A stretch of DNA of 64,000 bases from an uncultured Ignavibacteriales bacterium (GCA_964416195.1 CAYQDB010000007.1:78160-142159), one strand, 5' to 3'. Shown: positions 1 to 64,000, counted from the stretch's first letter. Numbers and translations are program-made. Notes: a model not told the origin generated them from the letters alone.

Positions 1-108
1 GTCTTGTTGTAGTATCGGAGTTTTAGGTCAAAACCTTGACTCAATTTCGGCTGACCGGCTATTGTAAGCCGTTGAAGGACAATAAAGTGTGGGGGGTCGG
101 CGGAAACG

Positions 109-1800
109 CTACGCAGATACAGCAAAGACCTCGTCGATATCTATCAACCCCTGCTTCATCTTGTCGATGGCAGACATGCGCAGGCTGTACATCCCCTCTT
201 CCAAAGCCGCCTGCCTGATCTCAGTATCGGCCGCCTTGTCAAGGATCAACCTTTCTATTTGCTGGCTGATCGGCATGACTTCATAGATCGCCGTCCTGCC
301 GGACTTACCGGTGCTGTTGCACTCCCGGCACCCAACCCCCCGAAAGGCTCTGATGTTTCGCAACAGTTCTTTGGGAACCCCCAAGCTTTCCACCTGCTGC
401 TCTGTCAGATTCACTTCTTCTTTACACGATTGACAGATCTTTCGCACCATGCGCTGAGCCATGATCAGCTTTGTAGCCGACGCGACAAGGTAGTATGGGA
501 TTTCCATGTCGATCAGCCGGTTGATCGACGAGGGCGCATCGTTGGTATGCAACGTAGAAAAGACAAGGTGTCCGGTGAGAGCGGCCCGGATAGCTATCTC
601 GGCTGTTTCACTGTCACGAATCTCGCCTACCATAATGATATCCGGGTCCTGCCGCAGGAATGATCGCAGGGCCGCGGAAAACGTCATGCCGATGTCCGAC
701 CGCACCGCTATCTGATTGATACCGTCGAAGTTGAACTCCACCGGATCCTCGGAGGTCATGATGTTCACATCGACAGTGTTCAACTGTTTCAAGGCCGAAT
801 AGAGTGTGGTGGTTTTACCGGAGCCGGTCGGACCAGTAACAAGGATAATACCATAAGGGAGGTGGATCACCCTGTCAAATTTCTTCAAGTCCTCCTCTCT
901 AAAACCCAGCTTCGTCATATCGACCATAAGCGCCATTGGGTCCAGAATTCGCATGACGACCTTCTCGCCAAAGATAGTCGGCAACACCGACACACGCAGA
1001 TCAACCGTGCGTCCGGCCACCTTGACCTTGATACGGCCATCTTGAGGAAGACGCCGTTCGGATATGTCAAGGTCAGCCATAATCTTGACACGCGATACGA
1101 TAGCCGCTCGATACTTAAACGGCAGCGGCGCCATTTCCTGAAGATTACCGTCGATGCGATAGCGCACCCGAATCCTTTTCTCGTACATCTCAAGGTGGAT
1201 ATCCGAGGCGCCCATCCGGATAGCGTCGCTGATTATTGAGTCCACCAGCTTCACCAGGGGCTTGTCCTGAACAGCCGACAGCAGATCGGATTCTGTCGGT
1301 CCGGTATCAGCCTCAACAACCTCCAGGTCCGTATCCTCTTCCAGCCCCTTGACGATTTCAGACAGCGCTCCGGAATCGGAATAGTAAGCCTCTATGGCCT
1401 TCTCAATAGCCTTTTCGGGGGAGATTACAGGCTGAACGACGCAGCCGGTGATGAACTTGATAGCATCAAGGACGTAGATATTGTTTGGATCACTGATAGC
1501 AACCAGGAGCGTCTTATTGATCTTGGAAACGGCAATTACTTTGAACTTGCGGGCAATATCGGCCGGTATCAGCTTGATGACCTCAGGATTCAATTCAATA
1601 TCACCAAGCCGGAGCGCCCCGATTTTCAGGTGCTTGCCGATAAGCTTGGCTATATCATCTTCGGAATCGACCGCCCCGATTTTCACCAGGGCGCTTTCGA
1701 ATTTTTCCTTCTTGTCTCTGGAATAGTCAAGAGCCTTGTCGGCTTGTTCCTGAGTGATCTTGCCGGCGTTGACTAATATCGTCCCGAGTTCTGAAGACAT
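109..1800 (-). CDS. pilB: Type IV pilus assembly / type II secretion family ATPase (PilB/GspE)
   Basis: 563-aa ORF. It has a T2SSE_N-type N-terminal region, Walker A GPTGSGKTTT, Walker B-type IIMVGEIRD and the C-terminal tetracysteine CQSC...CRECNSTG typical of PilB/GspE. Confidence 0.9.
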   Translation of the reverse strand: MSSELGTILVNAGKITQEQADKALDYSRDKKEKFESALVKIGAVDSEDDIAKLIGKHLKIGALRLGDIELNPEVIKLIPADIARKFKVIAVSKINKTLLVAISDPNNIYVLDAIKFITGCVVQPVISPEKAIEKAIEAYYSDSGALSEIVKGLEEDTDLEVVEADTGPTESDLLSAVQDKPLVKLVDSIISDAIRMGASDIHLEMYEKRIRVRYRIDGNLQEMAPLPFKYRAAIVSRVKIMADLDISERRLPQDGRIKVKVAGRTVDLRVSVLPTIFGEKVVMRILDPMALMVDMTKLGFREEDLKKFDRVIHLPYGIILVTGPTGSGKTTTLYSALKQLNTVDVNIMTSEDPVEFNFDGINQIAVRSDIGMTFSAALRSFLRQDPDIIMVGEIRDSETAEIAIRAALTGHLVFSTLHTNDAPSSINRLIDMEIPYYLVASATKLIMAQRMVRKICQSCKEEVNLTEQQVESLGVPKELLRNIRAFRGVGCRECNSTGKSGRTAIYEVMPISQQIERLILDKAADTEIRQAALEEGMYSLRMSAIDKMKQGLIDIDEVFAVSA

Positions 1801-1867
1801 ACTACACTACCCGTACCCCACCACATGTTTACGGCTGTAAAGCAACCTTGCAGCTGTTTCAGCCGGA

Positions 1868-2359
1868 TTAGTCCTGGAAAATATCGTCTAACTTGTCCTG
1901 AGCCATTGCGGCAAACTCACTGGAAACACCGGAGTCTGTTTTGGCTTGTGGGTGTTGCTTGATCTGCTCGAATATCTTGGTCAGCTCAGCGGCTGTTTCT
2001 TTGGCGTACAGCCGCACCATGCCGATAGTTGTGCGATCATCGAAAATCACCGCGAGAATTGACCGCTCGCCTATCAGGCACATGTGAATGTGATCCTTCT
2101 TTCCCTGATGAAACAAAACGGAAAACTCCGGTTCACCTACTAACCGGGCAATTTCCTTGGTAGAGGCGAAGGACCCGGCCAGCAGAGCAGCCAGAGCCGT
2201 GGTGTCGAGTGAATGCGTGAAACCCTGACGGGTAATCAGATGGCCGTCCTTGTCCACCAAGAGGGCGCACTTGGCCTCCGCACTCCGGAGCATGCCCGAT
2301 ATCGCAGCTTCGATCCGGGTTATCTCTTCTTCATAAATGATCAGACCATCATCAGTCAT
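1868..2359 (-). CDS. mglB: MglB, Roadblock/LC7-fold GAP partner of MglA
   Basis: Colinear with Myxococcus MglB as I recall it (IYEEE, LLVDKDGHLI, DTTALAALLAG, VIFDDRTTIGMVRL, ELTKIFE, acidic C-terminus DKLDDIFQD). I moved the start to ATG 2359, which is preceded by AGGAG; the ORF-track start at 2404 would overlap mglA. Confidence 0.85.
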   Translation of the reverse strand: MTDDGLIIYEEEITRIEAAISGMLRSAEAKCALLVDKDGHLITRQGFTHSLDTTALAALLAGSFASTKEIARLVGEPEFSVLFHQGKKDHIHMCLIGERSILAVIFDDRTTIGMVRLYAKETAAELTKIFEQIKQHPQAKTDSGVSSEFAAMAQDKLDDIFQD

Positions 2360-2376
2360 TGTTATCTCCTTGACTG

Positions 2377-3459
2377 CTATTTTATACCGAACAGGCGTTT
2401 CCAAAAGCCACGCCTTTTCATCGCGCCTCGCCGCCGCAGAGCAGGCGCCATAACCGGCGTTCTTGTCCTCTCCGACGCTTCGTCTTTGTCAGCGCTGTCG
2501 GGTTTTAGTACTCTCCGTTCTATCGGCACCCCTGTCGCTTCTTCTCTCCGAGCAGGAGAGAATGTCGTGGGTGAAATCCTCTTTCCCTCGTCTTCTTCTT
2601 TTTCGGTGCCCGGGTATGGCCGGTATTGATAAGAAGGCTCGCGTGCCGCACTTCCCTGCGAGGCGGCAGCCTCGGTCAGGTCGGCAGACGGCTTCTCTAC
2701 TGATGCTGCAGCAGATGCCGAGCTAGCGGAAACTGCCACCGTTTGCGGTTTTTCCGGATTCGGTTGGGCCCCAAGCTGGGGTACACTGGGCGCTTCTGGC
2801 ACTGCGCTGGGAGCAGGCGCGGAAGCCGCAACAGGGGTCGGATGCGGAGTCGCTTCCACAGCGGGCTTCGGAGTGCTGCTGGATTTCGCTTTGTCGAGGA
2901 CCAGCTTGATGATCAGCTTTAGAGTGTCAAACACCCCGTTGCCGATTGTGGCCGAAGATTCAAAGTGAGGCCACCCCCGTGTATTGAGTTTGGCGTTCAG
3001 CTCCTCCACCGTCAATACACCCGGCAGATCTCGCTTGTTGTACTGAATAACCATAGGCAGATCATTGATATTGTAGCCATATTCCTTGAGATTTTCCTCA
3101 AGATTGACCAGCGACTCAATGTTCTCCTCCATCTTGTCAGGCTGACTGTCGGCAACGAATACAACGCCGTCGACACCTCGCAAGACGAGCTTGCGTGTGG
3201 CGTTATAATAGACCTGGCCGGGGACCGTGTACAGTTGGAACTTCGCAGCAAAACCGTTAATCGTCCCGATATTAATGGGGAGGAAATCAAAATACAGAGT
3301 TCTGTCAGACTCCGTCGCCAAAGAGATGAGCTTCCCGCGGGTGTTCGACGGTACCTTTGAGTGGACATACTGCAGGTTAGTCGTCTTGCCGGACAGCCCA
3401 GGGCCATAGTACACGATCTTGCAGCAGACTTCCCGTGACGAGTAGTTGATTGATACCAT
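2377..3459 (-). CDS. mglA: MglA-family Ras-like GTPase with a ~165-aa low-complexity C-terminal extension
   Basis: The first ~195 aa are almost colinear with M. xanthus MglA (INYSSRE, KIVYYGPGLSGKTTNLQY, DRTLYFDFLP, LYTVPGQVYY, GVDGVVFVADSQ, IQYNKRDLP). A Pro/Ala/Ser/Glu-rich tail follows, ending RRRGAMKRRGFWKRLFGIK. Confidence 0.9.
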   Translation of the reverse strand: MVSINYSSREVCCKIVYYGPGLSGKTTNLQYVHSKVPSNTRGKLISLATESDRTLYFDFLPINIGTINGFAAKFQLYTVPGQVYYNATRKLVLRGVDGVVFVADSQPDKMEENIESLVNLEENLKEYGYNINDLPMVIQYNKRDLPGVLTVEELNAKLNTRGWPHFESSATIGNGVFDTLKLIIKLVLDKAKSSSTPKPAVEATPHPTPVAASAPAPSAVPEAPSVPQLGAQPNPEKPQTVAVSASSASAAASVEKPSADLTEAAASQGSAAREPSYQYRPYPGTEKEEDEGKRISPTTFSPARREEATGVPIERRVLKPDSADKDEASERTRTPVMAPALRRRGAMKRRGFWKRLFGIK

Positions 3460-3490
3460 AACTTCCTATCTCACAGCTATCTGATTTTCC

Positions 3491-3832
3491 TTAGTGGGCA
3501 ATTTTCAACCTCTTAATGGCGTTTTTGATTTCCAGCCGAATCAGACCGATATTGATATCCTTTTCGGTAGTGACCACCAGTAAGCCCACCCCGACCTTGG
3601 TGAAGAAAAGCTTGCCATCTTCAGCCTCAATCGTCACCTGTGCCAGCGGTTGAGTTTCAAGACGATCCAGCGACTTTCGTATATTGGACGTGATAGAAGC
3701 CGCCAGCGCACCAACAGCATCGCCCTCCGACCCGGCTGCGAGGTCAGAGGCAATCACAATGCCGTCATCGCCGACCACCATGGAACCGGTGATGCCGGTC
3801 GTTTTGTTCAGTTCGTTAAGCGCTTGATACAT
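3491..3832 (-). CDS. Roadblock/LC7 domain protein (stand-alone, 113 aa)
   Basis: The size and pattern are typical of Robl_LC7 (GITGSMVVGDDGIVIAS ... LLVVTTEKDINIGLIRLEI). It overlaps the upstream ORF by 17 nt. Confidence 0.7.
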   Translation of the reverse strand: MYQALNELNKTTGITGSMVVGDDGIVIASDLAAGSEGDAVGALAASITSNIRKSLDRLETQPLAQVTIEAEDGKLFFTKVGVGLLVVTTEKDINIGLIRLEIKNAIKRLKIAH

Positions 3833-4817
3833 GTATCTTCTCCGCGTTTACGGACAGTTTTGGGCCGTACCGCCGTGCAATGTATTTTCTGATCATTTCC
3901 TGTCCCTGGTTGATTCTAATATTGAGGAATTCGCCACCCTGCCGTGATGCAATGACCATCAGATACCACGATCCCTGGCGGGTGACAATGATTCTCGTAT
4001 CTTTTACACTAAGATCAATTTTCTCCGGCGCCTCCCATCCAACCCGCTGAAGAATGGTCTTGTTAACCTCACAAAAGACTAACGAAAAAGGCGCCCAGTC
4101 CTCTACCTCTATCTCACCTCGTTGGAAGTGTCCCAGTAACAATCCCTCGTGATCTACTACAACTGCCAGTTGCACAGAATTGTCCTCGCCAATGTACCGC
4201 GCCGCCTGGTCAAAGCCATTGGCCTCAGCAGACCTCGGCGCAGAGGGGGAATTGGTATGGGTTTCTCTTGATTGATATACTTTCCGTTCACTGGGGGGGA
4301 CCGAGGTAGGTCTGCCGGCCTCCCGTGCCGTGGAAACAGCTACGGCTGTCCTCCCGTGACCCGGTGCTTCGGTCGCTATAGGTTCTCTTACCGGGTGATA
4401 CCAACGCTCCCAGGATGGCACCAACCGGGCGGTAATTGGCTTCAAGATAAAAGGTGTTGCCGCAATCTGCAACAAAATCGCCGGCAGATAGCTCGACATC
4501 CCAATCGTCAAGGAAACGGTGAGATTCATCGAATACATAGTCGCAATGAGCAAACCAAAGATGGCACCAAGCAGCAACCTATAGACAAGGTAAACACCGG
4601 CCGCCTGAACGATCCTGGGGAGCGAAGCGCGTCGGAAGAAGAAGTACGCAACCACTGCATAGTAGATCAACTCGCAGATGATGCTGACCAACGAGACCTT
4701 GGCCAACCCCAAGCCCAAACAATCCGGGAAAAGAATCATAGGGGCAATCAGAATCAACAGCGAAACCAACGATATTTGACGGATGTCACGTCCGGTTATT
4801 TCCATAACATATCCCAT
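3816..4817 (-). CDS. Membrane protein (about 4-5 TM) with a C-terminal Roadblock/LC7-like domain
   Basis: The N-terminal 150 aa are hydrophobic helices, followed by a Pro/Ser-rich linker. The C-terminal ~110 aa show the Roadblock pattern (LAVVVDHEGLLLGH ... WYLMVIASRQG). The domain call is by pattern only. Confidence 0.55.
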   Translation of the reverse strand: MGYVMEITGRDIRQISLVSLLILIAPMILFPDCLGLGLAKVSLVSIICELIYYAVVAYFFFRRASLPRIVQAAGVYLVYRLLLGAIFGLLIATMYSMNLTVSLTIGMSSYLPAILLQIAATPFILKPITARLVPSWERWYHPVREPIATEAPGHGRTAVAVSTAREAGRPTSVPPSERKVYQSRETHTNSPSAPRSAEANGFDQAARYIGEDNSVQLAVVVDHEGLLLGHFQRGEIEVEDWAPFSLVFCEVNKTILQRVGWEAPEKIDLSVKDTRIIVTRQGSWYLMVIASRQGGEFLNIRINQGQEMIRKYIARRYGPKLSVNAEKIHVSSA

Positions 4818-4823
4818 GAAAGA

Positions 4824-5672
4824 CTATTCATACCTTGCCAGCAGTTTCTCTATTCTCATTCTCAATGTCCCCAAATTGACAGAGCTATTAGCCGCAAACA
4901 GAAACACACCATCGCCAACCCTAATCAGATAAAACGTCGGTTCCTCAGTTTCGATTAGGACACTCTTGACACTGCCGAAAGAACTATTGATCAACTCTCC
5001 ATGAATGGCATTGCCCATGTTTCCCAAGGTGGCCGCGCAGGTGGATGGGTCCATCTGAAGCGACCACTCCGATTCCACCACAAGACCCTCAAGGTTCAGG
5101 AACAGAGCGCCTTCGACTCCCGCAATGGCGGTACTTTGCTCGACAATATCCCTTTCCATAAGCCGAGGGGACGGTTCCTCAACAACAGTCCCCGGTGCCG
5201 TGTCATGCTCGCTTTCTCTTGGCTTGCTGCCGGCGGATAAGGCCGCCTGCTCTTCGGGAAGCCTCTGCGCGATTCCCAGCAGTTTCTTGATCTGCTCATG
5301 GTCCGGATCTGCTTTGTGCAACTCCTTCAGCAGCTTAATGGCGGCTTTGAAATCACCCTTGTAGATATATATCTCAGCCAGCAATAACCCAAGCGATCGC
5401 GTCTGACCGTCGATTACCATCGCCTTGCCGGCTTCGATCTCCGCCCAATCGTATAGCCCCCGATCAAGATTGATCTTGGCCATGACGACATGGGCCGAAC
5501 TGTAAGATGGATGAACCCTTAGGCCATTCTGACAGATACGAAACGCCCTCTCCAGGTCTCCTTTCTTGCGGCAAGCATCAGCCAAAGCCGCAAAAATCTG
5601 GGAATTGGGGTCTGCGTCCAGAATTTTCTCACACTTTGTGATTCTCTCATCCAGTTCGGGGACGCTGACCAT
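4824..5672 (-). CDS. TPR-repeat protein with a C-terminal Roadblock/LC7-like domain
   Basis: The N-terminal ~130 aa contain TPR-like repeats (ALADACRKKGDLERAFRICQNGLRVHP, AEIYIYKGDFKAAIKLLKEL). The C-terminus has the pattern GVEGALFLNLEGLVVES ... FYLIRVGDGVFLFAAN. Confidence 0.55.
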   Translation of the reverse strand: MVSVPELDERITKCEKILDADPNSQIFAALADACRKKGDLERAFRICQNGLRVHPSYSSAHVVMAKINLDRGLYDWAEIEAGKAMVIDGQTRSLGLLLAEIYIYKGDFKAAIKLLKELHKADPDHEQIKKLLGIAQRLPEEQAALSAGSKPRESEHDTAPGTVVEEPSPRLMERDIVEQSTAIAGVEGALFLNLEGLVVESEWSLQMDPSTCAATLGNMGNAIHGELINSSFGSVKSVLIETEEPTFYLIRVGDGVFLFAANSSVNLGTLRMRIEKLLARYE

Positions 5673-5736
5673 CTATATACCTATAACCCGCTTTGAAACA
5701 AAACATTAACTGATGATGTTCTTTTCTTGATCGATA

Positions 5737-5765
5737 ATCATAAATACTACAAAAGGTTATGTCAA
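5737..5765 (-). promoter_or_regulatory. Sigma-70-type promoter upstream of the TPR-Roadblock gene
   Basis: On the minus strand: TTGACA (5765-5760), a 17-nt spacer, then TATGAT (5742-5737). It sits in the only sizeable gap (104 nt) in the gene string. Confidence 0.5.
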
Positions 5766-5776
5766 CCTTTACTTTA

Positions 5777-6139
5777 TCAACTCAGAACACGCCTTGTTTC
5801 CACAATTCCAAAGAAGAACAACCCGCTCATCAAAACCAAGCCGGCCGGGACAACAAAAGAGGGCAGGCTGAAGATTTCGAAGGAGTTGCCGAGGATACCA
5901 AATTCGCACAGTGTCAGCACCCCGAAACCGCCTAAAAACAGTTGCCAGCTCTTGCTTAACTGACCGCCTCTGACCAGAGCTAGAACCTTGACAGCTCCAG
6001 TCACACAAGCAACCGCAAAAACAAGAATGAAGAGATTGAGGAGTGTCGGTGGGCTGGTGATGACGGCGAAGTTGGCCGCTTCCGCGCGACTGGCACCTAC
6101 AGCAAAAAACAACACACCCAGCAGTATCGTCTTTCTCAT
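5777..6139 (-). CDS. Small membrane protein with a signal peptide (120 aa)
   Basis: Signal-like N-terminus MRKTILLGVLFFAVGASRAEA followed by three hydrophobic helices. No recognisable family. Confidence 0.45.
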   Translation of the reverse strand: MRKTILLGVLFFAVGASRAEAANFAVITSPPTLLNLFILVFAVACVTGAVKVLALVRGGQLSKSWQLFLGGFGVLTLCEFGILGNSFEIFSLPSFVVPAGLVLMSGLFFFGIVETRRVLS

Positions 6140-6143
6140 GCTT

Positions 6144-7343
6144 CTACTCCCTTACCATTTTTACGACTTTGTCTGCACGCTTGAGCGTTCTGTAAAACGT
6201 ATCTTCGATATTGTAGCGTTTAACCAGTTCACGCCGCACCGCGAGCGGCTCCGAAATCTCTTTTTTAACATCGTTCACAGCTTCTCGGAACGCGCCAACC
6301 CCCAACAGCTGAAACACACACTCAAGCTGTTCCATCAACATCTGCCCAAGCTGCATCATCAGCTTATGAAACCGGATAGGGGCCGGTATTCCTCGGACAG
6401 CGGTTACGAATTTCTCAAAGGAAGGCATCAGATCTGAACCGGGGTCGACACCGGGGAAATAGTTCAGTAGCCCGCCACGGTACTGAGCAACAAAGGTGCT
6501 GAAGCGGGTGTTTTCCTCCCCCAGTTTGGTGTCTATCAGCGACCGAATGCGATGGAAGCAGTGGTTGTAGAGATTGAAAATCAGCTTCAGCACCACCTCT
6601 TCTTCGTCTTCCTTGTCTGTCTCCTCGGCGCGCTTGCCGACCACCTCAATCAGCTTGTTGAGGATCAAGCTATAGGTGGCACGGCTGGTGACAAATTCCC
6701 CCATTGGCGAGAGGTTTATCAGATCCGGAAGTGTCCGTTCCCCATTGACAAGAGCCAGCACCTTGAATTCATCCATCGACAGGACTATTTCGTCGCGGTT
6801 TATCTTGGGCGACTTTACAATAGCCAACAGAACATCGTCCGGCGGAAGGACCTTCTGAATTTCCAGCCATTCGTCGATGCGGCGCGTGCCTTCCATGATG
6901 ACATTCATAGTGTTCAACTCTACCTGGAAGGGAGCATTTTGGGGAGATACACCTTCATGGAAGATGAAATCCCCCTCATGCCATGAGAACAGGTTGTACA
7001 CGATCTCTTCTATTTGCAGTTTCAGGCACTCGGTGATGTCACCCTTCTCAAACAAGTTCATGTCGATCAGGGTGGTCCCCAGTTGCCGGCCGGTTTGCTT
7101 ATGGAGAGTTATAGCCCGTTCGAGGTCTGTTTTAGAAATCTTGCCTCTCCTCAGAAGCATGTTGCCCAGTAGGTCTTCGGAGGAATTGATGGACGAGGCA
7201 TAGATAATATTGCCGTCCTTGAAGGCAACCTCCTTCTGGCGGGTTGAAGTTTTCAGCTCGAGCACACCACTCTTCTTACCGCTAGCCAGTAACTGGAGAA
7301 TGTCCGGAAAAGAAACCGTTTTCAAGTTGCCAGATAGACTCAT
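6144..7343 (-). CDS. DUF4388 / PATAN-domain protein
   Basis: N-terminal signature GNLKTVSFPDILQLLASGKKSGVLEL...FKDGNIIYA is typical of DUF4388/PATAN. A long helical C-terminal half follows. Confidence 0.7.
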   Translation of the reverse strand: MSLSGNLKTVSFPDILQLLASGKKSGVLELKTSTRQKEVAFKDGNIIYASSINSSEDLLGNMLLRRGKISKTDLERAITLHKQTGRQLGTTLIDMNLFEKGDITECLKLQIEEIVYNLFSWHEGDFIFHEGVSPQNAPFQVELNTMNVIMEGTRRIDEWLEIQKVLPPDDVLLAIVKSPKINRDEIVLSMDEFKVLALVNGERTLPDLINLSPMGEFVTSRATYSLILNKLIEVVGKRAEETDKEDEEEVVLKLIFNLYNHCFHRIRSLIDTKLGEENTRFSTFVAQYRGGLLNYFPGVDPGSDLMPSFEKFVTAVRGIPAPIRFHKLMMQLGQMLMEQLECVFQLLGVGAFREAVNDVKKEISEPLAVRRELVKRYNIEDTFYRTLKRADKVVKMVRE

Positions 7344-7445
7344 GTCTTACCTTTCAAAAATACCGTCGGATTAGTCCTTTGCCCCACAGAACGGGGTTCT
7401 TCTTTATCATTATCGGGCAAAGAGATCGGTTACTTGATGGGAAAA

Positions 7446-9731
7446 TCAGTGCAACGGTACGATCTCCACGGGAGTCGTGCCACCCTGAGAAATCCCTACC
7501 CTGACAGCACCTATCTTGTCCAGATTGTAGATAGAAGCGGGGGTGATTTCGCCGGGATCGTACAGGCCAAGCAGCCAGGAGGGCGCTTGTTCAATTCCCG
7601 GCCAGGTAGTGTCTTTGTCCGGTCTTGAGGGGCCAAGATCGATACGCCCGCAGACGATAAAAGACTGTTGCCCACTCCTCGGTATAGCTGCTAACTGCTG
7701 GGGCTCAATACTATCAGTAAACAGGATTGCGACCGAGCCAAGATTGGCCAGCAGCCCCGACTTTGAGGGATAGTACCCCGGTCTCTTGGGCGATGACCAG
7801 CTCTCAGGACAGGAGACAATCCTGACGGTTCCCCGTCCGGCATAGCCGGTGTTGACAACGTCGGCAAAGCTTTTCTCCAGGACTGGACTAACATAAATCG
7901 TCTCAACTAGGGATCTCTCCGCGAGCCGAACAAGGTCATCAATGGCATCAAAGTCCGCCGAAACAATAAAAAGCGAATTTATCCGGCTGATCTCCAGTCC
8001 TTCGAGGATTGGAGCAATAATCTGTTCTTCAATCTCGTAATCTCGTCCGGCAAGCCCCGTGACTACAAGATCACCTTCACGGGTCCTTGCCTGTTTCACT
8101 ATTGTGACAATACCGCCGGGGACGGCAAAAATGTACATGCTCCTTGCCACCGGCTGACGCTCGGAGCTGATAACGCCGGCAGCCAGGCCAATGTTGATAA
8201 CAGCCAGTAATGATACCAACGCCACTCGGCGGACAGTTTTTGAACTCAACGACCAGACCATTAGGACCAGATATACGTAGAACAGCAGAATCGCCCACAG
8301 CGATATATCTCCAACTTTGATTAGAGGGGCCTGGTCCCCGCTAAAGATGTCCAGCAACCGGACTATCAGATTCAACAGCAGATCCAGCAGGGAACCGACA
8401 AACATCCCCAGCAACGGCCAGATCAGATGGGCCGCCAGCAACAGAACTGTCCCCAAAACCGCTATCGAAACCAGTGGCACGATGATCAGATTGGCTACCA
8501 CCGATATCACCGGCAGGCGGTGGAAGTACAGTGCAATCAGAGGCATCGAACATATCTGGGCAATGACAGAAATCATCAATGGAAAGACCAACCAGCGGTA
8601 CCACAGACGAGAATGGTACCGCTTGAGTAGACCTGCTATTCGCGGTGTAAAGAATATCAGGCCCCAGGCGGTAATAAAGGAGAGCTGAAAGCCGACGTCG
8701 AATAGCTGCATGGGGTCGAACAAAAGGACTATCAGGGCTGTGGCGGCAATCACATTGTTCAGGTCATACCGACGCCCCAGCACGCCGGCGGCGATAACCA
8801 GCGTAGCCATGATCGAAGCTCGCATAACGGAGGGTTCCCCGTAGGACAGAAGGGCGAAGAGAAAAATGACAGCCAAAAGGATTGCCGCCCGTTTCCAACG
8901 TGACAATCTGAACGGTCGCAGAAAAAATAGAAGCGACAGAACCACCAAGGCAACGTTAGAACCGGAAACCGCCAGTAAGTGGAGAGTCCCTGTATCACGA
9001 AACCGCCTGTAGATACCGGTCGGGATACCGCGTGTTTCGCCTATCAGAAAACCGGCTGCCAGGGCCGCAGTGGTCGGAGACAGGTTACTGTAAAAGCTGT
9101 TACGGATACTGCCACGGAGCTTGTCCACAAAATTAAATATCCCAAAGCGGTTGCCCTTGTCGATGCGCATATCGAGCAAGGTAGGCAGGTAGACGATCCC
9201 ATGGATACCTTTCAGGTTCAGGTAGCGCCGATAGTCGAACTTCCCGGGGAGCTTGCCGCCTTTCAGGGAATAGATACGTCCGTAAAACTCAACGCGATCT
9301 CCTCTCTGCAAGGCGGTTGTGGTATCGGTCACTTTCAGCAAGATGGTGCCGTACACTTTTCGTGTCGCATCGGTGGCAATAGAATCAAGCGCGATCTCTA
9401 TTTCCGTTCGATTGGTTTTCAAACGAGGCCAGTCGCTAACCTTCCCGAAGATATGGTAGATTTTTCTATCCTCTATCACCCGTGAAATGTGACAGGGGCC
9501 GACATCGTAGAATCTCACACCGAAATGGAAGGCAGAGAAAAAGAGAAGACTCAACCCGAACAAGACAGTGGGTTGAGTTGTCTTGCGGTATCCTAAGCCC
9601 ACAAAGCCGGCCACAAAGCAAACCAGACTGCCGAGCAAGAATATCCAGCAGGGCAGACGCGCTTGATCCGAAATGACAATGCCGGATAGGACAAACAATA
9701 ACAGAAGCAGACTTGGATATTTGCGAATCAT
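7446..9731 (-). CDS. comEC: ComEC/Rec2 DNA internalisation channel protein
   Basis: Polytopic competence-domain core with a DUF4131-like N-terminus. I set the start at ATG 9731, which forms an ATGA overlap with the murJ stop; the ORF-track start is 9767. The C-terminal metallo-beta-lactamase-like region lacks the His motifs. Confidence 0.85.
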   Translation of the reverse strand: MIRKYPSLLLLLFVLSGIVISDQARLPCWIFLLGSLVCFVAGFVGLGYRKTTQPTVLFGLSLLFFSAFHFGVRFYDVGPCHISRVIEDRKIYHIFGKVSDWPRLKTNRTEIEIALDSIATDATRKVYGTILLKVTDTTTALQRGDRVEFYGRIYSLKGGKLPGKFDYRRYLNLKGIHGIVYLPTLLDMRIDKGNRFGIFNFVDKLRGSIRNSFYSNLSPTTAALAAGFLIGETRGIPTGIYRRFRDTGTLHLLAVSGSNVALVVLSLLFFLRPFRLSRWKRAAILLAVIFLFALLSYGEPSVMRASIMATLVIAAGVLGRRYDLNNVIAATALIVLLFDPMQLFDVGFQLSFITAWGLIFFTPRIAGLLKRYHSRLWYRWLVFPLMISVIAQICSMPLIALYFHRLPVISVVANLIIVPLVSIAVLGTVLLLAAHLIWPLLGMFVGSLLDLLLNLIVRLLDIFSGDQAPLIKVGDISLWAILLFYVYLVLMVWSLSSKTVRRVALVSLLAVINIGLAAGVISSERQPVARSMYIFAVPGGIVTIVKQARTREGDLVVTGLAGRDYEIEEQIIAPILEGLEISRINSLFIVSADFDAIDDLVRLAERSLVETIYVSPVLEKSFADVVNTGYAGRGTVRIVSCPESWSSPKRPGYYPSKSGLLANLGSVAILFTDSIEPQQLAAIPRSGQQSFIVCGRIDLGPSRPDKDTTWPGIEQAPSWLLGLYDPGEITPASIYNLDKIGAVRVGISQGGTTPVEIVPLH

Positions 9732-11305
9732 CCTTGAGGTCGTCGTTTCCTTAGAATGAAGCTCCACAACCGCTTAACCTCCCGCACGCGCAGCAGGAAA
9801 CAGAAGAGCACATACAGCAGCGCTGCCACTGCGGCAGGAACAAACAGGCTCAGCAGGCGGTTGGTTACGGTCGGCGCAGTGGCAAATCGGTACGGCAACA
9901 GAAGGGCGATCTGAAAAGCCAGCAGGGAAGCGACGGCAATCCGCACCAAGTTCAATCCCAGTTTTCCCCAGGGGACAGCGACTCCTTTGGTAGGAAGGTA
10001 AGCCAGAAGGATGACGAAATTGACGATACCACCTATGGAGACGGCTGCCGCCAGCCCGGCGAAGTCCAGAATCTTTATCATAGGGTAGTACAGCGCCATA
10101 TTGACGGACACGGCCAGGATCGAAATCCTCATGGGAAGGCGGGAATCGCCAAAGGCATAATAAAACGGGACTGTCACCCTGATACCGGCAAAACCGATCA
10201 AGCCGTAGGCGTAGTGCAGCAAGGCCTGACTGGTGCGGAACGAGTCCAGCTCGGAAAAAGCTCCCCACTGGTAGATCAGGTCGATAATTTGACGCCCCAT
10301 CAGAGCGAGGAAAACAGCAGAAGGAATAACCACAAACATATTCAAGTTGATCGTTTCCATATAGGTACTGCTCAGTCGATCTATATCCTTGCGGGCTACC
10401 ATCTCCGACACCTTCGGCAGAGCCACTGTGCCTAAAGCAACGGCGAACACCCCAAGAGGAAAATGTATCAGCCTATAAGAATAGTTCAGGTATGAGATGG
10501 AACCTGGCATCAAGAAAGAAGCCAGAAGTGTATTCACCAGAATGTTTATCCGTCCGGCCGACAGCCCCACGATCATAGGGGTCATCAAGCGGGCAACTTT
10601 CTTCACGCCCTCATCCAGAAAATTGATGCGTGGGCGAAAGCGGTAACCAATCCGCCACAGAGCAGGAAGTTGAATAGCAACCTGCCCCACTCCTCCCACC
10701 AGTACTCCGATGGCAAGCGTATACACCGGCTGGTCAAAATATCGATACAGCGCTATCACTGACAGCACCACACCCAAATTGAACAATGCCGGAGACACGG
10801 CGGGTATCCCGAAACGACCGAACGAATTGAGCATCCCCATTATCATCGCCGACACGGAAACCAGAAGAAGGTAAACGAACATGATCCGGGTCAGGCTTAC
10901 CGTGAGAGCAAACTTCTCCGGAATCGCCGTGAAGCCATTAGCGAACAGGTAGATAAGAATCGGCGCCGCTACTATCCCCAGCAGGACGATCAGAACCACG
11001 AGCAGCGCAACCGCCGTGAGGACGGTATTGCCCAGCTGGAAAGCTCCCTGCTCTGAGTCTTTGACCAGCTTTTCTTTGAAGACCGGCACGAATGCCGAGG
11101 ACAAGGCTCCCTCGGCGAACATGTCCCGCAACAGGTTGGGGATACGAAAAGCAGTGACAAAGGCATCGGTGGCCATGCCGGCGCCAAAAAAATAGGCCAT
11201 CACCTGCTCTCGAACCAGGCCCAAGACCCTGGAAAAAGCGGTTGCCGCCGAAACGGTGGCTGCCGAGCGGGCTAGGGAACTATTCTTAACCTTGACTGTT
11301 GACAT
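9728..11305 (-). CDS. murJ: Lipid II flippase MurJ/MviN
   Basis: 525-aa polytopic protein. N-terminal signature SRVLGLVREQVMAYFFGAGMATDAFVTAFRIPNLLRDMFAEGALSSAFVPVF. Confidence 0.9.
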   Translation of the reverse strand: MSTVKVKNSSLARSAATVSAATAFSRVLGLVREQVMAYFFGAGMATDAFVTAFRIPNLLRDMFAEGALSSAFVPVFKEKLVKDSEQGAFQLGNTVLTAVALLVVLIVLLGIVAAPILIYLFANGFTAIPEKFALTVSLTRIMFVYLLLVSVSAMIMGMLNSFGRFGIPAVSPALFNLGVVLSVIALYRYFDQPVYTLAIGVLVGGVGQVAIQLPALWRIGYRFRPRINFLDEGVKKVARLMTPMIVGLSAGRINILVNTLLASFLMPGSISYLNYSYRLIHFPLGVFAVALGTVALPKVSEMVARKDIDRLSSTYMETINLNMFVVIPSAVFLALMGRQIIDLIYQWGAFSELDSFRTSQALLHYAYGLIGFAGIRVTVPFYYAFGDSRLPMRISILAVSVNMALYYPMIKILDFAGLAAAVSIGGIVNFVILLAYLPTKGVAVPWGKLGLNLVRIAVASLLAFQIALLLPYRFATAPTVTNRLLSLFVPAAVAALLYVLFCFLLRVREVKRLWSFILRKRRPQG

Positions 11306-11369
11306 GACGATTATGCCGATTATATTAAAAAGTTATAAATTATTGCAATGATAGGGAAAGGGTTCGATT

Positions 11370-11624
11370 TTGCCAACTCATAAATCGTGCGTTAAGAGAA
11401 TGAGAACCTCCGACGAACGCCGCCTTAGAAACAAGGTTCTTCGCTCGCAACTTCGCTCCAGTATCAAAGAGCTGCGTGGCGAGACCAACAAAGATGAAGC
11501 GATCAAGAAATATCGCGAGACAATATCGCTCCTCGACAGGGCCGCCGGACACCACCTGATTCACAAGAAAAACGCCGACCGCAATAAGTCCCGCTTGGCT
11601 CAGATTGTACGCAAACTGGGTTAA
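11370..11624 (+). CDS. rpsT: 30S ribosomal protein S20
   Basis: 84 aa with a TTG start. The sequence PTHKSCVKRMRTSDERRLRNKVLRSQLRS is typical of S20. Confidence 0.9.
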   Translation: MPTHKSCVKRMRTSDERRLRNKVLRSQLRSSIKELRGETNKDEAIKKYRETISLLDRAAGHHLIHKKNADRNKSRLAQIVRKLG

Positions 11625-11768
11625 GCAGCAGAAAACCGGTAGTCAGGTAGATCAGGACCCTCGTGAGGCTGACATCCTTTGTTTCTCCCTTTGGTTTTCT
11701 AGGTACCGGCAGGCGACTCGAGGTTGTCTCAAAAGTTAGTTCCAGTTGAATTAGGTCTACACCAAATA

Positions 11769-11875
11769 AGGTCGCCATTCCCTAACTCCGCGTAGCGGCG
11801 GGCTTTACGTCCGCCGGTGGCGTCGCCACGTTTAGGCGGGAGACAAGCCCCCGCCCTACGCAAGATAGTTACCTT
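11769..11875 (+). repeat. ~100-nt structured dispersed repeat, copy A
   Basis: AGGTCGCCATTCCCTAACTCCGCGTAGCGGCGGGCTTTACGTCCGCC...GGCGGGAGACAAGCCCCCGCCCTACGC...AGTTACCTT. It recurs at 45271-45370 (+) and 56141-56238 (-). It contains two internal hairpins plus an outer GCGTAG/CTACGC pairing. Confidence 0.8.
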
Positions 11876-12001
11876 ATGGGGCAGCCTCACTCTGCCTGAC
11901 GGTTCCTTCATGCAAGAGTGTTGACCATAGCTTGGAGCTATCGGGCCGAGTCGCCCAATAGCACATCACATAGGCAGGAATCAGGGATTCCTGTCTTGTC
12001 A

Positions 12002-12826
12002 CTAACTGCTTCCCTCTCTCAAGTACTCAATAGCCAGGTTTTCAAGTTCATCTCTTTGCATACAAAGCAACCGTGATGCTTTCAAACTTCCGGCTTGTAC
12101 AGCATGTTCCATGAACTTCAGGCCAATATAGTATCCTCCCCGGTATTGAAAGATGTCTTGTGGGTCTCTTGCGTAGAACATGCCTACATTCGGGTTGGTA
12201 GAAAAGAAATTGTCCAATAAGTATTTCTTCAACTCCCGCTCTCTGTCACGGCACTGGTCAAGCCAGTCCTCAATAGCCTCACCCGACAGGTAGTCCGCCC
12301 AGAGTGCGACGCTCTCGTCGATGTTGAGCGATATCATGCTCAGATAAGTCGCCATCCCTTCTGTAATCAACTGTCGCGAAACCTGAAGCTTTTCGCTAAC
12401 GCTGTTGAAATAGAACCCAGGAGAACAGGCGTAGTGCAATGCGTGGATAATCTCATGCGTCAGGAAGACTTCCGCGTCCAGGGGCGTCTTGTAGGTTTCA
12501 ACCGGAATCCAGACCACAAACGTATTCCCATCCTTGAAAGCATGACCATTCGAAGTGTTCATGCCCACAAAGAGGACTACTTGCAGGGATGAGACATCCA
12601 ATCCAAAAACAGTGAGCTTGCCAGCGATGCCCTCCAGACTATCTGTGATCAGGTTCACCCTGGCCCGTGTTTGATTTGCATCGAGGGTTGGGACAAAGCG
12701 GTTCCTGTCAGCCCAATACTCGAAATAGTGACTAAACAACCCCGGGTAGACCTGCTCGTAGGCAGTCAGGTCATGGTCATGGAGAATGTGAGTAAGGTAC
12801 GCACCTGTGAGGTTAATGACTTCCAC
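12002..12826 (-). CDS. Predicted Zn-dependent protease (DUF2268-like)
   Basis: 274 aa with an HExxH motif (LTHEIIHALHY). The family assignment is by general resemblance only. Confidence 0.5.
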   Translation of the reverse strand: MEVINLTGAYLTHILHDHDLTAYEQVYPGLFSHYFEYWADRNRFVPTLDANQTRARVNLITDSLEGIAGKLTVFGLDVSSLQVVLFVGMNTSNGHAFKDGNTFVVWIPVETYKTPLDAEVFLTHEIIHALHYACSPGFYFNSVSEKLQVSRQLITEGMATYLSMISLNIDESVALWADYLSGEAIEDWLDQCRDRERELKKYLLDNFFSTNPNVGMFYARDPQDIFQYRGGYYIGLKFMEHAVQAGSLKASRLLCMQRDELENLAIEYLREGSS

Positions 12827-12891
12827 GTTTGCAAGACCATGGCGGGAGGCGGAGGCTCCCGCTCTATAAAACCACTTGTACGATTGCTCTC

Positions 12892-15246
12892 TCAGTGTTG
12901 AAACTGCTCACTCAGACGACGGAAAAGATCCTCTCTGAAGGCAGCGCCATTGCGCACTGGCCAGCCAACGTCGCGCACCAAACGAGCCATCGACAGGTAG
13001 AAGCTGTAGCGCTCTACGATCGAACTCAACTCGGCGTTGCGGGCATTGCTGTATGCGTCGACAAGATCGACCAGCCCCAGCTTGCCACCTTCGTACTTCT
13101 CCAGGATCAGTTTCAGATTTTGTGTAGCCAGCTCGGCGGAACGAACCGCTCTCGGCACACTACCAACTTGCGCGACAAGGTCGCACGCTCCCCTGCGAAT
13201 TTCGCCCATCACTTCCAGACCAGCCGCATCCCTTTCAAACTCAACCTGGCTCAGCTTTGCTTTCAGCTTCGTGCGTTCCCGTATGCGGTCGGTGCCGAGA
13301 AATATCGGCAACACGAGTCCTCCCCACACCGACCAGGTGGTGCTTTCCTCAACAAAGGTTAGTGGTCTATCGACCAGTTGGTCGGCGTAATTGAGCGACG
13401 CCTGGAAATCGAGCGTGGGGTAGTACCGGGCTGTATTCTTCGACAGAAGGTCCTTTTGGATCGCGATGTCTATATCCAGGGATCGCAACGCGGGGTTCTC
13501 CTTCTGCCCTTCGCTCACCAGGAAATCTTGAAGCTGCTTCTGATCGGGCGCAGTAGGAACGAGAGCATGCAATAGATCATAATCATTCCAAAATCGTTTC
13601 TCGGAAAATAAAGTGGTGTCAAGAGCAAGGGGATTGTCTCCGGGAAGGTTGAACAGGACATTAAGAAGAACGTTAGCGGCCTGCACGCCCCACCTTGCAT
13701 GGATTATCCGCGAAGTCGCCTGGTGGCGTTCATCCTTCCAGCGAAGCAGGTCAATCTCACTGCCTTCTTCGAGAACCAATCGGGTGCCGGCAATCTCAAG
13801 GCTGCGATCCACCAAGGTGCGATAACGAAGCTGTGTTTCCAAGACCTCCTGCGCCCCAAGATAGGTGAGGTACGCGGCTGTGACCGCCAGCTCCAGATCG
13901 AGCTTTGCCTGCTGAAAGTTGGTCTGTTCGAGGTCCCTTTGCTTGGCAGCCAACTGGATCGATTTTATGGCGTCGGCAGAGAACACTGTCTGATTTAACC
14001 AGACCGTGGACCGGTAGCGGTCCTTCTCAAGCGTCCCCCTGGAATTCGCAACAGTGTTATCGTCAAGATGCGCTACTGATGCTCCCGCCACTATCTGGGG
14101 CAGGTAGGCGGAGTAGGCCTGCTTTGCCGCCTGGACAGCCGCCTCAACAGCGTCATATCGCGCCAGATAGCCGGGATTATACGACAGCGCCCGCTCCACT
14201 GCATCTGACAGAGTATACTTTGGCGTGGCTTCGGTAATAGGAGCCGCGACAAGATACGCATCGTCGGTGACCGCGGTTGGCAAACTAACCTGACACTGGT
14301 TAGCCGTCTGCTCATTTACGGCCAATGCCATTCCCCCACGGAACTTGACCTGCAAATTTGCCGGCTGTTCGCCTTGCAGGATGCGGGCAGCTTTGATAGC
14401 GTTGTACCTGGCCTCCGAGATAATAGAATAAGCTGCGTTGGAACCGAAAGCTCCTCTTTCTACCATACACTCTCCTTCAGAGGTAAAAGCAGGTATTCGG
14501 TCATGGGCCACCATCAGAAAGAACTCACTCACCTTGATATCATCCATCCCCCACAACGGCGGCAGGTACAGAGCATCGATCTTTTTGTCGAGCTGGTAAT
14601 AGGCTTTGAAAAAAGCGTAGGTCCCGTAGTTGTCAAAGCCTTCCGCAGTAACGACCTCGAAGCCGAGGTCTTTCCCAAACGAGTCAATTGTAGAAACAAT
14701 TGCCTGCCCCTCGTCACCTGATGGGAAATAGAGAACCCCAAGCCGCTTCACGCTCACAAGTTTGGCGAGGGTCTTCAGATCGTCCTCCAGTCGCCCCGGT
14801 ACTACATGCACTGTCAGATTGGGCGCAATAGGGCGACCGTCACTACCCACCAGCCCCTGCGCTATAGGGTCAAACTGGTGCATGGCCAGTATCGGTTTAG
14901 TGAATCCGGCCGCAAGCAGGTCTTCGATCACCCACGGCCCGAGCGCAACCACCATATCTATACTTGGCAGAGCGGCCAACTGCTTTGCCATAGCGCGGCA
15001 GGAGTCGCGTTTCCATCCTGCCGATCGGTACCCTTCCGGGACAAAGGCAAATTCACAATCCTCGGGCAGCACACACTGGAGCTGACGAGCGAATTCACTG
15101 CGCAGCACCACGTGAACGGGATATTGCCCTCCCTCGAAGTAGCCCAGGCGAAACTGCTTTTTCGGCTGAGCCGATAGCTCTGCCGCCCCACTTATCGCCA
15201 CAAAGGCACTGAGGCATACAATCACTGTTCTGTTAATCCAAATCAT
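12892..15246 (-). CDS. Fusion protein: ABC_sub_bind-type periplasmic binding domain plus TolC-family outer-membrane efflux domain
   Basis: Signal peptide, then ~330 aa resembling PF04392-type binding proteins (RLGVLYFPSGDEGQ..., RIPAFTSEGECMVERGAFG, ARILQGEQPANLQV). Then ~430 aa with two OEP/TolC repeats (LSDAVERALSYNPGYLA..., LDLELAVTAAYL...). Confidence 0.7.
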   Translation of the reverse strand: MIWINRTVIVCLSAFVAISGAAELSAQPKKQFRLGYFEGGQYPVHVVLRSEFARQLQCVLPEDCEFAFVPEGYRSAGWKRDSCRAMAKQLAALPSIDMVVALGPWVIEDLLAAGFTKPILAMHQFDPIAQGLVGSDGRPIAPNLTVHVVPGRLEDDLKTLAKLVSVKRLGVLYFPSGDEGQAIVSTIDSFGKDLGFEVVTAEGFDNYGTYAFFKAYYQLDKKIDALYLPPLWGMDDIKVSEFFLMVAHDRIPAFTSEGECMVERGAFGSNAAYSIISEARYNAIKAARILQGEQPANLQVKFRGGMALAVNEQTANQCQVSLPTAVTDDAYLVAAPITEATPKYTLSDAVERALSYNPGYLARYDAVEAAVQAAKQAYSAYLPQIVAGASVAHLDDNTVANSRGTLEKDRYRSTVWLNQTVFSADAIKSIQLAAKQRDLEQTNFQQAKLDLELAVTAAYLTYLGAQEVLETQLRYRTLVDRSLEIAGTRLVLEEGSEIDLLRWKDERHQATSRIIHARWGVQAANVLLNVLFNLPGDNPLALDTTLFSEKRFWNDYDLLHALVPTAPDQKQLQDFLVSEGQKENPALRSLDIDIAIQKDLLSKNTARYYPTLDFQASLNYADQLVDRPLTFVEESTTWSVWGGLVLPIFLGTDRIRERTKLKAKLSQVEFERDAAGLEVMGEIRRGACDLVAQVGSVPRAVRSAELATQNLKLILEKYEGGKLGLVDLVDAYSNARNAELSSIVERYSFYLSMARLVRDVGWPVRNGAAFREDLFRRLSEQFQH

Positions 15247-15356
15247 AGCCGCAATCTTCCTCTCACCGACTGCATGTCAGCAGAGAAATGATAGGGAATT
15301 TCAAGGGATTATTAAAGCGGATTTTGGAGAGGGAAGCGCCAGGGACGCTTAGCCGG

Positions 15357-15683
15357 TCACGTTTGCTTTGCAGCTTCAGTCTGAACCTGATTAATCATTT
15401 CTAAAAGCTGACTGGCGCGATACGGCTTTTGAAGGAACCGGACATTATGGTTGAGCTCGTCGGGGAGCTCATCGGGAGCAGGCGCCTCCCCACTGGAGAT
15501 TATACACGGTAAATCCGGCAAGACCTCCAAGAGATCCAACACAACCAGATCAATCCGGGAGTAGTCTTGAGAGAAGAGAGCGAGACCGCTCCGACCGGAA
15601 GTAGCAGTGAGGACATCAAAACCCGCCTTTGTCAGGATTCCCTTGACGAGGTTTTTGGTCATTTCTTCATCGTCGACGATCAT
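15357..15683 (-). CDS. Single-domain response regulator receiver (compact REC)
   Basis: Contains MIVDDEE, DLVVLDL, IISSG and LQKPY. The segment normally between the phospho-Asp and the conserved Ser/Thr is ~15 aa shorter than usual. Confidence 0.6.
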   Translation of the reverse strand: MIVDDEEMTKNLVKGILTKAGFDVLTATSGRSGLALFSQDYSRIDLVVLDLLEVLPDLPCIISSGEAPAPDELPDELNHNVRFLQKPYRASQLLEMINQVQTEAAKQT

Positions 15684-15863
15684 CCATTTGTCGCTGCACG
15701 GTGTAAGCTAATTCGGCATGACAGCAGACGTCAGACAAGCCAGACAGTTCCCAACTCAAAGATACCGAATGTGCCAGGCATCAACTGACGATAAAATAAC
15801 GGCCCGCTTGCCGCGAGCCGTTATCTTTAAGCGAAAGGACGCTTAAAAGAGGTATCCTCCACG

Positions 15864-16559
15864 TCATCCCTGAGATGGAGGTTCCTTATCCTTAACCATC
15901 CGTTTTTGACGCCGATTGTTCACCATGGCAAAAGAGAGATATTCCAGTTCCATAGCCATATTCTCGGTACGCAGACAAACATCATCAGGAACCCTGAGGT
16001 TTACCGGTGCGAAATTGAGTATAGACCTTACCCCAGCCTTGACAACATCATCAACAATATACTGGGCAACCGACGCCGGCACCGCGAGTATGACAATTTC
16101 TATTCTTGCTTCCTGAAGTTCCGCTTCCAGATTCCCGATGTCGGAAACAACAATACCTTTGTGATTGGAGCCGATCTTGCGCTGATCATTGTCAAACAGC
16201 TTGATAATCTGAAAGCCCTGCCTTTGGAACTCTTTATAGCTGACCAGCGCCGAGCCGATGTTTCCAACACCAATGAGGGCTACCCGCCACAGCCTATCAA
16301 TGCCCAGAATTGAAGCGATCTTCCTTTTTAACTCCTGGACGGGGTACCCCAAACCGCGGGTACCAAAAGACCCAAAGCAAGAGAGGTCCTTCCGTACCTG
16401 AGCTGGGGTGAGTTTTTCCCATTTGGCGAGTTCCTGGGATGAAACAGTCCTGTAATTGTCTTTCTCAAGAAGCGACAGCGCCCTGTAGTACAATGACAGG
16501 CGACGTATAGTGGATTCTGATATCCGCTTAGTTGATCCCGCTGCCATAGGAACATTCAT
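15864..16559 (-). CDS. rex: Redox-sensing transcriptional repressor Rex
   Basis: Winged-helix N-terminus (ISESTIRRLSLYYRAL) plus a Rossmann motif (VALIGVGNIGSAL). Confidence 0.9.
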   Translation of the reverse strand: MNVPMAAGSTKRISESTIRRLSLYYRALSLLEKDNYRTVSSQELAKWEKLTPAQVRKDLSCFGSFGTRGLGYPVQELKRKIASILGIDRLWRVALIGVGNIGSALVSYKEFQRQGFQIIKLFDNDQRKIGSNHKGIVVSDIGNLEAELQEARIEIVILAVPASVAQYIVDDVVKAGVRSILNFAPVNLRVPDDVCLRTENMAMELEYLSFAMVNNRRQKRMVKDKEPPSQG

Positions 16560-16592
16560 CTCAGTTTCTCACGTCCTCGCCCATAAGTATCA

Positions 16593-16612
16593 CATGTGAA
16601 ACGCTTCACATG
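16593..16612. promoter_or_regulatory. Rex operator (ROP) upstream of rex
   Basis: CATGTGAA-ACGC-TTCACATG has perfect 8-bp inverted arms. It matches the Rex consensus TGTGAA-N4-TTCACA and lies 34 nt upstream of the rex start. Confidence 0.75.
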
Positions 16613-16741
16613 AGATAACGTCCATTGCTGGTGGTGTCAAGCTAAATTCTCCAACAACGCCATAATGGTTACGTGAAACCACAATTGTTCCAATAACTTA
16701 TTCAAGCGCAAAGAGGCTCCGTGAGGCTCTTTACCAACCGC

Positions 16742-17896
16742 TTAGGCAACCTCGACTCTGGGGATCGTCGGGGAAATGCGCGCCAGCATCTCATAACTGA
16801 TCGTCATGGCCCATTCGGCCAGTTGTCCCGCTGAAACCATCTCCTTTCCGCTCTGCCCAAGGAGAGTCACTTCGTCTCCCAGCTTCACGCCCTTGATATC
16901 GGTTACATCGACCATCATAAGATTCATGCAGACACGCCCTCGCACCGGCGCTCGCCTGCCTTTGATCAACACGTGCGCTCTGTTTGATAGACCGCGATCA
17001 TAACCGTCGTAGTACCCCACCGGCAGCACCGCCAGGCGAGTGGGGGAGGTAGTGCGATAGGTGCATCCGTAGCCGACAAAGGTATCTGCGGGAAGCCGCC
17101 TGACCTGGGTAACTCTGGTTTTCCAGGTAAGGACCGGTTGAAACAGGTCATTTCGCCCGCCACGCAGACGATAAGAGAGGTATGTTTCCTTCGAGGGCCA
17201 GTGCCCATAGGCGGCAATACCCGGACGCACCAGTTGGAAGCGAGTCTCTTCAAAGAGAATCAAGGCCGCCGAGCAGGCCGTATGACACACTGTCGGTTTT
17301 ATCCCCAAGCGGCTCATGGCCGTCACCAGGCGGTTGAAGTTCCTGAGCTGATACTCGGCATACTCGTGGTTGGTAGTATCTTCAATGTTGGCGAAATGTG
17401 TGCTGGCTCCATATGGCCTCTTCAGGCCGGGGTGTTTCTTGTACATTTCTGCAAAGGCCGGGAGCTCCTTTTCAGTAATCCCCTGACGGTTGGTGCCGGT
17501 CTCCAGTTTCAGATGCGTTCTAACAGGCCGGCCGCGCTTGTCTGCAAGCTTTCCAAGACCGCTGAGAGTTCGCCTATCAAAGATAACCGGCTCCAGGTCG
17601 TATTCCAGCACCGCGTCAAGAGATCCCGACGCCACCGGACCGAGCAACATGATCCTCCTGTCCCAGCCGCCCTCGCGAGAGGCTATAGCTTCTTCAAGAG
17701 AATGAACTGAAACGTAAGTAACCTCCGGCAGGGAAACAAGCATACGTACAATCTCCCGCAAGCCGTGCCCGTAGGCATTGGCCTTGACCGATACGGCCAG
17801 CATCCTCCCCCCGGCCAGTTTTGCCAGCGATCTGACGTTGTGCTTCAAAGCAGAGCACGACAGCTCGATCCAGTTGAGTGGATGTTGTATAGACAT
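16742..17896 (-). CDS. alr: Alanine racemase
   Basis: PLP-lysine motif AVSVKANAYGHG, and the C-terminal domain conserves VGYGCTY...LPVGYYDGY. The start is probably ATG 17896 (MSIQHPLNW); the ORF-track start is 17947. Confidence 0.9.
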   Translation of the reverse strand: MSIQHPLNWIELSCSALKHNVRSLAKLAGGRMLAVSVKANAYGHGLREIVRMLVSLPEVTYVSVHSLEEAIASREGGWDRRIMLLGPVASGSLDAVLEYDLEPVIFDRRTLSGLGKLADKRGRPVRTHLKLETGTNRQGITEKELPAFAEMYKKHPGLKRPYGASTHFANIEDTTNHEYAEYQLRNFNRLVTAMSRLGIKPTVCHTACSAALILFEETRFQLVRPGIAAYGHWPSKETYLSYRLRGGRNDLFQPVLTWKTRVTQVRRLPADTFVGYGCTYRTTSPTRLAVLPVGYYDGYDRGLSNRAHVLIKGRRAPVRGRVCMNLMMVDVTDIKGVKLGDEVTLLGQSGKEMVSAGQLAEWAMTISYEMLARISPTIPRVEVA

Positions 17897-18056
17897 ATTA
17901 TAACTTACACTGCACAGAAGAAACAGGACAATAAAAAAGATAACCATATACTAAGGGTGTGGGTATACCTGAAGTTAGCAGATGTATGCCGTGATGAACT
18001 CTTGATCACATTTCCCTTGATTAATTGGCGGTCAACATCATTTATTACTTTTATAG

Positions 18057-18749
18057 ATGAAGGACATCATCTCCAGAAACCTCATGGAATTGCGCGGGCA
18101 GATCGCCGAGGCGTGTGACCAGTACGACCGCGATGCAGATGACATTACAATCGTCGCTGTCACCAAAACCCATCCGACGACCGTCATCAAAACTGCCGTA
18201 GCAGCCGGAATCCACGAAATCGGTGAAAGCAAAGTCCAAGAAGCCGACCAGAAAATCAACGACGTGGGGCATATTGCCCGTTTCCACATGGTCGGTCACC
18301 TGCAGACTAACAAAGCCAAAAAAGCAGTTCTTCTTTTCGATGTCATCCAGTCGATCGATTCTTTCAAACTGGCCTGGGAGATCAACCGTCAGGCCGGACT
18401 TGTTGATCGAACAATTGAGTGTTACATCGAAGTCAACAGCTCCGGCGAGAGTCAGAAGTTCGGTGTGGCCCCATCTGAGTGCCTTGATTTTGTGAGAAAA
18501 GTCAATGCCCTCGACAATATCAAGCTGACTGGCTTAATGACAATTGCGCCATTTACAGATGATGAAGATACCGTCCGCCGGTCTTTCCGCCTTTGTCACG
18601 AGCTGTTTGACCAGGCCAGCGAGATAGCGGGGGATAACTTCGACACTCTCTCGATGGGGATGTCGGACGATTTCCCGCTGGCGATCGCCGAGGGGGCGAC
18701 CATGATCCGCATCGGCACAGCGCTTTTCGGACCGCGCCAGATGACATAG
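18057..18749 (+). CDS. yggS: YggS-family pyridoxal-phosphate homeostasis protein
   Basis: 230 aa with VAVTKTHP (PLP Lys), HMVGHLQTNK and LSMGMSDDF. Confidence 0.9.
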   Translation: MKDIISRNLMELRGQIAEACDQYDRDADDITIVAVTKTHPTTVIKTAVAAGIHEIGESKVQEADQKINDVGHIARFHMVGHLQTNKAKKAVLLFDVIQSIDSFKLAWEINRQAGLVDRTIECYIEVNSSGESQKFGVAPSECLDFVRKVNALDNIKLTGLMTIAPFTDDEDTVRRSFRLCHELFDQASEIAGDNFDTLSMGMSDDFPLAIAEGATMIRIGTALFGPRQMT

Positions 18750-19111
18750 GCGCCCTTCTAAAGCGGCCTGCGACAAGGTTTGACATTCTCGCACCAGTAA
18801 GAACCCACAAGAAGTAACCAAAAGACCACAGACAAACAGTACACTGCGCAACAGATCGGTCTTCTTAATCACGAGTTGAAATGTCCCTCCGGGCGGGGCA
18901 CCGATTTGCCGGTCCTATCACCTACCAAGGCAAGCCCGGAACCCAGTAACTATACCAAGCGCATCAGATTCCTGCTCAATCTTTTGGCAGAAAACCCCGA
19001 TAATAAATAGTGGCTGCGTCACCGCAACTAATCGGTTTGCAAAAACCGACTTGCCCGTGGCGCAGAGACAGTGATGGGAGAAGTGAGAACCTGAAGATAA
19101 GAGAGAGACTT

Positions 19112-20179
19112 ATGGATCTGTCACCCAATGATATCCGCAACTACGAGTTTTCGACTCAGATGCGTGGATATTCCAAGGACGAAGTGAATGATTTCCGGGA
19201 GCAGGCGGCCACTACGATAGAGGTGCTCAAGCAGGAGAACCTTAAGCTCTCTATGGAGATCGACTCGCTCAAGACACAGCTCGCGGGGTTACGACAGTTC
19301 GAAGACACGATTAAAAGCGCGGCCATCGATGCCAGGCGCAACGCTGATCTGACTGTCGCCAACGCCAAGAAGGAAGCCGAACTCATCCTGTCACAGGCTA
19401 AAACGGAGGCTGAGAGCATTATCGGATCTCGCACCCATAAGGTCACCGAGATAGAAGAACAGATCGCCAAGCTCCAGCTTGCCAAGAAATCATATCTCTA
19501 CAAGCTTCGCAATTTGATCAGGTCACACTTGGAGGTCCTCGAAGAGGTCGTCAGCAGCGAGCCTACTACACCGTCCAAGAGTGATATCGAGGTTACCGAG
19601 TCGACCGAGGTTTCTCATAAAAAGCTCGAGACTATCGCCTCCATGCCGGAGAAACCCGAACCGATCAAAACCGAAGAAGCCAATGCAGCCGAAGAGATAG
19701 TGCCGGTAGCGACTCCGCCCGAGGTCGGTATGATAGAAGAAGCGGCCCCAGCGGCAACAGAAGAGGTTCCCGACCAGCAGGTACTACCAGAGAGACCAGT
19801 TGATCCTGAACTAGCCGCAGCTCTGGAGAAGTATCAACGCAAAGAGGAAGAACCGCCGGCCGAACAACAGCCCCCCGTGGCCATGGCTGAAAGTCCCGCG
19901 GCGCCTGGCGAAATAGTTGAGACCACGGCGCGCGCCGAGGACATTCCAGAGGGTTTTATCACCCCGGAAACCGACAAGCCAACCGGCAATACCGTTGACC
20001 AAGTTGCGGTCACCGCCGACAGCCAGGCTGATGCGACAGAGCACAATGCCGTCGACATCGACAAGGCAGCGGATCAAGCAAAGGCCGATCCGAAAATGAA
20101 CCCTGAAAATCTTGCCGAGGAACTCGACCGCGTAGTCGCCAAGTTTGAAGAAGAAATGGATAAAGCCGAAAAAAGCTAA
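19112..20179 (+). CDS. divIVA: DivIVA-domain protein with a long acidic Pro/Glu/Ala-rich tail
   Basis: MDLSPNDIRNYEFSTQMRGYSKDEVNDF followed by coiled coil. I set the start at ATG 19112; the ORF track extends to GTG 19010. Confidence 0.8.
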   Translation: MDLSPNDIRNYEFSTQMRGYSKDEVNDFREQAATTIEVLKQENLKLSMEIDSLKTQLAGLRQFEDTIKSAAIDARRNADLTVANAKKEAELILSQAKTEAESIIGSRTHKVTEIEEQIAKLQLAKKSYLYKLRNLIRSHLEVLEEVVSSEPTTPSKSDIEVTESTEVSHKKLETIASMPEKPEPIKTEEANAAEEIVPVATPPEVGMIEEAAPAATEEVPDQQVLPERPVDPELAAALEKYQRKEEEPPAEQQPPVAMAESPAAPGEIVETTARAEDIPEGFITPETDKPTGNTVDQVAVTADSQADATEHNAVDIDKAADQAKADPKMNPENLAEELDRVVAKFEEEMDKAEKS

Positions 20180-20204
20180 GATTACTCCCACCTAACGTAT
20201 AAAA

Positions 20205-20242
20205 GACTGGCCACCAATACCCTTCCCGGCCAGTCTTTTTTT
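20205..20242 (+). terminator. Rho-independent terminator after divIVA
   Basis: GACTGGCC (20205-12) pairs with GGCCAGTC (20228-35), followed by T7. AAAA precedes the stem, so it may work in both directions. Confidence 0.7.
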
Positions 20243-20325
20243 GCCCGCCATTTTTCTGCTGACAGTAACAGAAGAATCGATATATTCGTTAATATATTTG
20301 AAGCGCATTATTCTAAAGGAGATAG

Positions 20326-21159
20326 ATGATGGAGAACCTTGACGAGTTTCATAGAATGCTGGAGGAAGCAGTCAGCTACGTAAAGAGCCAGGTGACTTTG
20401 ACACCACGCATTGGCATCATTTTAGGCACCGGGTTAGGATCACTCGTGGAGGGCATCGAGATGACAGGCACTGTCGCCTATGACAAAATCCCGCACTTTC
20501 CAGTTTCAACCGTTGAGTCACACGCCGGGCGACTGCTCTTCGGCCACCTGAAAGGCAAACCTGTTGTCTGTATGCAGGGGCGTTTCCACTATTATGAAGG
20601 CTACAGTTTCCAGCAAATCGCATTTCCAGTGCGGGTGATGAAGGCGCTGGGTATCGAAACTCTGATCGTTTCCAACGCCGCCGGTGGGATGAACCCCAAC
20701 TTCAAGCCGGGTGACATCATGCTTATTAAAGACCACATCAACTTCTTCCCCGGCAATCCACTTATTGGTCCCAATGACAATGAATGGGGCGACCGCTTCC
20801 CGGACATGTACGAAGTCTATAACTGCGGCTACCAGCAACTGGCCAAAGAGGTAGCGCTGAAGCAGAACCTTCGATTACAGGAGGGAATCTATGTCGGCCT
20901 GACCGGCCCCTGCCTGGAGACGGCGGCGGAGTACCGGATGCTGCGCGGTTTCGGCGCCGATGCCGTAGGGATGTCGACTGTGCCGGAGGTAATCACCGCC
21001 CACCACCAGCATAACAAGATTCTGGCCTTTTCGATTATCACCGATATGGGTTTAGCTGACAACATGCACCCCTGCTCTTTAGAGGACGTCATCGGCACAG
21101 CCTCCTCCACCGAACCGAAACTGCGGGATTTGATAGCTGGGTGTGTGGAGAGGATGTAG
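20326..21159 (+). CDS. punA: Purine nucleoside phosphorylase (PNP/MTAP family, PunA type)
   Basis: 277 aa with GRLLFGHLKGKPVVCMQGRFHYYEG, SNAAGG, GPCLETAAEYR and GMSTVPE. Confidence 0.9.
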   Translation: MMENLDEFHRMLEEAVSYVKSQVTLTPRIGIILGTGLGSLVEGIEMTGTVAYDKIPHFPVSTVESHAGRLLFGHLKGKPVVCMQGRFHYYEGYSFQQIAFPVRVMKALGIETLIVSNAAGGMNPNFKPGDIMLIKDHINFFPGNPLIGPNDNEWGDRFPDMYEVYNCGYQQLAKEVALKQNLRLQEGIYVGLTGPCLETAAEYRMLRGFGADAVGMSTVPEVITAHHQHNKILAFSIITDMGLADNMHPCSLEDVIGTASSTEPKLRDLIAGCVERM

Positions 21160-21688
21160 GAATAACATACGCAATAGGCGTCAGCCAGAGACGGCTGACA
21201 CCACAATAATTGGAGGTGACAAGCTGATCAGGAGATTCTTACCACAAATAGCAATTGTCCTAATAGGTTTAATAGGATTCATCATTTGGGGCCTTTGGGG
21301 TCTAATTGGTGGCCTTGTAGGCGGGTACATCGTAGTGTCACTCTTTGGCCTAATATTAGTTGCTGTTTCTGGCGGTATTCTCCCCCAAAAAGCCAGAAAA
21401 CAGGCCGCTCGCGAGTTCTATGCTCGGTATGCCCAGTGGTTGGTAACTAAGATTCCCGATAACTTCAGGGGGCAAGAAATTCAATATATTGAGAAACTAC
21501 TGGAGAGAATCTACAAAAAAGCAGCAGTGATAGGTCCCTTTTCATCGTCAGGTATGTCATTAGCGGAAGTAACGACTGCTGTTGACATAATCAAGAATGA
21601 AGAGTCAAGTCAGAGCGTGGTCGATATAGTAGACCACCTTTATGATTATTTAGTAGACGAGTGGTACTTCCCTCAGACAAAGGAGTAG
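21143..21688 (+). CDS. Hypothetical membrane protein (2 TM plus a soluble C-terminal domain)
   Basis: ORF with no recognisable family. The start is uncertain because the ATG 21143 version reads through a REP hairpin. An in-frame CTG at 21224 follows GGAGG by 7 nt. Confidence 0.45.
   Translation: MWRGCRNNIRNRRQPETADTTIIGGDKLIRRFLPQIAIVLIGLIGFIIWGLWGLIGGLVGGYIVVSLFGLILVAVSGGILPQKARKQAAREFYARYAQWLVTKIPDNFRGQEIQYIEKLLERIYKKAAVIGPFSSSGMSLAEVTTAVDIIKNEESSQSVVDIVDHLYDYLVDEWYFPQTKE
21180..21199. repeat. REP-type hairpin
   Basis: GTCAGCC-AGAGAC-GGCTGAC, just after the PNP stop. It is the same hairpin family as 21744-21766 and 22409-22431. Confidence 0.7.
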
Positions 21689-21695
21689 TCTCAAT

Positions 21696-21768
21696 GTGCC
21701 GTCAGGCGTCTCTGCCTGAAGGCTCCCAGCCCATCGAGACAAGTGTCAGCCCGAGACGGCTGACACCA
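21696..21768. repeat. REP unit (two hairpins) on the 3' side of the RAYT gene
   Basis: GTGCCGTCAGGCGTCTCTGCCTGAA...GTGTCAGCCCGAGACGGCTGACACCAC. The near-identical unit recurs at 22362-22434. Confidence 0.8.
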
Positions 21769-21778
21769 CGTTGTATTC

Positions 21779-22279
21779 TTACAGTTCAAGCTCTGTTGTC
21801 ACCATATCATCCGGTGCCGTTCCAAGCCAAGCAGCCGACGACGAAAAGGAGTAATTCTCTGCTAGGTTTGCCAGCTTCGCCTTTACCGGATTATTGTGGA
21901 TATAATTCAGTTTTACACGGAATTGTTCTTCAGTGTAAATAGCAACATCATCAAACCGAGGTGCCCAAATTCCGGGAGTGTTTCGAAACATTTTGCGCCA
22001 AGAAAGCGACTTAATATCCCGCATAAAATCTGAGAGTTCCGGCCCACCTCCTTGCACACCGACCAAGAGATGCACGTGATTCGGCATTAGCACATATCCG
22101 TAAAGCTTTGCGACATGCTTTCGCACTACTTGATAGATGACATTCCTCAGTTCTATAAGTTTCTCAGTTGTGTCAAAGAGCTGCCGGTGATCTTTTACTG
22201 TAGTAGTAACAAAGAAAACTCGCTGCTCTCTAAGTGAACTTCTTCCCCGTCTTGACATACCACCGCAAATTACATACAC
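21779..22279 (-). CDS. REP-associated tyrosine transposase (RAYT; IS200/IS605-like Y1 HUH transposase)
   Basis: 166 aa with HUH motif PNHVHLLV and catalytic-Tyr region LNYIHNNPVKA. REP hairpins flank it on both sides. Confidence 0.85.
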   Translation of the reverse strand: MYVICGGMSRRGRSSLREQRVFFVTTTVKDHRQLFDTTEKLIELRNVIYQVVRKHVAKLYGYVLMPNHVHLLVGVQGGGPELSDFMRDIKSLSWRKMFRNTPGIWAPRFDDVAIYTEEQFRVKLNYIHNNPVKAKLANLAENYSFSSSAAWLGTAPDDMVTTELEL

Positions 22280-22302
22280 GAATGCTTCTTAGCAACGAAA
22301 TA

Positions 22303-22486
22303 GGTGTCAGGCAGAGTCACCCGACACCACCTAGAAACACGCAGTGAGAAAAGCCATTCAAGTGCCGTCAGGCGTCCCTGCCTGACGGCTGCCAGCCCAT
22401 CGCGACAAGTGTCAGCCAGAGACGGCCGACACCACCTAAGAGAGTAAACGCTGCCTATAAGGTGCCGTCAGGCGTCTCGGCCTGAC
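22303..22486. repeat. REP cluster (three units) on the 5' side of the RAYT gene
   Basis: GGTGTCAGG...CCCGACACC (22303-30), a full two-hairpin unit (22362-22434), and GTCAGGC-GTCTCG-GCCTGAC (22467-86). Confidence 0.8.
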
Positions 22487-22614
22487 GGTTTCCTGACTTC
22501 CAGTCCCCTTGCTTTTTCCCGTCGACTCCCCAATATTCTGTCATGCGGTTGGCTTACTGAACCTGACAACCTTGCAGACGAAATAAGAATGTGAAAATCA
22601 ACAGGAGAAACCCA

Positions 22615-23187
22615 ATGAAAAAATCCTTCGGCGCTAAATCTCTGATCTTTCCAATGCCCGTTTGGGTAGTGGGGACTTATGACAAGGATGGCAAACCCAA
22701 CGCCATGGCCGTCGCCTACGGCGGGGTTTGCTGCTCCGATCCTCCCTGTATCACCGTCTCTCTGAGGAAAGCCACGTATTCATACGGGAGTATTCTGTCC
22801 CGTAAAGCCTACACGGTGAATGTTCCGTCCGAGGCTCACATCAAAGAGGCCGACTATTTCGGGATAGAATCGGGGAGATCGGAAGACAAGTTCGCCGCTA
22901 CCGGGCTTACGCCCGTGAAGAGCGATCTGGTAGATGCGCCATATATCAAGGAGTTCCCGCTGGTGCTGGAGTGCAAGCTCGCCCACACTCTTGAATTGGG
23001 TCGGCACACGCAGTTTGTCGGCGAAATTGTGGATGTAAAAATCGATGAAGCTGTCCTGGGAGAGAAAGGGGAACCCGACATTGAGAAGTTAAAACCTTTC
23101 ATCTATGCCACCCAAACGCACAGCTATTATAGAATTGGTCAATACCTCGGCCAGGCGTATACCATAGGGAAAGAGTTTCAGAAGTGA
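22615..23187 (+). CDS. Flavin reductase-like FMN-binding protein
   Basis: MKKSFGAKSLIFPMPVWVVGTYDKDGKPNAMAVAYGG matches the flavin_reduct fold pattern. ATG 22615 follows AGGAG. Confidence 0.75.
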   Translation: MKKSFGAKSLIFPMPVWVVGTYDKDGKPNAMAVAYGGVCCSDPPCITVSLRKATYSYGSILSRKAYTVNVPSEAHIKEADYFGIESGRSEDKFAATGLTPVKSDLVDAPYIKEFPLVLECKLAHTLELGRHTQFVGEIVDVKIDEAVLGEKGEPDIEKLKPFIYATQTHSYYRIGQYLGQAYTIGKEFQK

Positions 23188-23324
23188 ATGGTGCGGTTGG
23201 GCTTCTCTCCACCAAAAGGGTGAAGGGAAGTCCACCTGCTCGATAAACAGGCTCGGCTTGCTTTTGCTCGGCTTCCACCGCATATTAGGCCATTGAAAAT
23301 CCGCCAGCCACAGAAAGGAGCGCT

Positions 23325-25148
23325 ATGCCTATCGCAACTGAGGCCAAGACAAAACCAAAGGCTATCCCGACACGGGATGTAATCGAAGATAACTACAAGT
23401 GGAATCTACGGGACCTTTACAAATCCGATGACGACTGGGAGGCGGACTTAAAAAAAGCGCAGGGCCTGATAGAGAAAGCTCAAGAGTTCGCCGGGAAACT
23501 GGCCAGCTCCGCCGATCTTCTCTACCACTGCCTTGAAACCAGAAGCGAGCTGCTGCTGACTGCCGCCAAGCTCTATCAGTACGCCAAACTCAGCCAGGAC
23601 CTTGACAACCGCGTCTCCAAGTACCAGGCGATGACCGACCGGGCGGCGATGCTCTCCTCACAGGCAGGTGCGGCGTTTGCCTTCATAGAGCCGGAGCTTC
23701 TGAAAATTGAAGAAGAGACGCTCCGGCAGATGTCTGAACAGTTCCCAAAGACTGACGTATATGACGTCTATATCAAGGACCTGATCCGCTCCCGAAAACA
23801 TATCCGCTCACAGGAAGTGGAAGAACTGCTGGCTCAGTCGTCAATGATCGCCCGTGGACCGGACACAGTCTTTACGATGCTCGACGACGCTGACCTGAAG
23901 TATCCTCCGATCAAAGATGAAAAAGGCAACGAAGTCACCCTTTCCAAACAGCGTTTTGCCAAGTTCCTTGAATCATCCGATCGCCGCGTGCGCCGAGAGG
24001 CCTTCGAAGGCTTTTATTCCGTCTACAAGGACCACATCAACACCTTTGGGGCGTCTCTAGCGTCAACCATAAACGCTGATATTTTCTATTCACGTGCCCG
24101 CCACTTTGAGAGCTGCCTGCACAGCGCTCTGTACAATGACAATATACCGGTTTCCGTTTACAATTCACTGCTTGACACCACCGAGAACAACCTCGAAAGC
24201 CTGCATAAGTACATAACCCTGCGCAAGCGGATTCTCAAGCTCGATGAGATTCAACCCTACGACCTTGTCTGTCCGCTCTTCCCGGACAGGGACTACGAGG
24301 TGAAATACCAAGAGGCTATAGACAGGATCCTCGAAGCCTTAAAGCCACTTGGAAAGAGGTACGGAGAAAACCTCCGCAACGGGTTTGCGTCTCAGTGGGT
24401 TGATGTTTTTGAAACCCAGGGCAAGGGCGGCGGAGCTTATAGCTGGGGAAGCTACTCGGCCCATCCCTTTGTCTTGATGAATTACAATGACACCGTCGAC
24501 AACATGTTCACCCTCGCCCACGAGATGGGCCATGCCCTGCATAGTTATCTGTCCAACTCCACTCAACCCTACCCAAAGGCGCAGTATTCCATATTCCTGG
24601 CCGAGGTAGCCTCCACTCTCAACGAAGGGCTGCTTATCCACTATCTATTGCAAAAAGCAACGGACAAACAGGAGAGGTTATATCTCCTCAACCGGTACAT
24701 CGACATAACAGTGGGGACCTTTTTCAACCAGGTGATGTACGCCCGCTTTGAGCTGGCAATACATGAGGAAGTGGAGAAAGGTGGCGCTCTTTCGCCGGAA
24801 GTACTCAGCAAACTGTGGGATGAGTTAGGCAGCCGGTACTTCGGCCCGGAATTGGCAAAGGATGAACTCTCACCACTCAAGTGGAGCCGCGTCCCGCATT
24901 TCTACATGACCTTCTATGTCTACCAGTACGCCACCTCGTACGCCGCCTCACAGGCGATCTTGAGCAAGATTCTGGCCGGAGAGAAGGCGATAATTGACCG
25001 CTACCTCAAGATGCTCTCCGCCGGCGGCAGCGATTACCCGATTGAGCTTTTGAAAATCTGCGATATCGACATGACCACCGCCGCCCCGATCCAAGCTACC
25101 CTCAAGATGTTCTCCGAGCATGTGGATGAGATGGAGAGGCTGGTGTAG
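23325..25148 (+). CDS. pepF: Oligoendopeptidase F (M3B)
   Basis: 607 aa with zinc motif LAHEMGHALH and M3B-typical length and layout. Confidence 0.9.
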   Translation: MPIATEAKTKPKAIPTRDVIEDNYKWNLRDLYKSDDDWEADLKKAQGLIEKAQEFAGKLASSADLLYHCLETRSELLLTAAKLYQYAKLSQDLDNRVSKYQAMTDRAAMLSSQAGAAFAFIEPELLKIEEETLRQMSEQFPKTDVYDVYIKDLIRSRKHIRSQEVEELLAQSSMIARGPDTVFTMLDDADLKYPPIKDEKGNEVTLSKQRFAKFLESSDRRVRREAFEGFYSVYKDHINTFGASLASTINADIFYSRARHFESCLHSALYNDNIPVSVYNSLLDTTENNLESLHKYITLRKRILKLDEIQPYDLVCPLFPDRDYEVKYQEAIDRILEALKPLGKRYGENLRNGFASQWVDVFETQGKGGGAYSWGSYSAHPFVLMNYNDTVDNMFTLAHEMGHALHSYLSNSTQPYPKAQYSIFLAEVASTLNEGLLIHYLLQKATDKQERLYLLNRYIDITVGTFFNQVMYARFELAIHEEVEKGGALSPEVLSKLWDELGSRYFGPELAKDELSPLKWSRVPHFYMTFYVYQYATSYAASQAILSKILAGEKAIIDRYLKMLSAGGSDYPIELLKICDIDMTTAAPIQATLKMFSEHVDEMERLV

Positions 25149-25165
25149 TAAACACTCCTGTGAGT

Positions 25166-25196
25166 GGCAGATGTCCACATCTGCCTTGACCTTTTT
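25166..25196 (+). terminator. Possible terminator after pepF
   Basis: GGCAGATG-TCCA-CATCTGCC. A T5 run starts only 6 nt after the stem. Confidence 0.4.
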
Positions 25197-25309
25197 CGTT
25201 CTGTAGGGTCCTGATCGCGTTTTACTTCATCCAAAAAGTCTTTACAATAATTGCCGAATAAAGTAATTTATTAGGTTATTATTGAACCAAGCCAGAGAGT
25301 TATGAACAG

Positions 25310-28300
25310 ATGAAATTCGACACACTAAAAGACAATTTCTCTATCCCTGCTGCCGAGGAAAAAATCCTCAAATTCTGGGAGACGGACAGGGTCTATGACA
25401 AGAGCAAGGAGCTGGCCAAGGACAAGCCACACTTCGTCTTCTACGAAGGCCCCCCCACTGCCAACGGACGACCAGGCATTCACCATGTCATTGCACGTAC
25501 CGTCAAAGACCTGATCTGCCGCTACAAAGCGATGCGTGGCTACCGTGTCGACCGCAAAGCCGGCTGGGATACCCACGGCCTGGCGGTGGAGATCGCCGTG
25601 GAAAAGGAACTCAAACTCGACAACAAAGCCAAAATCGTTGATTACGGGATCGAAAAGTTCAACCAGAAGTGCCGCGATTCGGTCTTCAGGTACCTCAAAG
25701 ACTGGAATGAAATCACGCGCCGTATCGGTTACTGGCTCGACCTTGACGATGCTTACATAACTCTAACCAACGAGTATATTGAGTCGGTCTGGTGGATTTT
25801 AAAAGAGTTCTACGATAAGGGCCTTATCTACAGGGGATACAGAACGGTGCCCTTTTGCCCCCGCTGCGGCACCGGCCTGTCCAGCCATGAAGTGGCGCAG
25901 GGATATGATATCGTCAGAGACCCCTCTATATACGTCAAAGCGAAAGCCACCGATGGCGATTTCTTTTACCTCCTGTGGACAACCACCCCTTGGACTCTCC
26001 CTTCCAATGCCGCCCTGTGCATGAAAGCCGACGCCGACTACGTGATGGTCGAGCACGAGGGGGAAAAACTCGTCCTGGCCGAAGCCCTCATGGGCAGAGT
26101 ATTCGGCGAATACAAAGAAGTAATCGAGCGTTATAAAGGCTCGGATTTCCTGAAGCGGAAATATGTACCTCTTTTTGACACCTTCAAGGATAAGATCGAC
26201 AGTGCCTTCTATGTCATCAATGGTGACTTTGTTACCCTTGAGGACGGCACCGGTATTGTTCACATCGCCCCGGGTTTCGGTGCCGACGACTATGAAATCG
26301 GGCAGGTGTATGGTTTACCCGTTTTGCAGGCAATTGAGGCTAACGGCATATTCAAGGATTTTGCCGGGCCGTATGCCGGTATGTTCATCAAGGATTCCGA
26401 CCCGGTCATCATCAAAGACCTCAAAGCTGCCGGCAAGCTCTTCAAAAAGGAAATATACGAACACAACTACCCCTTCTGCTGGCGTTGCCACTCCCCGCTG
26501 ATCTACATCGCCCGCCAGTCCTGGTACCTAAAAACGACCGACTTTAGGGATCAGCTCATCAAGAACAGCAACGCCATTCATTGGCATCCCGATGAGATCC
26601 GTACCGGCCGCATGCTCGACTGGCTGGAAAACAACGTCGACTGGGCACTCTCACGGGAGCGGTTTTGGGGAACGCCACTGCCGATCTGGATCTGCGACAA
26701 CCCTCAATGCAACAAACAAAAAATGGTTGGCTCAATTGAGCAGTTGCGCCAAGAGGCAATCGATCCACCTGAAGAACTCGATCTACACAAACCGCAAATA
26801 GACGAAATAAAGCTGACCTGCAAATGTGGTAGCACGATGAGCCGGGTGCCGGAGGTAATTGACGTCTGGTTTGACTCCGGCGCCATGCCGTACGCCCAGT
26901 GGCATTACCCGTTTGAAAATAAAGAGGAATTTGAAAGACATTATCCCGGCGATTTCATTTCTGAAGCCGTGGACCAAACCAGGGGATGGTTCTACTCTCT
27001 ACTGGCTATTTCTACCTTGCTTTTTGACAAGCCTCCGTTCAAGAATGTCATCGTTTTTGAGCACATTCTTGATAGGGAGGGAAAAAAGATGTCCAAAAGT
27101 AAGGGGAATGTGGTTGACCCCTTTGTCACTGTCGACAAGTTCGGGGCCGACCCGGTGCGGTGGTACCTTGTCTCAACCTCCAACCCCTGGCTCCCTACGC
27201 GATTTGACCAGGAAGGTCTGGCAGAGGTGGTCCGCAAGTACTTTGATACCCTGCGCAACACCTATTCCTTCTTCGCCATTTACGCCAACATCGACCAGGT
27301 TGCCGAGCGAGCCGAAAAAGACGGACTCTCGATCGAGCAGTACCTGGAAAGCAAGGCAGGTGAACCGGAACGCTTCGACCTCTGGATCAATTCACGCTAT
27401 CACAGCCTGGTCAAGGATGTCACGAAGCATTTCGACAACTATGAAATCACTCCCCCGGTGCGGTCGATTCAGAGCTTCGTCATCAACGAACTGTCGAACT
27501 GGTATGTCCGCAACAACCGTCGACGTTTCTGGGCCAAGGCGGATGATCCGTCCAAGATGCGGGCCTACCTAACGCTGCATCGCATCCTGGCTGGAGTCTG
27601 TCGCCTGACTGCGCCCGTATCGCCCTTTGTATCCGAACTGATATGGACGCAACTAATGGGGGAAAACAGGACCAAGCACGGCCTGCCGCTTTCCGCACAC
27701 ATGACCGAGTATCCCAAGCCGGACGAGACACAAATCGATACCAAACTGGAAGAGAGCATGGGCCTTGTGGAGAAAATTGTCTCACTAGGCCGCGCCGCCC
27801 GATCGAGGAAAAACCTTAAAGTTCGGCAACCGCTTTCTCGTATCCTTATCGGAGTACCGGAGTATATCGACAAGCAGCAGTTGCAAGACTACTTCGATAT
27901 CGTCAAAGAGGAGTTGAATATCAAAGAGGTGGCGTTCAGTCCTAACATTGACCAATATGTAAGCTACTCGGCCCGGTTGAATTTCAAGCTGGCTGGGCCA
28001 AAGCTGGGAGCCAATGTTAAGCCGGCCGCAGCGTATATCAGTAGCCTTGACTCCAAGGCTGTAAAGGAATTCACGGAATCGGGGCAAATATCGTTTGACT
28101 CCAACGGAAGCAGAGTTATCCTCACGGCGGACGAGGTGGAGATCGTAAAGTCCGAGAGAGAAGGCTTTGCCGTCGAAGGCGACGGATCGATTACGATTGC
28201 CATAGCGATCGAGTTGAATGAAGAGCTAACAGGCGAGGGCTTCGCCCGCGAGATCGTCAACAAGATTCAGAATATGCGCAAGAGTTCCGGATTCGAAGTC

Positions 28301-28489
28301 ACCGACCATATCAATGTCAGGATAGGTTCTTCGCAGCGACTAAAGTCAGTGGCCACAAAGTATGACGAGTTCATCCGGCGTGAAACGCTAGCACATAGGA
28401 TCGAGTTAACCGACCGCGAGTCGATCGACGGCGGAAAAGAATGGAATATCAACGGTGAGAAGGCATCTATCGCAGTGGCAAAAGCATAA
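25310..28489 (+). CDS. ileS: Isoleucyl-tRNA synthetase
   Basis: 1059 aa with a HIGH-type PTANGRPGIHHV, KMSKS, and the CP1 editing region. Confidence 0.95.
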   Translation: MKFDTLKDNFSIPAAEEKILKFWETDRVYDKSKELAKDKPHFVFYEGPPTANGRPGIHHVIARTVKDLICRYKAMRGYRVDRKAGWDTHGLAVEIAVEKELKLDNKAKIVDYGIEKFNQKCRDSVFRYLKDWNEITRRIGYWLDLDDAYITLTNEYIESVWWILKEFYDKGLIYRGYRTVPFCPRCGTGLSSHEVAQGYDIVRDPSIYVKAKATDGDFFYLLWTTTPWTLPSNAALCMKADADYVMVEHEGEKLVLAEALMGRVFGEYKEVIERYKGSDFLKRKYVPLFDTFKDKIDSAFYVINGDFVTLEDGTGIVHIAPGFGADDYEIGQVYGLPVLQAIEANGIFKDFAGPYAGMFIKDSDPVIIKDLKAAGKLFKKEIYEHNYPFCWRCHSPLIYIARQSWYLKTTDFRDQLIKNSNAIHWHPDEIRTGRMLDWLENNVDWALSRERFWGTPLPIWICDNPQCNKQKMVGSIEQLRQEAIDPPEELDLHKPQIDEIKLTCKCGSTMSRVPEVIDVWFDSGAMPYAQWHYPFENKEEFERHYPGDFISEAVDQTRGWFYSLLAISTLLFDKPPFKNVIVFEHILDREGKKMSKSKGNVVDPFVTVDKFGADPVRWYLVSTSNPWLPTRFDQEGLAEVVRKYFDTLRNTYSFFAIYANIDQVAERAEKDGLSIEQYLESKAGEPERFDLWINSRYHSLVKDVTKHFDNYEITPPVRSIQSFVINELSNWYVRNNRRRFWAKADDPSKMRAYLTLHRILAGVCRLTAPVSPFVSELIWTQLMGENRTKHGLPLSAHMTEYPKPDETQIDTKLEESMGLVEKIVSLGRAARSRKNLKVRQPLSRILIGVPEYIDKQQLQDYFDIVKEELNIKEVAFSPNIDQYVSYSARLNFKLAGPKLGANVKPAAAYISSLDSKAVKEFTESGQISFDSNGSRVILTADEVEIVKSEREGFAVEGDGSITIAIAIELNEELTGEGFAREIVNKIQNMRKSSGFEVTDHINVRIGSSQRLKSVATKYDEFIRRETLAHRIELTDRESIDGGKEWNINGEKASIAVAKA

Positions 28490-28503
28490 GATCGGAGGAG
28501 ACC

Positions 28504-28887
28504 ATGCGTAAGTCCGATTTGAAGAGGTACGAGAAACTGCTGCTGGCCAAGAAGAAATCCCTGCTGGAAGAGATAACGGCGACAATGAAAGATCGGGTAT
28601 CCACAACCATTAGGGAGTCCACCGGCGACATATCGTCCTATTCTTACCACATGGCGGACCAAGGCACGGATGCCATGGAACGGGAGCTTGCCTTTATGTT
28701 TGCCTCCAAGTCCGGGCGGCTCGTCTACCACATCGACGAGGCTCTACGGCGGATCAAAGGTGGCGAATACGGCAAGTGTATCAAGTGTGGCAAGCCCATC
28801 AGTCCCGCTCGCCTTAAGGCTGTTCCCCACGCCCGTCTGTGCATCGAGTGCAAATCAGCCGAAGAGGGGAGCAAAGCTGGCCGCTAG
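28504..28887 (+). CDS. DksA/TraR-family C4 zinc-finger protein
   Basis: 127 aa with CIKCGKPI...LCIECK. Confidence 0.8.
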   Translation: MRKSDLKRYEKLLLAKKKSLLEEITATMKDRVSTTIRESTGDISSYSYHMADQGTDAMERELAFMFASKSGRLVYHIDEALRRIKGGEYGKCIKCGKPISPARLKAVPHARLCIECKSAEEGSKAGR

Positions 28888-29407
28888 CAAGTGGACAAAG
28901 CTCATCTGGCCGGTAACTATTATCGTGGGAGTGATCGTTGCTGACCAGTTAGTCAAGGTCTGGGCGGTAAACTACCTTGTCGGCAAGCCCTCAGTAGAAG
29001 TTCTGGGGCGCTTTTTCATGCTTACACTCGTGTATAATGAGGGTGGAGCCATGGGAACGAGTCTCGGCTCCTCAGCTTACTACCTAATCTCATCGCTGGC
29101 TATCCTTTTATTTGTCCTATACTACGTCATTGTAAATCGCCATATCGCCCGCATTGCCTACCCCCTGGCATTCACCGCCGGCGGAGCAATCGGTAATATC
29201 ATTGACCGGGTACGGCTGGGTAAAGTAATCGACTTCTTCGACGTAGACTTCTTTGACATCAACGTGCTGGGCTACCACCTGGACCGCTGGTGGACATTCA
29301 ATGTAGCCGATGCTGCTATAAGCTGTTCCATTGTCTTTCTACTTGTCAGTATGCTGACAACCCACTACAGACATCGCAGTCGGCCCCCTAAGCCGACGGC
29401 GCCGTAA
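28877..29407 (+). CDS. lspA: Lipoprotein signal peptidase II
   Basis: ADQLVKVWAV, YNEGGAMG, GGAIGNIIDR and FNVADAAIS. The conserved ileS-lspA synteny supports the call. The start is uncertain: the ORF-track ATG 28670 overlaps the upstream gene by 218 nt, and in-frame options are CTG 28877 or GTG 28922. Confidence 0.8.
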   Translation: MAASKWTKLIWPVTIIVGVIVADQLVKVWAVNYLVGKPSVEVLGRFFMLTLVYNEGGAMGTSLGSSAYYLISSLAILLFVLYYVIVNRHIARIAYPLAFTAGGAIGNIIDRVRLGKVIDFFDVDFFDINVLGYHLDRWWTFNVADAAISCSIVFLLVSMLTTHYRHRSRPPKPTAP

Positions 29408-29621
29408 TTCCCGGTTTCCCTCCCGATCCCAGCCCCAACGCATAACTGACACCTGGCCCCTTGCTATTACCTCGAGTTTGTGTATATATATGGGAAATAC
29501 CCGCCTGGAGCTACAGGAAACAATCCGGTAATGATTGGGTTGTAACTCGAGGCAGCCCGAGGCACTGGAGAAATAGCGGCCGACGAGATAACGAAGTATA
29601 CAAACATAAAGAGGCAAGGAA

Positions 29622-30683
29622 ATGATTACCAAAGAGCAGGTACTGAAAGTTCTAAGCGGGACAGATGATCCCGAACTGAAAAAGCCTTTGACAGAGCTGG
29701 GCATGGTGAAGTTTGTGAATATCGCAGGCGGCGACGTCACGGTCGGCATCTCGTTGACCGTTCCTGAATGTCCCCAAAAACAAAAGATCGTAGACGATAT
29801 CACCGGAGGCGTCAGTGAGATAGCTGAAGTAACATCAGTCAAGGTTGAATTCAGCGCCATGACTGACGAGCAGCGGGAACGCCTTAAAGAGAAGCTTGGC
29901 CACGGCACAAAAGGCTCCCAGCCGAGCCTAAACCTGGAAAATATCGCCCGTCGCTTCATAGCCATCGCCTCCGGTAAAGGGGGAGTCGGCAAATCGACAA
30001 TTACAGCCAACCTTGCCGCTGCTTTGGCTCGACTCGGCCACCGTGTAGGACTGCTTGACGCGGATGTCTACGGTTTCTCTATTCCCCACATGCTGGGTGT
30101 GCACGGCCAACCGACAGCTATCGACAACAAGATAGTCCCGCTGCGTAAGGGCGATAATATCCAGGTGGTCTCAATGGGGTTTTTTGTTGAGGCGAATGAG
30201 CCGGTCATCTGGCGGGGGCCACTGCTCCACAAAGCCATAATGCAATTCCTCACCGATGTCATGTGGGACAACCTCGATTATCTCTTACTTGACCTCCCGC
30301 CTGGAACGGGAGATGTTACAATCACAATCGCCCAGGCAATACCATCCGCCGAACTCCTCGTCGTCACCACACCGCAAGCTGCAGCCACAAACGTAGCCAG
30401 CCGGGTTGCCAAAATGGCAGAGAAAACTAAGCTGAAAGTCATCGGCGTTGTAGAAAATATGGCTTACTACGATAACAACGGCGAGAAAGACTACATCTTC
30501 GGCAAGGATGGCGGCAAGGACCTTGCCAAACAGCTCGGTGTCCCACTGGTAGGTGAGATCCCACTTATGACATCGCTGCGTGAGGGCTCCGACACCGGTA
30601 AACCGGTATCAACTGATGGCACCGCCGAACAGGTTGCCCTCTTCGAAACTATGGCCCGCTACATCGAAGAGACAGGTCTATGA
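29622..30683 (+). CDS. apbC: Fe-S cluster carrier ATPase Mrp/ApbC/NBP35 with an N-terminal DUF59
   Basis: DUF59-like N-terminus, deviant Walker A ASGKGGVGKST, and the ENMAYY motif. Confidence 0.9.
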   Translation: MITKEQVLKVLSGTDDPELKKPLTELGMVKFVNIAGGDVTVGISLTVPECPQKQKIVDDITGGVSEIAEVTSVKVEFSAMTDEQRERLKEKLGHGTKGSQPSLNLENIARRFIAIASGKGGVGKSTITANLAAALARLGHRVGLLDADVYGFSIPHMLGVHGQPTAIDNKIVPLRKGDNIQVVSMGFFVEANEPVIWRGPLLHKAIMQFLTDVMWDNLDYLLLDLPPGTGDVTITIAQAIPSAELLVVTTPQAAATNVASRVAKMAEKTKLKVIGVVENMAYYDNNGEKDYIFGKDGGKDLAKQLGVPLVGEIPLMTSLREGSDTGKPVSTDGTAEQVALFETMARYIEETGL

Positions 30684-30755
30684 TAACCCTTTGAGACAAA
30701 CAATCTTCGTTATCAGTCACTTGTCAAGGGCACCAAAGTCGTAGTTACTAAGTCG

Positions 30756-31000
30756 TGTGGACACCTACATCCTCTTTGCCTAATCCCTCTCTGCCTAATC
30801 AGTTGAAGAATTAAGTAAATTAATACACGCAATGCCTTGACTGGAAGGCTCACACTTTCTATTTAGGCTTGTGAAACCTCTTGAGTATCATTGTGTTAAT
30901 AATGTGTGGAAAACTATCTTGGGGCTTTTAGCAATCGATTGTCCCAACTTACGTTACCTTTCGGGAAATAAGTCACAATTGTTGATATTTGTGTGGATAA
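30756..31000. other. oriC part 1: DnaA-box cluster upstream of dnaA
   Basis: All boxes are in the same orientation: TGTGGATAA at 30992-31000 (9/9 against the complement of TTATCCACA), TGTGGAAAA at 30905-13 (8/9) and TGTGGACAC at 30756-64 (7/9). An AT-rich patch lies at 30807-30830. Confidence 0.7.
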
Positions 31001-31090
31001 GATTCTGTTAAATAATCCATTATCTGTTGAAGGATTCAGAGACCGCAATAACCTTCGCAATAAAACCGTTTATCACGAGGGGGTACGCCA

Positions 31091-32467
31091 TTGATAGCGC
31101 AGGAGAATATTGGAAGCTCACGGGAGTGGAAAGACTGCCTTCAGTACATAGCCTGTCGCCTGAATGAGCAGTCGTTTAGCACGTGGTTTAAGCCTACTAA
31201 GGGTCAACCAAACGGGCAGGGTGAATTTAAGATTGGAGTCCCTAACCAGTTTGTAGCTGACTGGATACGGACTCATTTCAGCGAACTGATTGAGGAGGCG
31301 TTTAGAGAGGCCCTGGGGCAGCAATTCAAGGTAACCTACGTCACATCTGGTAATGACGGCCGGGAAGCTCAGGAGTTGCTGGATCTCCACAGGAGTACCA
31401 AAACAGAGAGCCAACCTACCCCATCCGGCCGCCCTCTTCCAAGCTACTGTAATCTTAACCCGAAGTACGACTTTGACTCACTGGTTGTTGGGGATTTCAA
31501 CCAGTTTGTCTGTGCAGCCTCGATGGCCGTCGCAGAAGGCCCCGGCTTGACCAAATATAACCCGCTATACATTTATGGTGGCACGGGGCTTGGCAAAACT
31601 CATATTATACAGGCGATAGGCAACCGTATCCTCGCAACATTCCCATCCAAACGAGTCATATATGCGACTTCTGAGAAGTTTACCTCTGACTTCATAGCAG
31701 CCATATCTAATCGCTCGGTATCAAACTTCACCCGCGCCTACCGTGATGTGGATGTGTTAATGATCGACGATATCCAGTTCTTTGCCGGCAAGGAATCGAC
31801 ACAAGAACAATTTTTCCATACTTTCAATACTCTACACCATCTCGGAAAACAAATTGTTCTTACCTCCGACCGACCATCCAAGGAGATTCGCGGTCTTGAG
31901 GCTCGCCTTCTATCCCGCTTTTCATGGGGCCTTGTAACTGACCTGCAAGCGCCCGACCTTGAAAACCGCACAGCAATACTTTACAAGAAACTTGAATCGG
32001 AAGGAACAACACTCCCAAAGGACGTTGTCCGCTTTATTGCAGATAAGATATCGACCAATATACGGGAACTCGAGGGTGCCCTCATTCGCCTGCTTGCCTA
32101 CGCCTCACTCAAAAACGTACCCGCGGACCTAGAGCTAGCACAGAGAGTCCTAACTGATAACATTGGCTCTCAAAAGAGGGAGATTACAATAGAAGCAATT
32201 CAGACGAAAAGCTCTGAGTTCTTCCATATTGATCCGGAAATGATGAAGGCAAAAAAGAAGACCTCAGATATCGTACTTGCAAGGCAGGTAGCTATGTACC
32301 TCTCACGTTCACTTACGGATAGCTCACTTAAGGCTATCGGTACCGCTTTTGGTGGCAGGGATCACTCTACTGTCATCCATGCGTGTGACCTAGTCGCTAA
32401 GAAGATGTCCGCTAATCCGGCTTTCAGAGAAAAAATTGACAAGCTGTCAGCCTTGTTGCTCTACTAA
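31091..32467 (+). CDS. dnaA: Chromosomal replication initiator DnaA
   Basis: TTG start, Walker A GGTGLGKTH, Walker B VLMIDDIQF, and the C-terminal DNA-binding signature AFGGRDHSTVIHA. Confidence 0.95.
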   Translation: MIAQENIGSSREWKDCLQYIACRLNEQSFSTWFKPTKGQPNGQGEFKIGVPNQFVADWIRTHFSELIEEAFREALGQQFKVTYVTSGNDGREAQELLDLHRSTKTESQPTPSGRPLPSYCNLNPKYDFDSLVVGDFNQFVCAASMAVAEGPGLTKYNPLYIYGGTGLGKTHIIQAIGNRILATFPSKRVIYATSEKFTSDFIAAISNRSVSNFTRAYRDVDVLMIDDIQFFAGKESTQEQFFHTFNTLHHLGKQIVLTSDRPSKEIRGLEARLLSRFSWGLVTDLQAPDLENRTAILYKKLESEGTTLPKDVVRFIADKISTNIRELEGALIRLLAYASLKNVPADLELAQRVLTDNIGSQKREITIEAIQTKSSEFFHIDPEMMKAKKKTSDIVLARQVAMYLSRSLTDSSLKAIGTAFGGRDHSTVIHACDLVAKKMSANPAFREKIDKLSALLLY

Positions 32468-32747
32468 TAGTTTGTGGGTAAATAAAGTGGAAAAGTTGCG
32501 GGCAAATAATCACTCTAGCTCCTATGACTGTAACTGCCGAACTATGAACACTTGCTCCACTCCGCTGTGTATAGGAGGACAAAAGACACCGATATTAAAT
32601 TGTTGCCACCTATAGCATAAAAGCACGATATTATGTTAGTATTTAGATTGTCAACATTTGAAGAATACATATTACTAATACTATATAGATAGATACAAAG
32701 AGTAATTATATGTTTCTGTGGAGAACATTCATCAGAGGAAATAATCA
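32468..32747. other. oriC part 2: dnaA-dnaN intergenic region with DnaA boxes and an AT-rich unwinding candidate
   Basis: TGTGGGTAA at 32473-81 (8/9), GTGGAAAA at 32487-94, and TGTGGAGAA at 32717-25 (8/9). A strongly AT-rich stretch runs ~32590-32710. Confidence 0.6.
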
Positions 32748-33860
32748 ATGAAATTTTCATTACCTAAATCGCGACTCAGTGGTTACCTGCAGTATATACT
32801 ACAGGTGGTACCCGCTAAGTCAACACTGCCTATTCTGACAAACCTCTTAATTGAGGCTTTGGAAAATAGGATTAAGCTATCAGCTACTGATCTTGATATT
32901 TCTATTTCTACGTCGCTTGAGTGCGCTGTTGCTAAGAAGGGTTCTATATGTATGCCTGCTCGGATACTCTTTGAGATCATAAAGGAACTTCCGGAAACGG
33001 AGATTGCTTTTGAGACGACAGCCTCGCGTGTGGAAATAAAAATACCAAACGGTTCTTATAAAATCGCCGGTATATCTGCAGAGGACTTTCCCAAACTCCC
33101 GGCCGTTAATACTAAGAAGGAGATTAGAATTAGTGGTGGGGACCTAACCGGGATGATAAAGAAAACAACCTTTGCCTGTTCCGACGATGAGACCCGACCG
33201 GCATTAAATGGCATCCTTTGGCAAACCAAGGGTGACAAAATGCAGATGGTTGCCACCGATGGACACCGATTAGCTAAGTTTGCAGTTGAGAACCCAAAAC
33301 TCAAGGGCTTATACGATGACGTTATTATTCCCCCAAAGGTGCTTGATATTATACCACGGCTGCTGTCGCATGAGGGAGACGAGGTGGGAATCATTTTTGG
33401 TGAAAATAATATAATCTTCAACTTAGGTGATATTATTCTAAGTTCACGCCTAATAGAAGGACCGTATCCTAATTTTGAGCAGGTAATCCCAACATCTAGT
33501 GATAAGAAACTTACAGTGTCAAAGACGGAGCTTGCAAGTGCGGTACGACGCGTCTCAATACTGTCAAATGCCCTTACCCACCAGGTGAAGTTTGGTCTCC
33601 AAGAGAACCAACTAACACTGTCGACCGCAAATGCTGACATGGGTGGGGAAGGAAAAGAGGTGCTGGAATGTGACTATGTCGGTGAGCCGATTGAGCTGGG
33701 GTACAATGCGAGTTACATTACCGATGTGCTCGGAAGAATCGATGGGGATGAGGCGGTATTTGAATTTTCCTCACCTGTCGCTGCGGCTATTGTCTATAGC
33801 CCCGAGACCCCCAAGGAAGATTTCCTCTGTCTGGTGATGCCACTGCGGCTGGCTGACTGA
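32748..33860 (+). CDS. dnaN: DNA polymerase III beta sliding clamp
   Basis: 370 aa with the three-domain clamp layout and typical motifs (LPILTNLLIEA, ATDGHRLA, MPLRL). Confidence 0.95.
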   Translation: MKFSLPKSRLSGYLQYILQVVPAKSTLPILTNLLIEALENRIKLSATDLDISISTSLECAVAKKGSICMPARILFEIIKELPETEIAFETTASRVEIKIPNGSYKIAGISAEDFPKLPAVNTKKEIRISGGDLTGMIKKTTFACSDDETRPALNGILWQTKGDKMQMVATDGHRLAKFAVENPKLKGLYDDVIIPPKVLDIIPRLLSHEGDEVGIIFGENNIIFNLGDIILSSRLIEGPYPNFEQVIPTSSDKKLTVSKTELASAVRRVSILSNALTHQVKFGLQENQLTLSTANADMGGEGKEVLECDYVGEPIELGYNASYITDVLGRIDGDEAVFEFSSPVAAAIVYSPETPKEDFLCLVMPLRLAD

Positions 33861-33957
33861 TGATTTTTGCACCCCATTAAGTTATTGTTGTGCCTATACT
33901 TACTTTTGTAAACAAAACAGAGAACTGGTTTAGCTCCTACAGATCGCAGATAAGTGA

Positions 33958-34035
33958 TTGACATTATTGCCTTATAAGTTATTATTAGAGTGAGGGTTAT
34001 TTTTGTTGACATAATAAGGGTGTTTCTCGTAGTAA
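33958..34035 (+). promoter_or_regulatory. Candidate tandem promoters for the three-gene cassette
   Basis: TTGACA 33958-63, 16 nt, TATTAT 33980-85. Then TTGACA 34006-11, 18 nt, TAGTAA 34030-35. A third TTGACA sits at 34042-47. The spacer is AT-rich. Confidence 0.4.
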
Positions 34036-34076
34036 GTTTTATTGACAAAAGTAACGACTTAGTAAGGGAGAGTTAA

Positions 34077-34541
34077 GTGGAGGTGAGTATGGATCCTTTG
34101 GATCTACAGAAGGATGCTCATTTGTTCAGGCTTGGCTATTTGACTGCGAAAATTGTACCAATTTTTGACAGGCCAAGCTTGAGTGAGTCTAATAGGAGGC
34201 TACTACAGAGCGCGAAAAAGCTGCTGACAGACATTAAGGGCGGTCGGGAGTTTATTGTGAGTTTTAGCTCGAATTTCGAGGCTGACACGCTGAGCAAAGT
34301 TGAAATCTACTCATTCTTCGTGGAGAACATCAAAGAACTCGTGGGAAATGGGGACCTGGACAAGTTTATTGAGACAGTCGATCAGAGTGAGGAATTCCTA
34401 GGTAGCCTTCTTGAGGGTAAGGAACTAGAAAACAAACAGCTAGGGGTTCTGAAAAAGACATTCTCACAAATGTCGAAAGTCCTAGTTGAGACGGCTAGGA
34501 TAGCTGATGCCCATGTGGAGAAAAGGGTCTGGATCGAGTGA
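34077..34541 (+). CDS. Hypothetical protein (154 aa, acidic, helical), first gene of the dnaN-recF insert
   Basis: ORF with GGAG-type sequences upstream; the start is GTG 34077 or ATG 34089. No recognisable motif. It is packed 6 nt from the next ORF. Confidence 0.5.
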   Translation: MEVSMDPLDLQKDAHLFRLGYLTAKIVPIFDRPSLSESNRRLLQSAKKLLTDIKGGREFIVSFSSNFEADTLSKVEIYSFFVENIKELVGNGDLDKFIETVDQSEEFLGSLLEGKELENKQLGVLKKTFSQMSKVLVETARIADAHVEKRVWIE

Positions 34542-34547
34542 CGCTCC

Positions 34548-36041
34548 ATGGCCGACCACAGCTATAAACTACTGCTCACAGAAACACTTCTTCGTTTAGA
34601 TCTTCTCAAGCGAAAGATATTAAAGGAGAAAGCTAAAGACTTTCCCTCTCTTTCCCCTCTCATTTTTCTAACAACCCTTCTTGAAATAGTAAGCATCTTC
34701 AAGGAGGAATTAGCGAAACTCCATAGGGATTATATTGAAAACCATACAGTAAACCTTGACCTGATCATTTCCTTCTCACTATACACCCGGAGATTATCCT
34801 ACCACTTGTCGTTTGTGGAAAAGACGGGCAGTGAACATGTCCCCTGGAGCTTGATTCCACCTATTGAGGGTATCTTTCGACAGTTCCACAAAGAGCATAA
34901 GTTCATTGTCAGCGCACAGCCGGAATTCAACTATACTTATATGGAGTTATTGTCGGTGTATGAGGAACTCGTAGGGGAGATTATAGCCCCCGACAATCTT
35001 CGCAACCGACTGTATGAGCGAGCTAAGGGAGAGCTAACAGATTCACAATTTACTGAAGCTTTTTTTCCAAAAAATAAGTTTTATTCAAGATTTGGGTTCA
35101 TTTTCTTTCCCGCCGTTGAACGGAACTCCGTCTTTCAGCATGTTCTACTTGGTCACGAAATTGGATATAACTTCTTCTCTCTACAAAACCTCATTAATTT
35201 GATCCCAACGAACCTTCCTCTTTGGCGCCAAAAGCTACTGGAAGCCCTCGGCTACACTCAGGACGATGTGCAGAGGGACCTGCAGAAGGATGCCACGTAC
35301 AGGGAGAAGCTTGAACAAATGCTGGGGTATCTCGTGACGGGCCTCATCGAACTGGCCTGTGACATATTTGCGGTCAACACCTTTGGCCTTGCTGCACTCT
35401 TTGCTTTTGACAGTCATCTTGCCGGTACTGAGTCCTTTGACAAGATAGGGTCTTACGGCAGCAAAGTCTTGATGTACCCTCCTGGTCGATACAGACTAAG
35501 GGTCATCTGCAAGTTGGTAAAGGACTCGGGTGTAAATGAACGTCTTAAAAATCAAGCATCATCTGACAGGCGCCTTGTCACTGCTGTTTTGCGCAGGTTG
35601 AAACACATAGAAGAAGTTGTAGCAGATGAACAAGACAGGGCCAGTATCCAAAGTGACCCCGCGACAAGCGTAGCCTATGAGATCATTGATTCTAAGATTG
35701 ACGACCTGTTTAACGTCGTTTCTCGTACTTTTCCTAAAGACTATCCAAAAGGATTGGATTTGGACCAGTCTATTGTTCTCAAACTCGCAAATAGGTTGAA
35801 AGACAACATTATTCCGTGTGAAATCTACTCGTGCGTTGAGGAGAACTTTAGGGATAATTTAGATATCAACTACCGGCATATCATCAATGCTGGATGGTAT
35901 CACCGAATTGCTAACATCGATCTACTTGACGATATGCAGGAGTACATTGAAAGTATGAAAATAGCAAGCCGGTTGATCTTGAAAGCAATTGAGCTTAACG
36001 AAACCGGAACTAAATGGATGACCAAAAATGTCCCACAGTGA
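34548..36041 (+). CDS. Hypothetical protein (497 aa) with a near-miss metallopeptidase-like motif
   Basis: Long uninterrupted ORF in a ~39 % GC context. It has LLGHEIGYNFF (H203-E204-x-x-Y207) and, 65 aa later, LIELACDIFAVNTFG, which recalls the HExxH...E..A(N/D).FA layout of ImmA/IrrE-type peptidases. No confident family. Confidence 0.6.
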   Translation: MADHSYKLLLTETLLRLDLLKRKILKEKAKDFPSLSPLIFLTTLLEIVSIFKEELAKLHRDYIENHTVNLDLIISFSLYTRRLSYHLSFVEKTGSEHVPWSLIPPIEGIFRQFHKEHKFIVSAQPEFNYTYMELLSVYEELVGEIIAPDNLRNRLYERAKGELTDSQFTEAFFPKNKFYSRFGFIFFPAVERNSVFQHVLLGHEIGYNFFSLQNLINLIPTNLPLWRQKLLEALGYTQDDVQRDLQKDATYREKLEQMLGYLVTGLIELACDIFAVNTFGLAALFAFDSHLAGTESFDKIGSYGSKVLMYPPGRYRLRVICKLVKDSGVNERLKNQASSDRRLVTAVLRRLKHIEEVVADEQDRASIQSDPATSVAYEIIDSKIDDLFNVVSRTFPKDYPKGLDLDQSIVLKLANRLKDNIIPCEIYSCVEENFRDNLDINYRHIINAGWYHRIANIDLLDDMQEYIESMKIASRLILKAIELNETGTKWMTKNVPQ

Positions 36042-36675
36042 TGAGTCTCCCCGCGGCGAGGTTCTGAACAAAGCGGAGATTAAGGCTCGACTTCGAAGCG
36101 ACGAGCCTAGCAAGAAGTTAATTATTTCGCCGCTGTTGTCTACAGACCAAATTGCCGATGGAGCTGTCGATTTAAGGCTTGCAAGCGAGTTTTTAATTAC
36201 AAGGCGCACAGCGTTCTCTACACTTGATATTGCGCTCTCTCAGCAGTTTCAGAGAAACGCAGAGCGTTACCAAATTCATACTTATGTTCCGTATGGCCAA
36301 AAGATCGTACTACACCCAAGCGAGCTAATACTCGGAAGCACATTCGAGTACATTTGCCTGCCTAGGGACTTATTCGCATACATTTTGAGCAGGTCTTGTT
36401 GGGGAAGATTAGGTTTGGTGGTTGCCACTGCGGCACCTGTAAACCCGGAATTCAAAGGATGTTTAACGCTGGAAATGGTAAACTTGGGTGAGGTTCCCCT
36501 GACACTTTATCCTGGGCTGCCCATCGCACAGCTGATACTGCACACCTGCATGCAGGGCCATTATGACGGTGCCTATAAGTGTCCGACTGGTCCCAAACCT
36601 TCAAATGTGTGTTCGGATGAGAATACGGAAGAGAATGAGTTTTGGACCAAACATGTGAAGTATTACCCGCAGTAG
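36028..36675 (+). CDS. dCTP deaminase / dUTPase-fold protein (Dcd-like) with a Cys/His-containing C-terminal tail
   Basis: It aligns by eye to E. coli Dcd: VDLRLA, LHPSELILGSTFEYICLPRDL, SRSCWGRLGLVV, PEFKGCLTLEMVNLGEVPLTLYPGLPIAQLILH. The start overlaps the upstream stop by 14 nt. Confidence 0.8.
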   Translation: MSHSDESPRGEVLNKAEIKARLRSDEPSKKLIISPLLSTDQIADGAVDLRLASEFLITRRTAFSTLDIALSQQFQRNAERYQIHTYVPYGQKIVLHPSELILGSTFEYICLPRDLFAYILSRSCWGRLGLVVATAAPVNPEFKGCLTLEMVNLGEVPLTLYPGLPIAQLILHTCMQGHYDGAYKCPTGPKPSNVCSDENTEENEFWTKHVKYYPQ

Positions 36676-36684
36676 CGAACCTCG

Positions 36685-37773
36685 ATGCATCTCGTCAGTC
36701 TATCTGTCACCAACTTCCGCAACCTTAGTGGTGTAGAAATAAACCCTTCGCCTGGTGTAAATATCCTACATGGTAACAATGGTGCCGGTAAGACAAATTT
36801 GCTGGAAGCGATTTTTGTGCTATGCCTGAGCCGCTCGCAGCGTGGAGCAACGGATTCGGTTATGGTGAAGCAGGGGGCGGAGGTCTATCGAATTGAGGGG
36901 CAGATCCAACAGCGGGGGGTGATGCGCGAGGTAGCTGTTGCCTATCAAAGAGGGGGGCGCAAGAGGATAACGCTGGACCAGGTACCTGTAAGAGCCCGCG
37001 ATCTCTATGAGAACTATTGCGCTGTAGCGCTGGGGCCGGAGGATACGGAAATACTGTCCGGATCTCCTGCGGTCCGAAGGAACTTTCTGGATATCTACCT
37101 ATCTCAGTTTTCGAGTAGATACCTTGCTTGCTTGGTTGACTATCATAAGGTCCTCATGCATAAAAATGCTTGCCTTAGGTTGGACGGCGACCCCACTCCT
37201 TTCAATGTCCTGCTTGTCGACCACGGTGCGAAAATCATCACGGCCCGTTGTGAATTCATACAAGAGCTTGACCGCCTTGCCAAAGAGTGCTACGCCGAGA
37301 TTTCCAATGGTGGAAGTCTTCGTCTTACGTATCAGCCGTCAATCCCTCTGGAAGCAGGGCAAACGGAAACCGACGAGATAGGACAGAGTTTCAAGGTAGC
37401 GCTAGCCAAACACGGAGAGAGGGAACGATCAGCGCAAACGTCGTTAGTAGGGCCACACCGTGATGAGGTTTTGTTTCAAATAGGTGAATATCTGGCTCGG
37501 ACGCATGGTTCACAGGGTGAATGGCGGACAGCCGCGATTGCAATTAAGCTGGCCATCTATCGCCTGCTAAGGGATAAGCGCCAAATGCGGCCGGTATTGC
37601 TGCTTGACGAAGTATTTGCTGAACTCGACGAGCAGCGGTCGGCAGCGCTGACTAAGTCCTTCGCAGATTTTGGTCAGCTGTTTATGACCACGGCGACTGA
37701 GCCGCCGGAGTGTTTGCGCCAGCAAGGAAGAAAGTTCAGTGTGCGCGAGGGAACCGTTCAGGAGGTAGGTTGA
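36685..37773 (+). CDS. recF: DNA replication and repair protein RecF
   Basis: Walker A GNNGAGKTNLLEA, signature region LVGPHRDE, and Walker B VLLLDEVFAELD. Confidence 0.9.
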   Translation: MHLVSLSVTNFRNLSGVEINPSPGVNILHGNNGAGKTNLLEAIFVLCLSRSQRGATDSVMVKQGAEVYRIEGQIQQRGVMREVAVAYQRGGRKRITLDQVPVRARDLYENYCAVALGPEDTEILSGSPAVRRNFLDIYLSQFSSRYLACLVDYHKVLMHKNACLRLDGDPTPFNVLLVDHGAKIITARCEFIQELDRLAKECYAEISNGGSLRLTYQPSIPLEAGQTETDEIGQSFKVALAKHGERERSAQTSLVGPHRDEVLFQIGEYLARTHGSQGEWRTAAIAIKLAIYRLLRDKRQMRPVLLLDEVFAELDEQRSAALTKSFADFGQLFMTTATEPPECLRQQGRKFSVREGTVQEVG

Positions 37774-38820
37774 ATGCCCGGGCTCGTTCTAAAAAACGTG
37801 CGCAAGTCTTTTCCAGACAGCTTAGTCCTGGAGGATATTTCCCTTCAGTTGGACCAGGGCGAGCTGCTGGTGCTGCTTGGGCCGTCGGGGTGTGGTAAGT
37901 CCACTCTGTTGCGCCTGATAGCCGGCCTGGAAGAGCTTGATCAAGGCGAAATCTATATCGGCAGCAGACGTGTGGATCACCTGAAACCGAAGGATCGTAA
38001 CGTGGCATTGGTTTTTCAGAACTACTCCCTCTACCCTCACATGACGCTCGAAAAGAATCTGGGGTTCCCGCTAAGGGTGTCGAGGGTTGCCCGGTCGCAG
38101 ATTAAGAGCCAAGTACGGGGAGTAGCAGAGATGCTGGGGCTGGCGGACAAGCTGAAGGCGAAACCAGCCCACCTCTCGGGTGGCCAGCGACAGAGGGTGG
38201 CCCTCGGAAGAGCGATTATCCGTAAACCGTCGCTGTTTCTGTTCGATGAACCTCTGTCGAATCTCGACGCCGACCTTCGGACACGAATGCGCCGGGAGAT
38301 CGTGCGCATCCAGAAAGAGTTGAGCACAACCACTATTCACGTCACACACGATCAGGCTGAGGCGCTGACGATGGGTGACCGCATTGCACTTCTGCACAAC
38401 GGCGGGATTATTCAGATCGGTTCTCCGCAGGAATTGTACCACGACCCGGTGAACCTCTTTGTTGCTGAGTTTATTGGCTATCCAAAGATTAATCTTCTTG
38501 ACGCCAGTGTCGCCCGGGGGCTGCTCATTCCGTTTGGCTTGACAGTTTTGGATCAGCTTCCGCGTGACGGCAATGTGCTGGTCGGATTAAGACCGGAACA
38601 GATAACAATTACGCCGGACGGGGAGTACCTCGCAACGGTGGCGTCATCTGAGTACCTTGGGGGGCAGTATGTTATCACGTTGTCATTTAAGGGGCTGCTG
38701 CTGACAGTGTCGAATTGCAGTATGCAACTTGAATTGGGGATGCCGGCGAATTTCACTTTTTCCCAACGGGATTTGCTCTTTTTCGATCCCGCTACAGGAG
38801 AAAGAATCGCTCGTGAGTAG
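37774..38820 (+). CDS. ABC transporter ATP-binding protein, MalK/UgpC-type (no permease or binding protein nearby)
   Basis: GPSGCGKST, LSGGQRQRVALGRA, LFLFDEPLSNLD, and a C-terminal TOBE-like regulatory domain. Its ATG directly abuts the recF TGA. Confidence 0.9.
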   Translation: MPGLVLKNVRKSFPDSLVLEDISLQLDQGELLVLLGPSGCGKSTLLRLIAGLEELDQGEIYIGSRRVDHLKPKDRNVALVFQNYSLYPHMTLEKNLGFPLRVSRVARSQIKSQVRGVAEMLGLADKLKAKPAHLSGGQRQRVALGRAIIRKPSLFLFDEPLSNLDADLRTRMRREIVRIQKELSTTTIHVTHDQAEALTMGDRIALLHNGGIIQIGSPQELYHDPVNLFVAEFIGYPKINLLDASVARGLLIPFGLTVLDQLPRDGNVLVGLRPEQITITPDGEYLATVASSEYLGGQYVITLSFKGLLLTVSNCSMQLELGMPANFTFSQRDLLFFDPATGERIARE

Positions 38821-38921
38821 CTATGTAGGGCGATTGCGCGGCGCGATGATAACATGGGTACATAAAGACAATATGATCAGGATAGACTCCACTAATTTAT
38901 CTAAGCCGGTTTTTAAGTGAT

Positions 38922-39001
38922 AAAAAAACCCAAGCAGGTGATGGCCTGCCTGGGTGGACGATATTAGGTAATCCACAGAAAGAGTAACACTTTCCGATTG
39001 C
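38922..39001 (-). ncRNA. Predicted ~80-nt small RNA (orphan promoter to intrinsic terminator)
   Basis: A consensus promoter lies immediately upstream (see next feature). The terminator is an 11-bp stem, ACCCAGGCAGG/CCTGCTTGGGT, with one G-U pair and loop CCATCA, followed by U7 (38955 down to 38922). No plausible long ORF is present. Confidence 0.5.
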
Positions 39002-39007
39002 ACACTT

Positions 39008-39036
39008 ATTTTAATTACTTTCTGAGCTTTTGTCAA
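39008..39036 (-). promoter_or_regulatory. Near-consensus sigma-70 promoter on the minus strand
   Basis: TTGACA (39036-39031), an exact 17-nt spacer, then TAAAAT (39013-39008). Confidence 0.55.
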
Positions 39037-39437
39037 GAAAAAACTTGCTCTTTTTCATAATATTTTGTGATGACTTGGACTTCCCGGGCTGATAGTATCC
39101 TTTAATTGCAAGCCGCCCCAGTCTGTCTATGAATGCAACGAGAACGATGTCAGACAACGCGGGTGCACTTATCCACGCCAGTTGTTGAAAACGAGTTGAG
39201 ATATTGTTGAATTGTGTGTAACTCGTGTAATTGTAGCGAATTAGTTTGTGTGAGAAATTAAGAGATGCCCATTAGGATGATGATAAAAAAACTCACTTCC
39301 GCATCCTTCAACTGGTCAGTAACTTACAGTATTTGATTTTTCCTTCAGGCTGTTGGTAGTAAGCGGGGAGCATTATGTTAACGTCCGTTTTGCGTGTACT
39401 CTCTTGGTAGGCAAGGGACTATGGGGAGAAGAAAAAA

Positions 39438-39484
39438 ACACAATTTTTTGTAGTTCGGTATCTTGACGACACTATATATTGGGG
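39438..39484. promoter_or_regulatory. Tandem NrdR boxes upstream of nrdJ
   Basis: ACACAATTTTTTGTAG (39438-53) and ACACTATATATTGGGG (39469-84), compared with the consensus acaCwAtATaTwGtgt. The start-to-start spacing is 31 bp, about three helical turns. Confidence 0.7.
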
Positions 39485-39656
39485 CCCCGACTTTGAGGTT
39501 GGGTACATGCGGGGCCTTGTGCTTCTCTTAGCCAGAGGTTGCGGGCAGAACAGCCCTGATGTACTGACTCCATTATCAGAAACCGGTCGGTGTGGCCCGA
39601 GACACGGATAGTCAGGTCTTTCGTTGTGAGTTTTGGATAGGTACAGGAGGTAGGCT

Positions 39657-42600
39657 TTGAAAATTCAACGGTATTTCACCCGTGAGAATGAGTCACCATA
39701 TAGCGATATAGAATTCATTGCCCGGTCCTCGGAGATAAAAAATCCGGACGGTTCGACTGTCTTTAAACAGGAGGGCATCCAGGTACCGCGTCAGTGGTCA
39801 CAGGTGGCGGTGGACATACTAGCGCAAAAGTATTTCCGCAAGGCCGGAGTTCCCAAAACCGACAGTAAAGGCAATGTTGTAAGCGATGCCGAGGGAAATC
39901 CGGTGTATGGAGGCGAGACAGACTCGCGGCAGGTTTTCCACCGGCTGGCCGGCTGCTGGCGGCACTGGGGAGAGAAATACGGATATTTCGACAGCACCCG
40001 TGATGCGCAAGCATTCTATGACGAGATGTGCTACATGCTGGCAGCGCAGATTGTCGCTCCCAATTCACCGCAGTGGTTTAACACCGGCCTTCACTATGCT
40101 TATGGCATTGCGGGGACGCCGCAAGGGCATTACTACATTGACCCGGCTAATCACACTCTCACCGAGACTAAGAACGCCTATGAACGTCCCCAGCCGCACG
40201 CCTGCTTCATCCAGTCGGTAGCCGATGACCTTGTTAATGATGGGGGCATCATGGACCTCTGGCGTCGAGAGGCGCGTCTGTTTAAGTATGGTTCCGGCAG
40301 CGGGACGAATTTCTCCAACATCCGCGGGGCCAACGAATCTCTTTCAGGTGGCGGCAGGTCTTCAGGTTTGATGTCGTTTCTTCGTATCGGCGACCGGGCT
40401 GCGGGGGCCATCAAATCCGGCGGAACCACCCGGCGGGCGGCCAAAATGGTCTGTCTGGACCTGGATCATCCGGATATTGAGGAGTTCATCGACTGGAAAG
40501 TTGTCGAGGAGCAGAAAGTTGCCGCCATGGTCGCCGGCTCGAAGGTAATAACCTATCATCTGCAGGAGATCGTCAAAGCGGCACAAGTCTCCGGCACCAA
40601 CGGCGATACAGTTATCGAGACAGACCTGGCTAAAAATGCTGCTTTGAAAGAGGCTGTGCGCAATGCCCGGCATATGGCGGTGCCTCCTGTTTACATTAAA
40701 AAGGTTCTTGACTTGGCGGCTCAGGGGATAACGGAGATTGATTTTATTGACCTGAACACTGACTGGGAAAGCAATGCCTATATGACGGTCTCCGGTCAGA
40801 ACTCCAATAACTCCGTGCGTATCTCTAACAGATTCTTTGAGAAAGTGAAAGCGGGTGAGGAGTGGGAGCTCGTCCGGCGTACTGACGGTAAGACCGCTCG
40901 GACAATCCCGGCATCAAAGTTGTGGGAGAAGATCTGCTACTCGGCCTGGGCTTGTGCCGACCCCGGGGTGCAGTTTGATACGACCATCAATGAGTGGCAC
41001 ACCTGTCCGGAGGATGGACGCATCAACTCCTCGAATCCCTGTTCGGAGTACATGTTCCTGGACGACACCGCCTGCAATCTGGCGTCGATAAACGTGGCGA
41101 AGTTCCTCAGAGATGACGGAAGCCTTGACATTGAAGGTTACCTGCATGCCATACGCCTCTGGACGGTCGCTCTTGAGATATCTGTGTTGATGGCTTCTTA
41201 TCCATCGCCCACGATTGCACAGAAGAGCTATGAGTTCCGCACGCTGGGACTGGGATTTGCCAATTTTGGAACGCTTTTGATGTGTCAGGGGATTCCGTAC
41301 GACTCAGCCGAGGGGTACACCTGGGCTGCGGCGCTTAGCGCTCTGCTGAGTGGTCAGGCGTATGTGACTTCCGCTGAAATGGCCCGTGAGCACGGCCCCT
41401 TTCCGGCCTTCTATCACAATCGTGACCATATGCTGAGGGTGATCCGGAATCATCGCCGGGCCGCCAATAATGCGGATAAGTCGGAATATGAAGGTTTGAC
41501 CACCAAACCGATGGGACTGAACCCCAACTACCTGCCGGAAGAAATCGTGAAGTCTGTCCAACAGGTCTGGGACGAAGCGCTGGAGCTTGGAGAGACTCAT
41601 GGCTACCGCAATGCTCAGGTCTCGGTGATAGCTCCGACGGGGACAATCGGTCTGGTGATGGACTGCGATACCACAGGTATCGAACCTGATTTTGCCCTGG
41701 TTAAGTTCAAGAAGTTGGCCGGGGGTGGCTATTTCAAAATCATTAACAACTCGGTCCCGGTGGCGCTAAAGAAACTTGGCTACTCGCCCGAGGAGATCAA
41801 CGATATTATTCTCTATGCTACCGGTCGCAAGACGCTCAAGCAGGCTCCGTACATAAATCATGAATCTCTGAAAGCCAGGGGATTCGGTGATGCGGAGCTT
41901 GACAAGGTGGAGGCGAGTCTTGAGAACGTTTTTGATATTTCATTCGCCTTCAACAAGTACACGCTGGGCGAGGATTTCTTGAAAGACTCGCTGGGCCTTT
42001 CTGCTGAGACAATTGACGCCTGGGATTTCAACCTCCTGCGGGAATTGGGCTTCACCAAGGAGCAGATGGAGGCCGCCAATGAATACTGCTGTGGCACTAT
42101 GACTGTAGAGGGGGCGGCACATCTCGATGAAAAGCATCTGCCCGTTTTCGACTGTGCCAATCGTTGCGGCAAGAAGGGTCGGCGCTTTATTCCGTTTGAG
42201 GCGCATATCAGGATGATGGGAGCCGCTCAGCCGTTTGTCTCGGGAGCTATCTCCAAGACTATCAATATGCCGGCGGAGGCTGGTATCGACGATGTGAAAC
42301 GGGCGTACCGTCTCGCTTGGGAATCAATGAACAAGGCCATTGCCGTATACCGGGATGGGTCCAAGCTGAGCCAGCCGCTGACCTCGGCATTGTTTGACGA
42401 GGACGAAGAGAGCGAAGGGCTTTCGGTGAGCGTTGTGTCGCAAAAGATGGCCGAAAAGCTGGTGTACCGCTATATCGCCAAACGGCGCAAATTGCCCTAT
42501 CGCCGGGGAGGCTATACGCAGAAGGCGGTTGTTGGAGGGCACAAGATTTATCTTCGCACCGGTGAGTATTCTGACGGCACACTGGGAGAGATATTCCTCG

Positions 42601-43340
42601 ATATGCATCGTGAGGGTGCGGCCTTCCGCTCTCTGATGAACAGCTTCGCCATTGCCATATCGCTGGGGTTGCAGCACGGCGTGCCGCTTGAGGAGTATGT
42701 CGAGGCTTTTCTGTTCAGCCGCTTTGAGCCGAATGGGTTCGTGCAGGGAAATGGGTCGATAAAAAGAGCAACGTCGATCATAGATTACATCTTTAGAGAA
42801 CTTGCTATCACTTATCTGGACCGTAACGACTTGGCACATGTATCCACGGACGATCTGCGCGGGGACACCCTCGGTGTGCCGGCGGGGGAATCGACCGAGT
42901 TTGAGTCCGAGGAACCGGCAAAGCCGCTTGGGTCGGAGCACGTCACAGCGGGAAATCGTATTGTTAACGACATTCACACCGCCCATCTCAATGTGCAACA
43001 CGAACACGGTGGCAACGGCAACGGTAACGGCAACGCCAGAACGGGACACTCAAGAGGTAATGGGAATGGTCAACCCGTCTGGGCCGGACCTGAACGGCCG
43101 CTGGAGAGTAAGACTGCAACTTCGGAATCTGAGGCGTCGGAGAGGGCGCTTGAGTATGTCGCTGCGCCGGCTGGAACGAGTGACAGAGAGAGCAGCCGCA
43201 GACTACAGCACGAGATTAGAACGGCGCGCCTGAAGGGATACGAGGGGGACATGTGCCAGGAATGCGGGCAGTTCACGATGGTCCGCAATGGCACCTGTCT
43301 GAAGTGTGATACGTGCGGCGCCACCAGCGGCTGCAGCTAA
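39657..43340 (+). CDS. nrdJ: Class II (adenosylcobalamin-dependent) ribonucleotide reductase
   Basis: 1227 aa with a TTG start 6 nt after AGGAGG. It has the thiyl-Cys loop [10 protein letters not shown]...CNLASIN, a long low-complexity linker (GNGNGNGN) and the C-terminal CQECG...CLKCDTCG redox/zinc tail. Confidence 0.9.
43011..43034 (+). repeat. Hexanucleotide tandem repeat (GGYAAC)x4 inside nrdJ
   Basis: GGCAAC GGCAAC GGTAAC GGCAAC encodes GNGNGNGN. A second GNGNG stretch follows at 43056-43070. Confidence 0.8.
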
Positions 43341-43380
43341 TTCGTGGACGATAGAAATCCTCTTCAGGGACGAAGGGAAA

Positions 43381-43410
43381 GGGCCCTGGGTCGGCGACGG
43401 CTCGGGGCCC
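43381..43410. other. GC-rich hairpin between nrdJ and the OLD gene
   Basis: GGGCCCTGGGTCG-GCGA-CGGCTCGGGGCCC forms a 13-bp stem that includes G-T wobbles. No U-run follows. Confidence 0.4.
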
Positions 43411-43463
43411 AAAGGTTATAGAAGAGTAGTGATCGAAGGACCGTAACAAAGACTAATCACGCA

Positions 43464-45104
43464 ATGGCACGACTTGAGAAAATACACATAGAAAACTACC
43501 GATCAATAAAAGGACCACTCAAGATTGATTTTCCGTTAGGTGCACCTCTTGTTCTCATTGGTGAAAATAACACCGGAAAGTCAAACATTGTTCGAGCGGT
43601 CAATTTGGTACTTGGTCAATTCTGGCCTGGGAATCACGATCCGGAGGATCACGAGTTCTATAACAGAAGCCGGTCCAAAGACATTCGCATCACGCTTAGC
43701 TTTGCAAAGGATTGTCAGTTCGGACGATATAACACTGTCTTCTGGAAGTATGATGCAGATGCGAAGGAGGTTATCTTTGGGGGGTATCCACCGCTCTACC
43801 CTGGTAAAAAATGGGGTTTCATATCCAATGAGGATCGAGATTCATGTGTCTGCATACTGATAGATGCTGACAGAGAACTACGTCATCAACTAAGCTATAG
43901 ATCAAAATACACGCTGTTGAGTCGCTTGATGCAGCGTTTCCACAAGGCTCTGCTTGACGATGAAGTAACAAAAACTCAAATCGAGGAGCTATTTGAGGAT
44001 ATCAAGGCGAAGTTCTATCAGATTCCCAGTTTTAAGGATTTCGCAGATCGGTTAAAGGGTCAACTCAGCGATTTCGTGAGCACCATGACTCACAGTTTAG
44101 AGGTCGATTTCGAAGCATACAACCCTGTAAACTTCTTTCATGCTCTTAGACTTCAAGCCACAGAGGGCGGACATACGCGGACGCTTGAAGAAATGGGAAC
44201 AGGCGAGCAACAGGTGCTTGCTCTTTCTTTTGCCTTCGCATACGCCAAGGCATTTCATGGAGGTCTCTTACTTGCAGTGGAGGAGCCGGAGGCACACTTA
44301 CATCCTCTCGCACAGGAATGGTTGTGTCACTGTCTTAATGAAATGGCACAGAGTGGCCTGCAAATGCTGCTGACCTCGCATTCCCCACATTTCGTGGACA
44401 TCATGAATATTGATGGTTTGGTTTTAGTGCGAAAGGCTTCTACAGGTACAGTTGCAGTACAGAAAACGACACAAGATCTCGTCAATAAGTGCATTGAAAC
44501 CGGCGTCCCGAGTGAAAAGGTGGCTGCTGATAACATTAGACCATTCTACCGAGTCAATTCAACCGCTGATATTCTCGGTGGATTCTTCGCGACAGCTATC
44601 GTCCTAGTTGAAGGTGAAACGGAGGCCTTATCTTTGCCAGTTCTACTGCGGCAAGTAGGTTTGAATACAAAACAAAGCGGTATTGCTGTCTTGTCGGTAC
44701 GTGGCAAGGGGAATTTGGCGAAGTGGAAGAGGCTTTATGACTGCTTTGAAATACCTACCTATCTAGTGTTTGACAACGACGGTAAAACTGACCCAGTAGG
44801 AACAAAACGACGTGACGTATTGAAGTCCTTAGGAATGAATGATGAGCTTTCGGAAAGATATATTTCTATCGACCGATGGCACATTGACCTCGGCCTATCG
44901 ATTTTTGGGACCGACTACGAAGGAGCCTTACGTAGTCATTTTAGCGAATACTCTAATCTAGAAGCAGAGGCTAGGCGGTTCGGAGCTCATAGCAAGCCCT
45001 TTATAGCACGGTGGGTAGCGGAGAAACTCGATCCAACATCTGGTGACGACGGGTGGGAAAAAATGCGAGAAATGTCAAAATACATTGAAAAGATGATTCA
45101 ATGA
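43464..45104 (+). CDS. OLD-family nuclease (ABC-type ATPase plus Toprim), stand-alone
   Basis: N-terminus IENYRSIKG...LIGENNTGKSN (Walker A), LLLAVEEPEAHLHP (Walker B), SHSPHF, Toprim VLVEGETEALSLP, and a DxD-type VFDNDGK. Confidence 0.85.
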   Translation: MARLEKIHIENYRSIKGPLKIDFPLGAPLVLIGENNTGKSNIVRAVNLVLGQFWPGNHDPEDHEFYNRSRSKDIRITLSFAKDCQFGRYNTVFWKYDADAKEVIFGGYPPLYPGKKWGFISNEDRDSCVCILIDADRELRHQLSYRSKYTLLSRLMQRFHKALLDDEVTKTQIEELFEDIKAKFYQIPSFKDFADRLKGQLSDFVSTMTHSLEVDFEAYNPVNFFHALRLQATEGGHTRTLEEMGTGEQQVLALSFAFAYAKAFHGGLLLAVEEPEAHLHPLAQEWLCHCLNEMAQSGLQMLLTSHSPHFVDIMNIDGLVLVRKASTGTVAVQKTTQDLVNKCIETGVPSEKVAADNIRPFYRVNSTADILGGFFATAIVLVEGETEALSLPVLLRQVGLNTKQSGIAVLSVRGKGNLAKWKRLYDCFEIPTYLVFDNDGKTDPVGTKRRDVLKSLGMNDELSERYISIDRWHIDLGLSIFGTDYEGALRSHFSEYSNLEAEARRFGAHSKPFIARWVAEKLDPTSGDDGWEKMREMSKYIEKMIQ

Positions 45105-45114
45105 AGAGGCAGTT

Positions 45115-45185
45115 GAGTAGGTCAGGAGGCTTGTCCTCCTGACAAAATAAAACAGTGTCAGGTCCACAAGGGACCTGACCTACTC
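45115..45185. repeat. Nested REP-like hairpins downstream of the OLD gene
   Basis: The outer inverted repeat is GAGTAG...CTACTC. It encloses GTCAGGAGG-CTTGT-CCTCCTGAC (45121-43) and GTCAGGTCC-ACAAG-GGACCTGAC (45157-79). Confidence 0.75.
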
Positions 45186-45219
45186 GGATATTATTCGTAT
45201 CATTGTACAAATCTGAATT

Positions 45220-45254
45220 ACGATGCATGGCAACCATAAACTTGTTTGGGGTTG
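45220..45254 (+). repeat. 35-nt direct repeat, left copy
   Basis: ACGATGCATGGCAACCATAAACTTGTTTGGGGTTG. It repeats at 45633-45667 with 4 mismatches. Confidence 0.75.
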
Positions 45255-45270
45255 AACTGTAAGTAAAATG

Positions 45271-45370
45271 AGGTCGCTATTCTCTAACTCCGCGTAGCGG
45301 CGGGCTTTATGTCCGCCGTTAATCGGTGGGAGACAAGCCCCCACCCTACGTGAGACAAGACAGTTACCTT
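45271..45370 (+). repeat. ~100-nt structured dispersed repeat, copy B
   Basis: AGGTCGCTATTCTCTAACTCCGCGTAGCGGCGGGCTTTATGTCCGCC...GGTGGGAGACAAGCCCCCACCCTACGT...CAGTTACCTT. Confidence 0.8.
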
Positions 45371-45404
45371 TTGAGACAGTCCCGCTGGGTGGGGTACAAT
45401 GTTC

Positions 45405-45548
45405 CTAAAGTATGTCTGGCCCAATATCCAGCCCAAACGCCAGAAGCACCAGGGCACAGACTACGATCGCACCGGCCAATAGTGACAGTATGCCAATCAC
45501 GCCCCAGACCGAGCTTGAGAATCCGAGAAAACCAGTCTGTTTCTCCAT
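45405..45548 (-). CDS. 47-aa hydrophobic peptide (single TM)
   Basis: ATG 45548 is preceded by a strong RBS (TAAGGAGGGATATT ATG). The peptide is MEKQTGFLGFSSSVWGVIGILSLLAGAIVVCALVLLAFGLDIGPDIL. Confidence 0.4.
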   Translation of the reverse strand: MEKQTGFLGFSSSVWGVIGILSLLAGAIVVCALVLLAFGLDIGPDIL

Positions 45549-45632
45549 AATATCCCTCCTTACCATGATTCGACTCACTTGGTTAGTACGATAGGAATCG
45601 GTCAAAGTTGCAGATACATTGCCTGTCTGTGA

Positions 45633-45667
45633 ACGATGGGTGGCAACCACAAACTTGTTTGGGGTTG
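45633..45667 (+). repeat. 35-nt direct repeat, right copy
   Basis: ACGATGGGTGGCAACCACAAACTTGTTTGGGGTTG. Confidence 0.75.
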
Positions 45668-45683
45668 GCCTGATCGCAATAGG

Positions 45684-47840
45684 CTATTTGAGCAACTTTT
45701 TCAGTTCAAGTGCCGGTTTGTAGTCGGGATTGTACTGCAAGCATTGATAGATATAAGCGCTGACGCTATCTCTCGGGGAACCGCCTTCGTAGTGACCGAC
45801 AGCGATCAGGTAGTATGCTTGATACAGCTTGGGGTCCCTCTTGAGCGCCCGGTACATCAGACCCATCCCATCGCTGAAGCGCTTTCTCTCCATAAGGGAT
45901 AGACCCCAGTTGAAGAAGTCGCCGGCGGAGGGGTCATGTACATGCATCCCGCCCACAAAGAGGCTGTCGCTCATATTATACTGCTCGTGACGGGCATAGA
46001 AGGCTGCCGACTTGAAATAGGCTCTGCCCATCAGTGGTGCAACTCTAAGGGCATTTTGGTAGGCGGCGCTCGCTGAGTCAGTGTTTCCCAGCGTTTCGTG
46101 GACATCCGCCAGGTTCAGGTAGACCTGGCCCAGTTCGTCTGGCGCAACGGCAATGGTGTCAAGCCGCTTAAGGGACAAGCGGAACAACACTGTCGCAGAA
46201 TCCAGGTTGCCTCTCTGCTGTATCAGCAGGCCCAGGTTGTTGTACGTGCGACCGTATTCCGGTTTGAGCCTGATGGCCCGCATGTAGTTTCGTTCAGCTT
46301 CATCAAGTTTGCCCAGCCGGTACTGCACAAAGCCCAGATTGTTAATCAAAGATGCTGAGAGAGGATAGAACTGGTCGGCGAGCAGGTACTCTCGCTCAGC
46401 TGAGGCGTAATCCTCAAGCCGTTCATATTTAATGCCGTTGTTGAAGTGTATTTGGAACGTGTTGGTAAAGCCCTCATCGAAATAGGTGCGATTTACAAGC
46501 AATGCGGCAACGATGAAGAGCACGATCGAAAGGCCAAGTTTTTTGGACCCGATTTTTTTCAGCCCCCCGGCCAGTCGGGTAAGACCGGCGGCAGCGATTA
46601 CGATCATGAACGGCAACAATGGCAGCCGATGACGTGCCGTCACCAGGAATAGAACGATCGAGGGCGAATAGGCGACTATGAAGATATATAGCGGGAGGAG
46701 CCTCGAGAAATCATTCCGTCGAAGATAGACGCCCACAATGGTGAGCGGCAGCAGGATACCAAAAGGGAAAAATAGGGGTCTTTTCCAAACTAACAATGAA
46801 AAGAGGAGAGACTTGTTGCGCTGGTCGTAGATATCGGAATTGTCGCTGTTTTCGAAGCCGTCGAGTAGATAGACTGTTTTCTTCCACACCAGTCCGGCGA
46901 ATTTGCCGGGATTGTGAACGATGAAACTAATTGCCTTGCGGGTCCAGAAGGATGAAATCTCCGCCTCAGACAGTTCTTTCCCAGCCTCCTTTTCGGCGGC
47001 GGCCTTGGTGAGAGGTATGAATTGACGCCAGGAGATCGATTCATCCAGTTCCACCTCGGGCATAACCATCGACAGGCCGTTGGCATACTCGTTGTTACCG
47101 AGGTAGAGGTTTACCCCACCCTGCGAGGAAACGAGAATAAAATCGCCGGTGATGATTATGTTTCTGACTATGACCGGTGTGAGTACGATAATTACTCCCG
47201 CCAATAGCGCCAGTGGTGGTTTTATGCACGTTCCGAAGCGCACCGGTTTCTGGTGGGTCAAATAGACCCACAGCATCAAGAAGGGAATAACTAGCAACAC
47301 GTTGGGTCGGGAAATGGTCGCCAGTCCGAAAAGGAGCCCTGTCACCAGCCAGGTCTTTAGTGATCCGGATTCACGGTAAGCAATTAACCTGTCCATTCCC
47401 CAGACAAGGAAAAACAGGAACAGAACAGGTATGAGGAACATTGTTTCATAGAAGACCAGGGTGCCGTAAAAGGCGTAAATGAGTCCAGAGACAAGAGCGG
47501 CTTTTTCGCCAAATAGCCTGTCGGCAAGACGGTAGAGAAAGATGGCTGTACCGCAGCAGAGGAAAATCTGAAGGAACTTGACCCAGAAGATAGAACTGGC
47601 AGTGATCTTTACCAGTAAGGCCAAAAAGTACGGGTAGAGCGGGGCGCGGAAGTAGGCGCCTTCTCCCCAGAAGGATTTCTGTAGAATCTCGTGTGCCCAT
47701 TCCCAGTGCCATTTTTCATCGACCATCGGCACTGAGAATCCCGGCTGCTGGCTCAACTCCAGGAGGTACACCAGCCGCACCAGAAATGCCACCAGCGCAA
47801 CCAACAGCGGCCATTTATATTTTTGAATGAATTCTTTCAT
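45684..47840 (-). CDS. GT39/ArnT-PMT-like membrane glycosyltransferase fused to C-terminal TPR repeats
   Basis: The N-terminal ~480 aa are polytopic with a PMT_2-like start (FLVRLVYLLELSQQPGF...DEKWHWEWA). The C-terminal ~230 aa are TPR repeats. Confidence 0.75.
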   Translation of the reverse strand: MKEFIQKYKWPLLVALVAFLVRLVYLLELSQQPGFSVPMVDEKWHWEWAHEILQKSFWGEGAYFRAPLYPYFLALLVKITASSIFWVKFLQIFLCCGTAIFLYRLADRLFGEKAALVSGLIYAFYGTLVFYETMFLIPVLFLFFLVWGMDRLIAYRESGSLKTWLVTGLLFGLATISRPNVLLVIPFLMLWVYLTHQKPVRFGTCIKPPLALLAGVIIVLTPVIVRNIIITGDFILVSSQGGVNLYLGNNEYANGLSMVMPEVELDESISWRQFIPLTKAAAEKEAGKELSEAEISSFWTRKAISFIVHNPGKFAGLVWKKTVYLLDGFENSDNSDIYDQRNKSLLFSLLVWKRPLFFPFGILLPLTIVGVYLRRNDFSRLLPLYIFIVAYSPSIVLFLVTARHRLPLLPFMIVIAAAGLTRLAGGLKKIGSKKLGLSIVLFIVAALLVNRTYFDEGFTNTFQIHFNNGIKYERLEDYASAEREYLLADQFYPLSASLINNLGFVQYRLGKLDEAERNYMRAIRLKPEYGRTYNNLGLLIQQRGNLDSATVLFRLSLKRLDTIAVAPDELGQVYLNLADVHETLGNTDSASAAYQNALRVAPLMGRAYFKSAAFYARHEQYNMSDSLFVGGMHVHDPSAGDFFNWGLSLMERKRFSDGMGLMYRALKRDPKLYQAYYLIAVGHYEGGSPRDSVSAYIYQCLQYNPDYKPALELKKLLK

Positions 47841-47949
47841 GTAGTTATTGTTATAGGTACCCCCGCTTGCGAGGGGTTCACAAAGCCAAACCTTCTGAAT
47901 TATCTCCCAACACTATAGGGTGGGGGCGCCCGTGCAAGCAACCTATGGC

Positions 47950-48339
47950 CTACGACGTTGAGTCCCGTGCGATCTTTTGCGGGACTACCTCATCCCAACG
48001 AATTCCAACCAATTTGTCACTTTTTTTGTTAAAATAACAATATGGCATTTCAGATACAATGCTCGGTACATAGAAAGACCAGGTCTCATAGACTGAATCT
48101 CTGGTATCTACACTCAGGGGTTCACCTATGATTGACACAACATCTTCTTTGGACATGCCAAGCTCAAGTCTCTCAAAATCCTCCTTGCTAACTCCCCGAT
48201 GGTCAAAAGTCCAATCTAGTAGAAGGGTGATGGCCAGACCTGCCAACACTACCGAGATAAGCAAGACTTTCCATGTTACCTTCGCTCTTTTCATCTTATC
48301 GCTCATCATTCCCCTCGTCAGTACGGATGCCCTACCCAC
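47950..48339 (-). CDS. Small membrane-anchored protein with a SmpA/OmlA (BamE)-like domain
   Basis: TM anchor VLLISVVLAGLAITLLL, then FERLELGMSKEDVVSIIGEPLSV, a BamE-like motif. Confidence 0.45.
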   Translation of the reverse strand: MGRASVLTRGMMSDKMKRAKVTWKVLLISVVLAGLAITLLLDWTFDHRGVSKEDFERLELGMSKEDVVSIIGEPLSVDTRDSVYETWSFYVPSIVSEMPYCYFNKKSDKLVGIRWDEVVPQKIARDSTS

Positions 48340-48366
48340 GTTTGGTGGGCTGTGGATCTACATCCG

Positions 48367-50337
48367 TTATACTACCGACTTCTTCGAATTCCACGCTGCC
48401 CGATTCCACAATATCAGCGCTATCAGAGCAAACATGGCCAGTGACAGGTACGGACCGACGCTGCCTGTCAGAGTGTTCCACATCCCTTCATGCGCATCAT
48501 AAAACCCGGCATACCTGGGCCACAGCATCAGAAACGCTACAGCCACACCGATCAGAGCATCTCCCGCTACCAAACCTGATGCGAAAAGAACCCCGCGTTC
48601 GTTCTTCGTTTTATACTCATCTTTACGTGACATTCTCTTGATAACCATAGCGATGATACCCCCGGTCATGATCGGTGTTGAAAGCGACAGCGGCAGGTAA
48701 AGACCAATAGCAAAAGGCAGCGAAGAGATTCCTATAAGTTCCACCGCAATGGCAATCATGGCGCCGACCATAATCGGCGCCCAGGGAATGTTCTGGTTCA
48801 TCACACCCTGAACAACGGTGGCCATCACGTTGGCCTGCGGCGCCAGCAGTGGTGTGCGGCTAGTTGCTCCTTCCACAAAGCCGAAGACATCGTTCAGCAG
48901 GTAGATGAAAAAACCCATCGCCAAGGCGGGAAACAACAAGCCGATAAACTCCGTCAACTGCTGTTTGAAGGGAGTCGCTCCCAGCAGGTAGCCGGTTTTC
49001 AAGTCCTGGGCAATGTCACCAGACATACAGACGGCAATGCAAACAATTGTCCCCACAGACATTGCCGTGATCATCCCTTTGACACCGGAGACGCCGAAGT
49101 AAAGCAATATGAGACAGGTCACCAGCAGTGTGGCGATGGTCATGCCGGATACCGGCGATGAAGACGAACCAACAATACCTACAATGCGAGCCGCCACCAC
49201 CACAAAAAAGAATCCAAACAGCACCGCCAGTACCACGCCGAGGAAATGAAGCTCCGTCCCCGGCAACAGCCAGATAGCGATGACAATCCCCAGCACCCCA
49301 AGCAGCACCCACTTCATCGGCAGGTCGCGGTCGGTGCGGATAGCTTTCACAGTTACTCTCCTGCCCAGCAATTGCCCAAAGCCCTGGCTGAACGATGATA
49401 TGATAACCGGGAAGGATTTGATTAGGGAGATAAATCCCCCCAGCGCCACCGCGCCAACTCCGAGGTACTTGATGTAGAAGTTCCGCAAATCTGATGGGTC
49501 CATTTCACTAATGGGGATGGTGCCGGGTGCGATTATGATACCGGGAATCTGGTCGCCGATAAAGGCTATCAGCGGTCCGATCCCTAAATATCCCAGGACC
49601 GCCCCACCCATCATTAAGGCTGCAATACGAGGACCGATGATGTAGCCAACGCCGAGCAGGGCGGGGGTAGCGTCAACTCCAAGAGTGCCGCCCTTGAGAA
49701 CACCTTTGAGACTGTAATTGACCGATTCCGACCACCCCTTCAGCATGTTCATCAGGACCTTATATAATGCGCCGAGACCGATCCCAGTGAAGACCAGGTT
49801 GGCCTTTTCACCTCCCTCGTCGCCGGCCACAATTACTTCCGCACAGGCCGTACCTTCGGGGAAAGCCAATTTGCCATGCTCTCGCTCAACCAGGTATTTC
49901 CGCAGGGGAATCATCAGTAAGATTCCCAAGACACCGCCGAGCATAGCCAGCCAGAAAATCTGTGTTTTGGAAATCTCATGGACGTACCCTGCAGCCGCCA
50001 GCTCCTTGTTGGCCGACCAGATAAAAAAGGCCGGAACGGTGAAGATTATTCCCGCCGCCAATGATTCTCCCGCCGAACCGACCGTTTGAACAATGTTATT
50101 CTCAAGGACCGTGACCTTTTTGAATAGCATTCGTAAGACAGCCATCGAGATGACCGCCGCCGGGATCGAGGCGCACACTGTCATGCCGAATTTCAAGCCG
50201 AGATAGGCGTTGGCGAGGCCAAACAGGACCGAAATGATTATCCCCAAAATGATCGCTTTCCAGGTAACCTCGGCCACTGTCTTATCAGCAGATATAACCG
50301 GCTCATACTTCTCTGCGGACATGTCGGGTTTGTTCAC
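48367..50337 (-). CDS. OPT-family oligopeptide transporter
   Basis: 656-aa polytopic protein with the OPT-superfamily layout. GTG start after GGAGG. Confidence 0.85.
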   Translation of the reverse strand: MNKPDMSAEKYEPVISADKTVAEVTWKAIILGIIISVLFGLANAYLGLKFGMTVCASIPAAVISMAVLRMLFKKVTVLENNIVQTVGSAGESLAAGIIFTVPAFFIWSANKELAAAGYVHEISKTQIFWLAMLGGVLGILLMIPLRKYLVEREHGKLAFPEGTACAEVIVAGDEGGEKANLVFTGIGLGALYKVLMNMLKGWSESVNYSLKGVLKGGTLGVDATPALLGVGYIIGPRIAALMMGGAVLGYLGIGPLIAFIGDQIPGIIIAPGTIPISEMDPSDLRNFYIKYLGVGAVALGGFISLIKSFPVIISSFSQGFGQLLGRRVTVKAIRTDRDLPMKWVLLGVLGIVIAIWLLPGTELHFLGVVLAVLFGFFFVVVAARIVGIVGSSSSPVSGMTIATLLVTCLILLYFGVSGVKGMITAMSVGTIVCIAVCMSGDIAQDLKTGYLLGATPFKQQLTEFIGLLFPALAMGFFIYLLNDVFGFVEGATSRTPLLAPQANVMATVVQGVMNQNIPWAPIMVGAMIAIAVELIGISSLPFAIGLYLPLSLSTPIMTGGIIAMVIKRMSRKDEYKTKNERGVLFASGLVAGDALIGVAVAFLMLWPRYAGFYDAHEGMWNTLTGSVGPYLSLAMFALIALILWNRAAWNSKKSVV

Positions 50338-50818
50338 ACAACCTCCAGGATTCGATGAGTGGCTTTGCTTGATGTGGATAAATTAGGCCAAACCAGTGTC
50401 GTGTCAAGCATTTAGTCAGTAGTGGCGTGTGAGTTGTGTACAGAATGGCAGGTAAGTTGCATCCCCATTCTATATGACCAAGACAGCGTGAGACATACTC
50501 AAGAAGGATTTTCTTTGTTATTGGCGACAGATTAAATGGAAATAGCGTGGAATCATTGGGATGCGATGGTGGTTGTTTACGGCGTCCGATCTCGCATTGC
50601 ATTTGGCAGCGCATTTCTTGCGCCGTGGATGAGGCTTCGTTTTCCACGCGTATGAGAAATAGTTTCCGTGGCACGCTTGAAACTTTTCTTGATTTTGTGG
50701 AACAAGTTAGATACAATGTGTGTAGCAGATATGGGAAAGGAGGGAAAAACCGTAAGTATAGGTTAGTCGTTTGTTGAGGTCTGGGAACTGCACAGCGCAG
50801 ATTGGATAACAAAAAGAC

Positions 50819-50853
50819 TTGACAAGACACAAATATTTGTGTATTAGTACTAT
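50819..50853 (+). promoter_or_regulatory. Promoter with an embedded perfect 16-bp palindrome
   Basis: TTGACA 50819-24, 17 nt, TATTAG 50842-47 (TACTAT at 50848-53 is an alternative). The spacer is filled by ACACAAATATTTGTGT (50827-42). Confidence 0.45.
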
Positions 50854-51013
50854 AGCAAACCACCTCAATGATTGGGCGATATTCACGTTAAGAGTCACAC
50901 CTCCGAGTGCGGTAGTTCGTATTACGGATGATGTAGTGGTTGCATGGAGCAAGGCACTGGGCTGTGCCATGCCAACCAAAACAAGAACACACTCACCCCA
51001 GAGGAGGTGAACC

Positions 51014-51841
51014 TTGAGTAAACGCTTTCACACTTTGATGGTCGTCACTGCGATTTTGCTGGTCCCCTCGGTGATCTTTGCCGGTGCCAACAGCAAGTTT
51101 GCCATTAGTAAGGCAACAACCCAGGACAACGCAGTGGTTGTCCCTTTGGTTGTTACCAACGAGGCAAACCTTGCGGCTATCGACATTCCACTGAAATTCT
51201 CCGAGGGTGTCACTTTGCGCGAGGTCGACTTCGAGAACACTCGGGTTTCCTATTTTGATCTGAAGATCGCCAACATCAACAATGAGGATCACACGGTAGT
51301 GATCGGATTACTCCCTCAGATTACTTCCACTAACAAGCCTGATCTGGAAGCAGGAACCGGCTCGGTTGCGAACCTGGTGTTCGAGGTTAACGATCCGTCA
51401 GTGACCGAAGTCACACTTGAGACAATCGAGTTGAAGAACCCGGGGCATTTCCTGGCGTATGTCTATCATGACGTTAACCAGGGTGAAGTGCCGAGCCTTC
51501 GTGTCGAGACGCCGGAGTTCGAACCGGTGACAGTTGCCTTTAGCGGTGTGACAGGCAGTGTCGGACCAGAGGTGCCGACGGTTTATGCTCTCAACCAGAA
51601 CTATCCGAATCCATTCAACCCGAGCACGGAGATATCCTTTGATCTGCCGGCTGCTTCGCATGTTGAATTGACCGTGTTCAATGTTCTCGGTCAGAGGGTG
51701 AAGACACTGGTTGATGCTGATATGGAAGCCGGCACTCACACTGTAACTTGGGATGCTTCGCCCTATTCCAGCGGGGTGTACTTCTACCGTGTTTCGGCGA
51801 AGGATTTCTCAATGACAAAGAAGATGCTCTTACTGAAGTAA
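51014..51841 (+). CDS. Secreted protein with a cohesin-like N-domain and a T9SS C-terminal sorting domain
   Basis: TTG start after GAGGAGG, and a signal peptide. The C-terminus is NYPNPFNPSTEISFDLP...LTVFNVLGQRV...GTHTVTWDA...SGVYFYRV...KKMLLLK (Por_Secre_tail). Confidence 0.8.
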   Translation: MSKRFHTLMVVTAILLVPSVIFAGANSKFAISKATTQDNAVVVPLVVTNEANLAAIDIPLKFSEGVTLREVDFENTRVSYFDLKIANINNEDHTVVIGLLPQITSTNKPDLEAGTGSVANLVFEVNDPSVTEVTLETIELKNPGHFLAYVYHDVNQGEVPSLRVETPEFEPVTVAFSGVTGSVGPEVPTVYALNQNYPNPFNPSTEISFDLPAASHVELTVFNVLGQRVKTLVDADMEAGTHTVTWDASPYSSGVYFYRVSAKDFSMTKKMLLLK

Positions 51842-51899
51842 GAGAAGGAGTGTTGACGTAGCCCTTTGAAAAGCGTTCTATGAATTATCTTGCCAATGG

Positions 51900-51934
51900 G
51901 CCCTTTCTCTTAAGCCGGGAAGGGGCTTTTTTTT
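51900..51934 (+). terminator. Rho-independent terminator
   Basis: GCCCTTTC pairs with GGAAGGGGC over 8 bp with one G-U, followed by T8. Confidence 0.7.
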
Positions 51935-52213
51935 GCCGAAAATAGTTTCTGCGCCGTAGGGGACACAGAATCTGCGCTTGGGGCTTACTATAACGTTGTT
52001 TGAACTGTGGGAAGTATCTGTAAGTTATTTGCTTTCACTTACCTGATTACATCGGCATTCTCCCGGCACACCATTTGATAATGTCAGAGGTAGTCGGGAA
52101 AACGGGAAACGGCGACAGACCCGCGGCCCATCAGTCTATTGGGGGCACGTGAAGCGGTTTTTAGTGGCGGTTAGGCTGCTTCATGACAACTTCCCGGCTG
52201 GTGAGGAGAGAAA

Positions 52214-52240
52214 GGTCTCAACTTTGCGTTGAGGCCTTTT
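52214..52240. terminator. Bidirectional terminator hairpin
   Basis: GGTCTCAAC-TTTGC-GTTGAGGCC. TTTT follows on the plus strand and TTTCTCTC on the minus strand. It lies 70 nt past the minus-strand gene that ends at 52307. Confidence 0.5.
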
Positions 52241-52306
52241 ATTCTTGGCTGCGTTGCCAATCGTAACAGAGTTGCACTGCCTGATGAGTCTCCGGCGGGC
52301 GGTCTT

Positions 52307-53377
52307 TTAGCGCACTGCCAGGGGCTGTAGTTCCTCATCAACGGCCGGTGTGACAACCACTTTCATCTCGCCGCGTTCCCTCGTCACGGCAACTTCTACC
52401 TGCGCCTCTTTTTTGGCAGACGTGTAACGGGCGGTGATCATGGCTGCCTTTTTTATGTTCTCGTCGGTTACATTGCCGACCAGCAGGGTTATCGGGGAGC
52501 CGACATTGATTGCCTCAAGCTGCAAGTGATATGGTTGCCTGTACGAGAGGAGGGTTTCGTTGTCTTGCTCGTTCCGCCCAACAATCACTTTGGTGTATTT
52601 ATCCAAACGAAAATGGCGGCCTGCTTTAAGAAGATTCAGATCGTCAAACGTTACATTGTCGGTGTGAGCCAGCAGGTCGCGCAGGCGCGCTGAATAGGCA
52701 GCATCGGTCAGCAGACAGCCTGAAGCGGGAGCAACGTAGCCCTCAAGCCCAAATGTGTCAGCCAGTTCCAATTGGCGTTTGCGGCTCCTGCCACTGATTC
52801 CTTCCAGTTGTTCGCGGTCGACAATACCGCTCAACTCCGGTTCCGTTGGGGGTAAGAGCTTTGCGCAAAGAGGACGCAGCAGCTTTCCCTTAAGGCTAGC
52901 CTGTTTGATGACGAGATTTAACTTGTCTTTCGTCTGCGACATCGGCCGCTGGCCCATAACCTCGCCGGTGATGACGAAATCAGCCTTAACAATCTCCATG
53001 AACTTCTTAGCTTCGCGGAGCATGAGAATACGGCAGTCGGTGCAGACGTTCATGTTCTTGCCCCGACCGTACTTGGGATTGACGACAATATCGACAAACT
53101 TCTGGCCAAGGTGAATCGGCTTGATCTCAAAGCCAAACTTCTCGGCAATCGGTTGGTGGCAAAAGCCGTCTGGAGAATGATCGCTAAGATCACGCACGAA
53201 ATGGGTCATAAAGGTTAGGGCGGTAATCTTGATATTCTGCTTAAGCATCAACAGAATTGCCAGTGCCGAATCAAGCCCACCGGAAAAGAGGGCAATGGCG
53301 TGGCCTCGCTTATTGCTGTCCTGTTTGTACACTACCGCGCTTTCCTCCTGAAGTCCAGGCAACAGGTATCGCATCAT
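52307..53377 (-). CDS. PP-loop ATP pyrophosphatase, ThiI/MnmA-like tRNA thiolation family
   Basis: PP-loop ALFSGGLDSALA, CTDCRILM, and VITGEVMGQRPMSQ. Confidence 0.6.
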   Translation of the reverse strand: MMRYLLPGLQEESAVVYKQDSNKRGHAIALFSGGLDSALAILLMLKQNIKITALTFMTHFVRDLSDHSPDGFCHQPIAEKFGFEIKPIHLGQKFVDIVVNPKYGRGKNMNVCTDCRILMLREAKKFMEIVKADFVITGEVMGQRPMSQTKDKLNLVIKQASLKGKLLRPLCAKLLPPTEPELSGIVDREQLEGISGRSRKRQLELADTFGLEGYVAPASGCLLTDAAYSARLRDLLAHTDNVTFDDLNLLKAGRHFRLDKYTKVIVGRNEQDNETLLSYRQPYHLQLEAINVGSPITLLVGNVTDENIKKAAMITARYTSAKKEAQVEVAVTRERGEMKVVVTPAVDEELQPLAVR

Positions 53378-53417
53378 AGGAGTGCAGGATATGTAACTGT
53401 CGCTCCCCCTGTTGTCT

Positions 53418-53446
53418 TTGACATCAACATTTAATATAGCTATTTT
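53418..53446 (+). promoter_or_regulatory. Candidate promoter of the mla operon
   Basis: TTGACA 53418-23, 17 nt, TATTTT 53441-46. Confidence 0.4.
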
Positions 53447-53524
53447 GCAGTGTGCTCAAAGTTGAAATCGCTATTACTGGGCTACCGATGGCGATAGAAG
53501 AGGTCTAATCCTTGGTGTGAAAGG

Positions 53525-54313
53525 ATGCAGATTCTTAGTGCGGTAAACAATTGGCTAAAGCGATTTGCCAATGAGCTTCAGCGGCTCTTTTACTTCTCGC
53601 TGCGGATGGTGGCTGCTCTGTTTGGCCGGCCCTTCTATGTGGCGGAGACACTGGAGCAGATGTATCTTATTGGGGTTGGCTCACTGTACCTGATAGTTCT
53701 CACGGGTATTTTTGCTGGACAGGGGATGGCGCTGGCTTACTCGGTCGAACTGGCCGACTTCGGGGCTAAGAACTATCTCGGCCGGATTATGGCAATAGCG
53801 ATTATCCGCGAGCTGGGTCCGATCCTGGCCGGCTTGATGGTCGCTGCCAGGGTTGCTTCCGGGATCACCGCCGAGATCGGCGCTATGAAATCCTCAAACC
53901 AACTCGATGCCATGGTAGCGTTTGGTATCGACCCCATAAAAAAAATCGCCGTGCCGCGCCTGATTGCCCTGGTAATCATGGTGCCGGTCCTCACGATAAT
54001 CTGCGATGCCATAGCGATCTTAGGCGCCTACTTCGTTGCTGACTTTGTTGCCCATGTAACCCCCACTATGTACTGGTCTAACGTCCGAGGAAGGCTTATT
54101 TTCGGCAATCTTTTCATCGGGTTTTTCAAGCCTTTTGTATTTTCGTTTATTATCGCGTTCATCTCGTGCTACAAGGGGTTTACCTCTGAGGGGGGCACCA
54201 AGGGCGTGGGCCAGGCCACGACCAATTCGGTGGTGATGGCATCTATAACTATCCTGACTGTAAACTTCTTTATTACCAAGGTGGTGTTTTCACTTATTAA
54301 GGGTTACCTATGA
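53525..54313 (+). CDS. mlaE: MlaE-type ABC permease
   Basis: 262 aa, MlaE/YrbE family (GVGSLYLIVLTGIFAGQGMALAY..., AMKSSNQLDAM). Confidence 0.9.
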   Translation: MQILSAVNNWLKRFANELQRLFYFSLRMVAALFGRPFYVAETLEQMYLIGVGSLYLIVLTGIFAGQGMALAYSVELADFGAKNYLGRIMAIAIIRELGPILAGLMVAARVASGITAEIGAMKSSNQLDAMVAFGIDPIKKIAVPRLIALVIMVPVLTIICDAIAILGAYFVADFVAHVTPTMYWSNVRGRLIFGNLFIGFFKPFVFSFIIAFISCYKGFTSEGGTKGVGQATTNSVVMASITILTVNFFITKVVFSLIKGYL

Positions 54314-55098
54314 TCGGGCTGAGGGAAGTGAGTTTTTCTTACGGCGACAGGCCGGTTTTGCGGAATGTCTCATTCTCAGTGGGGCAGTCCGAGTCGGCTG
54401 TGGTCATGGGTCCCTCAGGGTCGGGCAAATCAACAATCCTGCGCCTGATCCTCGGCCTGGAGACTCCACAACAGGGCCAGGTGCTTATACATGGCCAGGA
54501 TATCTCCACCCTGAAAGAGAAAACGAAACGTGAGTTGCGCAAGAAGATTGGCATGGTCTTTCAGGATGGGGCTTTGTTTGACTCTCTAACGGTGGGCGAA
54601 AACATTGGATACTATCTCTTAGAGCATACCAGGCTGCCATTTGAGGAGATTACGCACCGTGTGCGCCGGATGCTTGGTTTTGTGGGGCTGGATGCGGACG
54701 AAATCATCGACAAGCTTCCGGAACAGCTTTCCGGCGGGATGCGGCGGAGGGTGGCGATCGGCCGAGCGCTTTTATCGACGGATCCGAAGATAATGCTCTA
54801 CGATGAGCCAACAACCGGCCTTGACCCGCAAGCGATAGATAATGTTTTGAATTTGATTAAGAAGCTGCATCAGGAGAGATCGATATCGACAATTGCCGTT
54901 ACCCATCAGATTGTGGATGCTTTTGACATCGCCGACAGGTTCATTGTCGTTTATGAGGGCGAAGTGGCGTTTGATGGTTCGGTCCAGGAGCTCCGTGACT
55001 GCCGGGATAGTCGCGTGCAAGCTTTCCTGGCTCCATTCCGTTCGTCGTTTGCCGGTGTAGCCAGAAGGAGATTTGTTGACGGAGGGCAAGGCTTGTGA
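54310..55098 (+). CDS. mlaF: MlaF-type ABC ATPase
   Basis: GPSGSGKST, LSGGMRRRVAIGRA and MLYDEPTTGLDP. A 4-nt overlap with mlaE. Confidence 0.9.
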   Translation: MIGLREVSFSYGDRPVLRNVSFSVGQSESAVVMGPSGSGKSTILRLILGLETPQQGQVLIHGQDISTLKEKTKRELRKKIGMVFQDGALFDSLTVGENIGYYLLEHTRLPFEEITHRVRRMLGFVGLDADEIIDKLPEQLSGGMRRRVAIGRALLSTDPKIMLYDEPTTGLDPQAIDNVLNLIKKLHQERSISTIAVTHQIVDAFDIADRFIVVYEGEVAFDGSVQELRDCRDSRVQAFLAPFRSSFAGVARRRFVDGGQGL

Positions 55099-55168
55099 CA
55101 TGTGAGGATGTGGATATCACTTGTGAGAGATTTGTACAAGTAGGGAAGATGATTCGGAGTTAAGACGT

Positions 55169-56104
55169 ATGAAGCGGACAGTAGGTGTTAAGTGGGGTAA
55201 TCTGAAAACCGGGATTATCCTGATAGCGGCAATCGCCGTGATGTTGTGGGCATCCCTTTCCGGTGGCGGGACATCGATATTTGAACGAAAGGGGCAGTTT
55301 GTATGCTTTTTCAAGAATGTGAATGGCCTGGTACGCGGGTCGCCAGTCTGGATGTCGGGAGTCGAGGTCGGCAATGTCCGCTCAGTGAGCTTCGTGAATC
55401 TCGATTCCCTCCGTCAGGTCAAGGTGGTTGGACGTGTGAAGAAATCTGTCTGGCCAATGCTGACTGAGGACGCCGAAGCGATGCTCGGTACGATCGGCCT
55501 TATCGGGGATAAGTACCTTGAGGTCATCCCCGGGACCAAAGGCAAGCCGGTGATAAACAACATGGGTGTGATCCTCACCCGGGAGGTGGGTGACGCCGCT
55601 ACTATGTTCAAGGCCGGCCAGGATGCAATTGACCAGGTTAGGTCGGCGTCTGACAATATTGACGCCCTGCTGGCCCGTGTCAACAACGGCGAGGGGACGC
55701 TGGGGCAACTGGCCACTAATGACCAACTCTATCACAATCTGACAAAGCTCGCCACGCGACTGACCAAACTGGCCGCTGACCTGCAGAAGAATCAGGAGCG
55801 GGTTGTCTCGTGTCTTGAAAAAACCACGACCTCGGTCGAGCGGCTGTCCGAGCAGGTGAACAGCAACACCGGCACGATCGGCAAGCTGGTCAACGACCCG
55901 CAGCTTTATGACAATCTCGCGGCCACGTCGGCCCGGCTGGACACGATCATGCACCGGATCAACACCTCTGAGGGAAGCCTTGGTCTGCTTGTCAGCGATA
56001 CGGCTTTATATGTGGAGATGACCAACCTGCTGGCCCGCATTAACAATTTAGTGACGGATATCGAGAAAAACCCGCGTAAGTATTTCAAGTTTTCAGTGTT
56101 TTAG
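55169..56104 (+). CDS. mlaD: MlaD/MCE-domain protein
   Basis: N-terminal TM, an MCE domain (VNGLVRGSPVWMSGVEVGNV), and a helical C-terminus. Confidence 0.85.
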   Translation: MKRTVGVKWGNLKTGIILIAAIAVMLWASLSGGGTSIFERKGQFVCFFKNVNGLVRGSPVWMSGVEVGNVRSVSFVNLDSLRQVKVVGRVKKSVWPMLTEDAEAMLGTIGLIGDKYLEVIPGTKGKPVINNMGVILTREVGDAATMFKAGQDAIDQVRSASDNIDALLARVNNGEGTLGQLATNDQLYHNLTKLATRLTKLAADLQKNQERVVSCLEKTTTSVERLSEQVNSNTGTIGKLVNDPQLYDNLAATSARLDTIMHRINTSEGSLGLLVSDTALYVEMTNLLARINNLVTDIEKNPRKYFKFSVF

Positions 56105-56140
56105 GTTCGCAGGTCGGGTCTCGGAGAGAGGTTGTTCCAA

Positions 56141-56238
56141 AAGTCAACTGTCTTGTCTCGTGTAGAGAGAGTGCTTGTCCTCCACCAATTAACGGCGAAC
56201 ATAAAGCCCGCCGCTATGCGAAGTTGCGGTAGAAGCAC
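56141..56238 (-). repeat. ~100-nt structured dispersed repeat, copy C (more diverged)
   Basis: The reverse complement reads ...AACTTCGCATAGCGGCGGGCTTTATGTTCGCCGTTAATTGGTGGAGGACAAGC...GACAAGACAGTTGACTT, colinear with copy B. Confidence 0.7.
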
Positions 56239-56281
56239 TTATGAGAGTGGAGGCTCAAATGCGGTCAGATTCAAAGGTGGC

Positions 56282-56301
56282 GTCAGGCGTCTCTGCCTGA
56301 C
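56282..56301. repeat. REP hairpin
   Basis: GTCAGGC-GTCTCT-GCCTGAC. The stem is identical to the REP hairpins around the RAYT gene. Confidence 0.75.
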
Positions 56302-56472
56302 GCTTCCCCGACAGATCTGTATGTCGTGAAATGACTTATGGCTTTCGCACAGAGTTACCCGACAGCACCTTGCAACGAATGACAACACTTTTGTCACAGC
56401 CTCACAAGGGTCTTAATCTACAAGTCTTGTATAACAACTGGAAACTCGCCTTAGCTTGTTAGGCTTGAGGGA

Positions 56473-57237
56473 TTACGATTTACTCAGGGAAGCTGTCAGG
56501 CTCAGCCCTTGCAAGATGTTTATAATGTTGTCAACCTCGAAGGGCTTACGCAAGAAACCGTCAGGCCCAGCCCCGTCAAATTTGAGCTCGGTTTCGTCCT
56601 GGGAAAAGAAGGCGGTAATAAGGATGACCGGCATTTTAGGATATTTCCCCTTGATTTTCTTGAGAAGGGTTATCCCATCCATACCCGGCATTTTGATATC
56701 GGCTATGACAGCATCGACGCTGCCGTTTTCCAGCTCGCGTAGTGCTTCCTCGCCACCCATCACAGCGCAAGGGATATAGTCATTGTAGCGAAGAGCCTCA
56801 GTCAACATCTCCCGGAACAGGTCATCATCGTCGACAACCATCACCCTGTGGATTGGCTTGGGGGTTTTTTCCCACTTGCCCTTCAGGGTATCCTCTATCA
56901 GCTCCTCGATGTGAGAAATGCGGAATGGCTTGGCCAGAAATCCATCGGGTGAAGCGCGGCCGATAACCTCCGGTGAGGCAACCCCGGTAATGAACAACAC
57001 CGGAAGGTCAGGGTAGTAGCGTCGGACTTTTCTCAGCAGAGCTATTCCATCGACACCGGGCATCTTGATGTCGGAAATCATCAAGTCGAACTTTTCTTCC
57101 TTGAGTCTCTGGAGAGCTTCGATGCCGTCAGAAGCTCCGGAGGTGTGGTACCCGATGGCATCCAATGTATCAACAAGAAGACTACGCAGGGTAGTATCAT
57201 CGTCGACGACCAGGATACTTGCCCTTACCCGGTGCAT
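56473..57237 (-). CDS. Response regulator with two tandem receiver domains
   Basis: Two REC units (ILVVDDD...LMISDIKMPG...KPF and VMVVDDDD...AVIADIKMPG...KPF). No output domain. Confidence 0.8.
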   Translation of the reverse strand: MHRVRASILVVDDDTTLRSLLVDTLDAIGYHTSGASDGIEALQRLKEEKFDLMISDIKMPGVDGIALLRKVRRYYPDLPVLFITGVASPEVIGRASPDGFLAKPFRISHIEELIEDTLKGKWEKTPKPIHRVMVVDDDDLFREMLTEALRYNDYIPCAVMGGEEALRELENGSVDAVIADIKMPGMDGITLLKKIKGKYPKMPVILITAFFSQDETELKFDGAGPDGFLRKPFEVDNIINILQGLSLTASLSKS

Positions 57238-57477
57238 AGACTTCGACCTGGCAATCTTAAGGGTTTGCTTGCTCTTCTCCTTGGTAACGGCTTGGTTCTC
57301 GGCCTCAGCGTTAATTCAGAGGCCTGGAATATGAATGGGCCTATTGACATAATATTCCCCTTGAGGTTACAAGGTAGACCGCCTCAATAGCCGGGTCAAC
57401 AATTTTTAGCCTGAATTCTTAGAGCTCCCGTTGGGGTATAAGAGTATAGACTGGGTTGTCTTCGGGGGTAGCCCCGC

Positions 57478-58479
57478 CTAACGCAAAGCGTTTGGGTCCA
57501 CCACAATCACCGCTGCACCGTTGAAGCGTCCTTCACGCAAATCGTTCAGGGCGTTATTGGCCTTTTCCAGAGGATAGGGGTGCACCTCCGTTCGCACTGG
57601 CACCTTCGGAGCAAGGGCCAGAAATTCCTCTCCGTCCCGGCGGGTCAGATTGGCCACTGAACGAACCACCCGCTCCCCCCAGAGAATTGAATATGGAAAA
57701 GAAGGAATATCACTCATGTAAATGCCGGCACAAACGACCGTTCCACCCTTGGTGACCGCCCGTAACGAGGCCGGCACCAGACTTCCCACCGGAGCAAAAA
57801 TGATCGCTGCATCCAGCGGATCTGGCGGCAATTCATCCGAACTTCCTGCCCAAACAGCTCCCAGGCTTCGCGCAAAGGCTTGGCCTTCGACATCGTCCCG
57901 GCGGGTGAATGCATAGACCTCACGCCCCTTGTAGCGGGCCACCTGGATAAGAATATGCGCCGCCGCACCAAATCCATAAAATCCCAGTTTCTCAGCCTCA
58001 CCGGCCATGCACAGCGCCCGGTACCCGATCAAGCCGGCGCAAAAAAGCGGCGCCGCCTGAAGGTCCGGGTATCCATCGGGAATGGGAAAACAAAATCGCT
58101 CGTCGGCCACGCACAGTTCCGCGAATCCGCCGTCGATCTGGTAACCGGTATACCGTGACTCATCGCAGAGGTTCTCGTGCCCTGATCGGCAGAACCGGCA
58201 GTGACCACAGCTTCCTCCGAGCCACGGGATGCCTACCCGGTCGCCTTGGGAATAGCGCGTGGCCCCGTCGCCGGTGACGGCCACCGTTCCTACGATTTGA
58301 TGGCCGGGAACAAGGGGTAATTTGGGCTCAGTCAACTCGCCGTCTACAACATGCAGGTCCGTCCGGCAGACTCCGCAAGCGCGGACGCGAACTAACACCT
58401 GCCCCGGTCCGGGCAAGGGCTCAGGCAAATCGGCAGCAACCAGCGGCTCCCCAGGCTTTTCCAGGATCATAGCACGCAT
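57478..58479 (-). CDS. Zinc-dependent alcohol dehydrogenase
   Basis: GVCRTDLH, GHQIVG, and the structural Zn site CGHCRFCRSGHENLC. I set the start at ATG 58479, 8 nt after GGAGG; the ORF-track start is 58557. Confidence 0.85.
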   Translation of the reverse strand: MRAMILEKPGEPLVAADLPEPLPGPGQVLVRVRACGVCRTDLHVVDGELTEPKLPLVPGHQIVGTVAVTGDGATRYSQGDRVGIPWLGGSCGHCRFCRSGHENLCDESRYTGYQIDGGFAELCVADERFCFPIPDGYPDLQAAPLFCAGLIGYRALCMAGEAEKLGFYGFGAAAHILIQVARYKGREVYAFTRRDDVEGQAFARSLGAVWAGSSDELPPDPLDAAIIFAPVGSLVPASLRAVTKGGTVVCAGIYMSDIPSFPYSILWGERVVRSVANLTRRDGEEFLALAPKVPVRTEVHPYPLEKANNALNDLREGRFNGAAVIVVDPNALR

Positions 58480-58677
58480 CGGTTTTCCTCCATCTGTCAA
58501 ATCACCGAAAAGTACTGCCTCAAAGAACGGTAGACAACTTGAATATTGGTTGCCCAAGATACTTGAATTTACGTTCGTGAGACAGCCTCAGGGTATGTGC
58601 CAACGATTACCGGATACCGAATATCGCTTGACTTGTCGGGCATTTCTGCTATAGTCTTACACTGTGCCTTAAGGGGC

Positions 58678-59256
58678 ATGATTATGATTTCGCTGGTACT
58701 TGGCCTGGGCAACATCGGTGAGCGCTACGCCGGCACCCGTCACAATGTTGGTTTTAGGGTTGTTGAGAAAGTTCGACAGGAGTTGAAACTCTCGTTTCAA
58801 CCACCGACAGAGGCCTATGATTGGGCGGTGCAGGAGCGCAGCGAAAGGCAGATTATTCTGGCCTGGCCGAAAACGTATATGAATCACTCCGGCCTTGCCG
58901 CCCATGCTCTTTTACAAGATACTGACCTGCAACCGTCTCGAATGCTGACAGTGGTCGACGATTTCAACTTGCCTTTGGGAAGAATAAGAATCCGGCAAGA
59001 CGGTTCCGACGGCGGCCACAAAGGGCTGGTGTCGATAATTGAAGTTTTGGAAACGGAAGATTTTCCGCGTCTGCGTTTGGGAATCGGCCCGACGCCCGAT
59101 AATATGGACACAGTAGATTTCGTCCTCAGCCGATTTGAAAGACAGGAAGTCGAGCCAGCGCAGAAAATGATTGACACCGCGGCGGAAGCGGTGTTATTTG
59201 TGATAGACCATCGCCTTGAGGAGGCGATGTCGAACTATAATGTCAACCCTGCTTAG
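58678..59256 (+). CDS. pth: Peptidyl-tRNA hydrolase
   Basis: LVLGLGNIGERYAGTRHNVGF, YMNHSG and GGHKGL. I set the start at ATG 58678. Confidence 0.9.
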   Translation: MIMISLVLGLGNIGERYAGTRHNVGFRVVEKVRQELKLSFQPPTEAYDWAVQERSERQIILAWPKTYMNHSGLAAHALLQDTDLQPSRMLTVVDDFNLPLGRIRIRQDGSDGGHKGLVSIIEVLETEDFPRLRLGIGPTPDNMDTVDFVLSRFERQEVEPAQKMIDTAAEAVLFVIDHRLEEAMSNYNVNPA

Positions 59257-59323
59257 CCGAGACATTTACTCTTCTCGACTGAGCCGTTTGAGTGTGAACC
59301 AACGTCCGAAGGGAGAATGCTGA

Positions 59324-59854
59324 GTGAGTATCTACGAGACCACCTTTATTATCAATCCGCAAACCGATGACGACTCCATCGATCGGGAAGTCCGGTCCAT
59401 TTCAGACCTGATCACCAGTAATGGCGGCAAGATTGTCCACGAAGATCGTATGGGCACCCGCCGTCTTGCGTATCCGATCAAGGGGCTGACGCAGGGGTAC
59501 TATACCAGCGTCATCTTTGAGGGGGTGGGCCAAATCCTACCGGTTCTGGATCGGCACTTCAAGCTGGGTGAGGCTTTCATCCGGCATCTGACAATCCGTT
59601 ACGAGGGTGATATCAGGGTTTCTGCCGAAGCGCAGAAACCGGAGGTTCGCACCGAGAAGAAGGAAGAAAAGGAAGAAAAAGTCGCACCGGCTGAAGCCAA
59701 GGCTGTCACCACCGACGAAACCAAACCGGCCGAGGCCGAAAGCGAATCAGGCTCAGTCGAGGAACCGAGGGAAGAGCAAACGCCTGAGTTGGTCGAGGAC
59801 AAGGGCAGTCCTGAGCCGGAAGAGCGGGTCAGCCCGGAGGAGGAGGAGCTGTAA
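59324..59854 (+). CDS. rpsF: 30S ribosomal protein S6 with a long acidic/Lys-rich tail
   Basis: YETTFIINPQ...MGTRRLAYPI..., with a C-terminus ending PEEEEL. Confidence 0.9.
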   Translation: MSIYETTFIINPQTDDDSIDREVRSISDLITSNGGKIVHEDRMGTRRLAYPIKGLTQGYYTSVIFEGVGQILPVLDRHFKLGEAFIRHLTIRYEGDIRVSAEAQKPEVRTEKKEEKEEKVAPAEAKAVTTDETKPAEAESESGSVEEPREEQTPELVEDKGSPEPEERVSPEEEEL

Positions 59855-59964
59855 CCAGCCAGCGGGCGTTGCTCAGGGCAACCCGACTTCACAGCCCGAG
59901 CAAACCAACAGCCCGAGAACGGTAAGACTGGTAAAATCGAGAGATTAACATAGAGGATAATGTG

Positions 59965-60192
59965 ATGGAGAAACTTAGAAGAAGGAAGTTCTGTTACTTC
60001 TGTGAAAACAAAATAAAATACATAGACTACAAAGACGAGCGGCTTCTGCGGCGCTTTACAAACGAACGTGGCAAGCTTATCCCCAGACGGATCACCGGCA
60101 ATTGTGCAAGGCATCAGCGAGAAACGACCAGAGCCATAAAGCGCGCCCGTGTCTTGGCAATAATGGCGTTTGAAAGTGAATCATTCCGTTGA
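59965..60192 (+). CDS. rpsR: 30S ribosomal protein S18
   Basis: [19 protein letters not shown]...[15 protein letters not shown]...AIKRAR. Confidence 0.9.
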
Positions 60193-61204
60193 TAGAGTAG
60201 CAAGCGATAGCATAACCCACCGGGTGCAGAAAGAAGGCTTGCTGGGTGGTGTCTACCCTATTGTTGCAGCCATGTTGGTCTACTCTATTCTGGCGTACGG
60301 TAATGTAGACGGCTATCTGGGCGGCGCGGCGATTCTTTTGACAAGTGTAGTTGCATATTTCCTGACCATGTATGTGTACTACGGCATAGCCCGACTGGCA
60401 TACCAGGGATACACTCATCTGCTGTTGGGAGGCGCTGTCGCAGCCGTCATCGTCTCCCTTTTTATGTCCGGACTGTCGGCCATCTGGGCCCCGCTGGCCG
60501 GTTGGGTGATGCTGCTTCTGGCGGGAGCCGCGACCGGCAGACTTACTCACGGCGGCTACCTGCAGGGACAGGTCTATGTGATCGGCGCGGCCGTAGTGGC
60601 TATTCTCTTTACCCTTCAATCAATCCCAATATGGAACAAGTTCCTTCAGACGGCGCCTCGTCTCGGTGAGGCTTTTGCCCAACAAGTGCAGCTGTTTCTG
60701 GTTGGGTTGGGCTATAGTGCGGAGATGATACAAGGTGATCTGGAGCAAAGCAGAAAGGTTTTTGACGTTTTGGTTCGGCTTTTCCCTGCCGCTACCATTC
60801 TGGGAGCACTGCTGCAGTTCAGTATCGGTTATCTCGCTTTCGTTCTATGGGTGGGTCGTAAGGACCCTTCCCGCCGCTGTTATGTGCCGATCATTCTCTG
60901 GAAGGTCCCATTCGGCTTTGCGCCAGTTCTGATCGTCGCTATACTGGTGCGATTTGTTGGAGGAGAGCCGCTCCGGATGATAGCCGACAATGCGCTGACT
61001 GTCCTGGCGGTGTATTATTGTGTTGCGGGCTTGGCCCTGATCGAGTATTATTTGAAAAAGCTGCATGTATCGAGGCTGACGAAGGTACTCTTTTACCTGT
61101 TGCTGTTCTTGACCCAACTGGTAGGCTTCTTCGCGGTCGCGCTGGTAGGTTTTGTTGACAGCTTTTTTGACTGGCGCAAAGTCAAAGCACCGGAGATACT
61201 GTGA
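60170..61204 (+). CDS. Polytopic membrane protein, DUF2232 (YybS-like)
   Basis: 344 aa with ~8 TM, located between rpsR and rplI as yybS is in Firmicutes. The start is uncertain because the ORF overlaps rpsR by 23 nt. Confidence 0.55.
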
Positions 61205-61241
61205 TGAAACAGGACAATCTATGCCATAGAAAGGTCGTATT

Positions 61242-61688
61242 ATGAAAGTGATATTGCGTGAGGATGTTCCGGAGGTTGGACAGGCCGGCCAAACAGTAGA
61301 TGTGAGATCCGGCTTTGGCCGCAACTACCTCTTCCCTTGCAACCTGGCCATTCCGGCCACCAAGGCAAACCTGCGGGCCATCGGTGAGGTTACTAAACAA
61401 AAAGAGCTGCGCGAGAAAAAACAGCGTCGAGAAGCGGAAATCATCAAGGACAAGATCGAGAAGCTATCTCTCTCTACTGAGGTGTTGGTTGGCGAAGAAG
61501 AGAAACTGTACGGTTCTGTGACAAACGCTGACATAGCAGAAATGATGGGTAAGGAAGGAATAATTGTCGATAAGCGCGCTATCGAGCTGGAGACGCCTAT
61601 CAAGGTCCTTGGTGTTTATACCGTTCCCGTCAAGATTGACAAAGATGTCACAGCGCAACTGCGGCTGTGGGTAATAAAGAAGTCCTGA
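61242..61688 (+). CDS. rplI: 50S ribosomal protein L9
   Basis: MKVILREDVPEVGQAGQTVDVRSGFGRNYLFP. Confidence 0.9.
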   Translation: MKVILREDVPEVGQAGQTVDVRSGFGRNYLFPCNLAIPATKANLRAIGEVTKQKELREKKQRREAEIIKDKIEKLSLSTEVLVGEEEKLYGSVTNADIAEMMGKEGIIVDKRAIELETPIKVLGVYTVPVKIDKDVTAQLRLWVIKKS

Positions 61689-61694
61689 TATATT

Positions 61695-62189
61695 ATGAAG
61701 ATGCTCGAAGTAAAAATCGAAGGCCTGGCGCTCGATATGACGACCAACTCACCGGTTGTCATTTTGGCGCCGACCGGGTTGAACAAGGTTCTTCCCATCT
61801 GGATCGGCCATGCCGAGGCATGGGGTATTGCCATGCAGCTTTCCGGCGTTAAGTCGAAGCGGCCCCTGACGTATGATCTTCTGAAGGCAGTGATAGCAAC
61901 CCTTGAAGCCAAGGTCGAGAAGGTTGAAATCACCGAGTTGCGGGAGCAGACGTTCTACGCCCGGCTCCATCTCTCCAGTGACGGAAAACAGTATGAAATA
62001 GACGCTCGTCCCTCCGACTCCATCGCCATAGCACTGAAAACCGGAGCCGCGATCTATGCCAACGAGGAGCTGTTTAACCTCAGTGCCAGTGAGTCTCCGG
62101 AAGCTCCTTCCCTGCCTAATGATCCGGAATCGCTTAGAGATAGGCTGAGGAAGATCAATCCCGAGGATTTTGGCAAGTATTCGCTGTAG
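61695..62189 (+). CDS. Bifunctional nuclease (BFN/DUF151) family protein
   Basis: PVVILAPTG...LPIWIGHAEAWGIAMQL...RPLTYDLL...ARPSDSIAIAL. Confidence 0.75.
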   Translation: MKMLEVKIEGLALDMTTNSPVVILAPTGLNKVLPIWIGHAEAWGIAMQLSGVKSKRPLTYDLLKAVIATLEAKVEKVEITELREQTFYARLHLSSDGKQYEIDARPSDSIAIALKTGAAIYANEELFNLSASESPEAPSLPNDPESLRDRLRKINPEDFGKYSL

Positions 62190-63986
62190 ATGCCGTCAAT
62201 CAGACCGCGCATAATAGTCGGCCTTTTGACCATCCTTGTAGCTGTCGGATCCTCGATTGCGGGCAGCTCCGGTGACCCGGCGGAGGCTGTTTCACTACTG
62301 GCGAAAGGCAAGCGGTTGCTCCGTGAGGGCAATTGGTATCATGCCGCTAAGACCTTCGAGGAGCTGGCGGGGCGGTATCCAAATTCCGAAAACCTCGACC
62401 AGTTCGTTTTCTATCGGGCTAAGGCAAAATATTATTCCGGGGAATTCAGCGAAGCCATCGCAGGATTTACCTATTTTCTGTCCCGCTTTGGCGATTCGCA
62501 GGAAGCTGCTTATGCCCACTTTTTCCTGGCCAATGCCTACTATCGCCACGGTGACATTAGTCTGGCGGCGAGAAACTACCTTGAGGCCTACCGCCTGACA
62601 GACGACGAACAACTGACCGATATGGCAGCGGCATCACTGGCGGCCGCATTTAAGAAGGCCTCTTCCATCAGCATCGGGAAGGCCGACTTTGCAGCGCTCC
62701 CGATCAAGAAGCGATGTTCTCTCTCCAGGGTACTCGCGGATATCCTTGCGGATCGAGGTCAGGCAGCCGCAGCCGAGGAGCTCCGGTTTTCCTGTGGTGG
62801 AAGTACAGATCGAGCGGATATACTGCAAGGCCGATCGAGCAATCGGAAAAACGAGTTGGAAATCGCTATGGTGCTGCCGTTCTCAGGGGAATTGCACTTT
62901 TTTGGTGAAGACATATATGACGGCGCTGCGGTGGCGGCTGAACTTTACCGCAGTAAGGAAACAGGCAACCTGAAGCTGGCGCCATATGACACCAAAGGCG
63001 ATCCGATCAATGCCGCCCGCATCATCGGTGAAGTATCAGAGTCCGAGGCCAGTGCTGCTATCGGTCCTTTGAGCAGCGAAGCGACATCGGTGGTGTCGGC
63101 CAGGTTAAGCTGCGAGTCATTGCCTCTGCTCATACCGGCGGCCACACAGGCCGGACTTACACGGCTGTCGGGAACATCGTTCCAGTTGTCGCCAAATATC
63201 GAGCTTCAAGGTGTGAAAATGGCCGAGTATGCTGTCGACAACCTGCAAGCCAATTCGGCAGCCGTCATAACTTCTACCAGCACCGAGCACCTGCAGATGG
63301 CTAAAGCCTTCTCGCAGAGATTTCAGCAGCTTGGGGGGACGGTGGTTGCAGAAGAACATTACCGTTCTCGCGACAAAGATTTCGGCCCGTATATCAAAGA
63401 TATAAAAGCAATTCTTCTCGGAAAGCATCCCGACTCCATCTTTTTTGTCAACGAGGATGGCGACACGCTTGATCCAGACGGGATACCGGCGCATGTTGAC
63501 TGTCTCTTTCTGCCCGGCAACCCCAGGCAGATTAGGCTGCTACTGCCCCAGATAACGTTCTACAACCTGAACGGTTCATATCTCGGCTCTGACGGTTGGG
63601 GAGATGAGACTGTTCTCAAGCTCGGAGACGACATCACGAAAGGGGCGGTTTTCCCCTCTCCCTTCCTGAGAGGTGCAAGCTCCGAAGAATATGTGCGCTT
63701 TGCTGCCGCCTATGACGCTCGTTTTGGGCATCGACCGAACCGTCTGTCTGCGCTCGGTTATGATGCTGTTCAACTACTCATCGCTGCCACGAGTTCCGGC
63801 ACATGGTCAAGAAAGATGCTGAGTGAAGAACTGAAAAAAGTGCGGGACTATCACGGAGCCTCTGGGGAAATAACCTTTGGAGTCAACCGGGAAAATATAG
63901 AGATGCCACTGTTTCATATTTTGTCCGAGGAAGCTGTCCCGCTTCTGCCATCGACAGACTTAACTGGTTATAAAGAAGACCAATAA
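62190..63986 (+). CDS. Lipoprotein-like TPR (BamD/YfiO-like) plus type-I periplasmic binding (LivK/LpoA-like) fusion protein
   Basis: Signal/anchor N-terminus, TPR-like repeats at aa ~40-150, and a C-terminal ~370 aa with the Peripla_BP_6 pattern (IAMVLPFSGELHFFGEDIYDGA..., GPLSSEA, YDAVQLL). Confidence 0.65.
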   Translation: MPSIRPRIIVGLLTILVAVGSSIAGSSGDPAEAVSLLAKGKRLLREGNWYHAAKTFEELAGRYPNSENLDQFVFYRAKAKYYSGEFSEAIAGFTYFLSRFGDSQEAAYAHFFLANAYYRHGDISLAARNYLEAYRLTDDEQLTDMAAASLAAAFKKASSISIGKADFAALPIKKRCSLSRVLADILADRGQAAAAEELRFSCGGSTDRADILQGRSSNRKNELEIAMVLPFSGELHFFGEDIYDGAAVAAELYRSKETGNLKLAPYDTKGDPINAARIIGEVSESEASAAIGPLSSEATSVVSARLSCESLPLLIPAATQAGLTRLSGTSFQLSPNIELQGVKMAEYAVDNLQANSAAVITSTSTEHLQMAKAFSQRFQQLGGTVVAEEHYRSRDKDFGPYIKDIKAILLGKHPDSIFFVNEDGDTLDPDGIPAHVDCLFLPGNPRQIRLLLPQITFYNLNGSYLGSDGWGDETVLKLGDDITKGAVFPSPFLRGASSEEYVRFAAAYDARFGHRPNRLSALGYDAVQLLIAATSSGTWSRKMLSEELKKVRDYHGASGEITFGVNRENIEMPLFHILSEEAVPLLPSTDLTGYKEDQ

Positions 63987-64000
63987 GCTCGACCCAGGCG

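Follow-up and report, generated by a model that had tools for sequence, protein, structure and literature searches.

The window analysed here, a 64,000-nt stretch of DNA from an uncultured Ignavibacteriales bacterium, carries three ORFs of the same orientation between dnaN and recF (Table 1). They are referred to as orfA, orfB, and dcd, and their products as A, B, and Dcd. The first was read initially from a GTG (34077-34541, 154 aa), but the database version and a GGAGGTG ribosome-binding site favour an ATG at 34089, giving 150 aa. The genes are tightly packed, with a 6-nt gap between orfA and orfB (CGCTCC), a 14-nt overlap between orfB and dcd (ATGTCCCACAGTGA), and 9 nt between dcd and recF (CGAACCTCG), in full agreement with the coordinates, gaps, and overlap given in the initial annotation. 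A terminator-like site was looked for in the dcd-recF interval and none was found; recF is probably co-transcribed with dcd.

Upstream, a 216-nt spacer of 32.9% GC separates dnaN from the GTG of orfA, with no terminator-like site found 3' of dnaN. Its length, its AT-rich composition, and its three TTGACA hexamers (at 33958, 34006, and 34042) are as first described. The first hexamer (33958-33963) is followed, after a spacing of 16 nt, by a TATTAT -10 element (33980-33985), and this pair, which agrees with the sigma-70 consensus at 11 of 12 positions, is better than any other sigma-70-like site on the + strand of the region. The hexamers at 33958 and 34006 are kept in an 80%-identical relative (L001), although the spacer is only ~71% identical between the two.

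The marked contrast in base composition first reported (38-40% GC against 57-63%) was overstated. Computed GC contents are 0.450-0.454 for orfA, 0.435 for orfB, and 0.480 for dcd, compared with 0.483 for dnaA, 0.456 for dnaN, and 0.525 for recF. Relative to the other 43 long ORFs of the window (mean 0.518, sd 0.032), orfB does have the lowest GC of all (z=-2.6). Nevertheless, dnaN shares this low GC (z=-2.0), and all three cassette genes exceed its GC3 of 0.447; composition is, therefore, no mark of a foreign cassette.

Table 1. Features of the dnaN-recF interval and neighbours of homologous loci
Feature	Position	Strand	Basis or remark
dnaN (DNA polymerase III beta clamp), upstream flank	32748..33860	+	all three DNA_pol3_beta Pfam domains match
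AT-rich spacer with promoter-like element for the cassette	33861..34088	+	GC 0.33-0.34
Tract of raised identity to L001, mosaic inside	34055..36730	.	mostly 84-97%, vs ~70-75% in flanks (sliding identity)
orfA, 150 aa, no catalytic signature; predicted adaptor or inhibitor of the module	34089..34541	+	gene position in ~30/37 loci
orfB, 497 aa; predicted sensor, regulator or protease	34548..36041	+	HExxH…ExxxD family, gluzincin signature
Hyper-divergent central orfB patch (~aa 135-285, including the 208-262 insert between the motifs)	34951..35400	+	nucleotide identity to L001
HEIGY, variant of the family HExGH motif, second His to Tyr (codon TAT at 35166-35168)	35154..35168	+	His in 59/60 members
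E268-x-x-x-D272, predicted third metal ligand and supporting Asp	35349..35363	+	both invariant, 60/60
dcd, 215 aa, dCTP deaminase/dUTPase fold, predicted effector	36028..36675	+	PF22769, TIGR02274
dcd catalytic codons	S123 36394-36396; R127 36406-36408; E149 36472-36474	+	alignment with E. coli Dcd
recF, downstream flank	36685..37773	+	Pfam SMC_N and AAA_23 domains
Defence neighbours of homologous loci			L036 DISARM; L037 BREX; L027 Druantia and type IIG; L018 type IIG
PD-T4-6-like kinase near a homologous locus			L033

Products of the three genes

The third gene encodes a member of the Dcd/dUTPase-fold enzymes. It matches PF22769 (DCD; E=5e-30, 105 bits for a cut-off of 27) and scores above the cut-off of the housekeeping equivalog TIGR02274 (110.7 against 92.8 bits), its best PDB sequence matches being the Dcd enzymes of M. 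tuberculosis and E. coli (E=7e-20 to 5e-18). Residues S123, R127, and E149 are the equivalents of S111, R115, and E138 of E. coli Dcd, and none of these three positions varies among the 23 sequences of the alignment (22 module-linked Dcds, and E. coli Dcd). The fold, the retention of the catalytic residues, and the choice of E149 as the catalytic Glu had, thus, been correctly recognized. By profile, the enzyme shares family and fold with housekeeping Dcd (E. coli b2065; TIGR02274; PF22769) and with the bifunctional Dcd-Dut of M. tuberculosis and M. jannaschii. The module enzymes are 30-41% identical to E. coli Dcd, and have in common with it the C-terminal Tyr and the Gly-Pro lid residues. They differ from it by a Trp in place of Leu113 (SSWGR) and by a module-specific C-terminal tail (…CPTGPxxS…FW). 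Unlike housekeeping Dcd, they are coupled or fused to B and preceded by A, and their distribution is patchy and horizontally transferred, with one plasmid copy. The predicted enzymatic output is the deamination of dCTP to dUTP or dUMP, the sequence being compatible with either a dUMP-forming or a monofunctional enzyme.

B belongs to a family of mostly helical proteins of ~480 aa, with ~680 cluster representatives (E<=1e-3) among 1.84 billion representatives. This family has no match in Pfam, NCBIfam, PADLOC, PDB, or BFVD; over the corresponding region of 60 members, no Pfam model matches, Peptidase_M78/ImmA included. The AF2 model of the window protein is confident (pLDDT 92.4, pTM 0.92), and a Foldseek search with the whole model against PDB and BFVD returned no match, hence no peptidase; a zincin was sought by Pfam, PDB sequence search, and Foldseek, and none was found. 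As A also has no match in Pfam, NCBIfam, PADLOC, or PDB, the initial statement that neither of the first two genes could be placed in a family stands.

The description of B as a large helical partner is right as far as it goes, but the family also carries an invariant metallopeptidase-type signature. P188, H203, E204, E268, D272, and R316 are invariant, with H203, E204, E268, and D272 found in every one of 60 members and H207 in all but one; further conserved surface residues are R314, R318, R416, and W450. HExxH followed by a downstream ExxxD is the signature of gluzincins (clan MA(E)-type) such as thermolysin (M4) and neprilysin (M13). By comparison with these two enzymes, we take E268/D272, located ~60 residues after the first motif as in gluzincins, to be the ExxxD motif. 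In the model, H203/E204 are placed on a helix (195-206) and E268/D272 on a later long helix (245-279), the two motif helices being consecutive and lying beside a small three-stranded sheet. This predicted local topology (sheet, HExxH helix, Glu helix) would be compatible with a zincin fold. Nevertheless, B differs from gluzincins in having no sequence or structure link to any peptidase family and in forming a large helical assembly. From the motifs and the model topology, we infer a gluzincin-type metal site for the family, and with it metal binding and peptidase activity.

The window copy departs from this pattern. It has the downstream Glu in ExxxD, but its first motif reads HEIGY, a Tyr at the second His that is seen in no other of the 60 members. 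An identical protein with HEIGY is encoded on 13 independently assembled contigs. Since the second zinc-ligand His is lost (H207Y), the window B protein may have a changed catalytic function, or serve purely as a scaffold.

A is a small helical protein that evolves fast and is not of the HTH type. In ~30 of 37 loci, the orfB homologue is immediately preceded by a gene of 143-196 aa in the same orientation. The small proteins of the window's clade (F3) and of the main cluster (F1) align with a probability of 94.9% (hhalign, E=4e-8), which indicates that they are homologous at the profile level, and no residue is invariant among the aligned orfA-like proteins.

Recurrence, genomic context, and divergence of the module

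Of 31 sufficiently long loci from other phyla, 29 have the orfB homologue followed by, or fused to, a Dcd that retains the catalytic Ser, Arg, and Glu; co-occurrence of the 497-aa family with Dcd-fold genes was one of the checks proposed in the initial annotation. The B-to-Dcd spacing ranges from -29 to +95 nt, and these Dcds are closely related to that of the window (phmmer 1e-36 to 1e-58). B+DCD fusions account for all seven tested family members of more than 650 aa, plus seven genome loci. The module is present in Planctomycetota, Acidobacteriota, Nitrospirota, Verrucomicrobiota, Bacteroidota, Myxococcota, Spirochaetota, Ignavibacteriota, Gammaproteobacteria, Actinomycetota, and one methanogen MAG. 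Because the A-B-Dcd order recurs in dozens of loci across at least 10 phyla, and because B is fused to Dcd in many lineages, the cassette forms one functional unit, as its packing had suggested. Given this recurrence and the size of the orfB family, the cassette is not peculiar to one lineage. No account of an A-B-Dcd module was found in the searchable literature; the system thus appears undescribed and the partners of Dcd uncharacterised, as was first supposed.

The distribution is patchy over these phyla, and the family tree mixes them. It is the distribution of an accessory, horizontally transferred element, except in the window's clade, where the module is fixed, and the family shows the behaviour of a conflict module that moves horizontally. 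In Aporhodopirellula rubra (CECT 8075), whose B retains HExGH, the module lies between DrmMI and DrmA/B/C (DISARM). At other loci, it immediately follows PglX and BrxL (BREX), is flanked by DruE and a type IIG enzyme, or adjoins a different type IIG enzyme. On a conjugative Bradyrhizobium plasmid, the module (B then Dcd) adjoins a DDE transposase, with a recombinase gene nearby. HTH, MerR, or Xre-type regulators are often adjacent. A position in defence islands or at variable sites, for which the initial annotation had proposed a check, is seen at some loci only, many others being flanked by ordinary metabolic or housekeeping genes, with deoxynucleoside kinases nearby in two cases. Hallmark defence genes occur within 10 kb at ~4-6 of the 31 loci, many contigs being short, which is less than the >0.33 defence score applied to the dCTP deaminase family already known. 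A, B, and Dcd are all without a PADLOC match (for Dcd, no match at E<=1), no homologue was found in the phage and viral collections searched, and no island signature (tRNA, repeats) was detected.

In the window's own lineage, the cassette occupies the dnaN-recF slot of a single clade made up of at least five lineages, gene order being fully kept from ileS to an ABC gene, and its retention in the replication operon spans divergence down to 60% DnaA identity. Comparison with L001, whose dnaN product is 83% identical and saturated at synonymous sites, gives a Ks of 0.07-0.43 for the cassette, while the flanks are saturated. The tract of raised identity (Table 1) points to recombination or exchange between lineages. 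Within it, the central orfB patch is only 59-82% identical in nucleotides, against 90-97% in the rest of the cassette, with a Ks of 0.57-2.1 (0.07 for aa 1-134) and a Ka/Ks of ~0.2. Ka/Ks per cassette gene is 0.13-0.27 (0.13 for orfA, 0.17 for dcd), which corresponds to purifying selection and argues that the genes are functional. Divergence of A and B is much more rapid than that of core genes and decoupled from it: at 83-84% DnaN identity, one lineage pair has B proteins of 81% identity and another of only 37%. The initial annotation had set against its own proposal the case of three core, vertically inherited genes of native composition. Retention in one slot by one clade under purifying selection, with a native-like GC, agrees with part of that case, and only with part.

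Possible roles of the module

Most likely, the module is a regulated nucleotide-pool system. Our preferred reading, to which we give about an even chance, is that of a protease-gated dCTP deaminase module of conflict-system origin that became fixed in a replication operon. At rest, a Dcd trimer would be kept inactive, the restraint coming from A, from B, or from the conserved C-terminal tail of Dcd itself. The variable parts of A and B would serve to sense a trigger, and this sensing would activate the B metallopeptidase or cause a conformational change. The freed deaminase would collapse the dCTP pool and raise dUTP or dUMP, and the collapse would block the replication of an invading phage or plasmid. 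In the window's lineage, a single insertion between dnaN and recF would have been inherited since, with its own promoter and probably read-through into recF; A and B would turn over fast, close relatives occasionally swapping the cassette by recombination. The loci associated with DISARM, BREX, Druantia, and type IIG R-M genes, and the plasmid copy, are consistent with the anti-phage role initially proposed, which is kept here as a candidate role. Several observations speak against this preferred reading: the absence of any PADLOC match, the small share of loci with defence neighbours and the many metabolic ones, the lack of viral homologues and of a tRNA or repeat island signature, a native-like composition, and a stable retention within a core replication operon, something defence systems do not usually show. 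In addition, Dcd passes the housekeeping equivalog model, no zincin is recognized by Pfam, PDB, or Foldseek, and the window copy of B is without one presumed ligand.

Pairs of ImmA/IrrE-type metallopeptidases and HTH repressors, such as CapP-CapH of CBASS, provide a precedent for an HExxH metallopeptidase encoded by the side of, and controlling, an immune effector. The likeness is one of concept only, an HExxH protein next to an effector: B has no Peptidase_M78/ImmA match, A is not an HTH protein, and the fusion partner of B is the effector instead of a repressor. Another comparison is with the defensive dCTP deaminase, a zinc-dependent cytidine-deaminase-fold enzyme with an N-terminal kinase-like domain on one polypeptide (Tal et al., 'Antiviral defense via nucleotide depletion in bacteria'), and with AvcD of AvcID, which is described as controlled by an RNA antitoxin. 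The predicted chemistry would be the same, deamination of dCTP and other deoxycytidine nucleotides to starve phage replication, and some module loci also lie in defence islands. The module enzyme nevertheless has the unrelated Dcd/dUTPase fold, two protein partners, and no PADLOC match. The window enzyme was rejected as a member of the defensive type, having no cytidine/dCMP deaminase domain; the kinase-like domain is also absent, its 215 aa being DCD only and the fused forms carrying a B domain. The precedent invoked at the outset is, therefore, a functional analogue and not a relative, and the likeness would be convergence, not homology.

A housekeeping dCTP deaminase is a somewhat doubtful alternative. 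Dcd would then provide the normal route to dUMP and dTTP, with A and B as chaperone or assembly factors, or as allosteric or proteolytic regulators, and the operon would couple it to the replisome. The TIGR02274 score, the intact catalytic residues, the shared core locus with its ileS-to-ABC-gene synteny, the purifying selection, and the dnaN-like composition all fit this, as do the metabolic genes and deoxynucleoside kinases around other loci and the lack of PADLOC matches and viral homologues. Nevertheless, a universal function would need no 480-aa HExxH partner (the E. coli Dcd gene is stand-alone), nor does it account well for a family that is rare, patchy, and phylum-mixing, found by a transposase on a conjugative plasmid and inside DISARM, BREX, and Druantia islands. 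A and B also outpace core genes, and the cassette was recently exchanged between lineages. Inheritance is vertical in one clade, yet Dcd is coupled or fused to B in a family that is elsewhere patchy and plasmid-borne.

Toxin-antitoxin or addiction behaviour, with Dcd as a dCTP-draining toxin, A as a labile antitoxin, and B as a protease or co-regulator of A stability, persisting by post-segregational or stress-induced arrest, appears quite unlikely. The compact, translationally coupled genes, the small and poorly conserved first one, the patchy distribution, the adjacent regulators, and the plasmid copy beside transposase and recombinase genes would agree with it. However, Dcd is fused to B and not to A, which together with the size of B suggests a sensor over a simple antitoxin protease; vertical retention in an essential operon brings no addiction benefit, and no component matches a known TA family. 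The logic might also be reversed, the Dcd-fold domain sensing unusual dCTP derivatives or a pool imbalance and B acting as an effector protease that degrades cellular or phage proteins. Trimeric dUTPases are known as signalling proteins in staphylococcal islands, and B has the more elaborate conserved surface (including R314, R316, R318, R416, and W450), along with its protease-type signature. We hold this to be very improbable: the triad invariant in 22 of 22 module-linked Dcds argues for catalysis over mere binding, and in the window copy it is Dcd that is intact and the B site that is mutated, which suggests that Dcd has the indispensable activity.

The preferred gating model can be extended to a new class of immune or checkpoint module, in which A and a metalloprotease B sense a phage or replication cue and gate Dcd, and which in the window's lineage would serve replisome-coupled surveillance of the dNTP pool; we consider this extended form unlikely. 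If true, the dCTP-depletion strategy would have been reached convergently with respect to the unrelated cytidine-deaminase-fold enzymes, with the help of a B fold that matches no solved or viral-library structure. The module would be wired permanently into the dnaA-dnaN-recF operon, and not be an island-borne accessory, and H207Y would mark a shift from protease gating to another mode of control.

Gene order, deaminase, and upstream region

As proposed in the initial annotation, three co-oriented ORFs (orfA, orfB, and dcd, encoding A, B, and Dcd) separate dnaN from recF; the ORF map agrees with this reading, and Pfam places the beta clamp and RecF on the flanks. The claimed spacings are exact, with a 6-nt gap between orfA and orfB, a 14-nt overlap (ATGTCCCACAGTGA) between orfB and dcd, and a 9-nt gap before recF. 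The most likely start of orfA is the ATG at 34089, preceded by GGAGGTG and yielding a 150-aa protein, which is also the form found in the protein database.

Features of the dnaN–recF interval in the window
Feature	Coordinates	Orientation	Basis
dnaN (beta clamp)	32748–33860	co-oriented with cassette	ORF map, Pfam
orfA	34077/34089–34541	co-oriented with dnaN, recF	ORF map
orfB	34548–36041	co-oriented with dnaN, recF	ORF map
dcd	36028–36675	co-oriented with dnaN, recF	ORF map
recF	36685–37773	co-oriented with cassette	ORF map, Pfam

The assignment of the third gene to the Dcd family holds (PF22769, 5e-30; TIGR02274, 110.7 bits, cut-off 92.8), and among solved structures its product comes closest to the dCTP deaminases of M. 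tuberculosis and E. coli. The catalytic residues are kept as well, S123, R127, and E149 corresponding to Ser111, Arg115, and Glu138 of E. coli Dcd, and the Ser/Arg/Glu columns are invariant in 22 of 22 module-linked Dcds in an alignment including the E. coli enzyme. Known defensive dCTP deaminases consist of a zinc-dependent cytidine deaminase and a kinase domain, whereas the module enzyme has a different fold; any likeness between the two is convergent. Another candidate dNTP-supply gene lies 3 kb off the cassette, a 1227-aa ORF (39657–43340) that resembles, by eye, a class II (B12-dependent) ribonucleotide reductase and whose long C-terminal extension includes a run of low complexity (GNGNGNGN) and ends in a CxxC…CxxC cluster.

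The upstream spacer is, as described initially, 216 nt long and AT-rich (33% GC), with TTGACA at 33958, 34006, and 34042. Shuffling predicts 33.6 ± 6.2 copies of this hexamer in the window, whereas 63 are present, about twice as many; three copies in about 200 nt are far over this window-wide background. A TATTAT at 16-nt spacing from the TTGACA at 33958 makes this the best plus-strand promoter-like site in 9 kb, and two of the three hexamers are kept in L001 (a related genome with the module at the same position), whose spacer is only ~71% identical. A 19-nt inverted repeat (33900–33918 and 34036–34054; 89% complementary, arms 117 nt apart) flanks the promoter-like hexamers, with only part of it kept in L001, and may represent either an operator or a coincidental match. 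Around dnaA, AT-rich intergenic stretches (30684–31090 and 32468–32747, GC 0.36–0.42) carry DnaA boxes, one of them perfect (30992, TTATCCACA) and three with a single mismatch (30905, 32473, and 32717); DnaA-box-like 9-mers are enriched window-wide (30 against 11.5 expected), and the chromosomal origin is probably contained in the window. An Rfam search of the window gave no match.

The orfB and orfA proteins

The initial annotation could place neither orfA nor orfB in a family, and the same outcome was obtained with Pfam, NCBIfam, and PADLOC, none of which gave a match; PDB sequence and profile searches with both proteins returned noise only. Word-indexed searches yielded just 3–4 relatives (three for orfB), but the impression of a tiny orfB family was overturned by an exhaustive profile search, which retrieved 680 cluster representatives at E ≤ 1e-3, of which 362 reach E ≤ 1e-10. 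In an alignment of 60 diverse members, P188, H203, E204, E268, D272, and R316 are invariant, and G206, H207, P311, P312, R314, R318, R416, and W450 nearly so, giving H-E-x-G-H followed about 60 residues on by E-x-x-x-D. The combination of HExxH with a downstream ExxxD is the classic mark of gluzincins, as in enzymes of the thermolysin and neprilysin types. Judged from these alignments, an intact deaminase site in Dcd is accompanied by an invariant signature of metalloprotease type in B.

The orfB model built from a three-sequence alignment was unusable (pLDDT 41) and was superseded by an AlphaFold2 model from the 60-sequence alignment (pLDDT 92.4, pTM 0.92). In the latter, a three-stranded sheet (117–124, 130–133, 181–188) stands ahead of the H203/E204 helix, E268 and D272 lie on a long helix (245–279), and the remainder is helical. 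Foldseek found nothing comparable to this model in the PDB (best E = 0.57, TM < 0.2) or in BFVD (none with E < 0.5), and no peptidase family emerged from profile searches of PDB sequences or from Pfam scans of the 60 members. From this lack of matches, orfB is best assigned to a new family that pairs an active-site signature of zincin type with a predicted fold that is otherwise without a match. An ImmA/IrrE-like (M78) identity, raised by an ‘ExxANxFA’-like stretch, was dropped, as 0 of the 60 members match that Pfam family; it is also contradicted by the invariant pattern, which is ExxxD.

The window protein itself reads HEIGY, with Tyr (codon 207, TAT, 35166–35168) for the second His of HExGH, the sole such case among the 60 members. 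An assembly error is not the cause, since 13 contigs that were assembled independently encode the identical protein. The H207Y substitution may mean that metal binding is lost or altered, in the window organism only, and the residue pattern suggests that the catalytic function of orfB has changed in this organism, with Dcd still intact.

An orfA-like gene (co-oriented, 143–196 aa) is present directly 5′ of the orfB homologue in about 30 of 37 loci. Comparison by hhalign shows homology between the window orfA and the largest of the clusters that these small genes form (probability 94.9%, E = 4e-8); between this cluster and the second one, the relationship is weak (probability 71%). Protein A looks like a helical bundle; none of its residues is invariant, and it matches no known family.

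Distribution and genomic context of the module

A-B-Dcd is a conserved module in which B and Dcd are coupled, also through fusion. A scan of GTDB genomes, with each species represented once, gave 35 orfB loci, spanning Planctomycetota (including the cultured Aporhodopirellula rubra), Acidobacteriota, Nitrospirota, Verrucomicrobiota, Bacteroidota, Myxococcota, Spirochaetota, Ignavibacteriota, Gammaproteobacteria, Actinomycetota, Syntrophorhabdales, and one Methanobacteriaceae MAG. Co-occurrence of orfB homologues with Dcd-fold genes was seen by ORF and HMM analysis in 29 of 31 loci long enough for a judgement, where Dcd begins within −29 to +95 nt after the orfB homologue or is fused to it; these Dcds are close to that of the window (1e-36 to 1e-58). 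Fusions of 717–746 aa occur in seven loci, and all seven tested database members longer than 650 aa are the same B-Dcd fusion, a Rosetta-stone arrangement that ties B to Dcd. One of the two exceptions, L012, is a contig that stops just past orfB. The other, L031 (a Solibacteraceae MAG), has an orfB-family gene and a small upstream gene (2509–4478), with no Dcd in the 14-kb locus; its effector may have disappeared or been exchanged for another. The Methanobacteriaceae copy is a complete A-B-Dcd on a 2.9-kb contig, and its B nests among bacterial sequences in the tree, reflecting either inter-domain transfer or, the contig being very short, a binning error.

The distribution is patchy and the module horizontally transferred, with some copies in defence islands and one borne on a plasmid. 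The latter, detected by tblastn, lies on the conjugative plasmid pBq66S1MBa of Bradyrhizobium quebecense (L042, 5985–8916), in the order MerR regulator, 145-aa hypothetical, 462-aa hypothetical, and a gene annotated ‘dcd’. A DDE transposase adjoins the module, and a recombinase gene follows at a greater distance downstream. Patatin-like and PLD-like phospholipases and an S8 peptidase are also found in its vicinity. No phage or viral homologue was retrieved by IMG/VR scans with two alignments or by tblastn against phage genomes, and a metagenome scan returned no contig beyond one already known.

Away from the window lineage, the flanking genes vary among loci, and hallmark defence genes occur within 10 kb in roughly 4–6 of 31 loci (raw count). 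Among the PADLOC-annotated cases, the module of A. rubra CECT 8075 (NZ_JACHXU010000003.1) is located inside a DISARM locus (L036, 2575–18079), since DrmMI and DrmA/DrmB/DrmC lie on either side of it. The module comes right after PglX and BrxL (BREX) in a Syntrophorhabdus MAG; elsewhere, it is found between DruE and a type IIG enzyme (L027) or beside a type IIG enzyme (the Bacteroidetes MAG L018). Other neighbours include type I R-M genes, a PD-T4-6-like kinase, and HTH regulators, and many more are ordinary metabolic genes. This proximity to defence genes is suggestive, yet falls under the defence score of >0.33 with which the known defensive dCTP deaminase family was defined. The A. rubra copy, coming from a cultured isolate and with a B protein that retains HExGH, is a handy experimental source of the module.

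Island signatures were looked for and are not supported: tRNA genes occur within 10 kb in just 7 of 31 loci and are adjacent in 0 of 31, and no direct repeats flank the cassette. Upstream of A, a TauD-family dioxygenase (~390 aa) and a ~80-aa gene recur in three Pyrinomonadaceae loci with the fused form (L014, L015, and L019), and deoxynucleoside kinases neighbour the module at two other loci; these genes may be lineage-specific additions.

Inheritance in the window lineage and proposed function

The order dnaN-[A-B-Dcd]-recF is found in five lineages, namely that of the window, P0002 (three independent assemblies), P0003 (L004, with the cassette bordered by dnaN and recF fragments), P0010 (L043, with recF after Dcd), and P0011 (GCA_026397505.1, with full synteny ileS-dksA-lspA-mrp-dnaA-dnaN-A-B-Dcd-recF-ABC). 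Their family proteins form one clade in a neighbour-joining tree, which fits a single ancient insertion at dnaN–recF and vertical descent thereafter. Purifying selection acts on each of the three genes (Ka/Ks 0.13–0.27), and divergence of the cassette is decoupled from that of the core.

Amino acid identity between module-carrying loci
Pair	DnaA	DnaN	RecF	A	B	Dcd
window vs L048	60%	72%	51%	34%	32%	60%
L048 vs L004	n/a	84%	62%	32%	37%	71%
window vs L001	80%	83%	69%	92%	81%	88%

Nucleotide identity between the window and L001 is ~70–75% over mrp, dnaA, dnaN, recF, and the ABC gene (Ks 1.6–1.8 or saturated), rises to 90–97% at ~34055, just ahead of the orfA ribosome-binding site, and drops again at ~36730, about 50 nt inside recF. 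A divergent patch in mid-orfB breaks this tract, with Ks of 0.07 for aa 1–134, 0.57–2.1 for aa 135–300, and 0.43 for aa 301–497, and Ka/Ks of ~0.2–0.4 across all sub-regions. Positive selection in the patch was rejected; since Ka/Ks is ~0.2 at high Ks, its divergence stems from a separate ancestry rather than from adaptation. The simplest reading is that cassette segments were swapped by recombination between related lineages after their core genomes had diverged; a chimeric assembly is argued against because both contigs recur in independent assemblies. Within this one clade, the module is fixed in the replication operon, while A and B evolve fast and recombine.

The module is classed here as a putative nucleotide-pool-targeting system combining an unrelated enzyme fold with novel partners, and a role in defence is predicted. 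B would bind zinc and cleave a target, candidates being A or the conserved …FW tail at the Dcd C terminus; such cleavage would gate the deaminase, and the output would be dCTP depletion aimed at invading DNA. The main rival is that the cassette may be a housekeeping dcd plus regulators, which is kept plausible by its long vertical retention, the equivalog-level score of Dcd, and a native-like composition. On this last point, the marked GC contrast between cassette and flanks reported initially from hand counts was not upheld by computed values: orfA (0.45), orfB (0.435), and dcd (0.48) compare with dnaA (0.483), dnaN (0.456), and recF (0.525), for a window ORF mean of 0.518 ± 0.032. Although orfB is the lowest-GC ORF of the window, dnaN is as AT-rich, its GC3 being below that of every cassette gene; low GC is, therefore, non-diagnostic and was rejected as a sign of foreign origin.

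No description of an A-B-Dcd module was found in full-text literature searches, and none of A, B, and Dcd is represented by a model in PADLOC-DB v2. In RefSeq, A and B are hypothetical and the enzyme is plain dcd. The module, which spans at least 10 phyla, is thus missed by current annotations and defence catalogues, since pipelines call the enzyme ‘dcd’ and its partners ‘hypothetical’, an annotation blind spot. If dCTP is depleted on demand, a second, evolutionarily independent fold would have been recruited for nucleotide-depletion immunity, along with a new controller, a ~480-aa gluzincin-signature protein whose predicted fold is unmatched in the PDB and viral structure libraries. In the window lineage, a conflict-type module has been caught in a gene string that ranks among the most conserved in bacteria and retained through deep divergence, while its sensor-like parts still diversify and recombine, which makes it a useful case for the domestication of accessory systems.
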